A stretch of DNA of 64,000 bases from Actinomycetota bacterium (lineage in GTDB: Bacteria > Actinomycetota > UBA4738 > HRBIN12). Shown piece by piece: positions 1 through 64,000 of the stretch. A program made the translations under genes and the position numbers. The notes beneath the pieces are model-generated. The model saw nothing but the letters and a program-made list of their open reading frames with translations, ran no database searches and was not told the origin of the DNA. Numbering within the stretch: position 1 is the first letter of the stretch; each line of letters begins with the position of its first letter. The stretch is from the NCBI GenBank assembly GCA_035573995.1, contig DATLZM010000004.1, positions 7,649 to 71,648 on the forward strand, given 5' to 3'.

Positions 1-179
1 AGGCCCGGCCGGGTGAGTTCGGCCCGCATGAGGAGGGCCATGAGGCCCCCGGCCAGCAGGAAGGCCAGGGAGGTGGCGCAGTAGAGGAGCCCGATGTCCT
101 TGTGGTTGGTCGTGGTGAGCCACCGGACCAGGCCGGCCCGGGCCGGGGCGGGGGCGGGGCGTTCGGCCAGGATCCTCAC
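1..179 (-). CDS. ctaD: cytochrome c oxidase subunit I, N-terminal fragment (gene continues beyond window start)
   Basis: Own minus-strand translation from GTG at 177-179: VRILAERPAPAPARAGLVRWLTTTNHKDIGLLYCATSLAFLLAGGLMALLMRAELTRPG. WLTTTNHKDIG plus the first TM helix is the conserved CoxI N-terminus. GTGA start/stop overlap with the upstream subunit II gene. Confidence 0.85.
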   Translation of the reverse strand, partial: MRILAERPAPAPARAGLVRWLTTTNHKDIGLLYCATSLAFLLAGGLMALLMRAELTRPG

Positions 180-949
180 GATGCCCCTCTCTGGGCCGCC
201 GCCCACCGTTCGAATTCCTGGGGGCTCACGGCCTGGATGAAGAACACCATGCGGTCGTGGTCCAGGCCGCAGAACTCCGCGCAGGCCCCCCGGAAGCGGC
301 CCGGCCGGGGAATGGTGAACTCGAACCGGTTGGTGACCCCCGGGATGGCGTCCCGCTTGAAGAGGAACTCCGGCACGTAGAAGGCGTGGATCACATCTAG
401 GGCGTGGAGGTCCACCCGCACGGGCTCCCCCACCGGGAGGACCACGGTGGCCGGACGGTCCGGGGTCCCCACCACCTCCACCCCCAGCTCGGGGTAGGTG
501 AACCGCCACTGCCACTGGAAGGCGTCCACCCGGAGGGCCACCGTGGAGCCCGAGTCCACGGCCGTCACCCGGCGGTCGGTTCGGACCGTGAAGGCGAACA
601 GGGCCAGGACGAGCAGGACCGGGATCACGGTGTAGGCCACCTCGGCGGGCACGTGGTAGCGGGTCTGTCTGGGCAAGGCCTCGGACCGCCGCCGGTAGCG
701 GACCACGGCCCAGAGGATCAGGGCGTAGGTGAGCCCGCCCACCCCCAGGGCGAAGTAGACGAACAGCCGGTAGAGGTCGGAGATGGCCCTCCCCTCCTCG
801 GTGGCTCCCGGGGGGGCTCCGAACCGGCAGGCAGCCAGGGCCACGAGCGGGATAGGCGGGGCCAGGGCCGGCCAGCGCCGGCCTCCGGGCCGCCGCGGGG
901 CAGCCCGGAGCCTCGCGCTGATGGCTCTACCCTCCCCTGGAGATGACAT
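176..949 (-). CDS. ctaC: cytochrome c oxidase subunit II (CuA)
   Basis: C-terminal 257 aa of ORF 176..1297. TM helices, then CuA ligands HAFYVPEF...CAEFCGLDHDRM. Start placed at in-frame ATG 949 (MSSPGEG...); the upstream part of the ORF is Arg/Ser-rich and looks non-coding. Confidence 0.85.
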   Translation of the reverse strand: MSSPGEGRAISARLRAAPRRPGGRRWPALAPPIPLVALAACRFGAPPGATEEGRAISDLYRLFVYFALGVGGLTYALILWAVVRYRRRSEALPRQTRYHVPAEVAYTVIPVLLVLALFAFTVRTDRRVTAVDSGSTVALRVDAFQWQWRFTYPELGVEVVGTPDRPATVVLPVGEPVRVDLHALDVIHAFYVPEFLFKRDAIPGVTNRFEFTIPRPGRFRGACAEFCGLDHDRMVFFIQAVSPQEFERWAAAQRGAS

Positions 950-1064
950 CGATGCCGTCCTTCCTGGACGTGGACGCAGCCCGGGGGAAAGCTCCGGCCG
1001 CTTGTCCCACGAGGACTGACGTGAGACCCCGTCGGCCTTCCCCACGAGCGAGAGAGGAGGACGG

Positions 1065-2007
1065 ATGCTCGCGGTAGGGATCGACTGGGCCGAGGACGCC
1101 CACCGGGTGGCCCTGGGCCGGCCGGGGGAGGGGGTGGTGGAGATCCTCGTGACCCGCCGCCGGGCCGCCCGGGACGAGCGGCGGCTGCTGAACCGCCTGC
1201 GGGCCGACCTCATGGCGGTGAACCCCGCGGCGCTTCGGTTCGCCGGGGAGGACCTGGGGGCCCCGACCCTGCTCCGGCTCCTCGAGCGCTGGCCCACCCA
1301 GCAGGCCCTGGCCGCCGCGGGGGAGGCCGAGCTCGAGGCGTTCTTCCGCGCCGCCTACCACGGCTGCCCCGCCCGCGCCCTCCGCCGGCTCCGGGAGGCC
1401 CCGGGGCCTCCCACTTCGCCCCCCGGGCCCACCTGGTGCGGGCCAAGGAGGCCACGGTCCGCCTGGCCTGCTCCCAGCTCCTGCTCCTGCACGGGAAGCG
1501 GCGGGCCTGGAAGCGGCGGATGGGGGAGCTCCTGGCGGCCCCGCCCGAGGTGGGATGGGAGGCCGAGGGGAAGCGGTTCCCTGGCGGGGAGGTCTACCGG
1601 AGCTTCCCGGGGCTCGGTGCCCGCCTCGCCGCCAGGGTGGCCGGGGAGATCGGCCACTCCCCCTGGCAGTTCGAGACGCCGAACCCGCTCGCATCCTACG
1701 CGGGGGAAGGCCCCGGTCACCCGCCGCTCGGCCGGAGCGAGCTCGTAGTGGCCTCCCGCCTGGTCTGCAACCGCCACCTCTCGAACGCCCTCCAGGGGTG
1801 GGCGTTCTGCTCCCTGCGGGCCTCGGGCTGGGCCCGGGCCCTCTCCGACGCCCAGCGAGCCAGGGGCAAGGGCCACCACGCCCCCTCCGGGCCCTCGGCA
1901 ACCGGTGGCTCGAGGTCCTGTGGCACTGCCTGCGCAAGGTGAAGCGGTACGACGAGGCGACCCACGTCGCCAACCGCGAGCGGGCCCTCGGACGCGCCGC
2001 CGCATGA
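1065..2007 (+). mobile_element. degenerate IS110-family transposase gene (frameshifted, catalytic domain shortened; pseudogene)
   Basis: IS110-type segments lie in three successive frames. Frame 1065..: MLAVGIDWAEDAHRVAL...AVNPAALRFAGEDL. Frame 1436..1942: SFPGLGARLAARVAGEIG...LASYAG. Frame 1555..2007 ends ALGNRWLEVLWHCLRKVKRYDEATH. At least two frameshifts are needed to join them. Confidence 0.6.
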
Positions 2008-2068
2008 GGAGGTTGACGAAGGGTGTCTTCACGACCGCTCCGGGGGTCCGCTCACCGTGGCAGTTCGC

Positions 2069-3202
2069 TCAGCTCACCGAGACACCGATGGCCCGCCCGA
2101 TGCCGAAGGTGATGGCCGCGGCCAGGGCCCCGATCGCCACCTGCCGGAGGCCTCCTCGGGCCATGGGCCGCCCCGCCAGCAGGGCCACGGCCGCCCCTAC
2201 CCCGAAGAGGACCACGGCCGCGGCGGCGACCGCGGCGAGGAAGGCGGCGGCCCCCGAGGCCACCGCGTAGGGGATCACCGGGACGGCCGCCCCCAGGGCG
2301 AACGAGAGGAAGCTCGCCACCGCCGCTCCCCAGGGGGAGCCCAGCTCCTCGGGGTTCAGGCCCAGCTCCTCCCGGGCCTTGGTGTCCAGGGCGTGGGCCG
2401 GGTCGGCCATGATGCGGCGGGCCAGGACCTCCGCCTCCTCCCGGGGGATGCCCTTGGCCCGGTAGATGAGGGCCAGCTCGTTCTCCTCCTCGTCTGGCAT
2501 GGCCTCGATCTCCTCGGCCTCCAGGGCGATCTCCCGTTCGAACAGCTCCCGCTGGGAGCGGACCGAGACGTACTCCCCTGCCCCCATGGAGAAGGCCCCG
2601 GCCAGCAGCCCCGCCACTCCGGCCAGGAGGACGAACCGTCCCTGGGCCTGGCTCCCGGCCACCCCCATGACCAGGGCCAGGTTCGAGACCAGCCCGTCGT
2701 TGGCCCCGAACACCGCAGCCCGAAGGGAGCCGGAGGCGTCGGCCCGGTGCCACCGCTCCCCCCGCAGGATCCGGGTCCGCACCCCGGCCGGGGACAGCCG
2801 GGCCGGGGAGAGCGAGGCCACCACCCGGGCGTGGATGCGCTCGTCCACGGCCATGGAGGGCCGGGCCTCGGGCTCGCGGTCGTAATGGGAGGCGTCGGCT
2901 ACCTCGGTGCGCTCCACGACGGGGAGCATGGCTCGGGCCCCGAGCTGCCGGACCATCCACACGAGCAGGCGGGTCCGGGGGGAGGGCCGGTGGTCCTCGG
3001 GTCGGGGTTCGTGCTCACCGGCCTCCACCAGCTTCTTGGCCCAGTGGGCGGCGTGGCGCTCCTCGGCCCGGGCCAGCTCGAGGAAGATCTCCCGCTGCTC
3101 GCCCTCCGAGCGCTCGGCCAGGGCCCGGTACAGGAGCGAGCCGTCCATCTCGTCGGCCCAGTGCTCCCGGTAGCGCCGGACGGTGTCCCCCACCGTGCTC
3201 AC
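2069..3202 (-). CDS. Er-VIT1 / membrane-bound ferritin-like iron exporter (erythrin domain + VIT1/CCC1 domain), copy 1
   Basis: C-terminal 377 aa of ORF 2069..3853. N-terminal ferritin-like helices (LELARAEERHAAHW), then the VIT1 core (AAVFGANDGLVSNLALVMGVAG...SMGAGEYVSVRSQRE...). GTG start at 3202 (VSTVGDTVRRYREHW) is in frame (residue 218 of the ORF). Confidence 0.85.
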   Translation of the reverse strand: MSTVGDTVRRYREHWADEMDGSLLYRALAERSEGEQREIFLELARAEERHAAHWAKKLVEAGEHEPRPEDHRPSPRTRLLVWMVRQLGARAMLPVVERTEVADASHYDREPEARPSMAVDERIHARVVASLSPARLSPAGVRTRILRGERWHRADASGSLRAAVFGANDGLVSNLALVMGVAGSQAQGRFVLLAGVAGLLAGAFSMGAGEYVSVRSQRELFEREIALEAEEIEAMPDEEENELALIYRAKGIPREEAEVLARRIMADPAHALDTKAREELGLNPEELGSPWGAAVASFLSFALGAAVPVIPYAVASGAAAFLAAVAAAAVVLFGVGAAVALLAGRPMARGGLRQVAIGALAAAITFGIGRAIGVSVS

Positions 3203-3309
3203 TTCCTGGACCAGGATACCCGGGTCGGGGCCGGGCCACGCCGGGGCCTGGTGGTGCGCGGCCCTGGCTGGCCTCCAGCGCGGGCGACGTGCGTCCTTCC
3301 CCGTCCGGC

Positions 3310-3810
3310 TCAGCCGGCGCTCCAGAGGGTGGGCTTGGCCACCATGAGATAGACGATGGCCAGGGTGAGGACGACGATCAGGAGCCCCAGGTTGCGGGAG
3401 CGACGGGCGACCTGCCCGTAGCGGCCCGCCAGGGCTCGGTCGTCGGGGTGGGCGGCGAGCTCGTGGGCCAGGGCCCGCTGGCGGCGCACCAGCGGCGCGT
3501 AGACCGTGACCGCGACGACGGCCACGAACGCGTAGATGGCCACCCCGGTGAGCAGCCAGGCCGTCTGGAAGAAGGGCCACCGGGCGAGGAAGATGAGGGC
3601 GCTCCCCGTCCCCGCCTGCAGGACGAAGGCCGGGGTGGCCAGGTGACGGTCGATCCAGCCGATGGCGTCCAGGGCGAAGGCCCGGTGGGCGGCCCCCCGA
3701 CGCTCGCCGAGGAAGGCGAGCAGGCCGTAGGTGAGGGTGGGCCCCACGGCGGCGATGGCCCCAAGGACGTGGAGGAAGACGAACAGGTGGATCCAGGCCG
3801 TCCGGCTGAT
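3310..3810 (-). CDS. DUF2269-like small integral membrane protein
   Basis: C-terminal part of ORF 3310..5004: four hydrophobic helices (WIHLFVFLHVLGAIAAVGPTLTYGLLAF...). There is no ATG/GTG/TTG just upstream of helix 1. An ATC at 3810 sits 6 nt after AGGAGG and is the best candidate; the start is uncertain. Confidence 0.55.
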   Translation of the reverse strand: MSRTAWIHLFVFLHVLGAIAAVGPTLTYGLLAFLGERRGAAHRAFALDAIGWIDRHLATPAFVLQAGTGSALIFLARWPFFQTAWLLTGVAIYAFVAVVAVTVYAPLVRRQRALAHELAAHPDDRALAGRYGQVARRSRNLGLLIVVLTLAIVYLMVAKPTLWSAG

Positions 3811-3958
3811 GGTGCTCCTCCTCTCGTCCCTGGTCCGACGTCCTCGCGGGCACGCACCGTGGCCCCAGCGCTCGGCGGCCCCGGGCGCGCCCGCCGTCGG
3901 GTCATGGCCCGTGGCCGACCTGGTCACGGCGCGGGCCACCGGGCGAAGATAGCCGAAG

Positions 3959-5056
3959 ATGGGAACCGTCGGTGAGACGGGCCGATCGTCCGCGCCTACC
4001 CGGGACTCACGGGGAGGGCGATCGTCCGCGCCTACCCGGGACTCACGGGGAGGGCGTTCCAGCCGGCTGGCGGCCGGCAAGGCCCCACCGGACCTCCTGA
4101 CCGAGCTCCTCCGGGGCTTCCTGCCCCTGCCCCCCGAGGTCCGGCTGGGCCCGGCCGTCGGTGAGGACGCCTGCGCGCTGGAGGTCCCGGGCGGCGCGCT
4201 GGTGGTGGCCACCGACCCCATCACCTTCACCGCGGAGGACGTGGGCCGGTTCGCGGTCGTGGTGAACGCCAACGATGTCGCGGTCACGGGGGCCCGGCCC
4301 CGCTGGTTCCTGAGCGTCGTCCTGGTCCCCCCGGAGACGAGCGAGGAGGCCCTGCTCGGGGTGTTCGGCTCGATGCAAGACGGGCTCCGGCAGATCGGGG
4401 CCCACCTCGTCGGGGGGCACACGGAGGCCACCCCCGCCGTGACCCAGCCCGTGGTGGTGGGCCAGATGCTGGGAATCGCGGAGGCCGGCCGGGTGGTGGC
4501 CACCGGCGGGGCGCGGCCGGGCGACGTCCTCGTCCAGGTGGGGGAGGCGCCCGTCGAGGGGGCGGCCGTCCTGGCCCGCGAGGCGGGGGCCCGTCTCCGG
4601 GGGTTGGACCCGGCCACCGTGGCGGCCGCTCGGGAGGCCCTGGAGCGGCCGGGGATCTCCGTCGTGGAGCCCGCGCTGGTGGCGGCGGGGCTCGGGGCCA
4701 CCTCCCTCCACGACCCCACCGAGGGGGGACTGGCTGCCGGCCTCCACGAGGTGGCGGCGGCCTCCAGGGTCCGACTGGTCGTCGACCGGGAGGCGGTGGG
4801 CTGGTTCGGGCCGGGGCGGGCGGTGTGCGAGGCCCTGGGGGCCGACCCGTGGGCCACCCTGGCCTCGGGCGCCCTGCTGGCGGCCTTCCCCCCTGAGCAG
4901 GCGGAGGCGGCCGTGCGGGCCCTCGCGGACCGAGGCCACCGGGTGGCGGTGGTGGGCAGGGCCGAGCCTGGTTCGGGGGTGGTGGGGACCGACGGGGAGC
5001 CCATCGGCTGGCCGGACCGGGACGAGGTGGCCCGAGTCCTGGAGGGGACCGCGTGA
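3959..5056 (+). CDS. AIR synthase-related (PurM/HypE/ThiL-fold) protein, copy 1
   Basis: 365-aa ORF. GEDACALEV...VVATDPITF...RFAVVVNANDVAVTGARPRWF...VGGHTE...PGDVLV is the PurM-superfamily N- and C-domain pattern. Paralog of 59348..60370. ATG 3959 is the only canonical start upstream of the conserved AGK..LL..LL segment. Confidence 0.8.
   Translation: MGTVGETGRSSAPTRDSRGGRSSAPTRDSRGGRSSRLAAGKAPPDLLTELLRGFLPLPPEVRLGPAVGEDACALEVPGGALVVATDPITFTAEDVGRFAVVVNANDVAVTGARPRWFLSVVLVPPETSEEALLGVFGSMQDGLRQIGAHLVGGHTEATPAVTQPVVVGQMLGIAEAGRVVATGGARPGDVLVQVGEAPVEGAAVLAREAGARLRGLDPATVAAAREALERPGISVVEPALVAAGLGATSLHDPTEGGLAAGLHEVAAASRVRLVVDREAVGWFGPGRAVCEALGADPWATLASGALLAAFPPEQAEAAVRALADRGHRVAVVGRAEPGSGVVGTDGEPIGWPDRDEVARVLEGTA
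3985..4056. repeat. perfect 36-bp tandem duplication (2 copies)
   Basis: atcgtccgcgcctacccgggactcacggggagggcg occurs at 3985-4020 and again at 4021-4056 without mismatch. It is in frame in the N-terminal extension of the PurM-like CDS (RSSAPTRDSRGG x2). Confidence 0.95.
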
Positions 5057-5062
5057 GGAACC

Positions 5063-5120
5063 GGCCCCCAGGGGCTTTTTTCATGCGTGAATGTTTTTCA
5101 TCCACGCGGCGTGAAAAAAC
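5063..5120. terminator. AT-rich bidirectional terminator-like element
   Basis: Short GC hairpin (GCCC-CCAG-GGGC) followed by T6 at 5076-5081. The inverted repeat TTTTTTCATGCGTG ... CACGCGGCGTGAAAAAA ends in A6 at 5114-5119. It lies between the convergent PurM-like CDS and tRNA-Arg and is the only A/T-rich patch in this region. Confidence 0.45.
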
Positions 5121-5249
5121 AGGGTCCACCCTCGGCTGGCTCGGACCCCCCGTGCTCGCTGCCCCTTGGTGGGCGGTCTGCTGAGCCCCGCGGTGGCGCC
5201 GTCCGACGGCGGTCTGCACCGGCCCGTCGAGCTGGGGCCAATTCGTCGG

Positions 5250-5322
5250 TGCCCCCGGGAGGAATCGAACCTCCGACACGCGGTTTAGGAAACCGCTGCT
5301 CTATCCACTGAGCTACGAGGGC
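5250..5322 (-). tRNA. tRNA-Arg (anticodon CCT)
   Basis: Minus strand folds as a cloverleaf: GCCCTCG TA GCTC AGTGGATA GAGC A GCGGT TTCCTAA ACCGC GTGTC GGAGG TTCGATT CCTCC CGGGGGC A. 7-bp acceptor stem with one G-U. CCA is not encoded. Confidence 0.9.
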
Positions 5323-5366
5323 CCGCGGTCGGCTGCCCAGCCAACCCAGGCGATTGTAGCGAGTGG

Positions 5367-7169
5367 GTGTGGCCGGGCGGCCGCGGCGGGCACCCGCCCG
5401 GACACGGTACAGTCGCGCCCGTGCGGGGCTCCCGGACTTCCACCCGGGCCAGGGTGGCCCTGGGGCTGCTCTTCTGCGGTTACCTGGGGTTGGCGGTCGT
5501 GGGCGGGGCGCCGAGGTCCCCCGTGGTCCCGCCCCCTCCTCCGGGAGTCCGGGGGCCGGGCTGGGCGACGGAGGGCGCCCGCCTGTTGGGCCTGGACCGG
5601 CTCGGGCCCCGGTCCCTGGCGGCCGTCTTCCTCGGCCTCCTGGCCCTGGCCGTGGCCTTATTCGCTCTGCTCCTACTGGAGGGCTGGCGGGGGCGGCTGA
5701 GCCTCGGGGCCGCCCTGGCCGGCACGCTGGCCTCGGCCGCCGTGATGGTGGCCGCTCCGCTCCTCCTCTCCCGGGACGTGTACAGCTACGCCGCCTACGG
5801 CCGCATGCTCGTGGTCCACGGGGCGGACCCCTACCGGGTCCCGCCCGCAGCGTTCCCGGGGGACCCCTTCACGCCGGTGGTGTCATCCCAGTGGCTCCAC
5901 ATGCGGTCCCTCTACGGCCCCCTGTTCACCTTGCTGAGCGGAGGCCTGGTCCGAATGGCCCCCGACCCCGGCTCCACCGTGTTCGGCTTCAAGGCCCTGG
6001 CTGGTCTCTCCCTCCTGGTGGCGGCGGCGACCACCGGGGCGGCGAGCCGGGCCGTCCGCCCGGGCCGGGAGGGCTTCGCCGCGGCCGCCGTGGGCCTCAA
6101 CCCGGTCCTGGTCGCCCATACCGTGGGGGGCGGGCACAACGATGCCCTCGTGGGAGCCCTCCTGGCGGGGGGACTCCTGGGGGCGGTGCGAGCCGTGCAG
6201 AGGCCGTCCACCCCTCCCCAGAGGCCCACCCCGCACAGCGCGAGAGGCCTCCACTCCGGCCATCTCTGGGGAGCGGCCGAGCTCGCGGCAACCCTCCTCT
6301 TGGCCCTGGCGGCGCTGGTCAAGGCGGTGGCGGCCCTTCCTCTCCTGGTCTGGTGGTGGTGGTTGGCCCGCTCGCGGTGGGAGGCCCGTGCCCCCGCCTC
6401 CCGGCCGGTGGGATGGAGGCGTTCCCTGGCGAAAGCGGCCCCGCACGTGGGAGCGGCCGCCCTGGTCGCCGGGGCCGTGACGCTTTCCGTCACCTCTGGG
6501 TGGTCGGCGCTCCGGAGCCTCGTCACCCTCGTCTCCGTGGAGGGGTGGGCGAGCGGAGCCCGACTCGTGGCCCGCGGGGCCCAGGCCCTGGGCGAGGCCC
6601 TGGGCGCGGAGGGGGCCGCCGCCGCCCTCCGCCTCGCGGTCCACGCGGGCTTCCTGCTCGTGGCCGCTTCGGCCACCTGGGCGGTGCTCCGCCGCACGGC
6701 GGCACGCCCGGGCGACCCTGCGGGGTTCCCTCAGGGGATGCGGTTGGCCGACGCGCTCGGCGTCCCGGTGCTCGTGTTCGTCCTGGGCTCTCCCTACCTC
6801 CTTCCCTGGTACGCGGCGTGGTTCGCGCCGTTCCTTCCCTTGCTCTCCGACCGCGTCCTGCGGCTGGCGGGCCTGGCCTGCGCGGGGCTCCTGGCCCTCA
6901 CGGCCGTCCCGGCGGAGCCCGCCTCTGACCCGGGCTTGTGGGGCGCGAGCCTCCTGGCGGTCCACTACGCGGTGGCCCCCCTGGTGCTCGTCCTGTTCGG
7001 GGCGGCGGTGACCAGGGTCCTGGTGCCCGGCGGGCTCCTGCCACGCACGGAGGGACGCCGCGCGCAGCGGGGTCGGGCCCCCGGCGGGTCGAGCCCCGGG
7101 CGGGGCCCCTACGGCGGCTCCTCGGGCGGGCCCACGGTGACCTCGAGGGCGCCGAAGGCCTTGGCGTAG
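5367..7169 (+). CDS. GT-C fold polytopic membrane glycosyl/mannosyltransferase (DUF2029 / GT87-MptB-like)
   Basis: 600-aa ORF with more than 10 hydrophobic helices and the loop motif LLLSRDVYSYAAYGRMLVVHGADPY typical of polyprenol-phosphate-mannose-dependent transferases. Start uncertain (GTG 5367 or GTG 5421). The 3' end overlaps the convergent SAF/CpaB gene by about 60 nt. Confidence 0.7.
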   Translation: MWPGGRGGHPPGHGTVAPVRGSRTSTRARVALGLLFCGYLGLAVVGGAPRSPVVPPPPPGVRGPGWATEGARLLGLDRLGPRSLAAVFLGLLALAVALFALLLLEGWRGRLSLGAALAGTLASAAVMVAAPLLLSRDVYSYAAYGRMLVVHGADPYRVPPAAFPGDPFTPVVSSQWLHMRSLYGPLFTLLSGGLVRMAPDPGSTVFGFKALAGLSLLVAAATTGAASRAVRPGREGFAAAAVGLNPVLVAHTVGGGHNDALVGALLAGGLLGAVRAVQRPSTPPQRPTPHSARGLHSGHLWGAAELAATLLLALAALVKAVAALPLLVWWWWLARSRWEARAPASRPVGWRRSLAKAAPHVGAAALVAGAVTLSVTSGWSALRSLVTLVSVEGWASGARLVARGAQALGEALGAEGAAAALRLAVHAGFLLVAASATWAVLRRTAARPGDPAGFPQGMRLADALGVPVLVFVLGSPYLLPWYAAWFAPFLPLLSDRVLRLAGLACAGLLALTAVPAEPASDPGLWGASLLAVHYAVAPLVLVLFGAAVTRVLVPGGLLPRTEGRRAQRGRAPGGSSPGRGPYGGSSGGPTVTSRAPKALA

Positions 7170-7789
7170 GCCAGGGCCGCCTGCTGCTCCGGGGTGACCA
7201 GGAGGAGCAGGACGGTGGGACCGTCCGTCGTGGCGGGAAGGGCGGGCAGCGGGCCCCGCGACGAGCGGGCCCCGGCCTGCCCGCTCACCGCGGCGAGGAC
7301 CTCCACCCCCGTGGCCACGGTCTCGGTCCGGGCCCGGGGCGGCCCGTACGTGGCCAGGACGTCCACCCGGTCCCCCGCCGAGATGGCGCCCCGGGGGAGG
7401 GAGGAAGGTACGGCGAAGGCCCGGAGTCCCGGGGGAACCAGCGACGCCACCGGGCCCGCCCGTACGCGAGCCAGCCGCGTGGCCGTCACCGCCTCGCCGG
7501 GGGCGAGGTCCCCCAGGGCTACGCGACCGGCAGCCTGCTCCACGCGGGCCAGGGCCCCGGGCGGGGCGTAGGCCCGCGGCACGAGGACCAGGCGGAGGTC
7601 GGCACGGGAGAGCCGCTCTCCCGCCCGCACGGCCCGAGCGGCCACCACCACCGGGACGTCCGGGCGGACGCTCGCCGCCACCGCGGCGTACCGTGCCAGG
7701 TGGGACCGGACGAGGAGCCCGGCCAGCACGGCCAGCACCACCGAGGCGGCCAGCGAGGCCCGCGACCTCCGCCACCAGCTCCTTCGCAC
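7109..7789 (-). CDS. SAF-domain / CpaB (RcpC)-like protein
   Basis: 226-aa ORF. N-terminal TM anchor, then VVVAARAVRAGERLSRADLRLV (SAF-like beta-clip) and a C-terminal LLLLVTPEQQAALAYA segment typical of CpaB. No other Flp-pilus genes are nearby. Confidence 0.6.
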   Translation of the reverse strand: MRRSWWRRSRASLAASVVLAVLAGLLVRSHLARYAAVAASVRPDVPVVVAARAVRAGERLSRADLRLVLVPRAYAPPGALARVEQAAGRVALGDLAPGEAVTATRLARVRAGPVASLVPPGLRAFAVPSSLPRGAISAGDRVDVLATYGPPRARTETVATGVEVLAAVSGQAGARSSRGPLPALPATTDGPTVLLLLVTPEQQAALAYAKAFGALEVTVGPPEEPP

Positions 7790-8015
7790 GTCTTCGCCCT
7801 CCGCTCGCCACGTGCCGGCAAAGGCCTCCCACCGCGGGGGGAAGGGTCACTCCAGCCGGGCTGTAGTGCGAAGGTCGTCTCGGCCGGGCCGTGGTGGGAT
7901 CGAACGACCTAGGGCGAAGGTACCCTCGTTCCTTGACCCGGTCTATGAAAAGAATCACCTTCGGAGTAAACCGGTGGGAGTGCCCGGGACTTGATGAGGC
8001 GAGAAAGCGCGTGCG

Positions 8016-8630
8016 TTGAGGATCGAGCCTGAGTTCGAGCGGCTGTACGAGCGTGAGTTCCAGGCCGTCTATCGGGCGGTGTACCTGCTCACGGGGGACC
8101 GGGCAGCGGCGGAGGACTCCACGCAGGAGGCGTTCGCGAGGTGCCTGGAGCGGTGGAACCGGCTGGGAGACAAGCCCTGGGTGGCGGGCTGGGTGACCAC
8201 GACGGCCCTGAACCACGTCCGTCGGTCGCTCCGCCGCCGCTTCGCCTTCCTGCGGCTGCCTCCAGAAAGCTCCGCCTCCTCGTCGGACCCCGCCCCAGCG
8301 CGCTTGGAGTCTGCCGTGGCGCCGGGGCCGGAGGCCGGGGACGCCTCCCTGGACCTCTGGCGGGCGGTTCGACAGCTCCCGTCCCGCCAGCAGCAGGCGG
8401 TCGTCCTGCACTACGCGATGGACCTGCCGCTGGCGGAGGTGGCGGAGGCCATGCGGGTGAGCCAGGGGGCCGTCAAGGCCCACCTGGCCCGGGCCCGGGA
8501 GACCCTGCGGGAGCTGGTGAGGGGCGAGCCGGAGCCAGCGGAGGGCGGAGGCCCGGCCGCGCGGGGTGAGGGGGCCTCCGACCTCGGGGGTCCGGGGAGA
8601 CAGAGGAGACAGAGAGGGGGAACGAGGTGA
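8016..8630 (+). CDS. ECF-type RNA polymerase sigma factor
   Basis: Region 2 (FERLYEREFQAVYRAVYLLTGDRAAAEDSTQEAFARCLERW) and region 4 (LPSRQQQAVVLHYAMDLPLAEVAEAMRVSQGAVKAHLARARETLR). TTG start. Confidence 0.85.
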   Translation: MRIEPEFERLYEREFQAVYRAVYLLTGDRAAAEDSTQEAFARCLERWNRLGDKPWVAGWVTTTALNHVRRSLRRRFAFLRLPPESSASSSDPAPARLESAVAPGPEAGDASLDLWRAVRQLPSRQQQAVVLHYAMDLPLAEVAEAMRVSQGAVKAHLARARETLRELVRGEPEPAEGGGPAARGEGASDLGGPGRQRRQRGGTR

Positions 8631-9523
8631 GCGGAGGCAACGGCACCCGCCTCGACCTGGAGCTCGGGCGACGGCTGCGGGAGGGCCTGGAGCGGGCTCC
8701 GGCCCCCGAGCCCCTCCCCCTCGACCGGGTGGCGCGCCGGGCCCGGACCCTCCGCCTCCGCCGCCACGCGGTGGCGGCGGCCGTAGCCCTGGCGGTGGTG
8801 GCCGGCGTGGCCGTCCCGCTCGGAACCCTCCTCCGCCTCGGCCCGGCCGGGAGGGTCACCGGGGTCCCCGGGGCCGGGCCGCAGGGGCCCACTGCGACGG
8901 CGCCCCCATCCGTCCTCGAGGTGGTCTGCGACGGCAGCTCCACCACCGTCGTCAACGCCCGGGTGAAGCTCCTCCCCGACGGGGTGCACCTGCGGGTGGA
9001 CAACCGCTCCGGCGGACCCCTTTCGGTCTCGGTGCGGGCCGGGGGCCGGGGCCTGTTCGGGGTGCGGGTGCCGGCCGGGGTCTCCGAGCCCGAGCCCTCC
9101 CAGGGCGGCGGCTGGCCCGTGCCACCCGGGGTGGCCAGCGTGGGGTGCTTCCCGCGGGGACAGGACCAGGGGGACACCTCCGCGTACGCGGCCTTCGAGG
9201 TGGTGGACCCCGAGGGCCTCTGGGTCCCCTGGGACCTCCAGTGCCGGGGCACGGCGGTCACGGCCGCCATCGACCAGGCCGAGCCGCAGGGAGTGCCCGG
9301 GGACCCGGTTGAGGTGGCCCGGGAGGCGCTGGCCCCCTACGTGGGGAAGCTCGGCCCGGCCGACACCCTTGAGCGGGCCGGCCTCCCCGAGCAGGTCCCC
9401 GTCGTGGTCCGGCTGAGCAGGGACGGGAGGACCGTAGCCACCGTGGAGCTCTGGCCCGACGAGGAAGGCGGGGGCTGGGTGGTGTCCACGGTCAGCGTGT
9501 GCGAGGAGGCCCAGGCGGGCTGA
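8627..9523 (+). CDS. single-pass membrane protein, putative anti-sigma factor partner
   Basis: GTGA overlap with the sigma gene stop. Short cytoplasmic N-terminus, one TM (AVAAAVALAVVAGVAVPLGTLL) and a roughly 230-aa extracytoplasmic domain with 4 Cys. No ZAS motif seen. Confidence 0.45.
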   Translation: MSGGNGTRLDLELGRRLREGLERAPAPEPLPLDRVARRARTLRLRRHAVAAAVALAVVAGVAVPLGTLLRLGPAGRVTGVPGAGPQGPTATAPPSVLEVVCDGSSTTVVNARVKLLPDGVHLRVDNRSGGPLSVSVRAGGRGLFGVRVPAGVSEPEPSQGGGWPVPPGVASVGCFPRGQDQGDTSAYAAFEVVDPEGLWVPWDLQCRGTAVTAAIDQAEPQGVPGDPVEVAREALAPYVGKLGPADTLERAGLPEQVPVVVRLSRDGRTVATVELWPDEEGGGWVVSTVSVCEEAQAG

Positions 9524-9604
9524 GGTCCATGGGGCTGAGGCCCAGGCGGGCTGAGGCCCAGGCGGGCTGAGGCCCATGGGGCTGAGGCCCGGGCGGGCTG
9601 AGGG
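9506..9604. repeat. 15/16-nt minisatellite, about 6.3 copies
   Basis: Units gaggcccaggcgggct / gaggtccatggggct / gaggcccaggcgggct / gaggcccaggcgggct / gaggcccatggggct / gaggcccgggcgggct / gaggg. The first unit contains the stop codon (9521-9523) of the preceding CDS. Confidence 0.95.
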
Positions 9605-9623
9605 GGACCTCCCTGGGCGGACT

Positions 9624-10430
9624 TCAGACGTTGAACCGGGCGTTGGCCAGGGCCGTGGCGCAGGGGCAGTCCCGCTCGTCGGGGATGGCCCGGATGACCC
9701 GCTCCAGGAGCCCCCGGAGCCTCCCCAGGTTCCCCTGGAACACCCGGATGACTTCCTCGTGCGTGACCGGCTCGACCTCCCCCACCACGCCCACGTCGTA
9801 GTCCGTGACCAGGGAGATGTTCACGTAGCACATCTCGAGCTCCCGGGCCAGGACGGCCTCGGGGTACTGGGTCATGTTGATGACCTCCCACCCCTGGCGG
9901 GAGTAGAACTCGGACTCCGCCCGGGTGGAGAAGCGGGGCCCCTCGATGACCACCACCGTCCCCCGCTCGTGGACCGGGAGCCCGAGCTCCCTGGCCTCCT
10001 TGACGGCCACCTCCCGCAGGGTCGGGCAGTAGGGGTCGGCGAACGAGACGTGGGTGGTCTCCGGCCCGTCGTAGAACGTGGCCACCCGCCCCGAGGTCCG
10101 GTCCACCAGCTGGTCGCAGACGACGAACTCCCCCGGCCGGACGTGGGGCTGGAGGGACCCCACGGCGCAGGGTCCCAGGACCCGCTGCACCCCGAGCTGC
10201 TTGAGCGCCCACAGGTTCGCCCGGTAGGGGACCCTGTGCGGGGGGAACTGGTGCTTCTCCCCGTGCCGGGGGAGGAAGGCCACGGGCCGCCCGTCCACCG
10301 AGCCCACAGCCACGGGGGCCGAGGGCGGGCCGTAGGGGGTCTCCACCTCCACCTGGCGGACGTCCTCGAGGAAGGAGTAGAAGCCCGAACCGCCGAAGAC
10401 GCCGATCCGGACCGGCTGCTGGGTGGCCAT
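9624..10430 (-). CDS. mtnP: S-methyl-5'-thioadenosine phosphorylase
   Basis: 268 aa from ATG 10430 (residue 68 of ORF 9624..10631): VRIGVFGGSGFY...FLPRHGEKHQFPPHRVPYRANLWALKQLGV...GPRFSTRAES..INMT is the MTAP/PNP-family pattern. Confidence 0.9.
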   Translation of the reverse strand: MATQQPVRIGVFGGSGFYSFLEDVRQVEVETPYGPPSAPVAVGSVDGRPVAFLPRHGEKHQFPPHRVPYRANLWALKQLGVQRVLGPCAVGSLQPHVRPGEFVVCDQLVDRTSGRVATFYDGPETTHVSFADPYCPTLREVAVKEARELGLPVHERGTVVVIEGPRFSTRAESEFYSRQGWEVINMTQYPEAVLARELEMCYVNISLVTDYDVGVVGEVEPVTHEEVIRVFQGNLGRLRGLLERVIRAIPDERDCPCATALANARFNV

Positions 10431-10432
10431 GG

Positions 10433-10714
10433 TCAGGCCGACTTCTCCTTGGTCCCCTCCGAGGAGGTGCCGGAGGTCTCCGAGCCGCCCTCCCCCTTGG
10501 AGCCGTTGCCCGAGGACCGGCTCCCGCCCTTGCTGGAGCCGCGGGAGTCCGTCGAGTAGAAGCCGGACCCTTTGAAGACGATGCCGGCGGGGTGGAAGAC
10601 CTTTCGCAGGGGCCCACCGCAGACGCCGCACTGCGACAGGGGGGCGTCGGTGAACCGCTGGACCACCTCCAGCCGGTTACCACAGGAGGAGCAGACGTAC
10701 TCGTAGGTGGGCAC
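10433..10714 (-). CDS. FmdB-family zinc-ribbon protein with Ser/Gly-rich disordered tail (Ruc/Rv0991c-like)
   Basis: GTG 10714 gives VPTYEYVCSSCGNRLEVVQRFTDAPLSQCGVCGGPLRKVF (CxxC...CxxC), then the GSGFYSTDSRGSSKGGSRSSGNGSKGEGG tail. The stop is 2 nt from the MTAP start. Confidence 0.8.
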   Translation of the reverse strand: MPTYEYVCSSCGNRLEVVQRFTDAPLSQCGVCGGPLRKVFHPAGIVFKGSGFYSTDSRGSSKGGSRSSGNGSKGEGGSETSGTSSEGTKEKSA

Positions 10715-10720
10715 GGCTCG

Positions 10721-10726
10721 ATTATA
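10721..10726 (-). promoter_or_regulatory. perfect TATAAT -10 hexamer, implies a leaderless transcript for the zinc-ribbon gene
   Basis: Minus strand reads TCCCTATAATCGAGCCGTG. The TATAAT hexamer ends 6 nt before the GTG start at 10714 and no SD lies between them. Confidence 0.4.
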
Positions 10727-10860
10727 GGGACGCCTTCCCGCGCCCCGGCCCGGGCCCCGTTCGGCCGGGCCCGGGGACGCCAGGAGGGCGGGACCGGCCG
10801 GGGGCGGGGAGCGGGCGACGGCCGCCCTGGGATACACTGCCTTTCCCAAAGGAGGGAGCC

Positions 10861-11736
10861 ATGAAGGTGAAGAAGGCCGTCATCCCGGCGGCCGGGCTCG
10901 GGACCCGGTTCCTGCCGGCGACCAAGTCCCAGCCCAAGGAGATGCTCCCCATCGTGGACAAGCCGGCCATCCAGTACGTGGTGGAGCACGCGCTGGCCGC
11001 CGACCTGCGGGACATCCTCATCGTCACCGGCCGCGGCAAGCGGACCATCGAGGACCACTTCGACCGTTCGTTCGAGCTCGAGTACTGGCTGGAGAAGGAC
11101 GGCAAGTACGAGGAGCTCAAACAGGTCCGGGAGATCTCCGAGATGGCCGCCATCCACTACATCCGGCAGAAGGACCCGGCGGGCCTGGGGGCGGCGGTGG
11201 CCCTGGCCGAGCCCCACGTGGACGGGCAGCCGTTCGCGGTGCTCTTAGGCGACGACATCATCGCCTCCAAGACCCTCCTGCGGGAGATGCTCGAGGTCTA
11301 CGAGCGGTACGGGCGCAGCGTGATCGCGGTGAAAGAGGTGCCCCGGTCCGAGATCCCGCTGTACGGGGCGGTGGAGCCGGAGTTCGTGGAGGAGAACCTG
11401 GCCCGGATCGTGTCCATCGTGGAGAAGCCCCCGCCCGAGGAGGCTCCCTCCAACCTGGCCGCCATCGGCTGCTACGTGTTCGAACCGGAGATCTTCGAGG
11501 CCCTGCGGGAGACGCCCCCCGACGCCAAAGGCGAGGTCCAGCTCACGGACGCCATCAACCTCCTCGCCCACCAGCAGACCGTCTACGCCTACGTCTACGA
11601 GGGGGTCCGCTATGACATCGGCAAGAAGATCGACTTCCTGCGGGCCACCGTGGAGCTGGCCATCGACCGGGAGGACCTGGGCCCGGAGTTCCGGGCCTTC
11701 CTCGCCGACCTCGTCCAGCGCAAGAAGCTGATCTGA
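10861..11736 (+). CDS. galU: UTP--glucose-1-phosphate uridylyltransferase
   Basis: MKVKKAVIPAAGLGTRFLPATKSQPKEMLPIVDKPAIQYVVEHA... is the canonical GalU N-terminus. AAGGAGGGAGCC precedes the ATG. Confidence 0.95.
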   Translation: MKVKKAVIPAAGLGTRFLPATKSQPKEMLPIVDKPAIQYVVEHALAADLRDILIVTGRGKRTIEDHFDRSFELEYWLEKDGKYEELKQVREISEMAAIHYIRQKDPAGLGAAVALAEPHVDGQPFAVLLGDDIIASKTLLREMLEVYERYGRSVIAVKEVPRSEIPLYGAVEPEFVEENLARIVSIVEKPPPEEAPSNLAAIGCYVFEPEIFEALRETPPDAKGEVQLTDAINLLAHQQTVYAYVYEGVRYDIGKKIDFLRATVELAIDREDLGPEFRAFLADLVQRKKLI

Positions 11737-11742
11737 GCGGCC

Positions 11743-13020
11743 ATGGCCGAGCGGGCACGGGCGGACGTGCGCGAGGGCCTGGAGCATCGACACGAGGGCG
11801 ACCTCCGGGACGTGGAGGAGGTCCGGGCGGAGGTCCTGGACAGGGTGCGCCCCCTGGCCCCCATCGAGCTGCCGCTGCAGGAGGCCTGGGGGTGCGTCCT
11901 GGCCCGGACCGTGACCGCCGAGCTGGACCTCCCCCCGTTCTCCTCCTCGGCCATGGACGGGTTCGCCGTCCGGGCCGCGGACGTGGCCGAGGCCGGCCCC
12001 GAGCGACCCGTCACTCTGCGGGTCGTGGGGCGGGCCGTGGTGGGCAGGCGGCCCGAGGACGTGGTGGGGGCGGGGGAGGCGGTGCGCATCGCCACCGGCG
12101 CCCCCATCCCGGCGGGCGCGGACGCCGTGGTCCCCATCGAGCAGTGCCTCCCCGAAGGGGAGGTGGTCCACGTCCTGGCCCCGGTGGCGGAGGGGACCCA
12201 CATCCGCCCGGCGGGGCAGGACGTCCGGGCGGGCTCGGTGGTGGTCCCCGAGGGCCGGCGGCTGGGGGCCCCCGAGCTGGGGCTCCTGGCCAGCTCGGGG
12301 CACGCCTCGGTCCTGGTCCACCCCCGGCCCCGGGTGGTGGTGATCTCCACCGGCAACGAGCTGGTCGAACCGGGCAGGCCCGCCCCCTTCGGGATGATCC
12401 GGGACGCCAACTCCTACACCCTCCTGGGCGCGCTCCGGGAGGCGGGGGCCGTGCCCTTCCTGGCCGGCATCATCCGGGACGACGTGGAGGCCCTCCGGGA
12501 GGAGGTCCTGGAGTGGTCGGGTCGGGCCGACTGCTTCATCAGCTCCGGCGGGGTATCGGTGGGGGAGGCCGACGTGGTGAAGCAGGCCTTCTTCCGCCGG
12601 GGGGACATCCGCTTCTACCGGGTGGCCATGCAGCCGGGGATGCCGCAGGGCTTCGGGACCATCGACGGCGTCCCGTACTTCGGGCTGCCCGGCAACCCCG
12701 TGTCGGTGTTCGTCTCGTTCGAGGTGTTCATCCGGCCGGCCCTGCTCAAGATGATGGGGCGGAAGGAGCTGTTCCGGCCCGAGGTGAACGCGGTCCTCGA
12801 GACCGACATCACGGGGCCCAAGGACAAGACCCAGTTCGCCCGGGTCCGGGTATGGCGGGAGCGGGGGCAGTGGCGGGCCGCCAGCACCGGGCCGTCCGCC
12901 TCCAACCTCCTCTCCACCGTGGCCAAGGCCAACGGCCTGGCCATCGTGCCCCGGGGGGTGGAGACGGTCCGGGCGGGGACCAAGGTCCGGGTCATGGTGT
13001 TCCGGCCCCTGGAGGAGTGA
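11743..13020 (+). CDS. moeA: molybdopterin molybdotransferase MoeA (gephyrin E-domain family; possible Glp)
   Basis: 425-aa ORF: PPFSSSAMDGFAVRAAD...RIATGAPIPAGADAVVPIE...ISTGNELVEPG...IRDANSYTL...ISSGGVSVGEADVVK...VAMQPGMPQGFG are MoeA motifs. Confidence 0.9.
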   Translation: MAERARADVREGLEHRHEGDLRDVEEVRAEVLDRVRPLAPIELPLQEAWGCVLARTVTAELDLPPFSSSAMDGFAVRAADVAEAGPERPVTLRVVGRAVVGRRPEDVVGAGEAVRIATGAPIPAGADAVVPIEQCLPEGEVVHVLAPVAEGTHIRPAGQDVRAGSVVVPEGRRLGAPELGLLASSGHASVLVHPRPRVVVISTGNELVEPGRPAPFGMIRDANSYTLLGALREAGAVPFLAGIIRDDVEALREEVLEWSGRADCFISSGGVSVGEADVVKQAFFRRGDIRFYRVAMQPGMPQGFGTIDGVPYFGLPGNPVSVFVSFEVFIRPALLKMMGRKELFRPEVNAVLETDITGPKDKTQFARVRVWRERGQWRAASTGPSASNLLSTVAKANGLAIVPRGVETVRAGTKVRVMVFRPLEE

Positions 13021-13021
13021 G

Positions 13022-13558
13022 GTGCTGAGCGCTCGGGGGCCGGAAGCGCGGGAGGCGAACGCGGCCCGGGCCGAACGGACGGGCCCGGGAGCCAGGCGGG
13101 AGGCGGCCGAGGCCCGGCCGGCCCGGATGGTCCAGGTGGGGGCCAAGGAGGTCACGGCCCGGGAGGCCACGGCCGAGTGCACGGTGCACATGACCCCCGA
13201 GGCCTGCGCCGCCCTAGTCCAGGGGACCCCCAAGGGCGACCCGCTGGAGGCGGCCAAGGTGGCGGGGCTCCTCGCGGCCAAGCGCACCCCCGACCTCCTC
13301 CCGTTCTGCCACCCGGTGGCCATCACCGGGGCCACCGTGGTCCTGGAGCCCGACCCGGAGCGGGGGACGGTGCGGGTGGAAGCCACGGTGACCGCCAACG
13401 ACCGCACGGGGGTGGAGATGGAGGCCCTCACCGCGGCGGCGGTGGCCGCCCTGTCCGTCTACGACGCGGCCAAGGCCTACGACCGCTCGGCCGAGGTCCA
13501 GGGCCTCCGGCTGCTCCGAAAGGCCGGGGGAAAGAGCGGAGAGTACCGCCGGGCCTGA
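13022..13558 (+). CDS. moaC: cyclic pyranopterin monophosphate synthase MoaC
   Basis: RMVQVGAKEVTAREATA...GDPLEAAKVAGLLAAKRTPDLLPFCHPVAITG...TGVEMEALTAAAVAALSVYDAAKA is the MoaC pattern. GTG start lies 1 nt after the moeA stop. Confidence 0.85.
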   Translation: MLSARGPEAREANAARAERTGPGARREAAEARPARMVQVGAKEVTAREATAECTVHMTPEACAALVQGTPKGDPLEAAKVAGLLAAKRTPDLLPFCHPVAITGATVVLEPDPERGTVRVEATVTANDRTGVEMEALTAAAVAALSVYDAAKAYDRSAEVQGLRLLRKAGGKSGEYRRA

Positions 13559-13747
13559 AAGGGGCTCCGGTCCCTCCACACGAGCGCCCATCCGGCCCGG
13601 TTCGGCCAGCGTCCGAGGTGGAACGCCCGGGGCCGTCGCGCGAAATCCGGGCCCGGAAATCCCAGGCCCCTCCAGATCTCGGTGCTACGCTGCGGTCCCA
13701 GCCCAGATGTTGCGGTTCGGGCCCCGGGCCGGGGCCGGGAGGGCTGG

Positions 13748-14323
13748 GTGCTGAGTTGGCTTCTCGTGGCGGTCTTGTGCATGATGTGGGCCGCGTTCCT
13801 CCTCCCTTCGGTACGACGCTCTCCGGTGGCGAGCGTCGAGGAGTTCGAGCGACGGATGAACTTCCTGGCAGAGGCGCAGCGCCGGGGGCCGGGGCGGTGG
13901 GTCCTGGTCCCCCAGAAGGGGCAGCGGTTCCTGGGGCCGCGGGTGCGGGAGCGGCTCCGAGTCCGCCACCGGCGGCGCCGGCTCTTCGTCCTCTTGCTCG
14001 AAGCCCTCGGCCTGAGCCTCCTCATGGGGCTGTTCCCGCCCCTGCGGGGCATGCTCTACGGCTCGGCCGTCCTGGGCGGGCTCCTGCTCGGCTACACCTT
14101 CTTCCTCCTCCGGCTCCGGGCGGAGGAGGTGGCGAGGGCCAGGCGACGGGCCCGGGTCGCCCGTCGGGCACGCCGGGCCGTGGTGAGCGCTTCCTACCCG
14201 GCGGCGAGGGCCCCGGTGGGGAGCCCCCGGCCCACGGGGACGAACGGTCACCGGGGCCAGGTCCTCGACGAGGACGTCCACGTGGTGGTCCGCCGGGTGG
14301 GCGGGATGCGGGGGGTCGGCTAG
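13748..14323 (+). CDS. membrane protein resembling actinobacterial GlpR/SepX (divisome receptor of gephyrin-like Glp)
   Basis: GTG 13748 (GGGAGGG 4 nt upstream; the ORF could also start at 13682). N-terminal TM VLSWLLVAVLCMMWAAFLLPSVRR followed by SVEEFERRMNFL, then 2 more TMs and an Arg-rich tail. The pattern and the position next to galU-moeA fit SepX/GlpR as I recall it. Confidence 0.45.
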   Translation: MLSWLLVAVLCMMWAAFLLPSVRRSPVASVEEFERRMNFLAEAQRRGPGRWVLVPQKGQRFLGPRVRERLRVRHRRRRLFVLLLEALGLSLLMGLFPPLRGMLYGSAVLGGLLLGYTFFLLRLRAEEVARARRRARVARRARRAVVSASYPAARAPVGSPRPTGTNGHRGQVLDEDVHVVVRRVGGMRGVG

Positions 14324-14374
14324 GCCGCCGCCAGCTCCTGGTCAGCGCCCTCCGCCTGTAGAACAATCGCCCCG

Positions 14375-15040
14375 GTGGACCTATCGGCGCTGGCTTCGGA
14401 ATTCCAGCGGCAGCTCGACGAGAAGATGGCCGCTCGGGAGCGGGCCCTGGCGGCGGCCCGGCGGGCCATCCGCTCCTCGGCCAACGCCATCCGGGCCATC
14501 CACCGGGGGGAGTTCGAGGTGGCGCACCGGCTCATGGACGAGGCCCGGGGGGCGCTCGCGGAGGGGGAGGCCGCGGTCCGCCAAGCGCACCCCGATGTCT
14601 ACTTCGCCGGGTTCCTCCAGGACGCCCAGAAGGAGTACGCCGAGGCCAGGCTGGTGGAGGCGCTGGTCACCGAGGCCGAACTGCCTCCGCCCGAGGGGCT
14701 CGGGGTGGACCTCGCTCCCTACCTCAACGGGATGGCCGAGGCCATCGGGGAGGGGCGGCGGGCCATCCTCGACCTCCTCCGCCGAGGCGAGGTCGGGCGG
14801 AGCGAGCGGCTGCTGGCGGCCATGGAGGACATCTACTACCTGCTCGTGTCCATGGACTACCCGGACGCCATCACCGGGAACCTCAGACGGTCCACGGACG
14901 CCGCCCGGGCCATCATCGAGCGGACCCGAGGGGACCTGTCGGTCACCTTGGTCCAGCAGCGCCTCCACGACGCCCTGGAGCGCCACGCCCGGGACGTGCT
15001 CGGCGACCCGGGGCCGGGCGGGGCCGCTACACGACCCTGA
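14375..15040 (+). CDS. translin-family protein (COG2178-like)
   Basis: 221-aa all-helical ORF. ...YLNGMAEAIGEGRRAILDLLRRGEVGRSERLLAAMEDIYYLLVSMDYPDAITGNLRRSTDAARAIIERTRGDL matches the translin/TRAX C-terminal signature. Confidence 0.55.
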   Translation: MDLSALASEFQRQLDEKMAARERALAAARRAIRSSANAIRAIHRGEFEVAHRLMDEARGALAEGEAAVRQAHPDVYFAGFLQDAQKEYAEARLVEALVTEAELPPPEGLGVDLAPYLNGMAEAIGEGRRAILDLLRRGEVGRSERLLAAMEDIYYLLVSMDYPDAITGNLRRSTDAARAIIERTRGDLSVTLVQQRLHDALERHARDVLGDPGPGGAATRP

Positions 15041-15905
15041 GCCCCTCCAGGAAGGCGTCGGCCAGGGCCTGGTCCCCCTCGACCACGAGCCTCCCCCCGG
15101 CCCTGAGGTCCTCGAACGAGTCCCTCCCCGCGGCGGCCATGACGAAGGCGGGGCCGGGGGCGCTGATTCGGGTTCCGGCCTGGGCCCGGGCCCCGGCCTC
15201 GACCCGGGCCCCGGCCTCGACCCGGGCCCCGGGCTCCGCGGCCGGGCCATCCGGCCCGGAGCGCCGCGGCCCGAACGCCCCCGTCGCGAGGTCGAACCAC
15301 CACTCGGGGAGGGGGACGCCCTCCAGGGACAGGACCACCGTGCCGGTGAGCCCTCGGAGGGTCCGGGCCCGGTCGAGCCCGACGGCCACGAGCAGGAACC
15401 CCGCCACCACGGCCAGGTCCACCTCCTCGTCGCCCAGGCCCAGGGCCCGCCGGACGTCCTGCCGATGGGTCCACTCGTCGTACGCCCTCGACCAGAGGAG
15501 GAGGCCGGCCGGGGCCCGCCCCCAGGGCGTGGGGACCGACAGGCGGTAGAGGGCCTCGGGGAGGGCCGAGGCCAGGGCCGTGAGCCGCCGTCCCCACCGC
15601 TCGAGGCCCAGGAGCAGTTCCGGCACGGGTCGGTCGGCCCACGCCGGGACCTGGCGGTCGTTCCAACGCTCCAGGGCCTCGGTCGAGCCCCGCCCCACCA
15701 GGACGGGGAAGACGGAGCCCGTGACCGCCCCCCGGTCGAGGGTGACGAGGTGGGCCACGACCTCCCGGACCCGCCAGCCGGGGAGGGCCGTGGGGGTGTC
15801 GAAGGCCTGCTCGTCCAGGCCGTAGAGCAGCCCGAGCGTGGCCCGGCGCTGGAGCCGCACCTCCCGGACCAGCTCGGCCTTGTCGACCAGCCTACGGAGG
15901 TCCAC
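15027..15905 (-). CDS. maleylpyruvate isomerase-family mycothiol-dependent enzyme (DinB/MDMPI_N) with SCP2-like C-terminus
   Basis: LPGWRVREVVAHLV...WTHRQDVRRALG (DinB-fold metal site), then ...MAAAGRDSFEDLRAGGRLVVEGDQALADAFL. Contains an in-frame hexapeptide repeat. Confidence 0.7.
   Translation of the reverse strand: MDLRRLVDKAELVREVRLQRRATLGLLYGLDEQAFDTPTALPGWRVREVVAHLVTLDRGAVTGSVFPVLVGRGSTEALERWNDRQVPAWADRPVPELLLGLERWGRRLTALASALPEALYRLSVPTPWGRAPAGLLLWSRAYDEWTHRQDVRRALGLGDEEVDLAVVAGFLLVAVGLDRARTLRGLTGTVVLSLEGVPLPEWWFDLATGAFGPRRSGPDGPAAEPGARVEAGARVEAGARAQAGTRISAPGPAFVMAAAGRDSFEDLRAGGRLVVEGDQALADAFLEGLRVV
15177..15230. repeat. 3 x 18-bp in-frame tandem repeat inside the DinB-family CDS
   Basis: ggcctgggcccgggcccc / ggcctcgacccgggcccc / ggcctcgacccgggcccc, encoding GARVEAGARVEAGARAQA on the minus strand. 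Confidence 0.9.
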
Positions 15906-15912
15906 GCTCGGC

Positions 15913-16302
15913 CTACCGAGCGGGCGGGGGAAACGGCTGGGTCGGCTCGGTGGGCGAGGGGCCCGGGCCCGGGGGCGGTGGAGGGGCGGGCGGGCCCTGG
16001 ACCTGCCCCTGGGGGGCGGGGGGTGGCGGAGGCGCCGGCGGGCCCTGGGACTGCCCCTGGGTGGGGGTCGGCCAGCCCAGGAGGACCGCCCGGCGCTCCA
16101 GGAACTCCTCCCGGCTGATCTCCCCCCTCGCGTAGCGCTCCTCCAGGAGCTCGAGGGCCGGGGACCTGGTCATCCGCTGCCGCAGGTCCGGCAGCTCCCG
16201 GCGGAGGAGGTGGACGACGAGCGCGATGACCACGATCCAGAAGGCCAGGCTGGCCAGGCCGGCCGCCCACCCCCAGTCAGGGCCCCACCACCACCAGAAC
16301 AT
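15913..16302 (-). CDS. SHOCT-domain membrane protein with Pro-rich repetitive tail
   Basis: 129 aa from ATG 16302: MFWWWWGPDWGW + TM + ALELLEERYARGEISREEFLERR (SHOCT) + QGQSQGPPAPPPPPAPQGQVQGPPAPPPPPGPGP. Confidence 0.7.
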   Translation of the reverse strand: MFWWWWGPDWGWAAGLASLAFWIVVIALVVHLLRRELPDLRQRMTRSPALELLEERYARGEISREEFLERRAVLLGWPTPTQGQSQGPPAPPPPPAPQGQVQGPPAPPPPPGPGPSPTEPTQPFPPPAR

Positions 16303-16655
16303 CAGGGCCCCTCCAGGAGATCCCGGCGGATCTGGGCCAGCTCCTCGGCGGAGATCTCCCCCCGGGCGTACCGTTCTTCGGCGATCCGCAGGGCCCGCGA
16401 GGCCCGGGCCGGACTGGGCGGGCCCTGGCCGGGCTCGGGCCCCTTGGGCAGGAGGATCCAGAGCACCAGGTACAGGAGGACCCCGAACCCCATGAAGGCG
16501 GCCACGACGAACCCCAGCCGCACGAGGAGCGGGTCGATCCCGAAGTACTCGGCGATCCCGCCCGCCACCCCGGCGATCCGCTTGTCCGTCTGGGACCGGT
16601 AGAGCTGGGTTCCGTCCACGCCGCGATCGTCCCTCAGCTTCCCCGTTCCGGTCAA
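16302..16655 (-). CDS. PspC-domain protein fused to a SHOCT domain
   Basis: LYRSQTDKRIAGVAGGIAEYFGIDPLLVRLGFVVAAFMGFGVLLYLVLWILLP (PspC) + RIAEERYARGEISAEELAQIRRDL (SHOCT). 1-nt overlap with the downstream SHOCT gene. Start is TTG 16655 or GTG 16619. Confidence 0.75.
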   Translation of the reverse strand: MTGTGKLRDDRGVDGTQLYRSQTDKRIAGVAGGIAEYFGIDPLLVRLGFVVAAFMGFGVLLYLVLWILLPKGPEPGQGPPSPARASRALRIAEERYARGEISAEELAQIRRDLLEGP

Positions 16656-16744
16656 AGACTACGCGGGCCTGGGTCCGCCGGTGCGGTCCTCCCCACGCCG
16701 GCACCGCCCGCTGCGGCGTCCCCTTGCTAGGCTGGTGGGTGGCT

Positions 16745-16816
16745 GGGGGTGTAGCTCAGCGGTAGAGCGCTGCCTTCGCACGGCAGAGGCCGGCGGTTCG
16801 AATCCGCTCACCTCCA
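16745..16816 (+). tRNA. tRNA-Ala (anticodon CGC)
   Basis: Folds as GGGGGTG TA GCTC AGCGGTA GAGC G CTGCC TTCGCAC GGCAG AGGCC GGCGG TTCGAAT CCGCT CACCTCC A. Contains the G3:U70 Ala identity pair. CCA is not encoded. Confidence 0.9.
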
Positions 16817-16835
16817 CCGCATCGGGGCTGACGCC

Positions 16836-17063
16836 TCAGCCATCGAGCCTCTCGAGCGCCTGCGCGACGTCCGTCACGTCGAGGAGCGGGGCGCCGGTGT
16901 CGAGCACCGGTGGGTCGTACGGGCCGGCCGCCGGCCTCCGTTGGAGGCCCCGGAGGCCCGCCCGGAGCGCATCGTTCGCCACCCTGGAGAGCGACCGGCC
17001 CGACCGACGGGCCAGATTCGCCAGTCGCGCCGCGACGTCGTCGAGGTTCAGCGTCGTCCGCAT
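16836..17063 (-). CDS. ribbon-helix-helix type II antitoxin-like protein (VapB-like), no cognate toxin gene
   Basis: 75 aa from ATG 17063: MRTTLNLDDVAARLANLARRSGRSLSRVANDALRAGL... is a typical antitoxin N-terminus. The downstream neighbour is tRNA-Ala, not a toxin. Confidence 0.5.
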   Translation of the reverse strand: MRTTLNLDDVAARLANLARRSGRSLSRVANDALRAGLRGLQRRPAAGPYDPPVLDTGAPLLDVTDVAQALERLDG

Positions 17064-17238
17064 CTCTTCGTTCGAACCATCACACCAGGCGTGCGGCAAA
17101 CCGGTGCCGGGTACCGGAGGACGATCTGGGGCCGGGCGGGGACGCCCTTTCCTCTCGGGCCCAGCCATCCGGGCGGAACGAGGTCGCGACGGGGCTGGTC
17201 GCCTTCGCGGCGGGCCGCCCTCTGTTACGTTCCGAGGT

Positions 17239-18858
17239 GTGGGAGCGAGGGAGGACCGGTGGCGGACCCTGCTGGAGGCGGGCCTGGCTCTCTCCTCAGA
17301 GCTCTCCCTCCCCGCGGTCCTGCAGAAGATCGTGGAGCTCGCGGCCAAGGTAACCGGGGCCCGGTACGGAGCCCTGGGCGTGCTCGGGCCCGACGGGCGG
17401 ATCACGGACTTCTTCACCACGGGGATCTCGGAGGAGCAGCGGCGGGCCATCGGGTCGCTGCCCGTGGGCAGGGGGATCCTCGGCCTCATCGTCGAGCAGC
17501 CGCAGCCGCTCCGGCTGCGGGACCTCCGGGACCACCCCCGGTCCGTCGGGTTCCCTCCCCACCACCCCGTGATGACCTCCTTCCTGGGCGGGCCCATCCG
17601 GGCCAGGGGCAAGGTCTTCGGGAACCTCTACCTCGCTGACAAGGAGGGCGCCAAGGAGTTCACCGAGGCAGACGAGGAGGCCCTGGTGATCCTGGCGGCC
17701 CAGGCGGGGGTGGCCATCGAGAACGCCCGCCTCTACGAGGCCTCACGGAAGCGGGAGCGGCGCCTGGAGGCGATCGCCGAGATCACCTCGGCCATCCTCG
17801 GGGGAGAGGAGCCCGAGCAGGCCCTGGAGGTCGTGGCAGCCCGGGCCCGGGAGCTCGTTGGCGCCCGCCTGGCCACGGTGGCCGTCCCCGTCGGCGCCGG
17901 GCGGCTCCAGCTGCGGGTGGCGGAAGGGGAGGGCGCCGACGCCCTGAGAGGGGTGGAGTTCCCCGCCGCGGGCTCGGTCTCCGGGACGGTCATGAGCTCG
18001 GGGCGGCCTGAGGTGCTGGCCGACGCGTCGGCCGACCCCCGGACCTACCAGCCCGTGGTCCGGATGGGCGAGATCGGACCGGCCATGTTCGTCCCCCTCC
18101 GGGCCCGGGACCGGGTCCTGGGGACGCTCACCGTCGCCAACCGGGTGGGGGACCGCCCGTTCACCGACGAGGACTTGGCGGTGGTGGAGGCCTTCGCCGA
18201 CCAGGCCTCGATGGCCCTGGAGTACGGGCGGGCCCAGCGGGAGCTACGCCGGTTGGCAGTCCTTGAGGATCGGGAGCGGATCGCCAAGGAGCTCCACGAC
18301 GGGGTCATCCAGTCCCTGTTCGCCCTAGGGATGGGCCTGCAGGCCACGGCTGCCATGGCTAGGGACGAGGAGGTGGAGCGCCGGCTCGCCAGCGCTGTGG
18401 AGGAGCTGGACCGGGTGGTCCGGGACCTCCGCAACTACATCTTCGGGCTCCGGCCCGGCCTGCTCGCGGACCGCCAGCTCGACCAGGCCCTCCGCCAGCT
18501 CGTGGAGGAGTTCGGGGAGAAGACGGGGGTGGTGGCCGTGGCCGACGTGGACCCGCAGGTGGCGGCGGAGCTCGGCTCCCGGGCCCACGACGTGCTCCAG
18601 CTGGCCCGGGAGGCGCTCTCCAACGTGGGGCGCCACGCCCAGGCCACAACCTGCCGGCTGAGCCTCCACCGGGAGGGCCACGGGTGGGTCGTCCTCGAGG
18701 TCGACGACGACGGGCGGGGCTTCGACCCGAGCACCCGACCCCGCACGGGCCAGGGGCTTCGGAACCTCGAGGAACGGGCGGCCTCGCTGGGGGGCTCGCT
18801 CCAGATCGAAAGCGTCCCCGGGGAGGGGACCACCGTCCGAGCGCGGATCCCGCTCTGA
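17239..18858 (+). CDS. devS: DevS/DosT-type sensor histidine kinase (GAF-GAF-HisKA_3-HATPase)
   Basis: 539 aa from GTG 17239 (residue 187 of ORF 16681..18858). GAF-A: ARYGALGVLGPDGRITDFFTTGI...LRDLRDHPRSVGFPPHHPVMTSFLGGPIRARGKVFGNLYLADKEGAKEFTEADE. HisKA_3: RERIAKELHDGVIQSLF. HATPase: NVGRHA...DDGRGF...GQGLRNLEERA. Confidence 0.85.
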   Translation: MGAREDRWRTLLEAGLALSSELSLPAVLQKIVELAAKVTGARYGALGVLGPDGRITDFFTTGISEEQRRAIGSLPVGRGILGLIVEQPQPLRLRDLRDHPRSVGFPPHHPVMTSFLGGPIRARGKVFGNLYLADKEGAKEFTEADEEALVILAAQAGVAIENARLYEASRKRERRLEAIAEITSAILGGEEPEQALEVVAARARELVGARLATVAVPVGAGRLQLRVAEGEGADALRGVEFPAAGSVSGTVMSSGRPEVLADASADPRTYQPVVRMGEIGPAMFVPLRARDRVLGTLTVANRVGDRPFTDEDLAVVEAFADQASMALEYGRAQRELRRLAVLEDRERIAKELHDGVIQSLFALGMGLQATAAMARDEEVERRLASAVEELDRVVRDLRNYIFGLRPGLLADRQLDQALRQLVEEFGEKTGVVAVADVDPQVAAELGSRAHDVLQLAREALSNVGRHAQATTCRLSLHREGHGWVVLEVDDDGRGFDPSTRPRTGQGLRNLEERAASLGGSLQIESVPGEGTTVRARIPL

Positions 18859-18862
18859 TGGA

Positions 18863-18893
18863 GGTCCGCCGACCGGGGGCCGTCGGTCGGACC
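18863..18893 (+). terminator. GC-rich hairpin after devS (no U tract)
   Basis: ggtccgCCGACcgggggccGTCGGtcggacc gives an 11-bp interrupted stem starting 5 nt after the stop. It could equally be a regulatory site for the next gene. Confidence 0.3.
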
Positions 18894-18966
18894 GCTCGAG
18901 ACGTGACCTCCGCCCCTGCGAGCGCGGGACCTTCGCCCCTGGGGACCGGGCCGGTCGAGTACGAAG

Positions 18967-19440
18967 GTGGACAGGATGTTCGTGCGCTATTTCGTCGAGG
19001 TGCCCTTGCCGTTCGAGCAGGCCGAGGGACTCCTGTTGGACAGCCCGGGACGGTGGGTGCCGGGCCTGGCCCGAGGAGCCCACGCCCGGGGCGAGCGCCT
19101 GCTCGCGGAGGTAGGGTTCGGCGGCGCAGGCCGTCGGGTCGTCAAGCGGGTGGAGATCGAGCTCGGCCGTCCTCTCCGGTATCCGACGAAGACGGTGGTA
19201 CCCATGACCTGGCGGGCGAGCGGGCCCGAGGCCCTGTTCCCCACCCTTGAGGCGGACGTGGAGGTGGCCGCCCTCGGCCCGGACCGCAGCCAGCTTGCCG
19301 TGAGCGCCAGGTACCGGCCTCCGCTGGGGAGCGTGGGCCGGATCATCGACCGGGCCCTCCTCCACCGGGTGGCCGAGGCCACCCTCAAGGACTTCGTGGA
19401 CCGCGTGGCGGAACGCCTCCTCGCTCCGGCGGCCTCCTAA
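18967..19440 (+). CDS. hypothetical protein (possible SRPBCC/START-like fold)
   Basis: 157-aa ORF with balanced composition (MDRMFVRYFVEVPLPFEQAEGLLLD...ATLKDFVDRVAERL). No diagnostic motif recognised. Confidence 0.45.
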   Translation: MDRMFVRYFVEVPLPFEQAEGLLLDSPGRWVPGLARGAHARGERLLAEVGFGGAGRRVVKRVEIELGRPLRYPTKTVVPMTWRASGPEALFPTLEADVEVAALGPDRSQLAVSARYRPPLGSVGRIIDRALLHRVAEATLKDFVDRVAERLLAPAAS

Positions 19441-19651
19441 GCGGCCGGCGGGTCCCAGGCTCACCGTGGTTCCCACCGATCCACCGGGCCACTGGACCCT
19501 GGGACGGGCCGGAGGGCCCAGGACCTGGACCGGGCCCGGGGCGGTTCCGGACGGACAGGGGCCGGAGGGCCCCCAGGACATGGGCCGGACGGCCGCGGTC
19601 GTGGGGGTGCCTGAAACGGTCTCCTGGGGACGGGAGAAGGAAGGTGATCTC

Positions 19652-20026
19652 ATGGAGCTGACGACGCGTGAGTGGTGGGGGATCGTGCACGGCATGGGCC
19701 TGGGCGCGCTATTCCTCCTCGCCTTCGTCGCCGCTGGGGTCGGCAGCCTCGTCCTCGGGCTTTTCACTGCGCTGGTCACTGCGCTGGCGGAGGCGAGCCA
19801 GACGGTGAAGGGATGGCTCGAGTTTTGGGCACCGGTGGGACCGCTGTCCGGCAAGACCACGCTCGCCGTGGCCGCCTGGGCCCTGGCCTGGGCCGGACTC
19901 CACCGGAGGCTTCGGGGTCGGGAGGTCTCTGTGAGCAGGGCGTTCACGCTCGCGGCCGTGCTGGTGGGTGTGGGCGTCCTCCTCACGTTCCCGCCCATCT
20001 TCCAGCTGCTTGCTCCGGCCGAGTGA
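19652..20026 (+). CDS. small integral membrane protein (3 predicted TM)
   Basis: ATG 19652 preceded by GGGAGAAGGAAGG. MELTTREWWGIVHGMGLGALFLLAFVAAGVGSLVLGLF... Residue 63 of ORF 19466..20026. Confidence 0.5.
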   Translation: MELTTREWWGIVHGMGLGALFLLAFVAAGVGSLVLGLFTALVTALAEASQTVKGWLEFWAPVGPLSGKTTLAVAAWALAWAGLHRRLRGREVSVSRAFTLAAVLVGVGVLLTFPPIFQLLAPAE

Positions 20027-20054
20027 GCACGGGTCCAGGAGGAGGGAGTCCCAC

Positions 20055-20573
20055 GTGAAGCGGCAGGAGCCAGAGATCGACCGGCTCCTCGGGACGGTCG
20101 ACCAGGTCATGCAGCGGCGGGTGGCCGCCCTGCACCCCGAGGCGCCCGTGGGCGATGCGGTTCGGGAACTGGAGCGCGCCGGGGTGTCGGGTGGCCCGGT
20201 GGTGGAATCGGGCCGGGTGGTCGGGATGGTGAGCTTCAGCGACCTCTTCGAGGCGGTGGGCGTGCCCCGGGCCCGGGTGTCCACTTCCGGGCCTTGGCAT
20301 CGCTTCGAGCATTGGGTCGGAGCGTCCCCGCTCAGAGTCCGGGACGTCATGACCCGCCACGTGGTGATCCTGCAGACCGGGACGCCCCTCTCTCAGGCAG
20401 CCGAGGCCATGTGGACCCACGGCGTCAACCGGATCCCGATCGTGACCCCGGAGGGCACGCTCGTGGGCATCGTGGCTCGGGACGACGTGATCCGGGCGGT
20501 GGCTGAGGCGGGGCGGCGGAGCCGAGCGGTGCCGGCTCACCCTGGCGCATCCCGGATGGAGCCGGATCCGTGA
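20055..20573 (+). CDS. CBS-domain pair protein
   Basis: GTG 20055 preceded by AGGAGGAGGGAG. Two CBS repeats (VDQVMQRRVAALHPEAPVGDAVRELERAGVSGGPVVESGRVVGMVSFSDL; VRDVMTRHVVILQTGTPLSQAAEAMWTHGVNRIPIVTPEGTLVGIVARDDV). Confidence 0.8.
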   Translation: MKRQEPEIDRLLGTVDQVMQRRVAALHPEAPVGDAVRELERAGVSGGPVVESGRVVGMVSFSDLFEAVGVPRARVSTSGPWHRFEHWVGASPLRVRDVMTRHVVILQTGTPLSQAAEAMWTHGVNRIPIVTPEGTLVGIVARDDVIRAVAEAGRRSRAVPAHPGASRMEPDP

Positions 20574-20679
20574 TTCCGCCGGTGGGCGTGACGACGCTGC
20601 CACCCCACCTCGGTGGGCGACGGCGACGGGGGATGATGGCGGTCTTGGAGAGTTGGTCGGAAGGGGCGAGGTGATCGAG

Positions 20680-21729
20680 ATGCAGGCGTACCGACTGACC
20701 GGGTGGCAGCAACCTCCCGAGTTGCAGGAGGTTCCCGTGCCGGACCCCGGGCCTGGGGAAGTCCTGGTCCGCGTAGGGGGCGCGGGCCTGTGCCACTCCG
20801 ACCTCCACGTCATGGACTGGCCGGCGGGAACCCTCCCCTACGACCTCCCGTTCACTCTCGGACACGAGGTGGCGGGGTGGGTTGAGGCCGTGGGCGCCGG
20901 CGTCCCGACCGAGGCTCCCGGGGCCCTGGAGGTCGGGCAGCCCGTGGCCGTCTACGGTCCCTGGGGCTGTGGTCGGTGTCACCGGTGCCGCCAGGGGGTG
21001 GAGAACCTGTGCGAGAACGCGGGACAGCTGCGGGCGGCGGGAGGTGGCCTGGGCCGCGACGGAGGGCTCGCCCCCTACATGTTGGTCCCCTCGGCCCGGT
21101 TCCTCGTGCCCCTCGGCGACCTCGACCCCGTGGAGGCGGCGCCCCTCACCGACGCGGGGCTGACGAGCTACCACGCGATCAAGCGGTCGCTTTCCCTCCT
21201 CCTCCCCGGCTCCACGGCGGTGGTGATCGGGGTCGGCGGCCTCGGCCACATGGCGGTGCAGCTCCTCAAGGCCCTCAGCCCGGCCCAGGTGGTAGCGGTG
21301 GACGTCTCTCAGGAGAAGCTCGCGTTGGCCAGGGAGGTGGGTGCCGACGCGGCCGTTCCAGCGGGCGAGGAGGCCGCCGGGTCCGTCCTCGAGGTGAGCG
21401 GGCGCCGGGGAGCCGAGCTGGTGCTCGACATGGTCGGGTCGGACCAGACCCTGGCCCTGGCCGCCCAGGTGGTGCGCCCGGCCGGCCACCTCACCCTGGT
21501 GGGGCTGGCCGGAGGCTCCCTTCCCTTCGGGTTCTTCCGGGTGCCCCTCGAGGCGTCCCTGGCCGCACCGTACTGGGGGACGGTGACGGAGCTCATGGAG
21601 GTCCTGGAGCTGGCCCGGGCCGGGAGGATCCGGGCCCACGTCGAGCGGTTCCGGCTGGTCGAGGTGGAGGAAGCGTATCGGCGCCTGCGCTCCGGCGCGG
21701 TTCGTGGGCGGGCGGTGGTGGTCCCGTAA
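20680..21729 (+). CDS. zinc-dependent alcohol dehydrogenase (MDR family), copy 1
   Basis: MQAYRLTGW...VLVRVGGAGLCHSDLHVMD...FTLGHEVAGWVEAVG...GPWGCGRCHRCRQG (catalytic and structural Zn sites), VIGVGGLGHMAVQL (Rossmann). Confidence 0.9.
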   Translation: MQAYRLTGWQQPPELQEVPVPDPGPGEVLVRVGGAGLCHSDLHVMDWPAGTLPYDLPFTLGHEVAGWVEAVGAGVPTEAPGALEVGQPVAVYGPWGCGRCHRCRQGVENLCENAGQLRAAGGGLGRDGGLAPYMLVPSARFLVPLGDLDPVEAAPLTDAGLTSYHAIKRSLSLLLPGSTAVVIGVGGLGHMAVQLLKALSPAQVVAVDVSQEKLALAREVGADAAVPAGEEAAGSVLEVSGRRGAELVLDMVGSDQTLALAAQVVRPAGHLTLVGLAGGSLPFGFFRVPLEASLAAPYWGTVTELMEVLELARAGRIRAHVERFRLVEVEEAYRRLRSGAVRGRAVVVP

Positions 21730-21743
21730 CGGTCCGGACCGTT
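21728..21743. promoter_or_regulatory. perfect 16-bp palindrome AACGGTCCGGACCGTT upstream of devR
   Basis: Self-complementary over all 16 positions. Overlaps the ADH stop codon and ends 46 nt before the devR GTG. With no loop it looks like a dimer-binding operator rather than a terminator. Confidence 0.35.
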
Positions 21744-21789
21744 CCGCGCGGGCGGTTGTCCCGCGCCCCTCGGGAGTGCGAGGATTGGC

Positions 21790-22452
21790 GTGGCCATGCC
21801 CCCACCTCTCCGGGTGCTCATCGTCGACGACCACGAGGTGGTCCGGAGCGGCCTGAAGGCGCTGCTCAGGGCAGCCGAGGACATCGTCGTGGCGGGGGAG
21901 GCCGGGACGGTACGGGAGGCCATCGAGGAGGCCGAGCGTACCCGCCCTGACGTCGTGGTGATGGACGTCCGTCTGGCGGACGGGAGCGGGATCGAGGCCA
22001 CCCGGGAGATCAAGTCCCGCCGGCCCCAGACCCAGGTCCTCATGCTCACCTCCTTCGCCGACGACGAGGCCCTCTTCGCCTCCATCCTGGCGGGGGCCTC
22101 CGGGTACGTCCTCAAGCAGGTGAAGAGCGGTGAGCTGGTGCGGGCCATCCGGGCCGTGGGCCAGGGGCAGAGCCTGCTCGACCCGGCCGTGACCGAGCCC
22201 GTCCTGGAGCGGCTCCGGAAGGGCAAGCACCTGATCAAGGACGAGAAGCTCGCCCGCCTCTCCCCCCAGGAGGAGCGGATCCTGACCCTCGTAGCCGAGG
22301 GGAAAACCAACCGGGAGATCGGCCAGCAGCTCCACCTCGCCGAGAAGACCGTGAAGAACTACGTGTCGAGCATCCTGTCCAAGCTAGAGGTCGCTCGCCG
22401 GGCCGAGGCCGCCGCCTACCTGGCCCGCCATACCACGACGCCGGGGGCCTAG
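21790..22452 (+). CDS. devR: DevR/DosR-type NarL/LuxR-family response regulator
   Basis: LRVLIVDDHEVVRSGLKALL...GEAGTVREAIEEAERTRPDVVVMDVRLADGSGIEATREI...ILAGASGYVLKQVKSGELVRAIRAVGQGQSLLDP...LSPQEERILTLVAEGKTNREIGQQLHLAEKTVKNYVSSILSKLEV. Colinear with mycobacterial DosR as remembered. Confidence 0.9.
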   Translation: MAMPPPLRVLIVDDHEVVRSGLKALLRAAEDIVVAGEAGTVREAIEEAERTRPDVVVMDVRLADGSGIEATREIKSRRPQTQVLMLTSFADDEALFASILAGASGYVLKQVKSGELVRAIRAVGQGQSLLDPAVTEPVLERLRKGKHLIKDEKLARLSPQEERILTLVAEGKTNREIGQQLHLAEKTVKNYVSSILSKLEVARRAEAAAYLARHTTTPGA

Positions 22453-22456
22453 GGGT

Positions 22457-22717
22457 TCAGCTGGCGAGCGCTCTCGCCTCGGGCTGGAGGGTCCCTACCT
22501 GGCAGGGGAGGACCCGCAGGACGCCCTCGATGAGACGAAGCCTGGGCAGGAGGTCCCGGTCGAGCTGCTCGGGTCTGGTCACCTGCGCCCGGACCACGAG
22601 GTCGTATGGTCCCTGCACCCGTTCCACCGCCAGCACTCCGTCGAGGGTCCTGGCCCTCCGGGCGACCGAGGCCTCGGTCCCCGCCTCCGCGTTCACGAGC
22701 AGGTACGCCTTTACCAT
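22457..22717 (-). CDS. stand-alone Lrp/AsnC ligand-binding (RAM) domain protein
   Basis: 86 aa from ATG 22717 (GTCAGGAGGTGGACCG upstream): MVKAYLLVNAEAGTEASVARRARTLDGVLAVERVQGPYDLVVRAQV... Confidence 0.65.
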   Translation of the reverse strand: MVKAYLLVNAEAGTEASVARRARTLDGVLAVERVQGPYDLVVRAQVTRPEQLDRDLLPRLRLIEGVLRVLPCQVGTLQPEARALAS

Positions 22718-22963
22718 CGGTCCACCTCCTGACTCACCTGGAGCGTGCCAGACAGCCTCCGGCCGAGGGAGGGTCCAAGGGCCTGCCGCCGGGGGGGCGC
22801 CTGGCCCCGACCCGGCATGGGTTTCGGTGGTCCGCTCGAGTACGAGGCCTTCCTTCCCCACCCGGTCCCGATCCGTGGGCCGGAGGTCCTGCCATCGGCG
22901 GACCACTCGACCCTGGGACCCAGCGGTCGGACGGGCCAGGCTGCGCGCAGGAGGTGGCACGGT

Positions 22964-23452
22964 ATGCAGTCGCTGGAGAGACTCGAGGTATGGCGCGAGG
23001 CAACCGAGGAGGAGCTCATCCAGCTGGCCACGGCGCTGAACGGGCGGCTTCACGACGTGGAGCGCAGGCTGGAGCGGCTGCACACCGAGGTCCACCGCGT
23101 CGTGTGCGAGACGCCAGGCGTTGCCGTCGAGGACAAGGTGGCGCGGGTGCACGAGCTCCTCCAGAAGGAGCTCCCCGAACTGGACTTGAGCCCCACGGCC
23201 CAGGACGCGTCATGGCTGGCCCAGCTCAAGAGCCGGGTCGCCGACTGCGAGCGGCACATCGCGGAACTGGTGCAGCAGCGCAGCGACCGACGGGACGGCC
23301 CGGGGTCGGTCACCTGGCCGGTCAGTGGGAGCCCCCCACCACCCTCTCACGCCAGCGGCGGTAGTTCTCCACGTGGGCCTGGGGGGCGACCCCATGCTCG
23401 CAAGTCAGCGGGTCGGGGCAGGGAGGGTTCCCCTCCATCGTGTAGAAGTTGA
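22964..23452 (+). CDS. hypothetical coiled-coil protein
   Basis: ATG 22964 with AGGAGGTG 8 nt upstream. MQSLERLEVWREATEEELIQLATALNGRLHDVERRLERLHTEVH...IAELVQQRSDRRDG. The last ~45 codons overlap the convergent Cys-rich gene and look non-native. Confidence 0.45.
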   Translation: MQSLERLEVWREATEEELIQLATALNGRLHDVERRLERLHTEVHRVVCETPGVAVEDKVARVHELLQKELPELDLSPTAQDASWLAQLKSRVADCERHIAELVQQRSDRRDGPGSVTWPVSGSPPPPSHASGGSSPRGPGGRPHARKSAGRGREGSPPSCRS

Positions 23453-23591
23453 ACCGGCAGTAAGCGCAGAACACGTCGAGCTCCTCCGGCAGGTAGGGGC
23501 AGTCGCCCCAGGCGCACCCCCGCTCCCCCTCACCGGTGCCGAAGTCGTAGCCGCAGTGCGGGCACCGCCTGAACTCCTCCCACCGGGCCAT
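23322..23591 (-). CDS. small Cys-rich (8 Cys) putative zinc-binding protein
   Basis: 89 aa from ATG 23591 (GAAGGAGG upstream): MARWEEFRRCPHCGYDFGTGEGERGCAWGDCPYLPEELDVFCAYCRFNFYTMEGNPPCPDPLTCEH... Confidence 0.5.
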   Translation of the reverse strand: MARWEEFRRCPHCGYDFGTGEGERGCAWGDCPYLPEELDVFCAYCRFNFYTMEGNPPCPDPLTCEHGVAPQAHVENYRRWRERVVGGSH

Positions 23592-23720
23592 ATCGGCCTC
23601 CTTCGGCCTCTCCTGCTCCGACCGTAGACGGTCCTTTCCCGGGGAGGATGGGCCGGCCGGCCCGGGAGGGGCGGGCCAAGGGTCCCGCCCTCGTCCGAGC
23701 GCATCACCTACGATGGCGTC

Positions 23721-26424
23721 GTGGGGTCGGTCGCCCTGTCCCGAGGGTACCCGAAGCACCGGGAGGCGGACGTGGTCCTCCGGGACGGCTCGACCGTCCG
23801 GATCCGCCTCGTCCAGCCGGACGACCGAGAGGGCATTGCCGAGTACCTGCGGGGGCTGTCCGAGCAGTCCCTGTATCTCCGGTACTTCGCGAGCGTCGTG
23901 GACGTGGACCGAGCGGCCCGGTCCGCGGTGGACGTGGACTACCACCGGCGCTTCGGGCTCGTCGCCACGGCGGGGCCGGAGAAGCGGGTGGTGGGACACG
24001 CCGTCTACCTGGCGACGGACACGGACCGAGCGGAGGTGGCCCTGGCCGTGGCCGATGCCTACCAGGGCCGGGGCCTGGGAATTATCCTCCTGGGCCACCT
24101 GGCGGAAGTGGCCCAGGAGCACGGCATCGCGGTTTTCGAGGCACGGATCCTCCCCCAGAACCACCGGATGCTGGGGGTGTTCCGCGAGAGCGGGTTCCCC
24201 ATCCACATGCGCTCCGAGCCTGGGGAGATCCTCGTCCAGTGCCCGACGTCCATCTCCGAGGAGGCGCTGGAACGCTTCGAACGGAGAGAACAGACGGCCG
24301 CGGCCGCTGCCCTACGGTGGTTCCTGGCTCCGCGGTCCATCGCGGTGATCGGGGCCTCACGGTCCCGGGGGACCATCGGAGGGGAGATCTTCCACAACCT
24401 CCTGGCCACCGGCTTCAACGGCCCGGTCTATCCGGTCAACGCCAACGCCGACGTGGTCCAGTCCGTCCTCGCGTACCGCTCGGTTCGGGACGTGCCGGGC
24501 CCGGTTGACCTGGCCGTCATCGTGGTCCCCGCAGAGAGCGTGGTCGCCGTGGCCAGGGAGTGCGGGGAGAAAGGGGTCCGGGCTCTCGTCGTGATCTCCG
24601 CTGGGTTCGCCGAGACCGGGAGCCAGGGGCGGCGCCGACAGGAGGAGCTCCTGGCCGTCTGCCGTCAGTTCGGGATGCGGCTCATCGGCCCCAACTGCAT
24701 GGGCATCATGAACACCTCGCCCCAGGTCCGCCTGAACGCCACCTTCGCCCCCACCTTCCCCCCGCACGGCCGGGTGGGCTTCCTCTCCCAGAGCGGGGCC
24801 CTGGGGCTGGCGGTGGTGGACTACGCGGCGGCCCTGGGCCTCGGCCTCTCGTCCTTCGTGTCGGTGGGCAACAAGGCCGACATCTCCGGGAACGACCTCC
24901 TCCACTACTGGGAGGCGGACGAGGAGACCGACATCATCCTGCTCTACCTGGAGTCCTTCGGGAACCCACGCAAGTTCGCCCGCATCAGCCGACGGGTGGC
25001 CCGGCGAAAGCCCATCGTGGCGGTGAAGAGCGGCCGGACCGCGGCGGGGGCGCGGGCCACCACCTCGCACACGGGCGCGCTCATCGCCGCCTCCGACGTG
25101 ACGGTGGAGGCCCTGTTCCGCCAGGCGGGGGTGATCCGGACCGACACGCTCGAGGAGCTGTTCGACGTGGCGGCCCTGCTGGCCACCCAACCGCTTCCCC
25201 AGGGGGACCGCGTGGCCATCCTCACCAACGCCGGCGGCCTGGGCATCATGTGCGCCGACGCCTGCGAAGCGGCCGCCCTCAAGGTCCCGCCCCTTCCGGC
25301 CGCGACCGAGGCGCGGCTTCGATCCTTCCTTCCTCCCGAGGCCGCGGTGAGCAACCCAGTGGACATGGTGGCTTCCGCCACTGCGGAGGACTACGCACGC
25401 GCCATCGAGGCCCTGTCCTGGGACGAGACCGTGGACGCCCTGATCGTGTTGTTCGTCCCCCCGCTGGTCACCCGGCCGGAGGAGGTGGCCCGGGCCATCC
25501 GCACGGCGGTGGCGGCCATGGTCCGACCCCTCCCGGTTCTTACGGTCTTCCTCTCCGCTCGGGGGGTGACGGGGGAACTCCAGGAGGGGGACGTGCGCAT
25601 TTCCCTCCTACGCGTTCCCCGAAGCGGCTGCCCGGGCCCTGGCCCGGGTGGTGGAGTACACGCGGTGGAGGAATCGACCGGAGGGTCCGGTCGTAGCGTT
25701 CCCCGACGCGCGGCGGGAGGAGGCCGCGGCGACGATCGCGGCGGCCCTGGAAGGGGGGCCGCGGTGGCTGGACTTCGAGGAGGTGGCCCGGCTCCTGTCC
25801 TGCTATGGGATCGCCCTCGCCGCGTGGCGGCTGGCGGGGACGGCGGACGAGGCGGGGGCGGTCGCCCGGGCCCTGGAGGGTCCGGTGGCCCTCAAGGCCC
25901 TCGTCCCGGGGCTCCTGCACAAGACGGAGGCGGGAGCCGTGCAGCTGGGGCTCGCAGGCGAGGACCGGGTCCGGACGGCCGCTCGGGCCATGGCCGAGCG
26001 TCTGGCCGAGCAGGGGTACTCGGTCCAGCGGTTCCTGGTCCAAGTGCACGACCGGCAGTTCGGACCGGTGGTGGCCTGTGGAGCCGGGGGCACGGTGGTG
26101 GAGCTGCTCAGGGACGTCCAGGTCCGGATCACCCCCCTCACCGAAATGGACGCCAGGGAGATGGTCCGGGCCCTGGCCACCTGCCCGCTTCTCGAGGGAT
26201 GCCGGGGGGCGCCGCGAGCCGACGTAGCGGCCCTGGAAGAGCTCCTGCTCAGGGTGAGTGCCATGGTGGAAGCCCACCCCGAAGTGGCGGAGATGGATCT
26301 CAACCCGGTGATGGTCCTCCCCTCGGGCTGCACGGTCGTGGACGTCAGGGTGCGGGTCGAAGTCCCCGAGCCCCTGCTCCCTCTGGGAGCGCGGCGTCGC
26401 GACGAGCTGGCTCAGTACCGCTGA
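23721..26424 (+). pseudogene. GNAT acetyltransferase fused to ADP-forming acyl-CoA synthetase (Pat-like), interrupted by a +1 frameshift near 25600
   Basis: Frame of 23721: GNAT (VRIRLVQPDD...AYQGRGLGIILL) + CoA-binding/ligase (IAVIGASRSRGTIGG...GPNCMGIMN...SQSGALG...VSVGNKADISGND) up to ...QEGDVRI. Homology then continues in the frame of ORF 25648..26424 (FPSYAFPEAAARALARVVEYTRWRNRP...ATP-grasp...EMDLNPVMV). One extra T in run 25600-25602 separates the frames. Confidence 0.8.
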
Positions 26425-27128
26425 GACGGGTCGGGCATCAGCCCCCAGGTCGGAGGAAGGGTCGGTCGCTGGGACACGTCGTCCACGACGTACTCGAGAC
26501 GGTTGTCGACCCCGACGACCCCGTCCACCCCCTGGACCAGGGCCACCACCATGGGGATCATGCTTCGCTGCTCGATCGTGCCCTCAAGGTGGACGATGCC
26601 GTCTCTGACCTCCGCCCGGATCGTGCCCGGCTCAAGCCACAGCGTGTGGTAGAGGATCCGCTCGGCGACCTCCTTCTGGATCTCCTCGTCCGAACGCAGG
26701 AACACCTTCAGGAGGTCCGCCCGACTCACGATCCCGACCACCCGGCCCTCCGCGTCCACGACCGGCAGCCGCTTGACCCGACGAGCGTGCATGAGGCGGG
26801 CCGCCTCCTGCACCGTGGCCTCGGGGCTCACCGTCACCGCCGGCTGCGTCATGAGCTGGCGAGCCACGAGGCCCGTGGCCTTCCGTCGCTCGCGGCGCTT
26901 CCGCCCAAACGCGATCAGGCCTCCCTTCCCCTCTCCTGGTGGCTCGTACTCCTCCTTGAGGAGCAGGTCGGCCTCGGAGACCACCCCCACGACCCGCCCC
27001 TCCGGGTCCACCACCGGCAACGCGCTGATGCGGTGCTCGTGGAGGAGCCGCACGATCTGCTTGAACGGGGCCGAATCCGACACCGTGACCACTGCGGTCG
27101 TCATGACGTCACGTACCCTGGCGTCCAT
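26412..27128 (-). CDS. CBS-CBS-BON domain protein, paralog 1
   Basis: 238 aa from ATG 27128 (CCAGAAGGAGGCGAGC upstream): VRDVMTTAVVTV...ISALPVVDPEGRVVGVVSEADLL; ARQLMTQPAVTV...VKRLPVVDAEGRVVGIVSRADLL; BON: EVRDGIVHLEGTIEQRSMIPMVVALVQGVDGVVGVDNRL. Confidence 0.85.
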   Translation of the reverse strand: MDARVRDVMTTAVVTVSDSAPFKQIVRLLHEHRISALPVVDPEGRVVGVVSEADLLLKEEYEPPGEGKGGLIAFGRKRRERRKATGLVARQLMTQPAVTVSPEATVQEAARLMHARRVKRLPVVDAEGRVVGIVSRADLLKVFLRSDEEIQKEVAERILYHTLWLEPGTIRAEVRDGIVHLEGTIEQRSMIPMVVALVQGVDGVVGVDNRLEYVVDDVSQRPTLPPTWGLMPDPSQRY

Positions 27129-27301
27129 GCTCGCCTCCTTCTGGCCGGGCGCTCCTGCCCGGCCCGTCCGCCTCCATGGTGGGGGGCAACGGTGGCTCGT
27201 CTTAGGGCCGAACGGCCCGCGAGCGGCGGGCCTCGGTCCTCCGGGGGTCGGGCCGTAGCCGGCCCGCGCGGCCGGAGTTTCCCTCGGGTGGTCGCGGCCT
27301 C

Positions 27302-27940
27302 CTAGACCTGGGGCTCGACCGGGGAGGAGTCCGAGGGGGCCAGACGGGGGGCCCACAGAGGATAGGGGATCCCGGCCAGACGGTTGATGGCGAACCCCTG
27401 CACCACCAGCAGCAGCACGCCGAGGAGGAGGACGCCCAGCTGGTTGAGCTGGGTCAGGAGTCCCAGGCTCACGATGAGGGTGGTGGCTCCGGCCGGCGGG
27501 TGGGGGACCCGGAGCCAGGCCATCAGCCCGGCGGTGAGGCCGAGGGAGAGCGCTGCGGCCCCCACCCGAGAGGCCGAGATGCCTACGGCCAGGGCCGGAC
27601 CCGCGTCGCGCAGCCCGAATGCCCAGAGGGACAGGTAGCCGGCGGCAGCCCCGATGAGGTGGCCGGCCAGGGTGTTCCGGGGGGAGGCCGTGGGGGCGAG
27701 GGGTGTGTAGAAGAGGAGGAAGGCGGTGGGGCCCAGGGAGGGGAAGACGAAGGGTTGGCGGGTGACCAGAGCCGCGAGGGCCATGACCCCGATGGACAAG
27801 AACCCGTTGACCAGCGCGAAGAGGCCGAGGACCGCCGTCGAGTTGTAGCGGCTCATGAGCGGGGCCAGCCGGAACCGACGGGCCAGCCCGAGGACCACGT
27901 CCGACATCCGGCCCCACGGCTGGTACCGCTCCTGGTTCAT
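27302..27940 (-). CDS. HPP-family membrane protein (family with reported nitrite transport members)
   Basis: 212 aa from ATG 27940. Multiple TMs and the signature LRVPHPPAGATTLIV. 4-nt overlap with the upstream small membrane gene. Confidence 0.85.
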   Translation of the reverse strand: MNQERYQPWGRMSDVVLGLARRFRLAPLMSRYNSTAVLGLFALVNGFLSIGVMALAALVTRQPFVFPSLGPTAFLLFYTPLAPTASPRNTLAGHLIGAAAGYLSLWAFGLRDAGPALAVGISASRVGAAALSLGLTAGLMAWLRVPHPPAGATTLIVSLGLLTQLNQLGVLLLGVLLLVVQGFAINRLAGIPYPLWAPRLAPSDSSPVEPQV

Positions 27941-28248
27941 CGCTGTCCGCGCGGGGCGGTCAGCCAGACGGTCAGGGCCACCAGGAAGGAGAGGGCCTGG
28001 AAGCCGAGGAGCCACCACACGGGCCGCACCTCGCCCCGGAGCCAGGAATCCAGCGCCACGGTGAGGCCCCACAGCTGCCCGAGGACGACGGTGGCCACGA
28101 CGGCGATCCGCGCGTGGAGCATGGCGGCCCGCCACGGGTCCCGGTCCCAGCCGGCTCCGGGCCCCGGCCCGGTGGACGACGGCCTCGGATGGCGTGCGTC
28201 CCGAGGACCGCCGTCTCCGGAGCGGCCGTCCCGACGGTCAGCCTCCAT
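27937..28248 (-). CDS. small membrane protein (charged N-terminus + 2 TM)
   Basis: ATG 28248 with GGCGGAGGGACGCG upstream (alternative ATG 28122 lacks an SD). ...MLHARIAVVATVVLGQLWGLTVALDSWLRGEVRPVWWLLGFQALSFLVALTVWL. Confidence 0.4.
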   Translation of the reverse strand: MEADRRDGRSGDGGPRDARHPRPSSTGPGPGAGWDRDPWRAAMLHARIAVVATVVLGQLWGLTVALDSWLRGEVRPVWWLLGFQALSFLVALTVWLTAPRGQR

Positions 28249-28753
28249 CGCGTCCCTCCGCCGTTCCCACCGCGTAGATCCCGTCGGGTCGCTCTTCCAG
28301 GACCACCCGGGGCAGCGGCCGGGGCGGAGGCCCCGCCAGGACGGCCCCGGTGGCGGGGTCGAAGGCCCCGTTGTGGCAGGGGCAGTGCAGCTCGGAGCGC
28401 TCCGGGCGCCAGACCACCGCGCACGCCAGGTGGGTGCAGACGGCCGAGTAGGCGACCAGGCGCCCGTCCCAGAGGCGCAGGGCGATGGCCTGGTCGTCGG
28501 GCCCCGGGTAGTTGAAGTAGCGGGGCTCACCCCGTTCCAGGCGGGAGGCGATCTTGAGCGGTGGCGCGGACCCCGCTCCGTGCCGGCGGAAGGCACCGGC
28601 CGCCACCGCGACGGTGCCCGCGAGGAGGCCACCGGACACGGTGACCAGGATGCGGAGGTAGTCCCGCCGGGTGATGGGAGCGTCCTCCCGGATCCGGTCC
28701 AGCAGACTGCGGATGGACGGGTCCCGGTCCCCGGAAAGTCCGCTCCCTCCCAC
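28238..28753 (-). CDS. Rieske [2Fe-2S] protein with twin-arginine signal/anchor
   Basis: ITRRDYLRILVTVSGGLLAGTVAVAAGAF (Tat motif + hydrophobic segment). Cluster ligands CTHLAC...CPCHNGAF. Confidence 0.85.
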   Translation of the reverse strand: MGGSGLSGDRDPSIRSLLDRIREDAPITRRDYLRILVTVSGGLLAGTVAVAAGAFRRHGAGSAPPLKIASRLERGEPRYFNYPGPDDQAIALRLWDGRLVAYSAVCTHLACAVVWRPERSELHCPCHNGAFDPATGAVLAGPPPRPLPRVVLEERPDGIYAVGTAEGRDGG

Positions 28754-28754
28754 T

Positions 28755-29321
28755 TCACATCCCTCCCGGCGCCGCTTCCTCCCGGTAGTGGGGGGAGAGG
28801 ACCACTGCCACCCCGGTCCGAACGGAGGTCGCGCCGAACGCCACCACGTCGGTCACCCTGACTCCCGGTCGCTCGCGCTCGAGCTCGGCCAGGGTGCCGT
28901 ACCAGATGGATCCGGTCGGGCAGACCGTGGCGCACATGGGGGCCAGCCCCTCGGAGGTGCGGTCGTAGCAGAGGTTGCACTTGTACTGGAGGAGCTCCTC
29001 GGGAGCCAACTTGGGGACTCCGAACGGACAGGCGTGAACGCAGTTCGCGCACCCGATGCACCGTTCCTTCATGGCTTCCTGGACCACGCCGTCAGCGGTG
29101 ATGAGGATGGCGTCGGCCGGGCAGACCTGGGCGCAGGGAGCCACCGGGTCCTCGCAGTGCATACAGACGGTGGGCATGGCCGCCACGGACCGGCCCACCT
29201 CGAGGTAGTCGAGGTGGATGAGCGACTTGCCCCGGTGGGAATCGCACTCCCGGCAGCCCACGACGCAGGCCTGACACCCGATGCACCGCGCGGGGTCGAT
29301 GAACAGGGTTCGACCCATCAT
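28755..29321 (-). CDS. 4Fe-4S ferredoxin-type electron-transfer subunit (DmsB/FdnH/NrfC-like, four cluster motifs)
   Basis: 188 aa from ATG 29321: CIGCQACVVGCRECD; CMHCEDPVAPCAQVCP; CIGCANCVHACPFG; CNLCYDR...CATVCP. ATGA overlap with the catalytic subunit stop. Confidence 0.9.
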   Translation of the reverse strand: MMGRTLFIDPARCIGCQACVVGCRECDSHRGKSLIHLDYLEVGRSVAAMPTVCMHCEDPVAPCAQVCPADAILITADGVVQEAMKERCIGCANCVHACPFGVPKLAPEELLQYKCNLCYDRTSEGLAPMCATVCPTGSIWYGTLAELERERPGVRVTDVVAFGATSVRTGVAVVLSPHYREEAAPGGM

Positions 29322-31609
29322 CGGTCCGCCGTTCCCCTCCCCTGGGGCACCCTGGGCAGTGGCCCTTCCTCGGCTGTCTTCACCTCGTCCCGGTACGGTT
29401 GCTGCCCCGGTGGAGGGGGCGGGGTCGGGACCGGTTCGAGGTCGGAGGCCCGCTCCAGCCGGCACGCGCAGACCTTGTACTCGGGGATCTTCGACACGGG
29501 GTCCAGGGCCACGATGGTGAGGGTGTTGGCTGCGGCTGCGCCCGGCCAGTGGTAGGGGATGAAGACGGTGTCCGGTCGGATGGTCTCGGTCACGAGGGCA
29601 GGGAAGGTGGCCGTCCCCCGTCGGGTCACGACCCGGACCGGTTCGCCGTCCGTGAAGCCGAGGGAAGGGTGGACCTCGACCCACGGTCGGGGGGCCTGGT
29701 CGACTAGGGCCGGGATGCGCCGGGTCTGGTTCCCGGAGAGGTAGTGGGCCACGGTCCGGCCGGTCGTGAGCCGGAGCGGGTAGGCCTCGTCGGGCTCCTC
29801 GGCCGGTCCGCGCCACTCTACCGGGTGGAACCGGAACTTCCCGTCGGGGTGGTAGGAGCGGAGGTCCTCGAACAGCCGGGGCGTTCCCGGGTGGTCGGGG
29901 GAGGGACACGGCCAGAAGATCCCGTCGGTCTCCTCGAGCCGCTCGTAGGTGATGCCGGAGTAGTCCACGACCCCGCCCCGGGACACGGTCCGGAGCTCGT
30001 CGAAGACGTCCCGGGGACACGAGAATCCGAACCGATCGCCCTGGCCCAGCCGTCGGGCGAGCTCGCACATGATCCACCAGTCCGGCCGGGCCTCGCCCGG
30101 GGGGTCGGCGGCCCGGTTCACCTTGACCACCCGCCCCTCGGCGTTCGTGTGGGTTCCCTCGTCCTCCGCCCACGTGGCTGCGGGCAGGACAACGTCCGCC
30201 CGGGCGGCCGTCTCCGAGAGAAAGAAGTCGACCTGGGCGTGGAACTCCAGGTTCTCGTAGGCCCTGGTGACCCACTGCCGGTCGGGGAGGGAGACCAGCG
30301 GGTTGTTGCAGAAGCCCACCACCCCCCGGATCTCCCCCCGCTCCATCTGTCCGATCATCTCCACGAACGATGTCCCCTTGCCGGGGAGGTCCCGCTCGTC
30401 CACCCCCCACGCGGCCGCCACGGCCCGACGGTGCTCGGGGTCCTCGATGTCGCGGCCTCCCGGGAGCTGGTCCGACTTCTGCCCGTGCTCCCGCCCGCCC
30501 TGGCCGTTGCCCTGACCCGTGATCGTGCCGTACCCGGCGCCGGGGCGGCCGAGCTGCCCGGTGGCCAGGACCAGGTTGATCACGGCCAGGCAGTTCTCCG
30601 TGCCCTGGGTTCGGTGCTCGATCCCACGGGCGTGGAGGGCCATGGCCCGATCGGCCCGGCCCCAGAGCCTCCCCACCTCCTCCACCTGGGCCACCGGGAC
30701 CCCGCAGATCTCGGCTACGTGCTCCGGCGGGTAGGCGGCCACGACCTCCCGGACCGCCTCCCAACCCGTTGTGTGCTCGCGGATGAAGTCCTCGCGCAGG
30801 AGACCCTCCCGGACCACCACGTGGAGGATCCCGTTGAGGAAGGCGGCGTCCGTGCCTGGCCGGAGGGCCACGTGGATGTCGGCCGTGCGGGCGACTGGGG
30901 TCTCCCGGGGATCCACCACGACCAGGCGGGCCCCACGGTCCCGGGCCGCCCACAGGTAGCGAGTCAGGACGGGGAACGTCTCCCCAACGTTCGCCCCGCA
31001 CACCAGGACGACCTGGGTGTGGATCAGGTCCTCCCACGGGTTGGCGGCCCGGTCGATCCCGAAGGCCAGCTTGTTGGCGGCCGCCGCCGAGACCATGCAC
31101 AGTCGGCCGTTGTAGTCGACGTGGCGCGTCCGCAGGGCCACCCGGGCCAGCTTGCCCAGGAGGTAGGCGTTCTCGGTGGTCATGCTGGCCCCTCCGAGCA
31201 GGGCGAACGCGTCGCGGCCGTACGTCTCCTGGATCCTCCGGACCTCGGAGGCCACGCGGTCCAGGGCTTCCTCCCAGGAGGCCCGCCGGAAGGGTCCGCC
31301 CTTCCGGTCCCGGACCAGGGGGTGGAGGAGCCGGTCGGGGTGGTTGACCTGCTGGTAGGCCACCACCCCCTTGGGACAGAGCTTCATGCGGTTGATGGGG
31401 TGGTCCCGGGGCTCGACCCCGAACACCCGGCCCTCCCCGTCCACTCGCAAGTACATCCCGCACTGCACGCCGCAGAAGGGGCAGTGGGTCGGGACCAGCC
31501 GCTCGCGCCCCCGCTCGGGGGCCTCCCAGCGGCCAGCAGGCTCCGCCCCCTCCCCTCGGAACTCGCCCACGCCGGGCGGGACCACGGGGAACGGCAGCTT
31601 CCGCCTCAC
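29318..31609 (-). CDS. molybdopterin (bis-MGD) oxidoreductase catalytic subunit, NarB/NasA-like, no signal peptide
   Basis: 763 aa from GTG 31609 (GTGA overlap with the upstream gene). HCPFCGVQCGMYL...KLCPKG 4Fe-4S motif; ...VVDPRETP..., GQGNGQGGREHGQK, C-terminal IPYHWPG...ANTLT...DPVSKIPEYKVCACRLE. The upstream 360 residues of ORF 29318..32689 are non-coding-like. Confidence 0.9.
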   Translation of the reverse strand: MRRKLPFPVVPPGVGEFRGEGAEPAGRWEAPERGRERLVPTHCPFCGVQCGMYLRVDGEGRVFGVEPRDHPINRMKLCPKGVVAYQQVNHPDRLLHPLVRDRKGGPFRRASWEEALDRVASEVRRIQETYGRDAFALLGGASMTTENAYLLGKLARVALRTRHVDYNGRLCMVSAAAANKLAFGIDRAANPWEDLIHTQVVLVCGANVGETFPVLTRYLWAARDRGARLVVVDPRETPVARTADIHVALRPGTDAAFLNGILHVVVREGLLREDFIREHTTGWEAVREVVAAYPPEHVAEICGVPVAQVEEVGRLWGRADRAMALHARGIEHRTQGTENCLAVINLVLATGQLGRPGAGYGTITGQGNGQGGREHGQKSDQLPGGRDIEDPEHRRAVAAAWGVDERDLPGKGTSFVEMIGQMERGEIRGVVGFCNNPLVSLPDRQWVTRAYENLEFHAQVDFFLSETAARADVVLPAATWAEDEGTHTNAEGRVVKVNRAADPPGEARPDWWIMCELARRLGQGDRFGFSCPRDVFDELRTVSRGGVVDYSGITYERLEETDGIFWPCPSPDHPGTPRLFEDLRSYHPDGKFRFHPVEWRGPAEEPDEAYPLRLTTGRTVAHYLSGNQTRRIPALVDQAPRPWVEVHPSLGFTDGEPVRVVTRRGTATFPALVTETIRPDTVFIPYHWPGAAAANTLTIVALDPVSKIPEYKVCACRLERASDLEPVPTPPPPPGQQPYRDEVKTAEEGPLPRVPQGRGTADR

Positions 31610-32634
31610 CCCGAGAACCCCCGCTTCACGTGTTCGAGGTACGCCCGCCCCCGCCGGACCCGCTTGCACCGGGGGCAGGTCCTGGCCCACTCGGAGAACC
31701 CCAGGCCCACTTCCTGCATGGTCCGCTCGAGGTTCGTCAAGAACGCCTCGGCCTCGAGGGGTTCGCCGCACTCCCGGCATGCCACGAGGCCCGTCCGCTC
31801 GGCACTGGTGCGTTTGAAGACCTCCACTCCGACTTGCGCCGGCCGCTGGATCACGTGGAAGAACTTCCCGAAGGGGATGAACACCAGGGTGAGGACGACC
31901 GAGGCCATGTGGACGAGGGCCAGGAAGTCGTAGCCGCGACCGCCCAGGACGAGGCTGGAGAAGGTGAGCAGGAGCCCGGTCACCGAGATCACCACCAGGG
32001 CGAGCAAGGGCAGGAAGTCGTACCCCAGGCGCTGACCGGTGGTGGCCTCGCGGTCCCGGCTCCGCCGCCAGAGGAAGTACCCGCACCCCGCCAGGACGAG
32101 CACGGCCGAGATGTCCAGGCCATGGAAGATGACCCACCCGAGGAACGACAGGGGGTCGAAGGTCAGGGTCCGGAAGCCCCACAGGTGCAAGACATACCGG
32201 GGCCTCGGACCGGGGACGGCCTGGAAGTAGATCCACCCGAAGACGAGGGGGAACGTGATCAGGGTGGCCAGGACCACGCCCCAGAAGACGAGCTGGTGGG
32301 CGGCCCAGCGCCCCTTCCCTCGAGCCGCGATAAACCGCTGGAGGGTGAGGGATTCCACGAGCGCCCGCGGGACCAGGGTGGGGAACCGGGCGAAGTTGCG
32401 CCAGGACAGGAAGGACCGCCAGCCGCGGACCAGGAGGCGGCGAGCTGGGGGGCTCTGCACCCACATCACGTAGCGGTAGACGACCCCGAAGGTGAGGAAG
32501 ACGATGGCCACCGCGTAGCCGACAAGGGCGGAGTCGAAGGTCCGCAGACGGCCGCTTCCCACGTAGATCGCAGCGACGAGCCCCACGGCTGCCACGGCAC
32601 CGACTGCTGTGGCCGCTACTTGCTGCCGCCTCAT
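31606..32634 (-). CDS. polytopic membrane subunit, NarI/DsrM-like (putative di-heme cytochrome b) with C-terminal CxxC...CxxC tail
   Basis: 342-aa ORF, about 6-7 TMs, His in TM helices (AAHQLVFWG, IFHGLD, LVHMASV), terminal motif IPFGKFFHVIQRP, then ACRECGEPLE...CPRCKR. ATG 32634. Confidence 0.6.
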   Translation of the reverse strand: MRRQQVAATAVGAVAAVGLVAAIYVGSGRLRTFDSALVGYAVAIVFLTFGVVYRYVMWVQSPPARRLLVRGWRSFLSWRNFARFPTLVPRALVESLTLQRFIAARGKGRWAAHQLVFWGVVLATLITFPLVFGWIYFQAVPGPRPRYVLHLWGFRTLTFDPLSFLGWVIFHGLDISAVLVLAGCGYFLWRRSRDREATTGQRLGYDFLPLLALVVISVTGLLLTFSSLVLGGRGYDFLALVHMASVVLTLVFIPFGKFFHVIQRPAQVGVEVFKRTSAERTGLVACRECGEPLEAEAFLTNLERTMQEVGLGFSEWARTCPRCKRVRRGRAYLEHVKRGFSG

Positions 32635-32695
32635 GGGTTGTCTCCCACTCCTCTGTCGGGCACGGTGCGAACCGTGGCCTTTCTACCACGACGGG

Positions 32696-33949
32696 TCAGG
32701 ACGAGGGGGTGGCCGCGTCGGGGTCCCAGGTCGGGCGCCCGTGTCGGGTGAAGAAGTCAGTTTCGGCCAGGAGAGGGTGGACCCACGCCTTGGCCAGCGC
32801 CAGGCCCCCTCCGAAGAGGGCTGCCACCGCTCCCAGCGTGGCGAGGAGGGGAGGCACGACTCCGGCAGTCCCCAGCGCGAGCAGCGCCAGGCCCGCATTG
32901 AGCGCGCCGAGTTGGACCCAGCCTCCCCACTCCACCGCCGAGAGGAGCCGCCGCCGTTTCTCTGGGTGGGCGCGTCGCCCGGCCGGCAGGAGATACAGCC
33001 ACGCTCCTAGCAGGGTCTGCAGCACCCACCCACCCCCGAGGGTCACAAGGAACAGGTCCCGCCCGGTGGCCAGCCAAGCCGCACCGTAGCTCAGGCCCAC
33101 CACCGTCCACCCCACGCCCCCAACGAACCACAGAAGCGCGAGGAGGAGATGCCGGCCGGCGATCGGCACCGGCCACCGCCGGGGAGCGGACATCACCCTC
33201 CGGACCATCTCCAGGAGCCCGGCCACGCCAGCCAGGTACACCAGGCCTCCTGCCACTGCGACCGGGGTGACCGCCCAAGCGAGACCGAGGGCGGCGAGGC
33301 CGACCCCCGCTGGCAGCAGCCACTCGGTCAGGCGGCCTGGCCACCTTGGCATTCTGACCCGCAGAACGGTGGGAAGGAGGGTGACAAGGGTGGCGGCGAT
33401 GGTGACCGAAGCCCAGCCCAGCACGTTGAGCACGATGTGCGCGGCTCGCAGTCCCAGCCAGCGTTCTCCGGCAACGACTCCAGCCCCCAAGAGCGTGCCA
33501 ATTGTCCCGCCACCCAGGAGGAACACCACCGCTGCCAGGTAGAGAGCGACGGGGAGTCGGTGCCGCAGGTGCAGAGCCTGCCGCCGCGCTCGGAGGACGA
33601 TCCACCCTAGGAGCAGGGCCCCACCGAGAAAGGCGGACCCACCGACCGCCACCAGTTGGGGCACCTCCACCATCCGTCCGGCCACGACCAGGGCGGCACC
33701 GACACTTACCAGGCCGAACTGACTCCAGGTCATCCAGGACGGTGGGGGCGGAGTGGCGGTGAGCGCGGCCACGAAGGTCTGCATGGCACCGCTGATGGCG
33801 AGGGAGACAGCCCCGGTCAGGGCCAGGTGGAGAGGAACCCACCACCCCAGGCGGAGTCTCTCCGGCAGCAGGAGGGAGGCCGCAGCCGCGGTCAGCCAGG
33901 CCCGGGACGCAGTCTGATAGAGGCGCATGGTGTCTCGCGGCCTCATCAC
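32696..33949 (-). CDS. 12-TM membrane protein of unknown function (conserved intramembrane His; NnrS-like topology?)
   Basis: 417-aa ORF, continuous hydrophobic helices, PLHLALTGAVSLAISGAMQTF and AAHIVLNVLGWASVTIAA repeats. No family recognised with confidence. Confidence 0.5.
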   Translation of the reverse strand: MMRPRDTMRLYQTASRAWLTAAAASLLLPERLRLGWWVPLHLALTGAVSLAISGAMQTFVAALTATPPPPSWMTWSQFGLVSVGAALVVAGRMVEVPQLVAVGGSAFLGGALLLGWIVLRARRQALHLRHRLPVALYLAAVVFLLGGGTIGTLLGAGVVAGERWLGLRAAHIVLNVLGWASVTIAATLVTLLPTVLRVRMPRWPGRLTEWLLPAGVGLAALGLAWAVTPVAVAGGLVYLAGVAGLLEMVRRVMSAPRRWPVPIAGRHLLLALLWFVGGVGWTVVGLSYGAAWLATGRDLFLVTLGGGWVLQTLLGAWLYLLPAGRRAHPEKRRRLLSAVEWGGWVQLGALNAGLALLALGTAGVVPPLLATLGAVAALFGGGLALAKAWVHPLLAETDFFTRHGRPTWDPDAATPSS

Positions 33950-34133
33950 TTCCGGCCCCCCGCGGTGTGGGGGGCCGCCTCCTCCAGGTGGTCCGGATTC
34001 GCCGACAACGCCAGCTGCGGAAACACCTTGAGCTCCCCGGCTTCCCCGCGGCCCAGATGGTCCTCCACGCCGCCCGGAGGGCTTCGAGGTCGCACCCTCC
34101 GGCGGGGGACCTTGTCCGCGACCGCCGTGCCCA

Positions 34134-35261
34134 TCACCGACAGGTGGATGTCTGAGCCGAGGGCCTCAGGACCTCCTCGATCCTGCCCTGCCAGTCCGGC
34201 ACCACGCTGGCCGCGGCCCGTAGCATGCCGAAACACCCGGTCAGCATCTGGTCCCCGTAGGGTGCCGGGAACCGCACCGGAAGACGGCTGCCCTTGAGCA
34301 GGGCCCGCCTGGGTCCCGTCACCGCCACCACGCTGGGCGAGGATGGGGTCCGGTCCCTGGTCCACGCGCCGTGGCCGTGCTCCTGGAAGACGGTCTCGTG
34401 GTCGATGGTCCCGCGAGCCAGGTCCTCGAGCAGGTCCTCCAGTCGGGCCCGGTCCAGCAGGCCCGTGTGGTGCTCGAAGAGGCCGCCCACCAGGCCTCCT
34501 CGAAACCGGAAGGCCAACGTGTGGAAGGTCCCCACGTTCACCACCAGGCTCTCCGGCTGAGCTCGCACGTCAGGATCCTCCAGGGCACCCAGGGCAGCGG
34601 CGGGTCCCGTGTCCATCACCACCACCGGGACCTCGGTGGCTTCACGGGCCACCCGCGCCACCCCACGCATCCTCGTCATCGAGGCCGGGATGTCCTCGGC
34701 GCGGTACGCGAAGGACTCCAGGCTGCCCTGGCGCAGCCGTTCCGCCAGGTACTGCAGCCGGAACAGCCGGTCGCTCGTTCCCGGGGGAGCCTCGCCGTGG
34801 TCGAAGACGCCGACCACCAGGCCGTCCAGCTCGAGCTCGACCCCGAAGGACCGGAACACGGCGCCGATCCGGTCCAGCTCGAGGTCCCGGAGCCGGATCC
34901 GCTCCACCCCTCGCAGCCTCGCGGCTTCGTCGTCGCTCACCACGCGGAGTCCGAGTTCGCGCTGGAGGACAGTCAGGTCGTCGTCGAAGGTCCGGGCGGC
35001 TTCCGGGGTGGCATAGAGGGGCAGACCGGCCCTGGCGTGGTCACGGGCCGCCCAGTGGGAGGGGCCGCCGCCCATGGTCGTCCCCACCAACAGGACGGGA
35101 CGTCGTCCGGCCGTGGCCCGGCGGATCCGCTGGGCGACCAGGACCGTGGGCGCGGGCATCACCAACTTCAGGAAGGCCTCAGGGTCCCTCCCGCTCTCGA
35201 AGAGAACGACGTCCTGGGTACCCGTGCCTACGTCGACCGCGAGCAGCCTCAGGCCTGGCAC
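34134..35261 (-). CDS. DUF1786-family (ASKHA-like) protein
   Basis: LLAVDVGTGTQDVVLFESGRDPE...MGGGP...VVVMDTGPAAALGA...VNVGTFHTLAF... resembles DUF1786. Start uncertain: GTG 35261 (VPGLRLLAVDVG) or TTG 35405. Confidence 0.55.
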   Translation of the reverse strand: MPGLRLLAVDVGTGTQDVVLFESGRDPEAFLKLVMPAPTVLVAQRIRRATAGRRPVLLVGTTMGGGPSHWAARDHARAGLPLYATPEAARTFDDDLTVLQRELGLRVVSDDEAARLRGVERIRLRDLELDRIGAVFRSFGVELELDGLVVGVFDHGEAPPGTSDRLFRLQYLAERLRQGSLESFAYRAEDIPASMTRMRGVARVAREATEVPVVVMDTGPAAALGALEDPDVRAQPESLVVNVGTFHTLAFRFRGGLVGGLFEHHTGLLDRARLEDLLEDLARGTIDHETVFQEHGHGAWTRDRTPSSPSVVAVTGPRRALLKGSRLPVRFPAPYGDQMLTGCFGMLRAAASVVPDWQGRIEEVLRPSAQTSTCR

Positions 35262-35488
35262 GTCAGCCAGGCAGTTTCCGGTCCGGGTCGGTGGCTCCCA
35301 AAGGCCGATGGTCCCTGGAAATCCGGGACCCTTAGCCCTCCGCCGCCCACCGGCCTTTCGGTACCGTCCCGTCCACGACGCCGACTCGGCCGGTGGGGAC
35401 GCCAACCGCGCGGGGGGATGGGTCCCCCGTAGCGATCACCGGGGTCAGGGCATCACGGTAGGACGGCTGGGAAACCTGAGGAGGTGAC

Positions 35489-35989
35489 ATGGGACCGACG
35501 GAACCGATCGAGGAGTTCACCCGGATCTTCCGGGAGGAGCATCGCAGGGTGCGTGACGGACTGCTCGACCTGGCCGAGGCCTTCAGGGCCCGAGACCGGT
35601 CCCGGGCCCAGGCCCTCCTGCGGGACGTGGCCGAACTGACCGGCCCCCACTTCCGCTACGAGGAGGAGTCCCTGTACCCAGCCCTGGTCCGCATCTTCGG
35701 AGCCGCGTACGTCGAGAAGCTGCTGGCCGACCACGATCGGGCCATCGCCGCGGCCCGGAGGCTCACGGAGCTGGCCGGCGCGGACGAGCTGCGGGAGGAG
35801 GACGTGGAGGAGGCCACTGAGCTCGTCCGCCAGGTCCTGCCCCACGTGAGCGACTGCGAAGGGCTGTCGCTCATGGTGGAGCGCTTCGAGGAAGAGACTG
35901 TCCGTTCCATCCTGGACGCCAGGGCCCGGGCCCTGGACGAGGGACTGGACCTCATGCGGTGGGCGGAGGAAGTCCGCGGCCGACCGTGA
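35489..35989 (+). CDS. hemerythrin-like (HHE cation-binding) domain protein
   Basis: GAGGAGGTGAC before the ATG. FREEHRRVRDGLLDL...GPHFRYEEESLYPAL...LLADHDRA...LPHVSDCE gives His/Glu spacing of a four-helix hemerythrin domain. Confidence 0.7.
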   Translation: MGPTEPIEEFTRIFREEHRRVRDGLLDLAEAFRARDRSRAQALLRDVAELTGPHFRYEEESLYPALVRIFGAAYVEKLLADHDRAIAAARRLTELAGADELREEDVEEATELVRQVLPHVSDCEGLSLMVERFEEETVRSILDARARALDEGLDLMRWAEEVRGRP

Positions 35990-37068
35990 CGACGGGTCGC
36001 TTCAGGCGAGGGCTGCGGGCCGTGAAGGGCCCGGCGGTCGTTGCCGGCGTCCTGTGGCTGGGCCTGACCGCGCTGGGGGAGGTGGCCCTCTGGCGGCCCC
36101 GGTTCTTCCCCGGGCGCTATGCGGCGGAGGCGCAGCTCGTCGACTCGGCCTTCCTCCTCCTGGCCCGCCTGGCGGTTCCGGTGTTCGCGTTCGTCCTCTC
36201 CGTGCTGGTGGTGGCGGTGGCCCGCTTCCGGCACCGGCGGGGACCTAGGCAGGACGGCCCGCCCCTCCGGGGCGACCCGGTCGTCTACTCGCTGTGGCTG
36301 TCGCTCACCACGGCCCTGGCGCTGCTGGTCATCCTGAACCCGGGCCTCCTCGGCCTGCAGGAGCTCCAGCAACCGGTGGGGGAGCGGGACGAGCTGGTGG
36401 TGCGGGCCGAGGCTTCCCGCTGGTCTTGGGCCGTTACCTATCCGAACGGGGTGACCACGAGGGACGAACTCGTCCTCCCGGCCGGCCGTCGGGTGCGGTT
36501 CGAGGTCACCAGCACCGACATCCTCCACTCTTTCTGGATCCCTGCCTTCCGGCTGAAGGTGGATGCAGTCCCGGGCATGACGACGGTGGTCCACGCCACT
36601 CCGACCCGGGTCGGGTCGTCCGACCACGACCCGGCCCTTCGGGTCCAGTGCGCGGAGCTCTGCGGGCTGGGCCACTCCATGATGTCCATGCGGGTCCGGG
36701 TCGTTGACCAGGAGACCTTCGAGGCGTGGCTGCGGGGAACGACCCCGGGTCCAGCCGCCTGCGCCCCGGCCCGTGCCGAACTCCGGATCACGGCGGAGCG
36801 GATCGCCTTCGACCGGTCGTGCCTGGCGGTCCCCGCGGACACTCCGGTCACCCTCACCCTGGACAACCGCGACCAGGGCATCCCCCACAACCTGTCAGTG
36901 GCCCGAGACGAGGGCTTCACGGACGTCGTCTTCAGCGGGGAGATCTTCTCGGGGCCCGGGAGCCGGACCTACCGGCTGGGCCCGCTCCCGGCAGGCACCT
37001 ACTTCTTCCGCTGCGACGTCCACCCCGTCCCAGCCATGTCCGGCACGTTCATCGTGGAGGAGGGTTAG
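35986..37068 (+). CDS. ctaC: heme-copper oxidase subunit II (CuA) fused to a C-terminal type-1 (blue) copper cupredoxin domain
   Basis: GTG 35986 overlaps the hemerythrin stop (alternative GTG 35959). TMs, CuA site ILHSFWIPAF...CAELCGLGHSMM, then a second cupredoxin: TLDNRDQGIPHNLSV...GTYFFRCDVHPVPAMSGTFIV (His...Cys-X2-His-X4-Met). Confidence 0.85.
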   Translation: MTTGRFRRGLRAVKGPAVVAGVLWLGLTALGEVALWRPRFFPGRYAAEAQLVDSAFLLLARLAVPVFAFVLSVLVVAVARFRHRRGPRQDGPPLRGDPVVYSLWLSLTTALALLVILNPGLLGLQELQQPVGERDELVVRAEASRWSWAVTYPNGVTTRDELVLPAGRRVRFEVTSTDILHSFWIPAFRLKVDAVPGMTTVVHATPTRVGSSDHDPALRVQCAELCGLGHSMMSMRVRVVDQETFEAWLRGTTPGPAACAPARAELRITAERIAFDRSCLAVPADTPVTLTLDNRDQGIPHNLSVARDEGFTDVVFSGEIFSGPGSRTYRLGPLPAGTYFFRCDVHPVPAMSGTFIVEEG

Positions 37069-37073
37069 CGAAG

Positions 37074-38900
37074 GTGCGCCCCTTGGTCCGTGGCCTGGTG
37101 TCCGGCTTCCTGGGCTTCGGCCTGGGGGCGGGCCTCACGGCCCTCGTTCAGGTGCTCACGGGCCGACCGGTGGGCGGCGCGGTTGCTCTGGTGCTGGGGT
37201 ACCTCCTGGGCCTGGCTGGGTGGCTCCTGGGCGTGGGGGTGTGGCACGCCTGGGTGCGGCAGTGGTTCGGGGGCCGGACCGAGCCCGAGCCGAGGGGGTG
37301 GCGCCGCTACCTCGCCTTCTGTACCGACCACAAGGTGATCGGGGTTCAGTACCTCGTCACGTTCGTCGTCGTCTTCCTGCTGGCGGGGGCCCTGGCCATG
37401 CTCATGCGGGTGGAGCTGTCCTCCCCGGGCCTCACCATCATGTCCCCCGATGGCTACAACACGGTAATGAGCCTCCACGGCATCCTCATGATCACCGTGG
37501 CCGTGGCGGCGGTCATGGGGGGCCTGGGCAACTACCTGGTCCCGCTCATGATCGGGGCCGAGGACATGGCCTTCCCCCGGCTCAATGCCCTGTCATACTG
37601 GCTGGTCCCTCCGGCGGCCGTCCTGCTCCTGGCCGCTCCGTTTGCCGGGGGCTTGGAGGCTGGCTGGACGGCCTACCCGCCTCTCTCGGAGATCAGCCCC
37701 CTCGGCCAGGTCCTGTTCGTCCTGGCCATCATCACGTTCGGCCTGTCCTCCATCCTGGGGGGTCTGAACTTCCTGGCCACCATCATCACCATGCGGGCAC
37801 CCGGGATGACGTGGGGCCGGTTGCCGATCTTCGTGTGGTCCATCTTCGCCGCCTCCGTCCTGAGCCTGCTCTTCACGCAGTTCTTCGCCGCCTCGGTCCT
37901 CCTGGTCCTCCTGGACCGGGTGGCTGGCATGGCCTTCTTCGACGCCGCCCGCGGGGGGAAGCCCCTCCTGTACCAGCACCTGTTCTGGTTCTACTCCCAC
38001 CCGGCCGTGTACATCATGATCCTGCCCGGCTTCGGCATCGCCCTCGAGGTCCTGGCTCACTTCTCGCGCAAGCCGCTGTTCGCCTACCCGCTGGCCGTCG
38101 CCGGATTCCTCGGGATCGTGGTTCTCTCCGGTGCGGTCTGGGGCCACCACATGTTCACCTCCGGCATGTCCCAGGGGGCGGTCACGCCGTTCATGGTCAG
38201 CACCGAGCTCATCTCTATCCCCACCGGGCTCGTGTTCCTCTCCGCATTGGGGACCATCTGGCGAGGGCGGCTGTGGCTGGCCACGCCGATGCTCTTCGCC
38301 CTCGCGTTTGTATTCAACTTCCTGATCGGAGGGATCACGGGGATTTTCCTGGCGGACGTGGCCACCGACGTGCACCTGACCGACACCTACTTCGTGGTGG
38401 CACACTTCCACTACACGATTGTGGGTGGGGAGATCTTCGCCTTGTTCGCCGGGATCTACTACTGGTTCCCAAAGATGACGGGGAGGATGTACCACGAGGG
38501 CCTCGGGAGGCTGCACGCCTGGTGGATGTTCCTGGGCTTCAATCTGGTCTTCCTGCCGATGTTCTGGCTGGGCGTCAACGGGATGAACCGGCGGGTCGCC
38601 GACTACGTTCCGCAGTTCGCCGGCGTGAACCGCTTCGTCAGCGTTGCGGCGTTCTTCCTGGGCGGGAGCTTCCTCGTGTTCGCGTGGAACGTGCTGACCG
38701 CCTGGATCCGTGGCCCCCAGGCGGCCGCCAACCCGTGGGGGGCCAGGACTCTCGAGTGGCAGATCGGTTCTCCTCCGCCCAGGGAGAACTTCCCGGTCGT
38801 CCCCGAAGTGGTGGGAGGGCCCTACGACTACGGTCTCCCGGGTGCGGTGCACGCGCGATTGGGTCCATCTGTGCCGATCGCTGGGGGTGAGTTGGAGTGA
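37074..38900 (+). CDS. ctaD: heme-copper oxidase subunit I, A2-type, with N-terminal 2-TM extension
   Basis: 608 aa from GTG 37074 (residue 117 of ORF 36726..38900). FCTDHKVIGVQY, GNYLVPLMIGAEDMAFPRLN, WFYSHPAVYIMILPGFG (YS in place of the helix-VI Glu marks the A2 class), WGHHMF, VAHFHYT. Confidence 0.95.
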   Translation: MRPLVRGLVSGFLGFGLGAGLTALVQVLTGRPVGGAVALVLGYLLGLAGWLLGVGVWHAWVRQWFGGRTEPEPRGWRRYLAFCTDHKVIGVQYLVTFVVVFLLAGALAMLMRVELSSPGLTIMSPDGYNTVMSLHGILMITVAVAAVMGGLGNYLVPLMIGAEDMAFPRLNALSYWLVPPAAVLLLAAPFAGGLEAGWTAYPPLSEISPLGQVLFVLAIITFGLSSILGGLNFLATIITMRAPGMTWGRLPIFVWSIFAASVLSLLFTQFFAASVLLVLLDRVAGMAFFDAARGGKPLLYQHLFWFYSHPAVYIMILPGFGIALEVLAHFSRKPLFAYPLAVAGFLGIVVLSGAVWGHHMFTSGMSQGAVTPFMVSTELISIPTGLVFLSALGTIWRGRLWLATPMLFALAFVFNFLIGGITGIFLADVATDVHLTDTYFVVAHFHYTIVGGEIFALFAGIYYWFPKMTGRMYHEGLGRLHAWWMFLGFNLVFLPMFWLGVNGMNRRVADYVPQFAGVNRFVSVAAFFLGGSFLVFAWNVLTAWIRGPQAAANPWGARTLEWQIGSPPPRENFPVVPEVVGGPYDYGLPGAVHARLGPSVPIAGGELE

Positions 38901-39136
38901 CTCGAAGGGCTCCAGCAGGGAGCGGGGTCGGGCGGCCCGAGCAGCTTGCGGCCCGGCTCCGACTGGGTACGAGGGTGTTCGGGGTGCTCCTCGCTCTCGA
39001 GGTGGTCGAGTACCTGGTCGGGACCACGCTCGAGCACGCACTGGTCCCGCTCATCCTCCTGGCTCTGGTAGCCGCCTGGCCCATCGTGCGCTACTACATG
39101 CACGTTGACCAGCTGAGGCCAGGAGGCCGGCAGTGA
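38897..39136 (+). CDS. small 2-TM protein, oxidase subunit IV-like
   Basis: GTGA overlaps at both ends (with subunit I stop and subunit III start). ...VFGVLLALEVVEYLVGTTLEHALVPLILLALVAAWPIVRYYMH. Confidence 0.5.
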   Translation: MTRRAPAGSGVGRPEQLAARLRLGTRVFGVLLALEVVEYLVGTTLEHALVPLILLALVAAWPIVRYYMHVDQLRPGGRQ

Positions 39137-39705
39137 GCAGCGTCCGAGTAGCCACCACACACGGCCAACTGGTCGGCCGACTGCGGGCCAACCAGCTCGG
39201 GCTGTGGTTCTTCATCGCGTCCGAGTCGTTCCTGTTCGCGGCGGTCATCTCGGCCCGTTACTACGTCCTGGGAGTGGAGCGACCAGAGGAGCTGAACCAG
39301 CCCCTCGGCTTCGCGATTTCCGTGGTCCTTCTCCTCTCGAGCCTCACGGCGTACCGGGCGGAGATCGCCATGGGCCACGACGACCGGCGCCGCTTCTTTC
39401 GCAACGTCCGCACGACCATTGGCTTGGGCCTGCTGTTCCTGGTCGGAGTGGGCCTCGAGTGGCAGGAGGGCCTCCGGTTCTTCCCCCCGCGCACGCTCTA
39501 CGGGAGCGTGTTCTTCACCCTCGTGGGCCTGCACGCGTTTCACGTCTTCACGGGCCTCGTCGGTCTCGCGGTCGTCACGGACATGGCCCGGAGGGGGCGT
39601 TTCGGGTCGCAGGACCTGTGGCCGGTGGAGGGGGTCGTGAAGTACTGGCACTTCGTGGACGTGGCCTGGGTGTTCATCTTCCCCACGCTGTACCTGGTCT
39701 CCTAG
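39133..39705 (+). CDS. ctaE: heme-copper oxidase subunit III
   Basis: LGLWFFIASESFLFAAVISARYY...GLHAFHVFTGL...KYWHFVDVAWVFIFPTLYL is the canonical CoxIII pattern. Confidence 0.9.
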   Translation: MSSVRVATTHGQLVGRLRANQLGLWFFIASESFLFAAVISARYYVLGVERPEELNQPLGFAISVVLLLSSLTAYRAEIAMGHDDRRRFFRNVRTTIGLGLLFLVGVGLEWQEGLRFFPPRTLYGSVFFTLVGLHAFHVFTGLVGLAVVTDMARRGRFGSQDLWPVEGVVKYWHFVDVAWVFIFPTLYLVS

Positions 39706-39721
39706 CTGAACCGCCTCGGGT

Positions 39722-39970
39722 TTACCGGAGGCTGGGTTCGTGGAGTCCGACGTTAGCGAGTGAGTCCCTCTTTCTCCAGTAGGCGGTCTCGAACTCCGCG
39801 GGCGGGACGTGCCCGATGAGCTCCAGGAGGCGGCGGTGGTTGAACCAGTCCACCCACTCAAGCGTGCCGTACTCGACGTCGTCGATCCCCCTCCACGGGC
39901 CCCGCCGGCGGGTGAGCTCGGCCTTGTACAGCCCGATGATCGTTTCGGCCAGCGCGTTGTCGTGACCATC
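39722..39970 (-). mobile_element. IS3-family transposase C-terminal fragment (relic)
   Basis: Last 82 codons of ORF 39722..40180: DGHDNALAETIIGLYKAELTRRRGPWRGIDDVEYGTLEWVDWFNHRRLLELIGHVPPAEFETAYW is the end of an rve integrase core. Nothing transposase-like lies upstream. Confidence 0.6.
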
Positions 39971-40015
39971 CTTCTCTCGCTCACTGCTTTGCGGTGGCGA
40001 ACCGGCAGTGGCAGC

Positions 40016-40180
40016 GACATCCGCACCTTCGAGATCACGGTCCGGGCGACGGAGGCGATGGCCGTCCTCACGCTCGAACCGGGAGCGACAGAGGAGGCGA
40101 GCGTCACGTTCCGGGAGCTCAGGCAGATCCTCTACGGGTGTCCCGTACCCGGGCACTACCGCGCCGGTAGGTGGAGCCAC
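40016..40180 (+). pseudogene. cupredoxin gene remnant (internally deleted)
   Basis: Within ORF 39809..40270: DIRTFEITVRATE...LEPGATEEASVTFRELRQILYGCPVPGHYRAGRWSH resembles the start and the Cys-X-X-Pro-Gly-His copper loop of plastocyanin-like proteins (compare FLCSVPGHAEAGMTG at 42192..42638). The middle of the domain and the Met ligand are missing. Confidence 0.3.
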
Positions 40181-40558
40181 CCGGCCAGGCCTCGTCCACC
40201 AGGATGTCGCGGGCCGCGAGCATTCCGATCACCCTGCCCTCCTCGCACACGGACAGGTGCCGGGCCTTGAGCTTGAGCATCATGGCCCCCGCCTCGGACA
40301 GCTCGGCCTCGAGCGAGATCACGGCCGGGTCGGGAGTCATGTGTTCGTCGACGTCCGCTGTCCAGGGATCGGCGCCGTCGCGATGGCGCGGACCACGTCC
40401 CGCTCGGTGATGATCCCCTCGAACGCCTGGCCTCGGAACACGGCGAGCGCACCCACCTCGTTCTCGACCATCCGCTCCGCCGCCTGCGCGAGTGTCTCCC
40501 GGGGCTCCGCCCTGATCAGGGTCGGCGTGTAGACCGCGCGCACCTTCATCGTCGCCAC
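40119..40558 (-). pseudogene. CBS-pair gene split by a frameshift between the two CBS repeats
   Basis: ORF 40337..40558 (CBS1: ...FEGIITERDVVRAIA) and ORF 40119..40340 (CBS2: MTPDPAVISLEAELSEAGAMMLKLKARHLSVCEEGRVIGMLAARDIL). Reading 40340-40375 in the second frame gives the expected linker DGADPWTADVDEH, so one base is missing near 40371-40380. Confidence 0.55.
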
Positions 40559-40650
40559 CTCCTCGCCCCTAGGCTGCGGGCCCCCGGCGCCGGCGAGCAG
40601 GGGCGATGGTCACCGCCTGCGGGGGCCACCCGACCCCTCCCCGGGGCGCT

Positions 40651-40684
40651 CGGGCCCTCCCGGGAGCAGTCCCGGGAGGGCCCG
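40651..40684 (-). terminator. 15-bp perfect GC hairpin after the DUF2892 gene
   Basis: cGGGCCCTCCCGGGA gcag TCCCGGGAGGGCCCg, 14 nt downstream of the stop at 40699. No U tract. Confidence 0.5.
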
Positions 40685-40698
40685 TTCGGCGTCCGTCG

Positions 40699-40905
40699 TC
40701 AGCGCGCCCGGGCCTGGCGCAGGACGGGCCGGACCAGGCACGGACCGAGGATCCCCGCGATCAGCGGGACCAGCCCGATCAGGGCGATGACCGTGCCCGC
40801 CAGGCCCCCGACGGCCACGAGATCGATGACGATCAGGACGACGCCGAGCAGGATCCGGACGAGGCGCCCGGTCCCGCTCTCCATGAACCGCACGAAGCGC
40901 TCCAT
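40699..40905 (-). CDS. DUF2892 (YgaP C-terminal-like) small membrane protein
   Basis: 68 aa from ATG 40905 (AGCGAGGAGGTGAGCGCC upstream): MERFVRFMESGTGRLVRILLGVVLIVIDLVAVGGLAGTVIALIGLVPLIAGILGPC. Confidence 0.65.
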   Translation of the reverse strand: MERFVRFMESGTGRLVRILLGVVLIVIDLVAVGGLAGTVIALIGLVPLIAGILGPCLVRPVLRQARAR

Positions 40906-40974
40906 GGCGCTCACCTCCTCGCTCCTCCGCATCCACCGATGCCGGGCCGGACCGAACGATGCGCGGCCGGCGGC

Positions 40975-41622
40975 TCAGGCGGGGACCGCGAGCCAGCCGA
41001 CGAACCCGGCGGCGGGGTCGTCGCCCTCGACGACCGGTTCGGGTGCGGGCGCGTCGGTGGGGGGCTGGCGGAGCGTGGAGCGGGCGCGGACGACGCGGAG
41101 GCCGGCGCCGCGGAGGGCCCCGGCGAGCTCCTCCCGGGTGAGGAAGCGGGCGGCCGCGTAGAACGGGTGGCCGGCCTGGCCCAGCTCCCGGTAGCGCTCG
41201 CCCCACGGGCTCTCCGCGAACACGTCTCCCAGCACCACCCCGCCGCCGGGCCGCAGGACCCTCCGCGCCTCCCGGAGCAGGAGCGCGGGGTCGTCGGCGA
41301 AGCAGAGCGTGACCACCACGAGGACCGCCCCGAAGGCGCCGTCGCGGAACGGCAGCCGTTCCCCGACCCCCCGCACCACCCGCACGCCCCGCGCCGCCGC
41401 CAGCAGGAGCGGGGCATGGGCCGGGTCCAGCCCGTAGCCCACGCCGAGCGCCCGCGCGAACCGCCCGCTCCCCACGCCGACCTCGAGCCGGGGCGGGGGG
41501 AGGCCCTCCAGGAGCGGCCGGAGGCAGGCGACCTCCAGCGGGAACACCACCCGCCCGACCGGGCCCTCGTACCAGGCGTCGTACCGCTCCGCGAGGCGCT
41601 CGAAGAGCCGAGCCGTGGTCAC
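40975..41622 (-). CDS. class I SAM-dependent methyltransferase
   Basis: 215 aa from GTG 41622 (GTGA overlap with the sigma gene stop): RLEVGVGSGRFARALG (motif I), FGAVLVVVTLCFADDP, LRPGGGVVLGD. Confidence 0.8.
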   Translation of the reverse strand: MTTARLFERLAERYDAWYEGPVGRVVFPLEVACLRPLLEGLPPPRLEVGVGSGRFARALGVGYGLDPAHAPLLLAAARGVRVVRGVGERLPFRDGAFGAVLVVVTLCFADDPALLLREARRVLRPGGGVVLGDVFAESPWGERYRELGQAGHPFYAAARFLTREELAGALRGAGLRVVRARSTLRQPPTDAPAPEPVVEGDDPAAGFVGWLAVPA

Positions 41623-42176
41623 GGTCCAAGGACCGGCTCGAGCTCCCGGCGGAGGGCGCGGCGGGCCCGGTGGAGCACGGCCTTGGCCGCCGGGACGCTG
41701 GTGCCCATGGCCCGGGCCAGCTCCTCGGCCCGCATCCCGAGCCCGTCCTTGAGGAGGAGGGCGGTCCGGTAGCGCTCGGGCATCCCGGCCAGGGCCTCCA
41801 CCACCCGCCGGCGGGCCTCGGCCTCGGCGGCGAGCTCGTCGGGCCCCGGGCCCGGGTCGGGGGGCTCCCCCGCGCCTCCCTCGCCCGTGGCCAGGGCTTC
41901 GAGCATCTCGTCGAGGGAGGCCGGCGCCCGCCGCCTCCGGAGCATCCGGCACTCGTTCGTGGCGATCCGGTGGAGCCAGGTCCGCAGGCTCGCCTCCCAG
42001 CGGAACCCGTCGAGGTGCTGGACGGCCTTGAGGAGCGTGGACTGGGCCACGTCCTCGGCGTCCTCCCGGTGGCGGCAGAGCTGCCGGGCCAGCCGCCACA
42101 CGTCGTCGCGGTAACGCCAGACGGCGTCGCGCGGGTCCGGGCTCACGGGCGCCCCCATCCGGCGCCCACGATACAC
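41619..42176 (-). CDS. ECF-type RNA polymerase sigma factor (second in window)
   Basis: VWRLARQLCRHREDAEDVAQSTLLKAVQHLDGFRWEASLRTWLHRIATNEC (region 2); MPERYRTALLLKDGLGMRAEELARAMGTSVPAAKAVLHRARRAL (region 4). Alternative start ATG 42158. Confidence 0.85.
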   Translation of the reverse strand: MYRGRRMGAPVSPDPRDAVWRYRDDVWRLARQLCRHREDAEDVAQSTLLKAVQHLDGFRWEASLRTWLHRIATNECRMLRRRRAPASLDEMLEALATGEGGAGEPPDPGPGPDELAAEAEARRRVVEALAGMPERYRTALLLKDGLGMRAEELARAMGTSVPAAKAVLHRARRALRRELEPVLGP

Positions 42177-42191
42177 GCGCCCGGGGCCCGG

Positions 42192-42638
42192 TCAGCCGGC
42201 CACCAGGACGCCGGTCATCCCCGCCTCCGCGTGGCCGGGTACGGAGCAGAGGAAGGGGTAGCGGCCCGGGGTCGGGACCGTGAGGGAGGCGGCGGCGGTC
42301 CCGCCGGGCGGGGCCTCCAGGCGGAACCCCAGCGCGGGGATCGTGAGGTCGTGGAGGGCCGCCCCCTCGTTCCGGAGCACGAGGTTCACGGTGGTCCCCG
42401 GCTCGACCCGCACCTCCGCGGGCGAGAACGAGAAGTCCCGGGCGATCACCTCGACCTCCGGGGCGCCCGGCGCCGGCGGGGCGGGGAGGGCCGCGGGCGC
42501 CCCGTGCATCCACCGGTGCATCCAGCCGTGCCGCCAGGGCCAGGCACCCGCGGCGCCGCCCAGGCCGCCGACCGCGGTGAGCCCGAGGCCCAGCAGGCCG
42601 GCCGCGAGCAGGACGGCGCCCAGGGCCCTCCGGCTCAT
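42192..42638 (-). CDS. membrane-anchored cupredoxin (type-1 copper) protein with Trp/His/Met-rich linker
   Basis: 148 aa from ATG 42638 (ATGA overlap with the SHOCT gene): signal/anchor, WPWRHGWMHRWMHG, then FSPAEVRVEPGTTVNLVLRNEGAALHDL...GRYPFLCSVPGHAEAGMTG. Confidence 0.75.
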   Translation of the reverse strand: MSRRALGAVLLAAGLLGLGLTAVGGLGGAAGAWPWRHGWMHRWMHGAPAALPAPPAPGAPEVEVIARDFSFSPAEVRVEPGTTVNLVLRNEGAALHDLTIPALGFRLEAPPGGTAAASLTVPTPGRYPFLCSVPGHAEAGMTGVLVAG

Positions 42639-42853
42639 CGGCGGCTCCCGGAGAGCACCTCGAGGCGGCGCCGGAACTCCTCCTCGTCGATCTCCCCGCG
42701 GGCGAACCGCTCCTCGAGGATCCGCCGGGCCTCGGTGCGGCCGTCGGCCTCGGGGCGGCGGAGCAGCAGCACGATCCCCGCCACGATGAGCGCGAGGAAC
42801 GCGAGCCACAGGAACGGCATCCACCACCCGTACCAACCGGGTCCCCACATCAT
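42635..42853 (-). CDS. SHOCT-domain small membrane protein
   Basis: MMWGPGWYGWWMPFLWLAFLALIVAGIVLLL + RRILEERFARGEIDEEEFRRRLEVL. Confidence 0.7.
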   Translation of the reverse strand: MMWGPGWYGWWMPFLWLAFLALIVAGIVLLLRRPEADGRTEARRILEERFARGEIDEEEFRRRLEVLSGSRR

Positions 42854-42875
42854 CGACGTCCACCCCCATGGAGGC

Positions 42876-42904
42876 CGGGGGCGCGGGGCTCGCCCGCGCC
42901 CCCG
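42876..42904 (-). terminator. 12-bp GC hairpin after hsp20
   Basis: cGGGGGCGCGGG gctcg CCCGCGCCCCCg, 10 nt downstream of the hsp20 stop at 42915. No U tract. Confidence 0.5.
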
Positions 42905-42914
42905 ACCGAGCTCC

Positions 42915-43418
42915 TCAGGCGGCCTTCCGGCCGCGGATCGCCTTCCGCCGCTCGCCGGCCACCTTCACCGGGATCTTCTTCCGCTCCGGGAGGGCGGCGG
43001 CCTTGGGGACGACGACCTCCAGGATCCCGTCCTGGTACGTCGCCGTGATGTCCTCCGGCTTCACCCCCTCCGGGAGCGAGACGGCCCGCTCGAAGCTGCC
43101 GCGCGCCACCTCCCGGCGGAGGTAGCCTTCGCCCTTCTCCTCCTCCTCGAAGCGGCGCTCGCCCCGCACGCAGAGCATGCCGTCCTCGACGGTGATCTCG
43201 AGCTCCTTCTCGGGGTCCACCCCGGGCAGCTCGAACCGGACCACGAGGTCCTCGCCCCTGGTCAGCACGTCGCACGCGGGGGTCCACTCCCGCGGCCGAG
43301 CCGGCAGGACCGGGGCCAGGCGCTCGAGCGAGTCGAACGCGTCCCGGAACAGCCGCTCCATCTGCCGCTCGAAGGCGGCCAGCTCGTCCCAGGGATCCCA
43401 GCGCACCAGCGCGGTCAT
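42915..43418 (-). CDS. Hsp20/alpha-crystallin family small heat-shock protein
   Basis: 167 aa from ATG 43418 (residue 26 of ORF 42915..43493; GAGGAGGTGAGGAGGCG upstream): WDPWDELAAFERQMERLF...PACDVLTRGEDLVVRFELPGVDPEKELEITVEDGMLCVRGER...GSFERAVSLPEGVKPEDITATYQDGILEVVVPK. Confidence 0.9.
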   Translation of the reverse strand: MTALVRWDPWDELAAFERQMERLFRDAFDSLERLAPVLPARPREWTPACDVLTRGEDLVVRFELPGVDPEKELEITVEDGMLCVRGERRFEEEEKGEGYLRREVARGSFERAVSLPEGVKPEDITATYQDGILEVVVPKAAALPERKKIPVKVAGERRKAIRGRKAA

Positions 43419-43665
43419 CGCCTCCTCACCTCCTCGCACGTCCCGAAGGCTCCACCGGCACCGATGCACGTCCCGCCCCGGCGGTGCGCCCACGGCTCGC
43501 GCCGGGGCCTCCCGACCCCAGGCAAGCGCGCCAGGGCACGGCCGTCAAGGGCGAGGGTCCCGCCGGTCGAGGGAAGGGTGGCCCCCGCACCGTTCCGCGC
43601 CGCCGTGCATCGATGCCGGGGGCGGCCGGATCGGCCGCCGGACCGGAACGCGAGGAGGTCGGAGG

Positions 43666-44340
43666 ATGATCGGGACGATCGGGACGAGGGAGCGCGAGGC
43701 GCTCCGTCGGGCCCTGGCGGGCCTGGCCGGGGAGGTCCGGCTCCTGGTCTTCACGGACCGGGCCGGCGGCCGCGCCGCCTGCCCGTTCTGCGAGGAGACG
43801 GTGCGCCTGGCGGAGGAGCTGGCGGCGGCCTCGGAGCGGGTCCGCCTCGAGGTCCACGACCTGCGCGAGGAGCCCGAGGTCGCGGCGGCCCACGGCGTGG
43901 AGCGGGTCCCCGCCCTGGCGCTCCTCGGCGCCGATGGGCGGGACCCGGGGATCCGGTTCCTCGGGATCCCGGCGGGGTTCGAGCTGGCCACGGTGATCCA
44001 GGCCCTGGCGCTGCTGGCCTCGGGCGAGCACGGGCTGCGCCCGACGACGGTGGAGGCCCTCGCGGGGCTCGGGCGCGAGGTCCGGATCCGGGTGTTCGTC
44101 ACCCCCACCTGCCCGTACTGCCCTCGGGCGGCGCTCACCGCGATCCAGATGGCGATGGCCTCCGACCGGGTGCGCGCCGAGGTCGTCGAGGTTTCCGAGT
44201 TCCCCGACCTCGGCGACCGGTACGGGGTCTACGGGGTGCCCAAGACCGTGGTCGACGACGCGGTGGAGCTCGAGGGCGCGGCGCCCGAGGAGGTCGTGGT
44301 GGAGGCGGTGCTCCGCGCGGCCGGGAGGGGGGAGCGATGA
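43666..44340 (+). CDS. two-unit thioredoxin-fold protein disulfide oxidoreductase (glutaredoxin-like, PDO type)
   Basis: 224 aa from ATG 43666 (GAGGAGGTCGGAGG upstream). First unit has CPFC, second unit has CPYC (VFVTPTCPYCPRAA...YGVYGVPKTVV). Confidence 0.7.
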   Translation: MIGTIGTREREALRRALAGLAGEVRLLVFTDRAGGRAACPFCEETVRLAEELAAASERVRLEVHDLREEPEVAAAHGVERVPALALLGADGRDPGIRFLGIPAGFELATVIQALALLASGEHGLRPTTVEALAGLGREVRIRVFVTPTCPYCPRAALTAIQMAMASDRVRAEVVEVSEFPDLGDRYGVYGVPKTVVDDAVELEGAAPEEVVVEAVLRAAGRGER

Positions 44341-44792
44341 GCGACCGCCCCGAGGCCACGGTCGTGCTCGAGCTCGAGGAGGGCTACCGGTTCCGGGCCG
44401 ACCTCGGGCTGCCCGGCGTCCCGCCGCTCGTCCTCGACGAGCCGCCGCCGCTCGGCGAGGGGGCCGGCCCCGACGCCGCCCGGGTCCTCGCCGCCGCGGT
44501 GGGCGACTGCCTCTCGGCGAGCGCCCTGTTCTGCCTGCGGAAGGCGAGGGTCGAGGTGCGGGGGATGCGGACCGAGGTGTCGGTCTCGTTCGCGCGGAAC
44601 GAGCGGGGACGCCTCCGGATCGGGGGCATCGGGGTCCGGATCCATCCGGAGGTCGCCCGGGGGGACGTCGGCCGGATCCGGCGGTGCCTGGAGATCTTCG
44701 AGGACTTCTGCGTCGTCACGCAGAGCGTCCGGGGTGGGATCGACGTGCGGGTGGAGGTCGAACCCGTTGCGGTCCAGGGCGAGGTGGCCTGA
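44337..44792 (+). CDS. OsmC-family protein (peroxiredoxin-like)
   Basis: 151 aa, ATGA overlap with the PDO stop. ...LLAAAVGDCLSASALFCLRKARV...IFEDFCVVTQSV places the two Cys as in OsmC/Ohr-like proteins. Confidence 0.7.
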   Translation: MSDRPEATVVLELEEGYRFRADLGLPGVPPLVLDEPPPLGEGAGPDAARVLAAAVGDCLSASALFCLRKARVEVRGMRTEVSVSFARNERGRLRIGGIGVRIHPEVARGDVGRIRRCLEIFEDFCVVTQSVRGGIDVRVEVEPVAVQGEVA

Positions 44793-44799
44793 GCGGTCG

Positions 44800-45906
44800 T
44801 CAGCTGACCGAGACGCCGATCGCGCGGCCGATCCCGAACGTGGCCGCCGCGGCGAGCGCGCCGATCGCGAGCTGGCGCAGGCCCCCCCGGAGCATCGGCC
44901 GCCCGGTGAGGAGGGACACGGCCGCCCCGAGGCCGAAGAGCCCGACGGCGGCCAGGCCCAGGGAGCCGACGAAGGCGGCGCCGCCCCCGGCCACGGCGAA
45001 GGGCAGGACGGGGATGGCGGCCCCCAGGGCGAACGAGAGGAAGCTCGCGATGGCCACGCCCCACGGCGAGCCGAGCTCCTCGGGGTTGAGCCCCAGCTCC
45101 TCCCGGGCCTTCGTGTCGAGGGCGTGGGCGGGGTCGGCCATGATCCGCTTCGCCAGCAGCTCGGCCTCCTCCTTCGGGATGCCCTTGGCGCGGTAGATCA
45201 GGGCCAGCTCGTTCTCCTCCTCCTCCGGCATCGCCTCGAGCTCCTCGGCCTCGAGGGCGATCTCCCGCTCGAACAGCTCGCGCTGCGAGCGCACCGAGAC
45301 GTACTCGCCGGCGCCCATCGAGAACGCGCCGGCCAGGAGCCCGGCCACCCCCGCGAGCAGCACGAACCGCTCGTCGGCCCGGCTCCCCGCCACCCCCATC
45401 ACCAGGGCGAGGTTCGAGACCAGGCCGTCGTTGGCCCCGAAGACGGCGGCCCGGAGCGAGCCCGAGGCGTCGCCCCGGTGCCAGCGCTCGCCGCGGAGGA
45501 TCTGGGCCCGGACCGCGGTGGGGGAGAGGCTGGCCACCACCCGCCGGTGGATCCGCTCGTCGATCGCCATCGACGGCTTCGCCGCCGGCTCGTGGTCGTA
45601 ATGGGTGGCGTCGGCCGCCTCGGCCCGCTCGACGACCGGCAGCATCGCCCGGGCCCCGAGCCGCCGGACCGCCCAGGCCAGGAGGCGGGCCCGGAGCGAG
45701 GGCCGGTGGTCCTCCGGGCGCGGCGCGGGCTCCCCCAGCTCCTCGAGCTTGGCGGCCCAGTGCGCCGCGTGGCGCTCCTCGGCCCGGGCGAGCTCGAGGA
45801 AGATCTCGCGCTGCTCGCCCTCGGAGCGCTCGGCGAGCGCGCGGTAGAGGAGCGCGCCGTCCATCTCGGCCGCCCAGTGTTCGCGGAACCGCTCGGCGTC
45901 CCCCAC
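44800..45906 (-). CDS. Er-VIT1 / membrane-bound ferritin-like iron exporter, copy 2
   Basis: 368 aa from GTG 45906. Colinear with copy 1 (2069..3202) and nearly identical over the VIT1 core (AAVFGANDGLVSNLALVMGVAGS...SMGAGEYVSVRSQRELFEREIALEAEE...). Confidence 0.85.
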   Translation of the reverse strand: MGDAERFREHWAAEMDGALLYRALAERSEGEQREIFLELARAEERHAAHWAAKLEELGEPAPRPEDHRPSLRARLLAWAVRRLGARAMLPVVERAEAADATHYDHEPAAKPSMAIDERIHRRVVASLSPTAVRAQILRGERWHRGDASGSLRAAVFGANDGLVSNLALVMGVAGSRADERFVLLAGVAGLLAGAFSMGAGEYVSVRSQRELFEREIALEAEELEAMPEEEENELALIYRAKGIPKEEAELLAKRIMADPAHALDTKAREELGLNPEELGSPWGVAIASFLSFALGAAIPVLPFAVAGGGAAFVGSLGLAAVGLFGLGAAVSLLTGRPMLRGGLRQLAIGALAAAATFGIGRAIGVSVS

Positions 45907-46016
45907 GCTCCCGAGGATATCGTGGGAGGAAGCGGGGCCGCGGGCGGCCCGGGTTGCGCCCCGGGCGGCGAGGGTGGATGGTCCCGGTGGGGAACGGACG
46001 GCCGGAGGAGGACGGC

Positions 46017-46754
46017 ATGGCACCGGGGATGCGGGTCCGAGACGTGATGACGACCGAGGTCCGCACGGTCCGACCGGACACGCCGGTGAAGGACGTGGCC
46101 CGGGCGATGCACGACGCGCGGGTGAGCGGGGTCCCGGTGGTCGACGACGAGGGGCGGCTCGTGGGGATCGTGACCGAGGCGGACCTCCTGTTGCTCGAGG
46201 AAGAGCCGCCGGTGCCGCGGGGCCGGCGGCGGAGCTTCCTCGAGTGGTTCCTGCGCCCGGCGCGCTTCGCCGAGGTCGAGGGCCGGGCCGGGGGGCTCCG
46301 GGCCGAGGATGTGATGACCAGGGAGGTGGTGACGGTCGGCCCCGACACCACGGTGCGGGAGGCGGTCCGGGTCCTGCTCGAGACCGGCGTCAAGCGGCTC
46401 CCGGTGGTGGACGAGGATCGGCGGGTGGTGGGCATCGTGAGCCGGGGTGACCTCCTGGGGCCGTTCCTCCGGCCCGACGAGGAGCTCGAGCGCGAGATCC
46501 GAGAGGACGTGCTGGTCCGCACGATGTGGATCGACCCCGACGAGGTGAAGGTCCGGGTGGATCACGGGGTCGTGACGCTCGAGGGGGAGGTCGAGCAGCG
46601 GAGCGTCAAGGAGATCCTGCTCGAGCTGGTCGCCAGGGTGGACGGGGTGGTCGGGGTGGAGGACCGGCTCCGCTACCGGATCGACGACCGGAAGGTCCGA
46701 CCCGAGCGACGCGACGAGCTGGGCTGGGGCGAGAACTGGGTGCGCACCCCGTGA
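46017..46754 (+). CDS. CBS-CBS-BON domain protein, paralog 2
   Basis: ATG 46017 with GGAGGAGGACGGC upstream. VRDVMTTEVRTV...VSGVPVVDDEGRLVGIVTEADLL; AEDVMTREVVTV...VKRLPVVDEDRRVVGIVSRGDLL; BON: VRVDHGVVTLEGEVEQRSVKEILLELVARVDGVVGVEDRL. Confidence 0.85.
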   Translation: MAPGMRVRDVMTTEVRTVRPDTPVKDVARAMHDARVSGVPVVDDEGRLVGIVTEADLLLLEEEPPVPRGRRRSFLEWFLRPARFAEVEGRAGGLRAEDVMTREVVTVGPDTTVREAVRVLLETGVKRLPVVDEDRRVVGIVSRGDLLGPFLRPDEELEREIREDVLVRTMWIDPDEVKVRVDHGVVTLEGEVEQRSVKEILLELVARVDGVVGVEDRLRYRIDDRKVRPERRDELGWGENWVRTP

Positions 46755-46773
46755 ACCGGGAGGAGGTGGAGGA

Positions 46774-47928
46774 GTGCGACGGGTGGTGATCCTGGGCGGG
46801 GGGACCGGCGGCGCGGTCGCCGCCCGCCGGTTCGGGCAGTGGGCCCGGGAGGGGGAGGTCGAGGTCGTGCTGGTCGACCGGAGCCCCTACCACGAGTACC
46901 GCCCGAGCTACCTGTGGGTGATGACGGGGAAGCGCGAGCCCGACGACGTTCGGCGCCCGCTCGAGCTGCTCGGGCCGAGGTACGGGACCCGGGTGGTGCG
47001 GGCCGAGGTGACCCGGATCGACCCCGACGCCCGGCGGGTCGAGGCCGGCGCCGACGCCTTCGACTACGACTTCCTGATCGTGGCCCTGGGCGCGGCGCTC
47101 CGCCCGGACCCCTCGTTCGACGGGCTCGAGGCGCCCTGGGAGCTCGACCACGCCGTGGCCCTGCGTGGGCGGTTGGCGGGGTTCTCGGGCGGGCGGGTCG
47201 TGGTGGGGCCGGTCTCCTGGCCGTACCGATGCCCGCCGGCCCCCTTCGAGGTGGCCTTCATGCTCCGCTACCTCGCCGAGCAGCGCCACGTCTCGGACCG
47301 GACCGAGATCACCGTGTTCCACCCGTGGGAGCGGCCCATGGAGACCTTCGGCCCGCTCATGGTGGAGGGCTTCACGCGGTTCCTCGACGACTTCGGGGTC
47401 CGCTTCGAGGGTGGCTTCGAGCTCGCCGCCCACGACCGGGATGCCCGGGTGCTCCGGGCGGCGGACGGACGGGAGCTCCCCTACGACCTGGGGATCGTGG
47501 TCCCGCCGCACGAAGCCCCGGCGCCCGTGCGCGGCTCCCCCCTGGCCGGGCCGGAGGGGTACATGGACGTGGCGCTCCCCTCGATGGCCTCGCCGCGCTA
47601 CCCCGAGGTGTTCGGGATCGGAGACGTCGTCGCGCCCTCCATCGGCCTGGGGATGGCGGGCGTCTTCGCCCACTTCCAGGCCGACCACGTGGTGACCCAG
47701 ATCCTGGACCGGATCCGGGGCGCGTTCATGGGCGAGCTCTACAACATGGTCGGGGTCTGCGTGATGGACACCGGCCACATGGGGGCCGCCGTGTGGTGCG
47801 ACTTCTCCGACAAGCTCTTCGGCCGTGCGCCCTACCCCGACTGCCGCCTGCTCGGCGGGATGCGCCTGTTCCGGGCGGTGAAGGAGGGGTTCGAGCGCTT
47901 CTGGTTCGCCCACCTCTTCGGACGGTAG
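46774..47928 (+). CDS. FAD-dependent pyridine nucleotide-disulfide oxidoreductase, sulfide:quinone oxidoreductase-like
   Basis: RVVILGGGTGGAVAA (FAD fold), YRCPPAPFEVAFML, GIGDVV. GGGAGGAGGTGGAGGA before the GTG. Confidence 0.7.
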   Translation: MRRVVILGGGTGGAVAARRFGQWAREGEVEVVLVDRSPYHEYRPSYLWVMTGKREPDDVRRPLELLGPRYGTRVVRAEVTRIDPDARRVEAGADAFDYDFLIVALGAALRPDPSFDGLEAPWELDHAVALRGRLAGFSGGRVVVGPVSWPYRCPPAPFEVAFMLRYLAEQRHVSDRTEITVFHPWERPMETFGPLMVEGFTRFLDDFGVRFEGGFELAAHDRDARVLRAADGRELPYDLGIVVPPHEAPAPVRGSPLAGPEGYMDVALPSMASPRYPEVFGIGDVVAPSIGLGMAGVFAHFQADHVVTQILDRIRGAFMGELYNMVGVCVMDTGHMGAAVWCDFSDKLFGRAPYPDCRLLGGMRLFRAVKEGFERFWFAHLFGR

Positions 47929-47938
47929 GAGGTCCGCG

Positions 47939-48391
47939 ATGCCCGACGCCCCCGTTCTCACCGAGGCCGACCGGCAGGCCCTGGATCGGCTGCTCGCGCG
48001 CCTGGCCCGCTCGGCCGACGCCGTGGAACAGGTCCTCGACCTCGTCGACAGGGTCGCCGACAGCGGCAACCTGGCGGCCCTCACGGGCGTGCTCGAGAGC
48101 TTCGATGAGAACTTCAGCGCGGCCACGAGGCCGGAGCTCATGACGATGGTCGCGAACCTGATGATGCTGGCCGGGCTCCTGGGGCAGGTCCGCTACGAGC
48201 CCTTCTTCCACGCGGCGATGCGGGTGCCGGCGACGCTCGACGAGGCGTACGAGCGCTTCCGGACCCGCACCCGGCCGATGGGCGTCCGCGAGATGCTCCG
48301 ACTGCTCCGGAGCCCGGAGCTGGCCGGCGCCCTCGAGCTGGTCGTGGCCGTGGCCAGGGCCCTGCGCGCGGAGCCCGGGCGCGCGTCGTGA
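47939..48391 (+). CDS. DUF1641-domain protein
   Basis: 150-aa helical ORF (…VDRVADSGNLAALTGVLESFDE…LLRSPELAGALELVV) following an SQR/NDH-2-like gene, the usual DUF1641 context. Confidence 0.6.
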   Translation: MPDAPVLTEADRQALDRLLARLARSADAVEQVLDLVDRVADSGNLAALTGVLESFDENFSAATRPELMTMVANLMMLAGLLGQVRYEPFFHAAMRVPATLDEAYERFRTRTRPMGVREMLRLLRSPELAGALELVVAVARALRAEPGRAS

Positions 48392-49077
48392 GGGGGAGGG
48401 CGGTCGTGGCGCGCGCGCTGGTGTTCGACGTGAACGAGACCCTCCTCGACCTCTCGGTGCTCCGGGAGCCGTTCGCCCGGGCCTTCGGCGAGCCGCCCCC
48501 GCTCGGCGAGTGGTTCGCCCGCCTGCTCCACGCGTCGCTCGTGTCCACCCTGACCGACGCCTACGAGGACTTCGGCGCGCTCGCCGGGAAGGCCCTGGAG
48601 GCGGTGGCGGCCCGGCGCGGGGTGGAGGTCGGGGAGCGGGAGCGGGAGGAGGTGGTGGCGACGATGCGCTCGCTCCCACCGCACCGGGAGGTCCCCGGCG
48701 CCCTGGAGCGGCTCCGCGCCGCCGGGTTCCCCCTCGCCACCCTCACGAACTCCCCGCCGGCGATGGCCCGGGCCCAGCTCGAGCACGCCGGGATCGCGGG
48801 GCTGTTCGACCACGTCCTCTCCGTGGAGGAGGTCCGCCGGTACAAGCCCGCCCCCGAGCCCTACCGGATGGCGGCCGAGCGCCTCGGCCTCCCTCCGTCC
48901 GAGGTGCGGCTGGTGGCGGCGCACGACTGGGACGTCTGGGGCGCGCTGCGGGCGGGCTGCCGCGGGGCCTACGTGGCCCGGACCCCCGGGCCGTTCTCGT
49001 TCGGGGAACCGCCCGACGTCGTGGGCCCCGACCTCGCGTCGGTGGCCGACGCGATCCTCGCCGCGGACCGGCCCTGA
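48388..49077 (+). CDS. HAD-superfamily hydrolase (haloacid dehalogenase type II-like)
   Basis: LVFDVNETLLDL (motif I), TLTNS (II), KPAPEPY..., AAHDWDVWGA (IV). GTGA overlap with the upstream stop. Confidence 0.8.
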   Translation: MRGRAVVARALVFDVNETLLDLSVLREPFARAFGEPPPLGEWFARLLHASLVSTLTDAYEDFGALAGKALEAVAARRGVEVGEREREEVVATMRSLPPHREVPGALERLRAAGFPLATLTNSPPAMARAQLEHAGIAGLFDHVLSVEEVRRYKPAPEPYRMAAERLGLPPSEVRLVAAHDWDVWGALRAGCRGAYVARTPGPFSFGEPPDVVGPDLASVADAILAADRP

Positions 49078-49085
49078 GCGGCGCG

Positions 49086-49541
49086 TCAGAGGTACCGCGA
49101 GGCGGCCTGGCGCTCCTCCCGCTCCCGGTGGGCCTCGAGGGCCCGGCGGCGCATCTCCTCGAACTGGGCACGGGCCGCGAGGTGCTGGGCCCAGAGCGCG
49201 GCCTGGATCCCGTGCAGGAGACCCTCGAGCCACCCCGCGAGCTGCGCCTGCGCCACCCGGACCTCGCCCTCGGTGGGCAGCTCGGACAGGGGCGGCACGA
49301 GCGACTCGAGCTCCTCCCGGAGGTCCTCCGAGAGCAGGCCCTTCAGCTCCCGGAGGGTCCGCTCGTGGATCTCCCGGAACCGGGTCCGGGCGCGCTCGTC
49401 GAGCGGGATGGCCCGGACCTGTTCGAGCAGCTCCTGCACCATGGTCGCGATCCGGAGGAGCCGCGTCGGATGCTCCACGGTCTCCCGGGGGCGGGACGGC
49501 TCCGCCCGCCCCACGACGATCAGCCCGCCCTGCTCCTGCAT
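49086..49541 (-). CDS. bpa: bacterial proteasome activator Bpa/PafE family (DUF2587)
   Basis: PTRLLRIATMVQELLEQVRAIPLDERARTRFREIHERTLRELKGLLSEDLREELESL...EVRVAQAQLAGWLEGLLHGIQAALWAQ matches the Bpa core. The C-terminus is ...ASRYL. Confidence 0.75.
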   Translation of the reverse strand: MQEQGGLIVVGRAEPSRPRETVEHPTRLLRIATMVQELLEQVRAIPLDERARTRFREIHERTLRELKGLLSEDLREELESLVPPLSELPTEGEVRVAQAQLAGWLEGLLHGIQAALWAQHLAARAQFEEMRRRALEAHREREERQAASRYL

Positions 49542-49636
49542 GGGGCCACCTCCCCCTCGATGATGATGGCCCGGACGCCGGTGAGAGGGAAGGGCCCGGG
49601 TCCCGGTCCCGGGGGGACCTCCGACCCGGGGACGGG

Positions 49637-49664
49637 CCGCCCCTCCCGGAGGGGGGAGGGGCGG
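49637..49664 (-). terminator. 10-bp GC hairpin after the aquaporin gene
   Basis: CCGCCCCTCC cggagggg GGAGGGGCGG, 21 nt downstream of the stop at 49686. No U tract. Confidence 0.35.
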
Positions 49665-49685
49665 GGAGGGGCGGACCCGTCGCGG

Positions 49686-50555
49686 TCAAGCCGCCGGCTT
49701 CACCTCCGCCATCTCGGCGGCCACCTCCGCCGGGTAGTGGCGCTTCATCACGAGGTCGAAGAAGAAGCCCCCGACGAGCGCTCCCACGACCGGCGCGACC
49801 ACCGTGACCAGGAGCGAGCCGCCGCTCCGGGGCCCGGGGAAGGCCACCTCCCCGAAGCCCCACAGCCACATCAGGATCCGCGGCCCGAGGTCCCGGGCGG
49901 GGTTCAGCGACGTCATCGTGAGGGGCGCGGTGACGAACACGAGCATCGCCACCCCGAACCCCAGCGCGATCGGGAAGAACCACGGCACGGGGGCGTTCAC
50001 GCTCCGCCGCTCGAGGAGGGCCAGGACGAACACGACGAGCAGGGCCGTGGCGATGCCCTCGGTCAGGAACCCCCGCCAGATCGGCACCTGGGCGTAGGCG
50101 TCGGGCCCGACCCCGACGATCCAGGGGTGGGGCGAGTACGGCACGAGCATCATGGCGAGCTTCTCGCTCCCCTCAGCCCCGATCCGGATCCCCTGCTCGT
50201 CGGCGAAGCGCTGGAACGCGCTCCCGAACATCCCCATCAGCGCGAGGGCTCCGAGGAAGGCCCCCGCGATCTGGGACAGGATGTACTGCGGGACCTTGGC
50301 CCAGGGGAACCGCCCGGTGGCCGCGAGCGTGATCGTGACCGCCGGGTTGATGTGGGTCCCCGACATCGAGGCCGTGAGGTACACGGCGAGGGCCACCGCC
50401 AGTCCCCACGCCATCCCCGCGCTGAACAGGTCGCCGACCCCGCCGTACAGGATCGCGACGAAGATGATCCCGCACCCGAAGAAGATCAGCAGGAAGTCCC
50501 CGATGGCCTCCCCGACGTACCGGCCGAGCCATCGTTCTCGCGTCATCCTCGACAC
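49686..50555 (-). CDS. MIP-family channel (aquaporin / glycerol facilitator-like)
   Basis: Six TMs with both NPA boxes (SGTHINPAVT and TSLNPARDLGPR). Confidence 0.9.
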   Translation of the reverse strand: MSRMTRERWLGRYVGEAIGDFLLIFFGCGIIFVAILYGGVGDLFSAGMAWGLAVALAVYLTASMSGTHINPAVTITLAATGRFPWAKVPQYILSQIAGAFLGALALMGMFGSAFQRFADEQGIRIGAEGSEKLAMMLVPYSPHPWIVGVGPDAYAQVPIWRGFLTEGIATALLVVFVLALLERRSVNAPVPWFFPIALGFGVAMLVFVTAPLTMTSLNPARDLGPRILMWLWGFGEVAFPGPRSGGSLLVTVVAPVVGALVGGFFFDLVMKRHYPAEVAAEMAEVKPAA

Positions 50556-50606
50556 CTCCTCCGCGGAGGGCGGGCCCCGCCCCGCGGACGGGGCCCGCCT
50601 CCTCGT

Positions 50607-51659
50607 TCACGGCACGAGCACCGCCCGGCCGAGCACCTTCCCCGCGTCCAGGTCCTCCATGGCCTTGGCCGCCTCGGCCAGCGGGTAGGTCGTGGCCCGG
50701 ATCGTGACCTTGCCCTGCCGGTTCAGCTCCATGAGCTCCTCGAGCTCGGAGTGGGAGCCCACGATGCTGCCCAGGATGTTCAGCTCCCGGGCGATCATGT
50801 CGAGCGTGGTGGGGGCGACCACCCCGCCGTAGCCGATCACCACGTAGGTGCCGCCCCGGGCCTTCCGCAGGTACTGGAGGGCCTTCTCCGGCGTCCCGTG
50901 TTCGCCGACGAAGTCCAGGATCACGTCGGCGCCGCGCCCCTCGGTGATCTTGAGGATCTGCTCGACGCCGCCGTCCTCCCCCGCGAGCACCGCCTCGTCC
51001 GCGCCGAGCTCCTGGGCGAAGTCCAGCCGCTCGGGCCGGGCGTCGAGGGCGATGACCCGGGCGGTGGTCATCACCTTGAGGAGCTGGACGGCGAAGTGGC
51101 CGAGGCCGCCCACCCCCACGACCACGGCCCAGGTGCCGGGGTAGATGAACGGGGCCACCTTCTTCACCGCGTGGTACGCCGTGATCCCGGCGTCGGCGAA
51201 CGGCGCCAGCGGCACCGGGTCGGTCCCGGGCGCCAGCTTGATCACGGCCCGGGCCGACGTCTTCAGGTACTCGGCGAACCCCCCGTCGGTGCCGTCGAGG
51301 CCGGGGAACACCCCGCGCTCGCAGGCCATGTCGTAGCCCGTCCGGCAGGCCCGGCACAGCCCGCAGGTGATCAGGGGGTGGAGGATCACCGGGTCGCCCT
51401 TGGACAGCCCCGTCACCGCCGAGCCGACGGCCTCCACCCATCCCGCGTTCTCGTGCCCCAGCGTGTAGGGGAGCGGCGGGTCCCCGAGCGCCTCCCGCCA
51501 CACGGCCTCGATCAGGTGGAGGTCGGTCCGGCAGAGCCCCGCCCCCCCGATCTTCACGATCACGTCGAAGGGGCCGGTGATCTCGGGATCCGGGACCTCG
51601 TCGACCTGGATCGCCTCCCGCCAGGGCACCTCGTACCGGTGCATCCGCACCGCCTTCAT
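50607..51659 (-). CDS. zinc-dependent alcohol dehydrogenase (MDR family), copy 2
   Basis: 350 aa from ATG 51659 (GAAAGGAGGTGCGGG upstream): GAGLCRTDLHL...TLGHENAGWVEAVG...CGLCRACRTG...VVGVGGLGHFAVQL. Confidence 0.9.
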   Translation of the reverse strand: MKAVRMHRYEVPWREAIQVDEVPDPEITGPFDVIVKIGGAGLCRTDLHLIEAVWREALGDPPLPYTLGHENAGWVEAVGSAVTGLSKGDPVILHPLITCGLCRACRTGYDMACERGVFPGLDGTDGGFAEYLKTSARAVIKLAPGTDPVPLAPFADAGITAYHAVKKVAPFIYPGTWAVVVGVGGLGHFAVQLLKVMTTARVIALDARPERLDFAQELGADEAVLAGEDGGVEQILKITEGRGADVILDFVGEHGTPEKALQYLRKARGGTYVVIGYGGVVAPTTLDMIARELNILGSIVGSHSELEELMELNRQGKVTIRATTYPLAEAAKAMEDLDAGKVLGRAVLVP

Positions 51660-51736
51660 CCCGCACCTCCTTTCCTCGGCGGGGAACCTCCCGGACGGCA
51701 TCCCAGCACGCGCCAGGGCGGACGGTCAGGTCCCAG

Positions 51737-51748
51737 GGTCCCGGGACC
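51737..51748. promoter_or_regulatory. perfect 12-bp palindrome GGTCCCGGGACC inside a larger GGTCC/GGACC-rich symmetric block upstream of ADH2
   Basis: Context gACGGTCaGGTCCCAGGGTCCCGGGACCGGGGGGACCat (51722-51758), 78-100 nt upstream of ATG 51659. It shares the ACGGTC-N-GG(A/T)CC left arm with the devR palindrome. Confidence 0.3.
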
Positions 51749-51848
51749 GGGGGGACCATCCGCGGCGGGCGTGGTCCACGGCCCACGGGCGGGCCGGCGC
51801 GCCCCGGGGACCGCCCGGAGGGGGCGCGCCCGGGGTGACGGCGTGGGC

Positions 51849-52886
51849 TCAGGCCACCGGCGAGCCGGGCGCCCCTCGCCAGTCGTAGGGGCTCACGTAG
51901 GTCGTGAGGGCCTGCATGTAGTTGGCCCGCTCGAACCCGGAGGGGTCGGGGCTCCGGGCGTGGCTCATGCTCCCCTTCGCCTGCTCGACGGAGGCGTAGC
52001 CCCGCTCCTCGAGCCACGCGCGGAGGCCCTCGAGCACCGCGCCCAGGTGCTCCGGCCCGTACTTGAACAGGGCGGAGGCCATCATCACCACGTCCGCCCC
52101 CACGAGGAGGAGCTTCACGGCGTCCTGGGCCGAGTGGACCCCCGAGGACGCGGCCAGGGACGCGTCGACCCGGTCCCGGAGGATCGCGATCCAGCGGAGC
52201 GGCAGCCGGATCTCGTCCGGCGTGCTGAGCCGCAGCGTGGGGTCCACCCGGAGCTCCTCGAGGTCGATGTCGGGCTGGAGGAAGCGGTTGAACAGCACCA
52301 GGCCGTCGGCGCCCGCCTCCACCAAGCGGCGGGCCATGTTGGCGAACGAGCTGAAGAACGGGCCCACCTTCACGGCGATCGGGATCCGCACCTGCTCGCG
52401 GACCGCCGCCACCAGCTCGAGGTAGCGGCGCTCCACGTCCTCGGCGCTGAGGTCGGGGTTCGCCGCCACCAGGTAGATGTTGAGCTCCAGGGCGTCGGCG
52501 CCCGCCTCCTCGATCCGCTTCGCGAACCGGACCCAGCCGCCGCGGGTCGTCCCGTTGAGGCTGGCGATCACCGGGATCCCGAGCTCGGCCTTGGTGAGCT
52601 CCACGTGCCGGAGGTAGGCGTCGGGCCCGGTGTTGTAGTCGTCGAGCTCGGGGAAGTAGGAGGCGGCCTCCACGAAGCTGTGCGCCCCCCACTCCAGGAG
52701 CCAGTGCACCTGGAGGGCCTCGTGCTCGATCTGCTCCTCGAACAGCGAGGGCAGGACCACCGCCGCGGCGCCCGCGTCCTCCAGGCGGCGGAGCGTGTCG
52801 ATCCGCGAGCAGAGCGGCGAGGCCGAGGGGACCAGGGGGTTCGCGAGCTCCAAGCCGAGGTACCGGGTCCTGAGGTCCACGCTCAT
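51849..52886 (-). CDS. dihydroorotate dehydrogenase-like TIM-barrel flavoprotein (PFOR-associated type)
   Basis: YLGLELANPLVPSASPL...ALELNIY...IPIAVKVGPFF...GADGLVLFNR...GGVHSAQDAVK-like pattern (SSGVHSAQDAVKLLLVGADVVMM). Starts 4 nt after the PFOR stop. Confidence 0.8.
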   Translation of the reverse strand: MSVDLRTRYLGLELANPLVPSASPLCSRIDTLRRLEDAGAAAVVLPSLFEEQIEHEALQVHWLLEWGAHSFVEAASYFPELDDYNTGPDAYLRHVELTKAELGIPVIASLNGTTRGGWVRFAKRIEEAGADALELNIYLVAANPDLSAEDVERRYLELVAAVREQVRIPIAVKVGPFFSSFANMARRLVEAGADGLVLFNRFLQPDIDLEELRVDPTLRLSTPDEIRLPLRWIAILRDRVDASLAASSGVHSAQDAVKLLLVGADVVMMASALFKYGPEHLGAVLEGLRAWLEERGYASVEQAKGSMSHARSPDPSGFERANYMQALTTYVSPYDWRGAPGSPVA

Positions 52887-52890
52887 CGGC

Positions 52891-55800
52891 TCATCCCTCC
52901 TCCTCCTCGCCGGGCGGGGGCGGCTCGGGCGGGAGGCGCGTCTCCTCGCGCGGGCGTTCCGGCACCGCCCGGTCGATCCCCGCGAGCTGCTCGTAGAGGT
53001 GCCACCGCTCGTCCACGTCGCGCTGGGCGAGCCGGAGGAGCTGCTCCGCGCGCTCGGGGTAGGCCCGGGCCAGCATCGCGAAGCGGGCCTCCTTCAACGC
53101 GAACGCGCGGAGCGGGAGCGTCGGGCGGCCGCTGTCCAGGTGGAACGGGCGCTCCCCCCGCAGCTCGGCCTCGGGGTCGTAGCGCCAGAGCGGCCAGTAC
53201 CCGCTCCGCACGGCGTCGCGGTGGTGGCTCATGGCCGTCGCCATGTCGATCCCGTGGGCGATGCAATGGCTGTAGGCGATGATGAGCGAGGGCCCCGGGT
53301 GGGCCTCGGCCTCGGCGAAGGCCCGGATGGTCTGCATGTTGTCCGCGCCCATCGCGACCTGGGCCACGTAGACGTCGCCGTAGAGCGAGGCGATCAGGCC
53401 CAGGTCCTTCTTCCGGATCCCCTTCCCGCGGGCCGCGAACTTCGCCGCGGCCCCCCGCGGCGTGGCCTTCGAGGCCTGCCCCCCGGTGTTCGAGTAGACC
53501 TCGGTGTCGAGGACCAGGACGTTGACGTCCCGCCCCGAGGCCAGGACGTGGTCGAGCCCCCCGTAGCCGATGTCGTACGCCCACCCGTCGCCCCCCACGA
53601 TCCACACGCTCGTGCGGACCAGGCCGTCGGCCAGGTCGAGGAGCCTGCGGGCCTCGGGGGTCGCGAGCCGCTCGAGCCGGGCCCGGAGCTCGGCCACCCG
53701 CTCCCGCTGGCGGCGGATCCCGGCCTCGTCGGCCTGGGGCTCCTCGAGGATCTCGACGGCGAGCTCGTCCCCGACCTCGGGGGCGAGCGCCTCGAGCAGC
53801 CGCCGGGCCTCGGCCTCCCGGTGGTCGAGCGCGAGCCGCATCCCGAAGCCGAACTCGGCGTTGTCCTCGAACAGCGAGTTGGACCAGGCGGGCCCGCGGC
53901 CGTCGGGGCCCGGGGCCCAGGGCGTGGTCGGGAGGTTCCCGCCGTAGATCGAGGAGCAGCCGGTGGCGTTCGCGACGATGATCCGGTCCCCGAACATCTG
54001 GGTCAGGAGCTTGAGGTAGGGGGTCTCGCCGCAGCCCTCGCAGGCCCCCGAGAACTCGAACAGCGGCTCGAGCATCTGCGAGCCCTTCACCGTGGCCACC
54101 TTCACCCGGGTCCGGTCCATCGGGGGGATCCGGAGGAAGAACGCGAAGTTCTCCCGCTCCCTCGCGAGGTGCTCCTCCTTGGGCTCCAGGTTGATCGACC
54201 GGTGCGAGACGTCCTCCTTGCTGTGGGCGGGGCAGACGTCCACGCAGATCCCGCAGCCCGTGCAGTCGTCCGGCGCGACCTGGATCGTCATCCGCATCCC
54301 GGGGAGGTCCCGGTCCTTCCACTCCTTCGAGGGGAACCCCGCGGGCGCCCCCTCCAGGACGCCGGGGTCGTAGACCTTCATCCGGATCGCCGCGTGCGGG
54401 CAGACCAGCGCGCACTTCGCGCAGTCGATGCAGATCGACGGGTCCCAGATCGGGATCTCGTGGGCCAGGCTCCGCTTCTCCCACCGCGCCGTGCCCGTGG
54501 GGAAGGTGCCGTCGACGGGGAGGGCGGAGACCGGGAGCAGGTCCCCCTCCCCCGCGATCATCTTCGCCAGCACGCGCTGGACGAAGTCGGGGGCCTCGGG
54601 CGGCACGGGCGGGAGCCGGTGGCGTGCGCCGGTCGCCCGCTCCGGGACCGGGACCTCGTGGAGCGCGTCGAGGGCGGCGTCCACGGCGGCGAAGTTCCGC
54701 TCGAGCACCACCTCCCCCCGCTTCCCGTAGCTCTCGCGGATGGCGTCCTTGATCGCGGCGATCGCCTCGTCCCGCGGGAGGACCCCGGACAGCGCGAAGA
54801 AGCAGGTCTGGAGCACGGTGTTGATCCTGGCCCCGAGCCCCGCCTGCCGCGCCACCCGGTAGCCGTCGACGACGAAGAACCGGAGGCGCTTCTCGATGAT
54901 CTGCTCCTGGACCTCGACGGGCAGCCGGTCCCACACCTCGTCGGGCCCGTAGGGGCTGTTCAGGAGGAACGTGGCCCCCGGCTCCGCGACCCGGAGGACG
55001 TCCATCCGGTCCAGGAAGCCGAACTGGTGGCAGGCCACGAAGGTCGCCCGGTCGATCAGGTAGGAGGACCGGATCGGCCGGGGCCCGAACCGCAGGTGGG
55101 AGACGGTGACCGAGCCCGCCTTCTTCGAGTCGTAGACGAAGTACGCCTGGGCGAAGAGCGGCGTCCGCTCCCCGATGATCCTGATCGAGTTCCGGTTGGC
55201 GCTCACCGTGCCGTCCGACCCCAGGCCGTAGAAGACCGCCCGCACCGTGTCCTCGGCCTCGGTGGAGAACCCCCGGTCGACGGGGAGGCTGGTCCACGTG
55301 ACGTCGTCCACGATCCCCACGGTGAAGTGGTTCCGGGGCTCCTCCCGCGCGAGCTCGGCGAAGACCGCGGCCGCCATGGCGGGGGTGAACTCCTTCGACG
55401 AGAGCCCGTAGCGGCCGCCGATCACCCGGGGGAGGCCGGGGAACGGGGCGCGGCCCGCGGCCACCTCCTCGGCGAGGGCCGTGACCACGTCCTGGTAGAG
55501 CGGCTCCCCCGGCGCGCCGGGCTCCTTCGTGCGGTCCAGGACCGCCACGGCGCGGACCGTCGGGGGGAGGGCGGCGACGAAGGCGGCGGCGTCGAACGGC
55601 CGGAACAGGCGGACCTTCACGAGCCCCACCCGCTCCCCCCGCGACGCCAGCGCCTCGATCGTCTCCTCGACCGCGCCCGCGGCCGAGCCCATCAGCACGA
55701 TCACGCGGTCCGCCTCGGGGTCCCCGACGTAGTCGAACAGGCGGTACCGCCTGCCGGTCCGCTCGGCCAGGCGGTCCATCGTCCGCTGCACGATCTCGGG

Positions 55801-56538
55801 GGTCCGCAGGTAGAAGGGGTTCGCCGCCTCCCGGGCCTGGAAGAAGACGTCGGGGTTCTGGGCGGTGCCCCGGATCACCGGCCGCTCCGGCGAGAGGGCG
55901 CGCCCCCGGTGGGCGCGGACCAGCTCGTCGTCGATGAGCGCCCGGACGTCCTCCTCCTCGAGCGCCTCGATCTTGTTCACCTCGTGGGAGGTGCGGAAGC
56001 CGTCGAAGAAGTGGACGAAGGGGACCCGGGCCTCGAGGGTCGCGGCGTGCGCCACGAGCGCGAGGTCCTGGGCCTCCTGGACCGACGACGACGCCAGCAT
56101 GGCCCAGCCCGTGGTCCGGGCCGCCATCACGTCGCTGTGGTCGCCGAAGATCGACAGGGCGTGGGTGGCGACGGTCCGGGCGGCCACGTGGAGCACGGCG
56201 GGGGAGAGCTCCCCCGCGATCTTGAACATGTCCGGGATCATGAGCAGGAGGCCCTGGGAGGCCGTGAACGAGGTGGCCAGGGCTCCCGCCTGGATCGCCC
56301 CGTGGAGGGCGCCGGCCGCCCCGCCCTCGCTCTGCATCTCGATCACGTCGGGGACCGCGCCCCAGAGGTTGGGGCGGCCGGCGGCCGACCACGCGTCCGC
56401 GAGCTCGGCCATGGGGGACGACGGCGTGATGGGGTAGATCGCGATCACCTCGCTCGCCAGGTAGGCGATGCGCGCGGCGGCCTCGTTGCCGTCGACCGTG
56501 ATCGCCCGGGGGCCCGCCCGTTCCCCGCCGTTCCTCAC
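52891..56538 (-). CDS. nifJ: pyruvate:ferredoxin (flavodoxin) oxidoreductase, single-polypeptide NifJ type
   Basis: 1215-aa ORF: ITVDGNEAAARIAYLASEVIAIYPITPSSPM, two ferredoxin motifs (CIDCAKCALVCPHAAI; CTGCGICVDVCP), TPP domain GACEGCGETPY...GGDGWAYDIGYGGLDHV. Confidence 0.95.
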   Translation of the reverse strand: MRNGGERAGPRAITVDGNEAAARIAYLASEVIAIYPITPSSPMAELADAWSAAGRPNLWGAVPDVIEMQSEGGAAGALHGAIQAGALATSFTASQGLLLMIPDMFKIAGELSPAVLHVAARTVATHALSIFGDHSDVMAARTTGWAMLASSSVQEAQDLALVAHAATLEARVPFVHFFDGFRTSHEVNKIEALEEEDVRALIDDELVRAHRGRALSPERPVIRGTAQNPDVFFQAREAANPFYLRTPEIVQRTMDRLAERTGRRYRLFDYVGDPEADRVIVLMGSAAGAVEETIEALASRGERVGLVKVRLFRPFDAAAFVAALPPTVRAVAVLDRTKEPGAPGEPLYQDVVTALAEEVAAGRAPFPGLPRVIGGRYGLSSKEFTPAMAAAVFAELAREEPRNHFTVGIVDDVTWTSLPVDRGFSTEAEDTVRAVFYGLGSDGTVSANRNSIRIIGERTPLFAQAYFVYDSKKAGSVTVSHLRFGPRPIRSSYLIDRATFVACHQFGFLDRMDVLRVAEPGATFLLNSPYGPDEVWDRLPVEVQEQIIEKRLRFFVVDGYRVARQAGLGARINTVLQTCFFALSGVLPRDEAIAAIKDAIRESYGKRGEVVLERNFAAVDAALDALHEVPVPERATGARHRLPPVPPEAPDFVQRVLAKMIAGEGDLLPVSALPVDGTFPTGTARWEKRSLAHEIPIWDPSICIDCAKCALVCPHAAIRMKVYDPGVLEGAPAGFPSKEWKDRDLPGMRMTIQVAPDDCTGCGICVDVCPAHSKEDVSHRSINLEPKEEHLARERENFAFFLRIPPMDRTRVKVATVKGSQMLEPLFEFSGACEGCGETPYLKLLTQMFGDRIIVANATGCSSIYGGNLPTTPWAPGPDGRGPAWSNSLFEDNAEFGFGMRLALDHREAEARRLLEALAPEVGDELAVEILEEPQADEAGIRRQRERVAELRARLERLATPEARRLLDLADGLVRTSVWIVGGDGWAYDIGYGGLDHVLASGRDVNVLVLDTEVYSNTGGQASKATPRGAAAKFAARGKGIRKKDLGLIASLYGDVYVAQVAMGADNMQTIRAFAEAEAHPGPSLIIAYSHCIAHGIDMATAMSHHRDAVRSGYWPLWRYDPEAELRGERPFHLDSGRPTLPLRAFALKEARFAMLARAYPERAEQLLRLAQRDVDERWHLYEQLAGIDRAVPERPREETRLPPEPPPPGEEEEG

Positions 56539-56649
56539 ATCCGCAAGCGTGGACCGCCCGCGGGGCGCGGGGTCCGGCCGGAGGGCCCGGCTCCGGGGGG
56601 CCCAAGGTCCCGCCGATCCCCTCCGGGCCGGGAACGCCCCCGGCCGGGC

Positions 56650-59265
56650 TCAGCCGCGGGCGCGTCGGCGCGAGGCGCCCTCGAGGAGCATGAGCGAGAC
56701 GGGGAGGAGGCCGCCCGCGAGCACCAGCCCCCACTCGCGGGGGGTGAGGGGCGCCGTGCCGAGCACGCCGCGCGCCGGCGGCCAGACGATCGCGCCGAGC
56801 TGGAGCGCGAGGCCGGCGCCGACCCCGGCCAGGAGCCACGGGTTCGAGGCGAGGCGGCGGAGCGAGGGCGGGTCGCCGGGGGGCCGGCGGACGGCGAACG
56901 CGTAGAGGAGGTGGGCCACGACGAGCACGGTGAACGCGAGGGCCCGGGCGTGGGCCCAGGGCTCGCCCCACGCGAACCGCGCCACCGCCAGGGCCCCGAG
57001 GGGCGCGCCGGCCATGAGCGCGGCGCGCCGCACCAGGACGAGGAGGCGGCGCCCGGAGAGCAGCCGCTCGCCCCGGGGGCGCGGCGGTCTCTCCATCACC
57101 CGGGGGTCGATGGCGTCGACGGCGAGGGCGATCGCCGGCGGCCCGTCCGTGAGCAGGTTGATCCACAGGAGCTGGAGGGGGAGGAGGGGAACCCCGAGGG
57201 CGGGGAAGAGGACGAGGGCGCCCACCACCACGGCGATCTCCGAGAGGTTCCCCCCGACCAGGTACTCGACCACCTTCCGGATGTTGTCGTAGATCCCGCG
57301 GCCCTCGCGGACCGCGTGGACGATCGTGGCCAGGTCGTCGTCGGTGATCACCATGTCGGCCGCCTCCCGGGCGACGTCCGTCCCCCGCCGACCCATGGCC
57401 ACGCCGATCTCGGCGCGGCGGAGGGCGGGGGCGTCGTTCACGCCGTCCCCCGTGACGGCCACGACGTGCCCGCGGGCCTGGAGGGCCTCGACCAGGGCGA
57501 GCTTCTGGTCGGGATCGACCCGGGCGTAGACGGGCACCGCGAGGGGGTCCTCGGGCAACCCCGCGGCCCGGAGCTCCGCGCCGGTCCGCACGCCGCCCTC
57601 CCCCTCCAGGAGCCCCACCTCGCGGGCGATCGCCGCGGCCGTCCCCGCGTGGTCGCCGGTCACCATCGCCAGCCGGATGCCCGCCCGCCGGGCCTCCTCG
57701 ACGGCCGCCCGGGCCTGGGGCCGGACGGGGTCCCGGAGCCCCACCAGGGCGACGAAGCGGAGCTCCCGCTCCGCCTCCTCGAGGTCGGCGGGCGGGCCGG
57801 GGAGCGGTCGGTCCGCCAGGGCCAGGGTCCGCATCCCGGTCGCCGCGAGCTCGTCGACCAGGCCAGCCAGCCGGAGGCGTTCCCCGGGTCCGAGCGGCGC
57901 CTCGCCCGCCGCCGTGGCCGCCCGGGAGCACAGGTCCAGGACCACCTCCGGGGCCCCCTTCACCAGGAGCGCCACGGCCCCGTCGGGGCCCCGGACGGCC
58001 ACGGTCATCCGCCGCCGCCCCGCCTCGAAGGGGAGGGCCCCGAGGAGGGCGTGGCTGGCGCGGAGCCGGCGGACCTCCTCGCTGCCGACCGCCTCCAGGA
58101 GCGCGACGTCCAGGGGATCGCCGCTCGGCGGGTCGAGCGCCGCGTCGTTGCACAGGGCCGCCACCCGCGCCGCCGCGGCTCGGGCCCGGGGCGGGAGCGC
58201 GCCGAATGGACCGGGCGGCAGGTCCGCCGTGGCCGCCGCCTCGAGCCGCATCCGGTTCTCGGTGAGCGTGCCGGTCTTGTCGGTGAGGATCGCCGTGGCC
58301 GCCCCCAGCGTCTCCACCGCCGCCAGCCGGCGCACGATCGCCCCCCGGGCCGCCATCCGGCGGACCCCGAGGGCCAGGGCCACGGTCACCACGGTCGCGA
58401 GCCCCTCGGGGACCGCCGCCACCGCGAGGGCGACGCCGGCGAGGAACGCGCGCTGGAGCCCCTCCCCGGAGAGCCCGGTCCGGACGGCGATCAGGGCGAA
58501 CACCCCGGCGGCCACGGCCACCGCGATCGCCCCCAGCCGGAGCGTGAGCCCCCGGAGCTCGCGCTGGAGGGGCGTCATCGCCTCCGGGGCCCCGAGGTGT
58601 GCCGCGATCCGGCCGAGCTCGGTCCCCGCCCCGGTGGCCACCACGATCCCCCGGCCCGCGCCGCGGGTCACGACGGTCCCCGAGAACGCGGTGGCGGGCC
58701 GCTCCGAGAGCCCGACGCCCTCGGGGGCCCCCGGCGACTTGGTCACCGGGAGGGACTCCCCGGTGAGGAGCGACTCGTCGACCTCGAGCAGCGTCGCCTC
58801 CACCAGGCGGAGGTCCGCGGGGACCCGGTCGCCGGCCGCGAGCAGGACCACGTCGCCGGGGACCAGCTCCCGGGCGGGCACCTCGCGGACGACGCCGTCG
58901 CGGAGCACCCGGGCCCGGGGCGACTCCATCCGGCGGAGGGCCTCGAGGGCCTCCGCCGCCTTCCCCTCCTGGAGGAACGCGATCGCCGCGTTCAGCGCGA
59001 CGATCGCGAGGATCGCCGAGGCGTCGACCGGCTCCCGCAGGCCGAAGGCGTCCACCGCCGCCGCGGCGATGAGGAGGACCGACATCGGCTCCCCGAGGAG
59101 CCGCAGGAGCCGGATCGGCCAGGGGACGCGCGGCGGGGGAGGGAGCTCGTTCGGCCCGTGGCGCCGGAGACGCGCCCGGGCCTCCGCCTCGGTGAGCCCG
59201 ACGGCGGGATCCACCCCGAGCCCCGCCGCCTCGGCCCCAGCGTCCACGCGTCGGCCCGCGCCCAC
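56650..59265 (-). CDS. P2-type cation-transporting P-type ATPase (CtpF/Ca-ATPase-like)
   Basis: C-terminal ~870 aa of ORF 56650..62124: GLTEAEARARLRRHGPNEL, TGESLPV, AAVPEGLATVV, ILTDKTGTLTEN, MVTGDH, TGDGVNDAPAL. Start is GTG 59265 or 59247. The rest of the 1824-aa ORF is antisense to real genes. Confidence 0.9.
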   Translation of the reverse strand: MGAGRRVDAGAEAAGLGVDPAVGLTEAEARARLRRHGPNELPPPPRVPWPIRLLRLLGEPMSVLLIAAAAVDAFGLREPVDASAILAIVALNAAIAFLQEGKAAEALEALRRMESPRARVLRDGVVREVPARELVPGDVVLLAAGDRVPADLRLVEATLLEVDESLLTGESLPVTKSPGAPEGVGLSERPATAFSGTVVTRGAGRGIVVATGAGTELGRIAAHLGAPEAMTPLQRELRGLTLRLGAIAVAVAAGVFALIAVRTGLSGEGLQRAFLAGVALAVAAVPEGLATVVTVALALGVRRMAARGAIVRRLAAVETLGAATAILTDKTGTLTENRMRLEAAATADLPPGPFGALPPRARAAAARVAALCNDAALDPPSGDPLDVALLEAVGSEEVRRLRASHALLGALPFEAGRRRMTVAVRGPDGAVALLVKGAPEVVLDLCSRAATAAGEAPLGPGERLRLAGLVDELAATGMRTLALADRPLPGPPADLEEAERELRFVALVGLRDPVRPQARAAVEEARRAGIRLAMVTGDHAGTAAAIAREVGLLEGEGGVRTGAELRAAGLPEDPLAVPVYARVDPDQKLALVEALQARGHVVAVTGDGVNDAPALRRAEIGVAMGRRGTDVAREAADMVITDDDLATIVHAVREGRGIYDNIRKVVEYLVGGNLSEIAVVVGALVLFPALGVPLLPLQLLWINLLTDGPPAIALAVDAIDPRVMERPPRPRGERLLSGRRLLVLVRRAALMAGAPLGALAVARFAWGEPWAHARALAFTVLVVAHLLYAFAVRRPPGDPPSLRRLASNPWLLAGVGAGLALQLGAIVWPPARGVLGTAPLTPREWGLVLAGGLLPVSLMLLEGASRRRARG

Positions 59266-59347
59266 GGCCCCATGATGCGGGAACGAGGAGGGGGGCGGCG
59301 GCGGTGGCCTGACCGGCGCCCCGCGCTCCGGGCTAGGCTGTGCCGTC

Positions 59348-60370
59348 GTGGAGGCGTCCGCGTGGCCCCCCGGCCCGCTCCCCGCCGGCAAGCTCCCGGT
59401 GGGGCTGCTCGACGGCCTGCTCGCGCGCCTCCCCCCGCCTCCGCCCGAGGTCCGGCTGGGCCCGCGCGTGGGGGAGGACGCCGCGGCGATCGAGGTCCCG
59501 GCCGGGACGCTGGTCGTGGCCACCGACCCCATCACGCTCACCTCGCGGGACGTCGGCCGGTTCGCCATCGTGATCAACGCGAACGACGTGGCCGTCACCG
59601 GGGCCCGCCCGCGGTGGTTCCTGGCCGCCGTCCTCCTGCCGCCGGGGACGACCGCGGGCGACGTCGAGGGGCTCTTCGATGGGATGGCCGAAGGCCTCGC
59701 CGCCGCGGGGGTCTCCCTCGTCGGCGGCCACACCGAGGTCACGGCCGCCGTGTCCCAGCCGGTCGTCGTGGGCCAGATGCTCGGCCTGGCGGAGGACGGA
59801 CGCATCGTCGAGACCGGCGGCATGCGCGCGGGCGATGCGGTCCTCCAGGTGGGGCCCGCCCCGATCGAGGGGGCGGCGGTCCTGGCCGCGGAGGCGGCGG
59901 AGCGGCTCGGGGGGCTCGACCCCTCGGTCGTGGAGGCCGCCCTCCGGGCCGCCTCCGATCCGGGGATCTCGGTCGTGGAGCCGGCGCTCCTCGCCCGGGA
60001 CCTGGGCGCGACCTCGCTCCACGACCCGACCGAGGGGGGCCTCGCGTCGGGCCTCCACGAGATGGCCCGCGCGTCGGGTCTGGCGATCGAGGTCGACCCC
60101 GAGGCGGTCCTGTGGTTCGAGCCGGGCGTCGCCGTCTGCCGGGCCCTGGGGGCCGACCCGTGGGCCACGCTCGCCTCGGGGACCCTGCTGGCGGCGTTCC
60201 CATCGGAGCGGGCGGAGGACGCCCGGCGCGCGCTGGAGGGGGAGGGCCACGGCGCCGCGATCGTCGGGGTGGCGGTCGAGGGGAGCGGGGTGCGGGACCG
60301 CGCGGGCCGGCCGGTGCCGTGGCCCGAGCGGGACGAGGTCGCGCGGGTGGTCTCCGCCGGCGGGCCGTGA
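59348..60370 (+). CDS. AIR synthase-related (PurM/HypE/ThiL-fold) protein, copy 2
   Basis: 340-aa ORF colinear with 3959..5056 (GEDAAAIEV...VVATDPITL...RFAIVINANDVAVTGARPRWF...VGGHTEVT...). Divergent from the P-type ATPase. Confidence 0.8.
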   Translation: MEASAWPPGPLPAGKLPVGLLDGLLARLPPPPPEVRLGPRVGEDAAAIEVPAGTLVVATDPITLTSRDVGRFAIVINANDVAVTGARPRWFLAAVLLPPGTTAGDVEGLFDGMAEGLAAAGVSLVGGHTEVTAAVSQPVVVGQMLGLAEDGRIVETGGMRAGDAVLQVGPAPIEGAAVLAAEAAERLGGLDPSVVEAALRAASDPGISVVEPALLARDLGATSLHDPTEGGLASGLHEMARASGLAIEVDPEAVLWFEPGVAVCRALGADPWATLASGTLLAAFPSERAEDARRALEGEGHGAAIVGVAVEGSGVRDRAGRPVPWPERDEVARVVSAGGP

Positions 60371-60473
60371 GGCGGGGATGTCGCCCCGTCCCTCGGGGGT
60401 CCACCGGGCCTTGCCGGGGCGGCCGCCCTGCGGCATGGTGGGGTCGTCACGTCGCGACGAGAGGAGGTGTCGC

Positions 60474-60689
60474 ATGCACCGCCACGACGCCGTCGTGCAC
60501 GCGCACGAGCACGCCCACGTGGTCCACTACCTCCGCCACGGGACCACCTGGGAGCACCTGCAGGCCACCCACGACCACGAGCACAACCACCCGGCGGTCG
60601 AGCACGAGCACCCCGACCACGAGGACCCGGAGAAGGAGCACCGCCGGGAGGGCCACATCCACGACCACGCGCACCCGACCACGGACTGA
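60474..60689 (+). CDS. 71-aa histidine-rich protein (21 His), putative metal-binding
   Basis: ATG 60474 preceded by GAGAGGAGGTGTCGC. MHRHDAVVHAHEHAHVVHYLRHGTTWEHLQATHDHEHNHPAVEHEHPDHEDPEKEHRREGHIHDHAHPTTD (tail of ORF 59679..60689). Confidence 0.6.
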   Translation: MHRHDAVVHAHEHAHVVHYLRHGTTWEHLQATHDHEHNHPAVEHEHPDHEDPEKEHRREGHIHDHAHPTTD

Positions 60690-60776
60690 GCTCCGAAGGT
60701 CCCGTCCGCGGCGGGCCACCGGGCCCGCGCGGCGGTCGGGCCGCGGTGGCACGGTACGGCGCGAGGAGGCCCGAGC

Positions 60777-61226
60777 GTGGCGCGGGACGCGAGGACGAGG
60801 ATCCTGCTGGTGCAGTCGGACCGGCGGCTGCGCGACCTGCTCGCGCCGTGGCTCCCCGGCGTCGGTTTCGAGGTCGCGGCCTGCCCCGAGCGGGCCCGGG
60901 ACGGCTGCCCGCCCCCCGAGGGGTGCGGGCTCGCGGAGGACGTCGATCTGGTCGTGCTGGACCTCGAGCTCGAGAGCTGGCGCCTGCCCTGCGGGATCCC
61001 GGCCTGGGAGTTGCTCCAGCTCTACCGCTCGCGGGACAAGCCGGTGCTCGTGCTCGCGGGCGCCGACGACCTCGTCCGGCCGGTCCCCGGCGACCGCCTC
61101 GGCGTCCTCCGGCGACCCCCGGACCGGGAGACGTTCCTCGAGGCCGTCCGCGTCCTGCTCCTCGACCACCCGCTCGCGCCGGCCGGCCCCGGGGAGGTCG
61201 GGGCGCCGGCCGCCGACCGGGGCTAG
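60777..61226 (+). CDS. stand-alone receiver-like domain protein (atypical active-site residues)
   Basis: RILLVQSDRRLRDLL...DLVVLDLEL...PVLVLAGADD...LRRPPDRETFLEAV has the CheY-like layout. The acidic pair, the Thr/Ser and the Lys are substituted. Confidence 0.4.
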   Translation: MARDARTRILLVQSDRRLRDLLAPWLPGVGFEVAACPERARDGCPPPEGCGLAEDVDLVVLDLELESWRLPCGIPAWELLQLYRSRDKPVLVLAGADDLVRPVPGDRLGVLRRPPDRETFLEAVRVLLLDHPLAPAGPGEVGAPAADRG

Positions 61227-61253
61227 CGGCCGCCGGCCAGCCTCCTCGGACGG

Positions 61254-62135
61254 TCAGCCCGCGGCCCGCACCGGGATGGCGAGGGCGAACCGGAGGGGGT
61301 CGGCCCCGAGGGCCGCGGCGTCCGCCATCCGCTGGATCGCGTCCGGGCCGGCGTGGCGGACCTGGGGAGCCGCCATCTCCCGGCGCTCGACCTCCCGGGG
61401 GTCGACGTAGCCCAGGGCGATCACCAGGCCCCGGGTCGCGCCGCTCGCCGCGATCCGGAGGTAGGCGTGGTTCAGGGCGTCGTGGCCGACCACGACGCCG
61501 GCGTCCGGCTCCACGACCGCGATCGCGAGGTCGCCGGCGAGGACCAGGTCCCGGTCCAGGCGGTGCGGGATCCCCGCGGCCTCGAGGACGGCCCGGAGGA
61601 GGTCGGTCGGGTCGTCGGGGTTCCGCACCCGGTCCCGGACCGACGGCGGGAGCTCGAAGCGGTCGAGCAGGGTGCGGGGCGGGGGCTCTGGAGGCCCGGA
61701 GGCGACCGGCGGCCGCGCCGCCCCGCCCAGCTCCTCCTCCCGGAGGTGCCGCGCGGGGTCGGGGGCCGCGGCCCGTCGCGGCCGGGGCTCGTAGAGCGGC
61801 GGCGGCACGTCGATCCTGGGCGGGGGCGGGGACCTCCGGCTGACGCGCCCGAGGACCCGGCCGCCCCGCGCGCGAACCTCGACCTCCACCGCGTCGGGGA
61901 GGAGGGCGAAGACGCGGGCGGCGGCGTCGTGGACCAGCCGCCGCACGATGGGGGAGGAGGGATCGGCGTCGTCGAGCTCGAGCGTCACCGCGGCTCGCCC
62001 GGACGCGTCGACCGCGAGGGCGGGCCGGCCCTCGGCCGCCGGTGCGCGGGCCCGGGTCCTCGCGAGCACGACCCCCAGGGTCGCGACCGCGAGGGCCCCG
62101 ACCGCCACCGCGATCCAAGCCCAACCCTCCGGCAC
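61254..62135 (-). CDS. hypothetical membrane-anchored protein
   Basis: GTG 62135 with GGGGAGGAAG upstream. N-terminal TM (WAWIAVAVGALAVATLGVVLA), Pro-rich linker, and a C-terminal globular part (…DLAIAVVEPDAGVVVGHDALNHAYLRIAASGATRGLVIALGYVDPREVERRE…). Confidence 0.45.
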   Translation of the reverse strand: MPEGWAWIAVAVGALAVATLGVVLARTRARAPAAEGRPALAVDASGRAAVTLELDDADPSSPIVRRLVHDAAARVFALLPDAVEVEVRARGGRVLGRVSRRSPPPPRIDVPPPLYEPRPRRAAAPDPARHLREEELGGAARPPVASGPPEPPPRTLLDRFELPPSVRDRVRNPDDPTDLLRAVLEAAGIPHRLDRDLVLAGDLAIAVVEPDAGVVVGHDALNHAYLRIAASGATRGLVIALGYVDPREVERREMAAPQVRHAGPDAIQRMADAAALGADPLRFALAIPVRAAG

Positions 62136-62151
62136 CGCGCTTCCTCCCCGC

Positions 62152-62778
62152 CTACTCGGTCCCCGAGGGGACGACCCACTGCTCGACGATCCAGCCGTGC
62201 TCGACGCGGAGCCGGCTCTCGCCCCCGGGCGCCTCGTCGGTCGGGTGCCAGACCACCTGTGCCCCCTCCTCCTCGCCGGCGAGCTCGACCTCCTCGGTGC
62301 CCATCCCGAACAGCGGGCACGTCGGGAGGTAGCCCCGGATCCGGCGCCGACCCTCCAGGGTCTCGGATCCGACGTGGAGCCGGGCGTCGGGGGCGTACAG
62401 CACCGCGGCGGCCTCCGCGTCCCGCTCCTCCATGGCGACGAGCCAACGCCTGGCCACCTCGAGCGGCGGGAGCGGGAGCGGGTCGGGGTCGGGGTGGCGG
62501 TGGGTGAGCGGGGGGCGGCCCTTCTCCTCGGGGCGCGCCGCGCCCACCAGGTCGCCGAACCGGCGCTGCCGGTTCGAGACCCTCGTCCCCTCCCGGAGCC
62601 GCACGGCCACGGCCCGCTCGACCTCGCCCTCGCGGAGCACGTCGAACCGCACGCGCGCCCCGGTGACCCGCGCGGCGGGCTGCACGTCGCGCGCCCGCAC
62701 CGGGTACTCGCGGGTCCCGTGCTCGACGACCCCCTCGCCGGTCCTGGGGTCGAACCACTTCATCCGACCGATCGGCAT
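62152..62778 (-). CDS. cold-shock-domain-like N-terminus fused to an NTF2/SnoaL-like domain
   Basis: 208 aa from ATG 62778: MPIGRMKWFDPRTGEGVVEHGTREYPVRARDV (CSD-like), then RRWLVAMEERDAEAAAVLYAPDARLHVG...HGWIVEQW. Confidence 0.5.
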   Translation of the reverse strand: MPIGRMKWFDPRTGEGVVEHGTREYPVRARDVQPAARVTGARVRFDVLREGEVERAVAVRLREGTRVSNRQRRFGDLVGAARPEEKGRPPLTHRHPDPDPLPLPPLEVARRWLVAMEERDAEAAAVLYAPDARLHVGSETLEGRRRIRGYLPTCPLFGMGTEEVELAGEEEGAQVVWHPTDEAPGGESRLRVEHGWIVEQWVVPSGTE

Positions 62779-62858
62779 CGCACCACCAGCGTGGCACGGC
62801 CGCGCCCGCCCCGGCCAGGGCCGGCCGGCCTTCCGGGCGCCGGGCCTCCGCCCCTCGG

Positions 62859-63539
62859 TCAGGGTACGCGGGCCCGACCCCTCTGCGCGCGCAGGGTCAG
62901 GCGGTCCTCCACGCCGACCACGCCGTCCACCCGGCGGACCACGTCCAGGAGGATCTCCCGCTCCTCGTCCTCGACCTCGCCGCCGAGGCGGACGACCCCC
63001 CGCTGGACCTCCGCGTGGATGGCCCAGGGGTCCGACCACAGCCCCCGCCGGATCACGTCGCCCTCGATCTCCGCCCGGATCTCCTCGTCGCTGCGGAGGA
63101 ACGGACGCAGGAGGTCGCCCCGGCTCACGATCCCGACCAGCCGTCCCTCCTCGTCCACCACCGGGAGGCGCTTCACGCCGGCGTCGAGCAGGGTCCGGAT
63201 CGCGAGCCGCACCGGGTCCTGCGGCCGGGCCGTCACCACCTGCCTCGTCATCAGGTCCCGGGCCCGGAGGTCGCGGGCGGCGCGCTCGGCCCGCTCGAGG
63301 AGCCGACGGTCGACGAACCACTCGAGGAAGCGCCGCCGACGGCGGGGCTCCACCGCGGCCCGCTCCGCCCCCAGGAGGTCGGCCTCGGTGACGATGCCCA
63401 CCAGCCGGCCGTCGTGGACGATCGGGATCCCGCTCACGCCTCGCTCGTACATCAGCCGGGCGAGGTCCTTGAACGAGGCCTCCGGGGGCGCCGTCACGAC
63501 GTCCCGGGTCATCACGTCCTGCACCTTGGTGATCCTCAT
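62859..63539 (-). CDS. CBS-CBS-BON domain protein, paralog 3
   Basis: VQDVMTRDVVTA...VSGIPIVHDGRLVGIVTEADLL; ARDLMTRQVVTA...VKRLPVVDEEGRLVGIVSRGDLL; BON: EVQRGVVRLGGEVEDEEREILLDVVRRVDGVVGVEDRL. Confidence 0.85.
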   Translation of the reverse strand: MRITKVQDVMTRDVVTAPPEASFKDLARLMYERGVSGIPIVHDGRLVGIVTEADLLGAERAAVEPRRRRRFLEWFVDRRLLERAERAARDLRARDLMTRQVVTARPQDPVRLAIRTLLDAGVKRLPVVDEEGRLVGIVSRGDLLRPFLRSDEEIRAEIEGDVIRRGLWSDPWAIHAEVQRGVVRLGGEVEDEEREILLDVVRRVDGVVGVEDRLTLRAQRGRARVP

Positions 63540-63640
63540 GGCCCCCTCCTTCGCCGGCCGGTCGCATCGTGCCCGCCGCCCGCCCCTTCGCGGGGAGCCG
63601 GAGGGCCTCCTTCCGCCGGGCCCTCCGGCCGGGAAGGCCG

Positions 63641-63670
63641 GAGGGGCGGGGATGAGGGTCCCCGCCCCTC
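63641..63670 (-). terminator. 12-bp GC hairpin after the DoxD-like gene
   Basis: gaGGGGCGGGGA tgaggg TCCCCGCCCCtc, 25 nt after the stop at 63696. A second 11-bp hairpin (63597-63629, CCGGAGGGCC...GGCCCTCCGG) follows it. Confidence 0.4.
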
Positions 63671-63695
63671 CGGGTCCCGGGTGGGCGACCGGGCG

Positions 63696-64000
63696 CTACC
63701 TGAGGATCGGGTGCCGCTGCACGATCGGCAGCCGCTCCCAGTACCCGCCGAGCCCCAGGTACCGGCCCGCGTCGATCGCCGCGAGGCCGGCCAGGACGAT
63801 CGCGTACACGACGTGGTCGTCCACGAACGGGTTGTGCTGGGGCCAGATCGACGTGGCGGTGTAGAAGATCGCCATCCACACGATGCCGCCGAAGGCCGCG
63901 ATCCGGGTCATGACGCCCGAGATCAGCCCCAGGCCGATCAGCAGCATGGACAGCATGTAGACCCAGTCGACCCAGGCCGGCGGGTTCGCCACCGGGCCCT
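63696..64000 (-). CDS. DoxX/DoxD-family membrane protein, C-terminal part (gene runs off window end)
   Basis: WVDWVYMLSMLLIGLGLISGVMTRIAAFGGIVWMAIFYTATSIWPQHNPFVDDHVVYAIVLAGLAAIDAGRYLGLG. The frame is open to position 64000. Confidence 0.6.
   Translation of the reverse strand, partial: GPVANPPAWVDWVYMLSMLLIGLGLISGVMTRIAAFGGIVWMAIFYTATSIWPQHNPFVDDHVVYAIVLAGLAAIDAGRYLGLGGYWERLPIVQRHPILR

What the first reader, a model, noticed from the sequence alone, without database searches (positions are those of the whole stretch)
27302..32634. Translationally coupled six-gene operon: NarI-like cytochrome b, leaderless NarB/NasA-type molybdoenzyme, 4-cluster ferredoxin, Tat-Rieske protein, mini-membrane protein and HPP protein
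All six minus-strand genes are stitched together: GTGA overlap at 31606-31609, ATGA at 29318-29321, a 1-nt gap at 28754, an 11-nt overlap at 28238-28248 and a 4-nt overlap at 27937-27940. The catalytic subunit has the CPFCGVQCGM...KLCPKG cluster and a NarB-like C-terminus but no twin-arginine leader. The Rieske partner does carry one (TRRDYLR plus a hydrophobic segment; CTHLAC/CPCHNGAF). None of the canonical architectures I know (NarGHI, NapAB, NasA/NarB, AioAB, Psr/Ttr) combines these parts. The HPP family has members reported to transport nitrite, which hints at nitrate/nitrite chemistry. The apparent topology is unresolved: the Rieske protein would sit outside and the Mo/FeS subunits inside, unless the latter hitch-hike on the Rieske signal.
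Basis: partly seen in the sequence, partly recalled or inferred. Interest (0 to 1): 0.72.

Follow-up and report, generated by a model that had tools for sequence, protein, structure and literature searches.

The report
Membrane nitrate reductase with Rieske partner
This is a real, widely conserved but apparently undescribed membrane enzyme complex that most likely reduces nitrate inside the cell, built from a NasC-like molybdenum subunit, an iron-sulfur subunit, a two-haem cytochrome b, an outward-facing Rieske protein and a tiny membrane protein, with a nitrate/nitrite-type transporter attached.

Summary
The six minus-strand genes and all their junctions are exactly as described. The first five (cytochrome b, Mo subunit, 4x[4Fe-4S] subunit, Tat-Rieske, DUF6755 mini-protein) keep the same order in all 88 actinobacterial loci examined. 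They do so again in a second, distant branch, where Rieske is present in all 45 metagenome loci long enough to test. HPP is not core, but the sixth slot always holds an anion transporter: HPP, SLAC1/TDT or a NarK-family MFS. In the second branch a NarK-like transporter is fused to the cytochrome b (77 of 81 loci). The Mo subunit is closest to NasC. It keeps the Cys-Met active-site motif and lacks the formate-dehydrogenase His and Arg. The cytochrome b has six helices, N-in and C-in, with four invariant His placed for one haem on each side and a cytoplasmic Cys4 domain. Best reading: a cytoplasm-facing nitrate reductase wired across the membrane to an external bc-type Rieske centre. This resolves the topology puzzle without hitch-hiking. 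No paper describing it was found. The Rieske role and the physiological role are inferred, not shown. I rate it a new variant of a known kind.

The parts
31606..32634 (-). Membrane anchor: six-helix, two-haem cytochrome b (distantly NarI/QmoC/TmcC/EtfD-like) with a cytoplasmic C-terminal CxxC...CPRCKR domain.
   Evidence: There is no Pfam hit, and weak NCBIfam hits to QmoC, TmcC and TcuB. H113, H171, H242, H260 and C286, C289, C320, C323 are invariant in 89 distinct sequences. Hydropathy gives six TM helices, with K+R 35 on the N-terminus, odd loops and C-terminus against 6 on the even loops. The AF2 model has pLDDT 81.6. The best PDB fold match is M. smegmatis EtfD, which is weak. Relatives give borderline PF02665 hits and carry N-terminal NarK fusions.
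29318..31609 (-). Catalytic Mo-bisPGD subunit, NasC-like, with an N-terminal [4Fe-4S] motif and no signal peptide.
   Evidence: Pfam finds PF04879, PF00384 and PF01568. The best NCBIfam hit is NasC at 800 bits (cutoff 1100), then Fdh-alpha at 619 (cutoff 666). The motif GRLCMVSAA[AG]ANK (Cys171-Met) and T[IL]TGQGNGQGGREHG are conserved in 88 sequences. Solved FDHs have C/U-H and RGQ at these positions. No hydrophobic segment is present.
28755..29321 (-). Electron-transfer subunit with four Cys4 groups (4x[4Fe-4S]), soluble, no signal peptide and no TM helix.
   Evidence: Pfam finds PF13247 Fer4_11. NCBIfam hits FDH-beta, DmsB, HybA and similar families, all below cutoff. Seventeen Cys are invariant in 75 distinct sequences. 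No TM helix is predicted.
28238..28753 (-). bc-type Rieske [2Fe-2S] protein with an N-terminal twin-arginine signal-anchor.
   Evidence: Pfam finds PF00355. The motif [ST]RR[DE]YLRI plus about 20 hydrophobic residues plus (H/R)RHG was found in 85 of the 88 loci scanned (in 3 the pattern search caught a spurious upstream match). A twin-arginine plus hydrophobic stretch is found in 41 of 45 second-branch loci. C106, H108, C111, C124, C126 and H127 are invariant, including both disulfide cysteines. There is a single TM helix at 35-53.
27937..28248 (-). Small two-TM subunit of the DUF6755 family.
   Evidence: The window copy gives a weak PF20540 hit of 19 bits. Orthologues score 31-49 bits, above the cutoff of 27. 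tblastn finds it downstream of the Rieske gene in all but two (shorter) loci of L001-L082 and in L083-L088, and a matching small ORF follows Rieske directly in at least 37 of 45 second-branch loci.
27302..27940 (-). HPP-family membrane protein, a lineage-specific sixth gene and probably the nitrite (or other anion) transporter of the system.
   Evidence: Pfam finds PF04982 at 92 bits. It is present at the same position in L083-L086 despite different flanks and absent from 82 Streptomyces-type loci. It is replaced by SLAC1/TDT in L087 and by a NarK-family MFS in L088.
32696..33949 (-). Possible accessory gene 61 nt upstream: a 417-aa haem-copper-oxidase-fold membrane protein. It is not part of the conserved core.
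   Evidence: A homologue sits at the same position in L087 (49% identity). The AF2 model has pLDDT 92.5, and Foldseek matches CcoN, ba3 and NorB. Elsewhere the family lies next to a NirK-like gene plus Rrf2, or next to Moco-biosynthesis genes.

Best explanation
The operon encodes a membrane-bound, cytoplasm-facing nitrate reductase-type complex with an undescribed subunit composition.

Shown:
- Five proteins always occur together: a NasC-like Mo subunit, a 4x[4Fe-4S] subunit, a six-helix cytochrome b with four invariant His, a Tat-anchored bc-type Rieske protein and a two-TM DUF6755 protein.
- The system is physically tied to anion transporters. These are either encoded in the sixth slot (HPP, SLAC1/TDT or NarK-like) or fused to the cytochrome b (NarK-like).

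Inferred:
- The leaderless Mo and FeS subunits dock on the cytoplasmic face of the cytochrome b, next to its Cys4 tail and the inner haem (H113/H260).
- The Rieske head and the DUF6755 subunit sit on the outer face near the outer haem (H171/H242).
- Menaquinol is oxidised at the outer face, with protons released outside.
- Electrons cross the membrane through the two haems to the FeS chain and the Mo centre, where nitrate is reduced to nitrite. This is a NarGHI-like redox loop.
- NarK-type, SLAC1-type or HPP proteins move nitrate in and nitrite out.
- The Rieske centre is either part of the quinol-oxidising site or a port that exchanges electrons with extracytoplasmic carriers.
For: Synteny:
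- tblastn finds cytochrome b, Mo, FeS and Rieske in the same order in all 82 loci L001-L082 (about 80 species); the mini-protein is detected in all but two shorter loci.
- It is also conserved in six further actinobacterial MAG loci.
- A second branch has [NarK-cytochrome b]-Mo-FeS-Rieske in 45 of 45 loci that are long enough. DUF6755 follows Rieske there.

Nitrate chemistry:
- NasC is the best NCBIfam model.
- Cys171-Met and TGQ..GGRE are invariant, while the FDH His and Arg are absent.
- The sixth gene is a NarK-family MFS in L088 (224 bits, E 3e-66), SLAC1 in L087 and HPP in five loci.
- NarK-like domains are fused to the cytochrome b (232-234 bits). In L092 the Mo gene directly follows such a fusion.
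- A NirK-like gene plus Rrf2 lies next to the operon in L085.

Cytoplasmic orientation:
- A transporter is needed only if catalysis is inside the cell.
- An MFS fusion (12 TM, C-terminus in) puts the cytochrome b N-terminus inside. Six TM helices then put the Cys4 tail inside as well.
- The positive-inside count is 35 against 6.
- Mo and FeS have no signal peptide and no TM helix in either branch.

Transmembrane wire:
- Four invariant His are placed two near each membrane face.
- H242-x17-H260 and the 'PFGKFFH' motif resemble NarI. This comparison is from my recollection of NarI. It is supported by borderline PF02665 hits in relatives.

External Rieske:
- The twin-arginine anchor is conserved and both disulfide cysteines are invariant.
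Against: - No biochemical or genetic data exist for any member.
- The Mo subunit is below the NasC and Fdh curated cutoffs, so the substrate is inferred.
- The cytochrome b has no Pfam hit and only a weak fold match (EtfD, E 0.04; NarI was not retrieved).
- NarGHI works without a Rieske protein, so the universal Rieske subunit is not explained by a plain Nar-like loop.
- AioAB shows that a leaderless Mo subunit can be exported on a Rieske Tat signal.
- Streptomyces operons carry no transporter gene.
- No multimer model could be run.
Confidence: 0.55

Rival explanations
1. Aio-like hitch-hiking. The Mo, FeS and Rieske subunits assemble in the cytoplasm, are exported together on the Rieske Tat signal, and reduce nitrate (or oxidise a substrate) outside the membrane. 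The cytochrome b serves only as a quinol-linked anchor.
For: The Rieske carries a conserved Tat motif while Mo and FeS have none. The Rieske's best NCBIfam hit is the arsenite oxidase small subunit, although only at 44.7 bits. In AioAB the Rieske subunit carries the signal for the leaderless Mo subunit (established knowledge, not tested here). Wells et al. place AioA within NasC/NasA (PMC7331816).
Against: Anion transporters occupy the sixth slot, and NarK-like domains are fused to the cytochrome b in 77 of 81 second-branch loci. These would be pointless for an external active site. The two haems on opposite faces and the cytoplasmic Cys4 tail point to a cytoplasmic redox partner. No Tat-chaperone gene is present in any operon.
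Confidence: 0.1
2. Same architecture and orientation, but a different oxyanion is the physiological substrate (for example chlorate, selenate, tellurite or sulfite-type anions).
For: The Mo subunit falls below the NasC equivalog cutoff (800 against 1100 bits). SLAC1/TDT family members are annotated for tellurite and dicarboxylate. A DsrE/TusA cluster lies beside L088.
Against: The active-site motifs are invariant across both branches and NasC is by far the best model. The most frequent transporter partner is NarK-family. NirK-like, Rrf2 and hemerythrin neighbours fit N-oxides.
Confidence: 0.12
3. Same complex running in the opposite direction. A cytoplasmic anion such as nitrite is oxidised at the Mo site. 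Electrons leave through the FeS chain, the two haems and the external Rieske centre to a high-potential acceptor, such as the cupredoxin-bearing oxidase. The topology would resemble that of cytoplasm-facing nitrite oxidoreductases.
For: This reading gives the universal external Rieske a clear role as an exit port. NarK and HPP would serve nitrite import and nitrate export equally well. In the window the operon lies about 3 kb from a cytochrome oxidase whose subunit II carries a cupredoxin domain.
Against: All characterised enzymes of the Nas/Nap clade are reductases. Known nitrite oxidoreductases are NarG-type, and the NarG model scores only 57.6 bits here. The carriers include hundreds of heterotrophic Streptomyces species. 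A NirK-like neighbour suggests nitrite is consumed downstream.
Confidence: 0.07
4. The enzyme is chemically a nitrate reductase, but its role is assimilatory. It would be a membrane-fed NasC supplying nitrite for ammonium synthesis, rather than serving respiration or redox balancing.
For: NasC is the closest model. Glutamate synthase genes lie near L086. In S. griseorubens a 797-aa NapA-like 'NarB' transcript rose with nitrate during assimilation (PMC4272520), but its membership of this family is unverified.
Against: No assimilatory nitrite reductase is seen among the Pfam-annotated genes called in any of the nine fully annotated loci. The architecture, with a haem b membrane anchor and a Rieske, is that of respiratory enzymes. 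NirK-like and Rrf2 neighbours point to dissimilation.
Confidence: 0.15

Closest known systems
NarGHI respiratory nitrate reductase
   Same: The inferred layout matches. A Mo subunit and a multi-cluster FeS subunit sit on the cytoplasmic face of a two-haem cytochrome b, quinol is oxidised outside, nitrate is reduced inside, and NarK transporters are associated.
   Different: The catalytic subunit is NasC/Nap-type (763 aa, Cys ligand), not NarG (narG model 57.6 bits against 1084). The FeS subunit is a minimal 188-aa 4x[4Fe-4S] protein (narH model 29 bits against 524). There is no NarJ. The cytochrome b has six helices plus a Cys4 tail and no PF02665 hit. A Rieske protein and DUF6755 are added.
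Assimilatory nitrate reductases NasC/NasA/NarB
   Same: This is the closest family for the catalytic subunit, sharing the domain set, the FS0 motif and the Cys-Met motif. Both are leaderless and cytoplasmic.
   Different: The score is below the NasC equivalog cutoff. Known Nas enzymes are soluble and take electrons from ferredoxin, flavodoxin or NAD(P)H modules. According to PMC7331816 they are never associated with a 4x[4Fe-4S] subunit or a membrane anchor.
Arsenite oxidase AioAB (and iodate reductase IdrAB)
   Same: A leaderless Mo subunit of the same broad clade is paired with a Tat-signal Rieske subunit.
   Different: AioA has a 3Fe-4S cluster and no amino-acid Mo ligand. Aio has no 4-cluster subunit and no cytochrome b anchor, and it is periplasmic. 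Both Aio models score well below cutoff here (164 against 359 bits; 44.7 against 95.65 bits).
Haloarchaeal pNar (NarGH with NarB Rieske and NarC cytochrome b)
   Same: A nitrate reductase is genetically combined with a Rieske protein and a cytochrome b (PMC7754194 and PMC3509893, listed).
   Different: There the enzyme is NarG-type with its own Tat signal and faces outwards, and the cytochrome b is a true bc-type protein. Here the Mo subunit is NasC-type and leaderless, and the cytochrome b is NarI-like.
Tmc/Hmc/Qmo/Dsr-type complexes and mycobacterial EtfD
   Same: NarI-like two-haem cytochrome b proteins connect redox partners on the two sides of the membrane. These are the only sequence or fold hits for the cytochrome b (QmoC, TmcC, TcuB, EtfD).
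   Different: The partners differ. Those complexes pair CCG-type FeS proteins with cytochromes c, whereas this one pairs a Mo enzyme with a Rieske protein.

Membership tests
NasC/NasA/NarB-type nitrate reductase catalytic subunit | N-terminal Cys4 [4Fe-4S] motif plus Molybdopterin and Molydop_binding domains | tested here: met
   PF04879, PF00384 and PF01568 are all above cutoff. C43, C46, C50 and C78 are invariant.
NasC/NasA/NarB-type nitrate reductase catalytic subunit | Cys Mo ligand followed by Met (not His), and Thr-Gly-Gln where FDHs have Arg-Gly-Gln | tested here: met
   RLC171M and T[IL]TGQ are present in 88 of 88 sequences, and NGRLCMVSA in 66 of 66 second-branch sequences. Several solved FDH sequences, E. 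coli FdhH among them, show C/U-H and RGQ at the aligned positions. That Nap/Nas share the Cys-Met/TGQ pattern is from my own knowledge.
NasC/NasA/NarB-type nitrate reductase catalytic subunit | Score above the curated NCBIfam equivalog cutoff | tested here: not met
   NF047855 NasC scores 800 bits against a cutoff of 1100. Haloarchaeal NasA scores 436 against 1000.
NasC/NasA/NarB-type nitrate reductase catalytic subunit | Nitrate reductase activity | not testable with these tools
   No experimental data were found.
Formate dehydrogenase alpha (Fdh-alpha/FdhF) | Sec/Cys-His pair and the catalytic Arg (E. coli FdhH His141 and Arg333) | tested here: not met
   The query has Met and Thr at these positions in alignments to solved FDHs. 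TIGR01591 scores 619 bits against a cutoff of 666.
NarGHI | NarG-type alpha subunit and NarH-type beta subunit | tested here: not met
   narG scores 57.6 bits against 1084, and narH 29 bits against 524.
NarGHI | NarI-type two-haem cytochrome b (PF02665) | tested here: inconclusive
   The window protein has no Pfam hit. Relatives give borderline hits of 20.8-22.9 bits against a cutoff of 22.9. Four invariant His with x17 spacing are present. The fold search did not return NarI.
Arsenite oxidase AioAB | AioA-type large subunit and AioB-type Rieske subunit above family cutoffs | tested here: not met
   arsenite_ox_L scores 163.9 bits against 359, and arsenite_ox_S 44.7 against 95.65.
Arsenite oxidase AioAB | Tat signal on the Rieske subunit only | tested here: met
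   The twin-arginine anchor is on the Rieske, and there is none on Mo or FeS.
Rieske/cytochrome b (bc1/b6f) complexes | Rieske with CTHLGC / CPCHGS-type boxes including the disulfide cysteines | tested here: met
   CTHLAC/CPCHNG in the window and CTHLSC/CPCH in the second branch. All six ligand and disulfide residues are invariant.
Rieske/cytochrome b (bc1/b6f) complexes | bc-type cytochrome b (PF00033/PF13631) and a c-type or f-type cytochrome partner | tested here: not met
   The cytochrome b has no such Pfam hit. No cytochrome c gene is present in the operon.
HPP family (PF04982) | TM_HPP domain above the gathering score | tested here: met
   92.4 bits against a cutoff of 27.2. Nitrite transport by HPP members is literature knowledge and was not tested here.
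DUF6755 (PF20540) | Score above the gathering score | tested here: inconclusive
   The window copy scores 19 bits against 27. Orthologues at the same operon position score 31-49 bits.

The most novel reading that the evidence does not exclude
The complex is a hybrid of a Rieske/cytochrome b quinol oxidase and a nitrate reductase. Menaquinol oxidation at the outer face is split. One electron crosses the membrane through the two haems to reduce nitrate in the cytoplasm. The other leaves through the Rieske centre to extracytoplasmic cupredoxin-bearing enzymes (NirK-like nitrite reductase or the cupredoxin-CoxB oxidase). One machine would thus feed two steps of N-oxide respiration. As a NasC-like enzyme already partnered with a Tat-Rieske protein, it would also be the evolutionary bridge from NasC/NasA to arsenite oxidase.
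Probability: 0.2. Interest if true: 0.9.

Novelty: new variant of a known kind. Interest (0 to 1): 0.74.

Why it matters
If correct, this adds another architectural class of prokaryotic nitrate reductase beside Nar, Nap and Nas. It occurs in at least several hundred species: 591 of the first 600 pattern matches in the GTDB species genomes encoded a relative of the Mo subunit (the operon itself was confirmed only for the best 80, nearly all Streptomyces), and 510 of 600 in JGI metagenomes were relatives of the NarK-cytochrome b fusion. These hits include a large share of Streptomyces and many contigs from JGI metagenomes. Current annotation labels the parts 'assimilatory nitrate reductase', 'MFS transporter', 'hypothetical' and 'DUF6755', so nitrogen-cycle gene surveys would misassign or miss it. 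It contradicts the published generalisation that the Fdh/Nas/Aio/Nap clade never pairs with a four-cluster subunit or a membrane anchor (PMC7331816). It gives DUF6755 and an unnamed cytochrome b family a context. It also offers a testable link between nitrate reductases, Rieske proteins and the origin of arsenite oxidase. Streptomyces carriers make it genetically tractable.

Tried and rejected
- Sequence search of the cytochrome b profile against PDB found nothing meaningful.
- Foldseek on the cytochrome b model gave only a weak EtfD match amid GPCR noise. It did not retrieve NarI, so the NarI-like call rests on His geometry and weak HMM hits.
- Apparent cytochrome b-Mo fusion proteins (P0486, P0498) look like frameshifted or garbled reads. 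I did not use them as topology evidence.
- Promoter and terminator scans found nothing in this 72% GC DNA, which is uninformative.
- Rfam found no riboswitch, only two tRNAs elsewhere.
- No NirK or NarK gene was found in the window by tblastn with the relatives' proteins.
- Literature searches found no description of this operon. Terms tried: DUF6755; Rieske with molybdopterin, Streptomyces or nitrate reductase; NasC with Rieske and cytochrome b; NarK fusion; HPP.
- The Tat tail-anchor paper, the Geobacter genome paper and the SCO2473 papers were not relevant.
- The S. griseorubens 'NarB' (797 aa) may belong to this family, but I could not check this.
- Exact-sequence look-ups of the window's Mo protein and of P0001 returned nothing.
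- I considered formate dehydrogenase and rejected it on active-site residues.
- I considered NarG-type, Aio-type and bc-type membership and rejected each on model scores.
Full report
**Observation**

The window is about 72% GC. It matches an Actinomycetota MAG: P0001 and P0121 are 100% identical to window proteins.

The junctions are exactly as stated: GTGA, ATGA, a 1-nt gap, an 11-nt overlap and ATGA.

Pfam finds the following:
- Molybdop_Fe4S4, Molybdopterin and Molydop_binding in the 763-aa protein
- Fer4_11 in the 188-aa protein
- Rieske in the 171-aa protein
- a weak DUF6755 hit in the 103-aa protein
- TM_HPP in the 212-aa protein
- nothing in the 342-aa membrane protein

NCBIfam puts the Mo subunit nearest NasC (800 bits, cutoff 1100), then Fdh-alpha (619, cutoff 666). 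NapA, NarG and AioA are far behind. The membrane protein gives only weak hits to QmoC, TmcC and TcuB. These are models of NarI-like haem b modules; that characterisation is my own knowledge.

**Is it a unit?**

Homologues of the Mo subunit at 65-82% identity are abundant in Actinomycetota, including Streptomyces, Kitasatospora and Streptacidiphilus.

In all 82 loci L001-L082 tblastn finds cytochrome b, Mo, FeS and Rieske in the same order. The mini-protein is detected in all but two shorter loci.

HPP is absent from all 82 of those loci. In six further MAG loci with unrelated flanks the core is again intact, and the sixth gene varies:
- HPP in L083-L086
- a SLAC1/TDT anion channel in L087
- a NarK-family MFS in L088 (224 bits, E 3e-66)

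The tight junctions are also kept, for example in L084 and L086.

**A second branch**

An exhaustive profile search with the cytochrome b family found 1152 cluster representatives. Some of these are 750-830 aa long.

These long proteins carry an N-terminal NarK-family transporter (232-234 bits) fused to the cytochrome b and its Cys4 tail. On the contig of one of them, the next overlapping ORF starts a Mo subunit: '...LVKTHCCFCGQQCGI'.

I fetched 80 loci, which with L092 (the contig of P0364) makes 81, and found the following:
- 77 of the 81 have NarK and cytochrome b in one ORF.
- Every locus long enough (45 of 45) continues with Mo, FeS and Rieske.
- A small two-TM ORF follows Rieske in at least 37 of 45. 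It scores 45-49 bits on DUF6755, above the cutoff of 27.

So the five-part module is old and widespread. DUF6755 is its small subunit. The PGAP name 'MFS transporter' for the unfused cytochrome b is annotation spill-over from the fusions.

**What the parts say**

*Mo subunit.* The FS0 cysteines and Cys171 are invariant. The motif is GRLCMVSAA[AG]ANK, and a second motif is T[IL]TGQGNGQGGREHG. Aligned solved formate dehydrogenases have Cys/Sec-His and Arg-Gly-Gln at these positions. Formate oxidation is therefore unlikely, and the pattern is the one I know from Nap/Nas enzymes. There is no twin-arginine motif, no hydrophobic N-terminus and no TM helix, in either branch.

*FeS subunit.* It has four complete Cys4 groups, 17 invariant Cys, no signal peptide and no TM helix.

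*Cytochrome b.* It has six hydrophobic helices. K+R counts are 35 on the N-terminus, odd loops and C-terminus against 6 on the even loops. Fusion behind a 12-TM MFS independently places its N-terminus inside. The C-terminal CxxC...CPRCKR domain is therefore cytoplasmic.

H113 (inner end of TM3) and H260 (inner end of TM6) can hold one haem. H171 (outer end of TM4) and H242 (outer end of TM6) can hold the other. All four His are invariant in 89 sequences.

The H242-x17-H260 spacing and the 'PFGKFFH' motif recall NarI (my recollection). Relatives give borderline PF02665 hits. The AF2 model (pLDDT 81.6) matched only M. smegmatis EtfD, and weakly.

*Rieske.* The [ST]RR[DE]YLRI motif, a hydrophobic stretch of about 20 residues and a basic tail were found in 85 of the 88 loci scanned; in three the pattern search caught a spurious upstream match. 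An equivalent (R/K)YVxRR..KF motif is found in 41 of 45 second-branch loci. The cluster ligands and both disulfide cysteines of bc-type Rieske proteins are invariant. This fits an extracytoplasmic head domain.

**How it most likely works**

First, the system is tied to anion transporters from three families. In the larger branch it is fused to a NarK-like transporter. That only makes sense if the substrate or product must cross the membrane, which places the Mo site in the cytoplasm.

Second, the cytochrome b has one haem near each face and a cytoplasmic Cys4 tail. It can therefore connect an external Rieske centre with internal FeS and Mo subunits.

I therefore read the complex as a NarGHI-like redox loop built from a NasC-type enzyme:
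- Menaquinol is oxidised outside.
- Electrons cross through the two haems to the FeS chain and the Mo centre.
- Nitrate is reduced inside.
- Nitrite leaves through HPP, NarK or SLAC1.

Supporting context for N-oxides:
- A NirK-like copper nitrite reductase and an Rrf2 regulator sit beside the operon in L085. A divergent Rrf2 gene sits beside it in L088.
- Hemerythrin genes lie nearby in the window and in L167.
- The gene directly upstream in the window and in L087 belongs to a family found elsewhere next to NirK-like plus Rrf2 genes and Moco-biosynthesis genes.

The role of the Rieske subunit is not explained by a plain Nar-like loop. It may form part of the quinol site, or it may exchange electrons with external carriers.

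The window's CoxB and the NirK-like proteins of relatives share a 48%-identical cupredoxin domain. This is a candidate partner, but the link is speculative.

**Rivals**

- *Aio-style export on the Rieske signal* remains possible. It is disfavoured by the transporter fusions and by the orientation of the cytochrome b.
- *A different oxyanion substrate* cannot be excluded, because the Mo subunit is below the NasC cutoff.
- *Reverse operation* (oxidation inside, electrons leaving through the Rieske) would explain the Rieske well. It conflicts with what is known of this enzyme clade and with the heterotrophic hosts.
- *An assimilatory role* is a question of physiology rather than mechanism. No assimilatory nitrite reductase appears among the Pfam-annotated genes called in the nine fully annotated loci.

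**Comparison with known systems, and novelty**

The complex works like NarGHI, but every Nar model fails. Its catalytic subunit resembles NasC but is below cutoff and sits in a membrane complex.

It shares the Tat-Rieske plus leaderless Mo feature with AioAB, but both Aio models fail. It echoes the haloarchaeal Nar-Rieske-cytochrome b clusters, but with a different enzyme type, orientation and cytochrome b.

Wells et al. state that no member of the Fdh/NasC/NasA/AioA/NapA clade is associated with the canonical four-cluster or membrane-anchor subunits. They also state that AioA branches within NasC/NasA (PMC7331816). This operon contradicts the first statement and may bear on the second.

Eight literature searches found no description of the operon. 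The library does not cover subscription-only papers. I rate it a new variant of a known kind.

**Limits**

Everything about activity, cofactors, orientation and electron flow is inferred from sequence, synteny and single-chain models. No multimer prediction was possible. The taxonomy of the second branch was not determined (GC 54-72%).

Noticed in passing
window 32696-33949 (-): This 417-aa membrane protein has no Pfam or NCBIfam hit. Its AF2 model (pLDDT 92.5, pTM 0.90) has the haem-copper oxidase subunit I / NorB fold: CcoN E 2.8e-5 with TM 0.69, and NorB E 6.9e-4. Only four His are invariant (H41, H171, H267, H328), fewer than the six of canonical oxidases. JGI labels relatives 'nitrite reductase (NO-forming)'. 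The family sits next to NirK-like plus Rrf2 genes (L089), next to Moco-biosynthesis genes (L090, L091), and upstream of this operon (window, L087). It is a candidate new NO-handling family.
   Followed up: partly
window 35959-37068 (+), cupredoxin part 36733-37059: Cytochrome oxidase subunit II carries a C-terminal cupredoxin domain. That domain is about 48% identical to the C-terminal cupredoxin of the NirK-like proteins in L085 and L089. It may be a shared extracytoplasmic electron-entry module and a possible partner of the Rieske subunit.
   Followed up: partly
window 35489-35989 (+); L167 13782-14342: A hemerythrin-HHE protein is encoded near the operon in the window. In the distant branch locus L167 one directly follows the DUF6755 gene. 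This recurrence may reflect an O2/NO-sensing or iron-centre-repair role.
   Followed up: no
window 31606-32634 (-) and P0121, P0122 etc.: NCBI PGAP names the unfused cytochrome b 'MFS transporter' although it has no MFS domain. The cause is that many relatives are NarK-cytochrome b fusions.
   Followed up: yes
window 34134-35405 (-): A DUF1786 protein (238 bits, 'putative pyruvate formate-lyase activating enzyme') lies between the upstream membrane protein and the hemerythrin gene. I saw no link to the operon.
   Followed up: no
L088 13092-15713; L088 6428-6850: In the locus with a NarK-like sixth gene, a DsrE/TusA/pyridine-nucleotide-disulfide-oxidoreductase cluster follows the operon, and an Rrf2 regulator is divergently transcribed upstream. 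The sulfur-trafficking neighbours are unexplained.
   Followed up: no
window 23721-27305 (+) and other long ORFs: Very long spurious ORFs run antisense to or overlap real genes across the region, for example the 1194-aa and 1123-aa entries. This is a consequence of 72% GC, so ORF length alone is not evidence of a gene here.
   Followed up: no

What the first reader, a model, noticed from the sequence alone, without database searches (positions are those of the whole stretch)
35489..39705. Second heme-copper oxidase operon: A2-type subunit I, subunit II fused to a blue-copper domain, preceded by a hemerythrin gene
Subunit I has WFYSHPAVY, the Tyr-Ser replacement of the helix-VI Glu that defines A2-type oxidases, plus an extra N-terminal 2-TM extension. 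Subunit II carries a normal CuA site (CAELCGLGHSMM). It continues into a second cupredoxin with type-1 copper ligands (PHN ... C-DV-H-PVPA-M). In caa3 oxidases a cytochrome c is fused at that position. This implies a built-in blue-copper electron entry. A hemerythrin-like O2/NO-binding protein overlaps the subunit II start (GTGA). The window also holds a conventional ctaC-ctaD at 1-949, so this is an accessory oxidase.
Basis: partly seen in the sequence, partly recalled or inferred. Interest (0 to 1): 0.62.

Follow-up and report, generated by a model that had tools for sequence, protein, structure and literature searches.

The report
Oxidase with built-in blue-copper domain
This uncultured actinobacterium carries an extra oxygen-respiring enzyme whose electron-receiving subunit is fused to a small blue-copper protein where related enzymes carry a cytochrome c; the design is common in uncultured bacteria but I found no paper that describes or tests it.

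Summary
Window 35489-39705 (+) encodes five tightly packed genes.

All CuA ligands and all four blue-copper ligands are present and conserved in every fused homologue I aligned. The modelled C-terminal domain (pLDDT 93.7) matches auracyanins best. The fusion is not an artefact:
- The same genome holds a second copy.
- 18 of 61 related genomes have it.
- Dozens of 50%-identity clusters carry it.

The most likely role is a hard-wired copper electron entry into CuA, analogous to the haem c domain of caa3 oxidases. This is inferred, not shown.

Subunit I has the A2 Tyr-Ser motif and two extra N-terminal helices. It also lacks the K-channel lysine (Val387). That subclade is already catalogued (Degli Esposti 2021).

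The hemerythrin link is local. It recurs only in one close relative. Elsewhere this hemerythrin family sits beside nitrate reductase genes.

The lineage keeps cytochrome c biogenesis, so a copper-only chain is not supported. Verdict: a new variant of a known kind, of moderate interest, seen repeatedly in this scan.

The parts
35489..35989 (+). Hemerythrin-like (HHE) di-iron protein, 166 aa, cytoplasmic (no signal peptide or TM segment seen in its N-terminal sequence)
   Evidence: PF01814, E 6.5e-12. It belongs to a tight family of about 167 aa, 60-66% identical across phyla. His18, His54, Glu58, His82, Asp83, His119 and Asp122 are invariant.
35986..37068 (+). Oxidase subunit II fused to a type-1 cupredoxin, 360 aa (348 aa if it starts at GTG 36022). 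Three predicted N-terminal helices are followed by the CuA domain, a short linker and the blue-copper domain.
   Evidence: PF00116 and PF13473. TIGR02866 is above its cut-off. The AF2 model has pLDDT 88.3 and pTM 0.74. Its Foldseek hits are subunit II chains, including caa3 2YEV_B.
36526..36684 (+). CuA ligand stretch: His181, Cys222, Glu224, Cys226, His230, Met233
   Evidence: These residues are invariant in all 23 aligned homologues.
36739..37065 (+). Linker (about residues 252-263) plus type-1 cupredoxin domain. Ligands are His301, Cys343, His346 and Met351. A Cys259/Cys279 pair is a possible disulfide.
   Evidence: The ligands are invariant in all 15 aligned domains and in all 19 fused sequences. 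The domain model has pLDDT 93.7. The best PDB folds are auracyanins: 6KOL TM 0.79, 2AAN 0.76, 1QHQ 0.75. By sequence the best PDB hits are auracyanin A (E 6e-4) and plastocyanin, whose ligands align.
37074..38900 (+). Oxidase subunit I, 608 aa. It has the A2 helix-VI motif (Tyr307-Ser308) and all haem and CuB histidines. Tyr313 is the cross-link tyrosine and Asp164 is the D-channel aspartate. The K-channel Lys is replaced by Val387, and Glu378 in helix VIII is conserved.
   Evidence: PF00115, E 3e-143. Motifs across homologues are, and positions.
37074..37322 (+). N-terminal extension of subunit I, about 80 aa with two hydrophobic helices
   Evidence: The sequence is and matches no Pfam family. 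Homologues are 600-640 aa long. tblastn matches start at query residues 1-28 in all K-less relatives, whether or not their subunit II is fused. The literature lists these as '2TM' subtypes (PMC8239418, Table S1).
38897..39136 (+). Small subunit IV (CtaF/COX4_pro-like), 79 aa, overlapping both neighbours by GTGA
   Evidence: PF03626 at E 4.4e-6 and 27.4 bits, cut-off 28.9. A gene of the same size sits in the same position in homologous operons; it has a PF03626 hit in L081 and L082 and a weak one in L083.
39133..39705 (+). Oxidase subunit III, short form, 190 aa
   Evidence: PF00510, E 2e-17. NF050119 aa3_CtaE_Actin, E 3e-21, below its cut-off.
39722..40180 (-). Integrase-core relic of an insertion sequence directly after the operon. 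It marks the edge of a likely acquired segment.
   Evidence: PF13683 rve_3, E 7e-6. Third-codon-position G+C (GC3) of the operon genes is 0.86-0.91, against 0.93-0.99 in most of the window and 0.97-0.99 in the second copy.
176..1297 (-). Conventional ctaC (subunit II of the main aa3 oxidase, not fused). Its ctaD runs off the window's left edge.
   Evidence: PF00116 and COX2_TM. The ctaD has FGHPEVY and PTGIKFF. qcrC-like dihaem c and qcrB lie just upstream in the contig.

Best explanation
The region is an accessory aa3-type (A-family) oxygen reductase operon. Its genes are hemerythrin-like, subunit II-cupredoxin, subunit I, subunit IV and subunit III.

Subunit II is anchored in the membrane. 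Outside the cell membrane it displays first its CuA domain and then, after a linker of about 12 residues, a type-1 blue-copper domain of the auracyanin/plastocyanin/amicyanin kind.

Proposed mechanism: the blue copper takes single electrons from an external or membrane-anchored donor. It passes them to CuA, then to haem a, then to the haem a3-CuB site where O2 is reduced. It would play the role that the fused cytochrome c domain plays in caa3 oxidases. In a cell without a periplasm such a carrier has to be tethered, and fusion is the extreme form of tethering.

Subunit I belongs to the already catalogued 'A2, two extra N-terminal helices, no K-channel lysine' subclade. The D-channel entrance is intact. 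Proton uptake for chemistry therefore probably runs through the D-channel or a remodelled K-region (Thr377, Glu378, Ser381, Thr384).

The hemerythrin-like gene is co-transcribed here. It more likely belongs to the nitrate/NO theme of the surrounding island than to the oxidase itself.

Shown: gene content, ligands, fold, conservation, distribution.
Inferred: copper occupancy, direction of electron flow, the donor, the proton path.
For: - Intact reading frame; both domains recognised.
- The CuA ligands and the electron-entry Trp pair are conserved, and the T1 ligands His/Cys/His/Met are invariant in every fused sequence aligned. Five sequences that a strict pattern first missed also keep them.
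- The domain model has pLDDT 93.7, and its best PDB folds are the electron carriers auracyanin A and B and the Roseiflexus auracyanin. In the HMMER alignment the ligands line up with those of plastocyanin.
- The II-I-IV-III operon with a fused subunit II recurs in independent assemblies. A second copy lies in this genome on contigs C412 and C382, which overlap by 141 bp.
- The fusion is present in 18 of 61 related genomes, paired with three different subunit I types. About 28 of the best 150 50%-identity cluster representatives are fused.
- The fused state is strongly clustered on the subunit II tree. It needs at least 7 changes among 142 rows, against about 29 for shuffled labels. It is therefore heritable and maintained.
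- The genome encodes several membrane-anchored or lipoprotein cupredoxins 40-50% identical to the fused domain. These are candidate partners or the evolutionary source.
- Non-covalent precedents are in the literature: AcoP/Cup and rusticyanin with the Acidithiobacillus oxidase, and sulfocyanin with archaeal oxidases (PMC8239418, PMC10654088).
Against: - There is no biochemical evidence of any kind. Copper binding, colour, redox potential and electron transfer are untested.
The linker has low confidence (pLDDT about 70).
- No donor is identified. The neighbouring Rieske-bearing complex does not co-occur with this oxidase type.
- Unfused members of the same subunit I subclade have no cupredoxin gene of this family within 6 kb. 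The domain is therefore an optional add-on, not an obligatory partner.
- 60 of 61 relatives keep cytochrome c biogenesis, so cytochrome c could still be the donor, directly to CuA.
- Pfam family PF13473 and the fold hits also include copper-handling proteins that are not electron carriers, such as CopI and CupA.
Confidence: 0.7

Rival explanations
1. The C-terminal cupredoxin is a copper-handling domain, acting as a chaperone, store or resistance module. It would deliver Cu to CuA/CuB or buffer Cu at the membrane surface rather than carry electrons.
For: PF13473 Cupredoxin_1 is the best Pfam match. A nearby free cupredoxin in the window matches CopI models. The fold hits include the copper chaperone CupA, and FtrB, the cupredoxin of an iron-uptake system. 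In L086 the operon sits beside SCO1 and a PCuAC-like gene.
Against: - The full His/Cys/His/Met set, with a Cys-x2-His-x(2-4)-Met loop, is the signature of redox type-1 sites and is invariant.
- The best fold matches are bona fide electron carriers.
- Dedicated CuA chaperones are separate genes where they are seen.
- The domain sits exactly where caa3 enzymes carry their electron-entry domain (2YEV_B).
Confidence: 0.1
2. The blue-copper domain is a direct substrate-oxidising site. It would take electrons from an extracellular high-potential donor such as Fe(II), as proposed for rusticyanin and sulfocyanin, making this a chemolithotrophic oxidase.
For: - Subunit I has the same K-channel residue pattern as a subclade that Degli Esposti et al. 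place among early-diverging A-family oxidases, close to those of iron oxidisers (PMC8239418 Tables S1 and S3).
- Rusticyanin and AcoP are among the fold hits, with TM 0.72-0.73.
Against: - No Cyc2-type or other iron-oxidation genes were seen in the operon or in homologous loci.
- Auracyanins match better than rusticyanin.
- The fusion also occurs on ordinary A1 oxidases with a normal K-channel.
- The surrounding genes point to hypoxia and nitrate metabolism, not iron.
Confidence: 0.08
3. The hemerythrin-like protein is a dedicated partner of this oxidase. It would act as an O2 or NO sensor or buffer that tunes the oxidase.
For: - It lies no more than 32 nt upstream on the same strand, possibly translationally coupled.
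- The arrangement is kept in a close relative, L133.
- One distant fused operon, L085, has a DUF2249-hemerythrin and an NnrS-like gene downstream.
Against: - No hemerythrin gene lies within the DNA held upstream of the fused subunit II gene in L081, L083, L086, L001 or L104-L107, nor before this genome's second copy.
- Outside this genus, 4 of the 5 places looked up put the family beside nitrate reductase, nitrate-transporter-like MFS or molybdoenzyme genes. In L135 it lies between narG and narH.
Confidence: 0.15
4. The fusion is an assembly or annotation artefact, or a decaying pseudogene in an island.
For: - The genome is a fragmented metagenome bin (525 contigs, 6% contamination).
- An insertion-sequence relic and other decayed genes follow the operon.
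Against: - The frame is uninterrupted.
- Third-codon-position G+C is 0.91, typical of coding sequence here.
- More than 100 homologues with the same architecture come from independent assemblies.
- There is a second copy in the same bin.
- All catalytic ligands are intact.
Confidence: 0.01

Closest known systems
caa3-type cytochrome c oxidases (Thermus thermophilus, PDB 2YEV; Rhodothermus marinus; Bacillus)
   Same: They are A-family oxidases. The Thermus and Rhodothermus enzymes are A2 with the Tyr-Ser motif. Subunit II carries an extra redox domain fused after the CuA domain, which serves as a built-in electron entry. 2YEV_B is among the top fold hits of the full model.
   Different: - The fused domain here is a type-1 copper cupredoxin, not a haem c domain; subunit II has no CxxCH.
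- Subunits I and III are separate genes.
- Subunit I has two extra N-terminal helices and lacks the K-channel lysine.
'Chloroflexi hybrid/KC channel' A2 subclade of COX1 (Degli Esposti et al. 2021, PMC8239418, Suppl. Tables S1 and S3; e.g. Chloroflexi bacterium CSP1-4)
   Same: - It has two extra N-terminal helices and A2 classification.
- Its K-channel residue pattern is Tyr / Leu / Val / Thr / Ser / Glu at Paracoccus positions 280/291/354/351/357/292. Here these are Tyr313, Leu324, Val387, Thr384, Ser390 and Glu325.
- Subunit II has no Glu at the position of Paracoccus Glu78; it is Tyr here by my own reading of the helix, and the column varies among homologues.
   Different: The main text and the four supplement files I searched do not mention a cupredoxin fused to COX2: 'cupredoxin' occurs once in the main text, for the separate Cup proteins, and not at all in the supplements. 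They also do not discuss the conserved helix-VIII Glu (Glu378 here).
Auracyanins A and B of Chloroflexus and the Roseiflexus auracyanin (PDB 2AAN, 1QHQ, 6KOL)
   Same: They are the best structural and sequence matches of the fused domain. They are membrane-tethered type-1 copper carriers of monoderm-like bacteria.
   Different: - Auracyanins are separate proteins of about 140 aa with their own anchor.
- Sequence identity is only about 20%.
- The ligand loop here is shorter (Cys-x2-His-x4-Met), closer to that of amicyanin.
AcoP/Cup and rusticyanin with the Acidithiobacillus aa3 oxidase; sulfocyanin (SoxE) with archaeal SoxM-type oxidases
   Same: A cupredoxin is physically associated with a haem-copper oxidase and encoded in or next to its operon. 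The Acidithiobacillus oxidase also lacks the K-channel lysine.
   Different: - Those cupredoxins are separate polypeptides.
- AcoP has a green copper site.
- The hosts are acidophilic iron or sulfur oxidisers.

Membership tests
A-family haem-copper oxygen reductase, subunit I | Six invariant histidines (two for haem a, one for haem a3, three for CuB) and the cross-linked tyrosine in helix VI | tested here: met
   His135, His309, His358, His359, His444, His446 and Tyr313 align with those of mycobacterial CtaD structures (positions).
A-family haem-copper oxygen reductase, subunit I | D-channel entrance (Asp in the helix II-III loop, flanking Asn residues) | tested here: met
   GNYLVPLMIGAEDMAFPRLN: Asp164 and both Asn residues align with the GAPDVAFPRLN stretch of CtaD.
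A-family haem-copper oxygen reductase, subunit I | K-channel lysine in helix VIII (Lys354 Paracoccus / Lys362 Rhodobacter) | tested here: not met
   IPTGLVF aligns with VPTGIKF, so the Lys position is Val387. The same holds in all 18 loci at 55% identity or more. In 117 of the 120 best database homologues the position is hydrophobic and the helix-VIII Glu is present; for the other three the pattern match failed or found a different site. Homologues at 54% identity or less keep Lys.
A2 subtype (Pereira classification) | Tyr-Ser in helix VI in place of the Glu of the xGHPEV motif | tested here: met
   WFYSHPAVY here against WFFGHPEVY in CtaD. The genome's own conventional ctaD has GHPEV.
Cytochrome c oxidase subunit II (CuA type) | CuA ligands His, Cys, Cys, His, Met and a backbone Glu, plus the electron-entry Trp | tested here: met
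   His181, Cys222, Glu224, Cys226, His230 and Met233 are invariant, and Trp146/Trp148 nearly so. TIGR02866 scores 155.2 bits against a cut-off of 147.7.
caa3-type subunit II | C-terminal mono-haem cytochrome c domain with CxxCH | tested here: not met
   There is no CxxCH in the 360-aa sequence. The C-terminal domain is PF13473 cupredoxin.
Type-1 (blue) copper cupredoxin | Ligand set His ... Cys-x(n)-His-x(m)-Met on a Greek-key beta-sandwich | tested here: met
   His301, Cys343, His346 and Met351 are invariant in 15 of 15 domains. The model has pLDDT 93.7 with eight strands. TM is 0.75-0.79 to auracyanins. The ligands align with those of plastocyanin.
Type-1 (blue) copper cupredoxin | Actual Cu(II) binding with a 600-nm band, small A-parallel EPR and reversible one-electron redox | not testable with these tools
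   This needs expressed protein.
Hemerythrin/HHE cation-binding domain | Four-helix bundle with His/Glu/Asp ligands for a di-iron site | tested here: met
   PF01814 scores 46.5 bits against a cut-off of 25.3. His18, His54, Glu58, His82, Asp83, His119 and Asp122 are invariant in 16 sequences.
Bacteriohemerythrin (O2-carrying, NF033749 / PRK00808) | Score above the NCBIfam cut-off | tested here: not met
   16 bits against cut-offs of 84 and 109. A family profile gives only E 0.04 to the DcrH hemerythrin domain in the PDB.

The most novel reading that the evidence does not exclude
These Actinomycetota and Chloroflexota may run a dedicated copper wire beside their cytochrome c chain. Membrane-anchored cupredoxins, such as the DUF2269-cupredoxin and lipoprotein paralogues in this genome, would carry electrons from a quinol-oxidising or periplasm-facing enzyme to the blue-copper domain fused to subunit II. 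That domain feeds an oxidase whose proton uptake has been rebuilt: no K-channel lysine, and a conserved helix-VIII glutamate. In this genome the wire would be switched on together with a hemerythrin-like protein and the neighbouring nitrate-reducing machinery under low-O2 or NO stress. The cell would gain an NO-tolerant or copper-dependent, haem-c-independent route to O2.
Probability: 0.12. Interest if true: 0.75.

Novelty: new variant of a known kind. Interest (0 to 1): 0.47.

Why it matters
caa3 oxidases are the textbook example of an oxidase with its electron carrier built in. A copper counterpart would show that the same solution was reached with a different cofactor. It arose, or was kept, several times, on at least three subunit I types in one bacterial order.

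It offers a compact system for measuring type-1 Cu to CuA electron transfer within one polypeptide. It also bears on how bacteria without a periplasm wire their respiratory chains, and on copper versus iron economy in soil and hot-spring bacteria.

Public annotation calls the fused subunit II simply 'cytochrome c oxidase subunit II'. It often mislabels the partner subunit I as 'cbb3-type'. Metabolic reconstructions of these uncultured lineages therefore miss the feature.

Tried and rejected
- **Rieske complex as donor.** I asked whether the neighbouring Rieske / cytochrome b / molybdoenzyme operon (27302-32634, minus strand) donates to the blue-copper domain. Its Rieske protein is found in G000, G001, G002, G014 and G022 only. 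The A2 fused oxidase is in G000, G002, G008, G011 and G032. There is no co-occurrence.
- **DosR-type operator.** A search for GGGAC-N6-GTCCC upstream of the operon gave 14 matches in the window against 18 expected by chance, and none in the promoter region.
- **Promoter and terminator scans.** The consensus scans found nothing in this high-G+C DNA.
- **Cytochrome-c-free lineage.** The idea fails: CcsA-type assembly genes are present in 60 of 61 relatives, and this genome has a dihaem cytochrome c.
- **A free cupredoxin next to unfused operons.** None of this family lies within 6 kb of unfused operons of the same subclade.
- **12-TM neighbour.** Comparing the 12-TM protein (32696-33949) with the NnrS-like gene beside a distant fused operon was inconclusive (E 0.03).
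- **Genome-contig scan.** It was seeded on CuA motifs and returned mostly unfused subunit II genes, so it did not work as a survey of the fusion.
- **Literature.** Nine full-text searches found no description of the fusion. Subscription-only papers are not covered.
Full report
**What is there.**
The window has about 73% G+C. Between 35489 and 39705 five genes lie head to tail on the + strand.
- A 166-aa hemerythrin-like protein (35489-35989).
- Oxidase subunit II with a C-terminal cupredoxin (35986 or 36022 to 37068).
- Subunit I (37074-38900), preceded by a GGAGGAGGG ribosome-binding site.
- A 79-aa subunit IV (38897-39136) that overlaps both neighbours by GTGA.
- A short subunit III (39133-39705).

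Pfam and NCBIfam recognise all of them. An insertion-sequence integrase relic follows directly. Third-codon-position G+C (GC3) of the operon (0.86-0.91) is below that of most of the window (0.93-0.99).

**Subunit II and its extra domain.**
The CuA ligands His181, Cys222, Glu224, Cys226, His230 and Met233 are invariant in 23 aligned homologues. The Trp pair of the electron-entry loop is nearly so.

After the CuA domain comes a linker of about 12 residues and then a cupredoxin of about 97 residues. Its ligands His301, Cys343, His346 and Met351 are invariant in every fused sequence aligned. Five sequences that a strict pattern first missed also keep them. Cys259 and Cys279 are conserved in the actinobacterial-type sequences and in free paralogues. 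They may form a disulfide; this is an inference.

AlphaFold2 gives pLDDT 88.3 and pTM 0.74 for the whole protein and 93.7 for the domain alone.
- The whole model matches subunit II chains, including the caa3 subunit II 2YEV_B.
- The domain matches auracyanins best (TM 0.75-0.79). Next come a Bacillus Cupredoxin_1 protein, rusticyanin, amicyanin, AcoP and plastocyanins.
- By sequence the best solved relatives are auracyanin A (E 6e-4) and plastocyanin, with the ligands aligned.

There is no CxxCH, so this is not a caa3 subunit II.

**Is the fusion real and how common is it?**
About 95 of the 120 best database homologues carry both PF00116 and PF13473, at identities down to 39%. The only names given are 'cytochrome c oxidase subunit II' or 'hypothetical protein', from bacterium HR12, Dehalococcoidia, Chloroflexi and Ilumatobacteraceae.

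An exhaustive search of 1.84 billion cluster representatives listed about 28 full-length fused representatives among the best 150.

The II-I-IV-III operon with a fused subunit II recurs in independent metagenome contigs.

This genome (3.14 Mb, 525 contigs) has a second copy on contigs C412 and C382, which overlap by 141 bp. Identities to the window copy are 55-58% for subunit II, 76% for subunit I, 44% for IV and 69% for III. Its GC3 is 0.97-0.99. The copy in the same-genus genome G002 resembles this second copy. The window copy therefore looks like the acquired one.

Among 61 genomes of the same family and order, 18 have a full-length fused match. The fusion is paired there with three subunit I types:
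- A2 with two extra helices and no Lys.
- A1 without Lys.
- A1 with the canonical Lys.

On a tree of 142 subunit II cores, 110 are fused. The state needs at least 7 changes, 4 of them forced by well-supported branches, against about 29 for shuffled labels. The fusion is therefore old, heritable, and gained or lost several times.

**Subunit I.**
Alignment with mycobacterial CtaD structures shows all six metal-binding histidines, the cross-link Tyr313 and the D-channel Asp164. It also shows the A2 motif, YSHPAV in place of GHPEV.

The K-channel lysine is replaced by Val387. A glutamate (Glu378) lies nine residues upstream.
- This pair of features is found in all 18 loci at 55% identity or more, whether their subunit II is fused or not. 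Homologues at 54% or less keep the Lys.
- It is found in 117 of the 120 best database homologues; for the other three the pattern match failed or hit a different site.

The N-terminal extension of about 80 residues and two helices is shared by the whole wider group.

Degli Esposti et al. 2021 already list this subclade: 'Chloroflexi hybrid/KC channel', A2, one or two extra helices. Their K-channel residue pattern for Chloroflexi CSP1-4 (Tyr/Leu/Val/Thr/Ser/Glu) is exactly the one found here. By my own reading of the helix, subunit II also has Tyr in place of the K-channel entry Glu (Paracoccus Glu78), and that column varies among homologues. The subunit I peculiarities are therefore real but not new.

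**Genomic setting.**
A ribosomal protein S12 cluster places the organism among uncultured Actinomycetota. The genome also encodes:
- A conventional A1 ctaC/ctaD next to a dihaem cytochrome c and cytochrome b, that is, qcr-type genes.
- A CcsA-type cytochrome c assembly protein.
- A divergent third haem-copper enzyme on contig C199.
- A further CuA-domain open frame on contig C276, possibly nitrous oxide reductase, which I did not check.
- Several membrane-anchored or lipoprotein cupredoxins 40-50% identical to the fused domain.

Cytochrome c assembly genes are present in 60 of 61 relatives.

**The hemerythrin.**
It belongs to a strikingly conserved family of about 167 aa. Members are 60-66% identical across Chloroflexi, Acidobacteria, Armatimonadota and Latescibacteria, with all di-iron ligands invariant. 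It is far below the bacteriohemerythrin cut-offs and has no close solved relative.

Only one close relative (L133, 85% identical) keeps the DUF1786 / hemerythrin / subunit II arrangement. Other fused operons, including this genome's second copy, have no hemerythrin gene upstream.

Elsewhere the family lies in these places:
- Between narG and narH (L135).
- Between narHI plus a transporter and an alternative complex III (L134).
- Beside an Rrf2 regulator, a ScdA-hemerythrin protein, an MFS transporter and a molybdoenzyme (L138).
- Beside an MFS transporter and a molybdoenzyme (L139).
- Once in an unrelated place.

In the window it faces a nitrate-reductase-like operon on the other strand. I read it as part of the nitrate/NO theme of this island, co-transcribed with the oxidase here. 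I do not read it as a general oxidase partner.

**Mechanism.**
The best-supported reading is a built-in electron entry: donor to type-1 Cu to CuA to haem a to haem a3/CuB.

In its favour:
- The domain sits at the position of the caa3 cytochrome c domain.
- Its ligand set is that of redox cupredoxins.
- Its closest structural relatives are tethered electron carriers.
- It is conserved on several oxidase types.

Still inferred: copper occupancy, geometry relative to CuA, the donor, and how protons reach the active site without the lysine.

Two ideas about the donor failed:
- The neighbouring Rieske complex does not co-occur with this oxidase type.
- Unfused operons of the subclade have no adjacent cupredoxin gene.

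**Novelty.**
Nine full-text searches found cupredoxins that associate non-covalently with oxidases (AcoP/Cup, rusticyanin, sulfocyanin). None described a subunit II-cupredoxin fusion. Subscription journals were not searchable.

This scan's own notes list 117 earlier sightings in at least 107 genomes, with similar conclusions. Those are unchecked AI notes and I do not count them as evidence. They do show that this instance is one of many.

I rate it a new variant of a known kind, of moderate interest.

Noticed in passing
own genome, contigs C412:9557-10312 and C382 (reverse), outside the window: A second complete fused oxidase operon: subunit II-cupredoxin of 356 aa, subunit I of 605 aa with the same extension and no K-channel Lys, a small gene matching the window's subunit IV (44% identical), and subunit III. 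The two contigs overlap by 141 bp. An ECF sigma factor and a 341-aa membrane protein lie upstream, with no hemerythrin.
   Followed up: partly
own genome, contig C199 (locus L101): A third haem-copper enzyme with a CuA subunit II (IRCLELCGAFHQAM). Its subunit I has helix-VI region FFAGHMLVNVQIY, which fits neither the A nor the usual B motif. A lipoprotein cupredoxin (…FECKYHVAQGM…) is encoded divergently next to it. It may be one of the recently defined B-derived families. I did not classify it.
   Followed up: no
own genome, contigs C214 and C50: Two paralogous proteins join a DUF2269 four-helix membrane domain to a type-1 cupredoxin about 40% identical to the fused domain (PF10027 + PF13473). 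They are candidate anchored electron carriers.
   Followed up: partly
L135:5001-5510, L134:5001-5486, L138:4001-4501, L139:4001-4495: The hemerythrin family of the window (about 167 aa, over 60% identical across phyla) sits inside or beside respiratory nitrate reductase gene sets in Anaerolineales and other lineages. In L135 it lies between narG and narH. This is an apparently unstudied accessory protein of nitrate respiration.
   Followed up: partly
loci L108-L122 (genomes of the same order): A1-type subunit I genes (GHPEVY) come in two forms there. One has the canonical PTGVK. The other has TTE[LM]ISIPTGVLFF, the same Lys loss plus helix-VIII Glu as in the A2 subclade. Both are paired with cupredoxin-fused subunit II. 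The Glu-for-Lys pattern therefore occurs on two helix-VI backgrounds.
   Followed up: partly
database names: NCBI annotation names many subunit I proteins of this A2 subclade 'cbb3-type cytochrome c oxidase subunit I'. That is wrong for an enzyme with a CuA subunit II and subunits III and IV.
   Followed up: no
window 32696-33949 (-): A 417-aa multi-pass membrane protein with no Pfam or NCBIfam match. It has only a weak pairwise similarity (E 0.03, an AH...GW motif) to an NnrS-like gene that follows a distant fused oxidase operon (L085).
   Followed up: partly
window 35986 vs 36022: The start of subunit II is ambiguous. GTG 35986 gives the GTGA overlap with the hemerythrin stop. GTG 36022 is the public gene call and gives an N-terminus (MKGPAVVAG...) like that of homologues (MKREWLIAG...).
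   Followed up: yes
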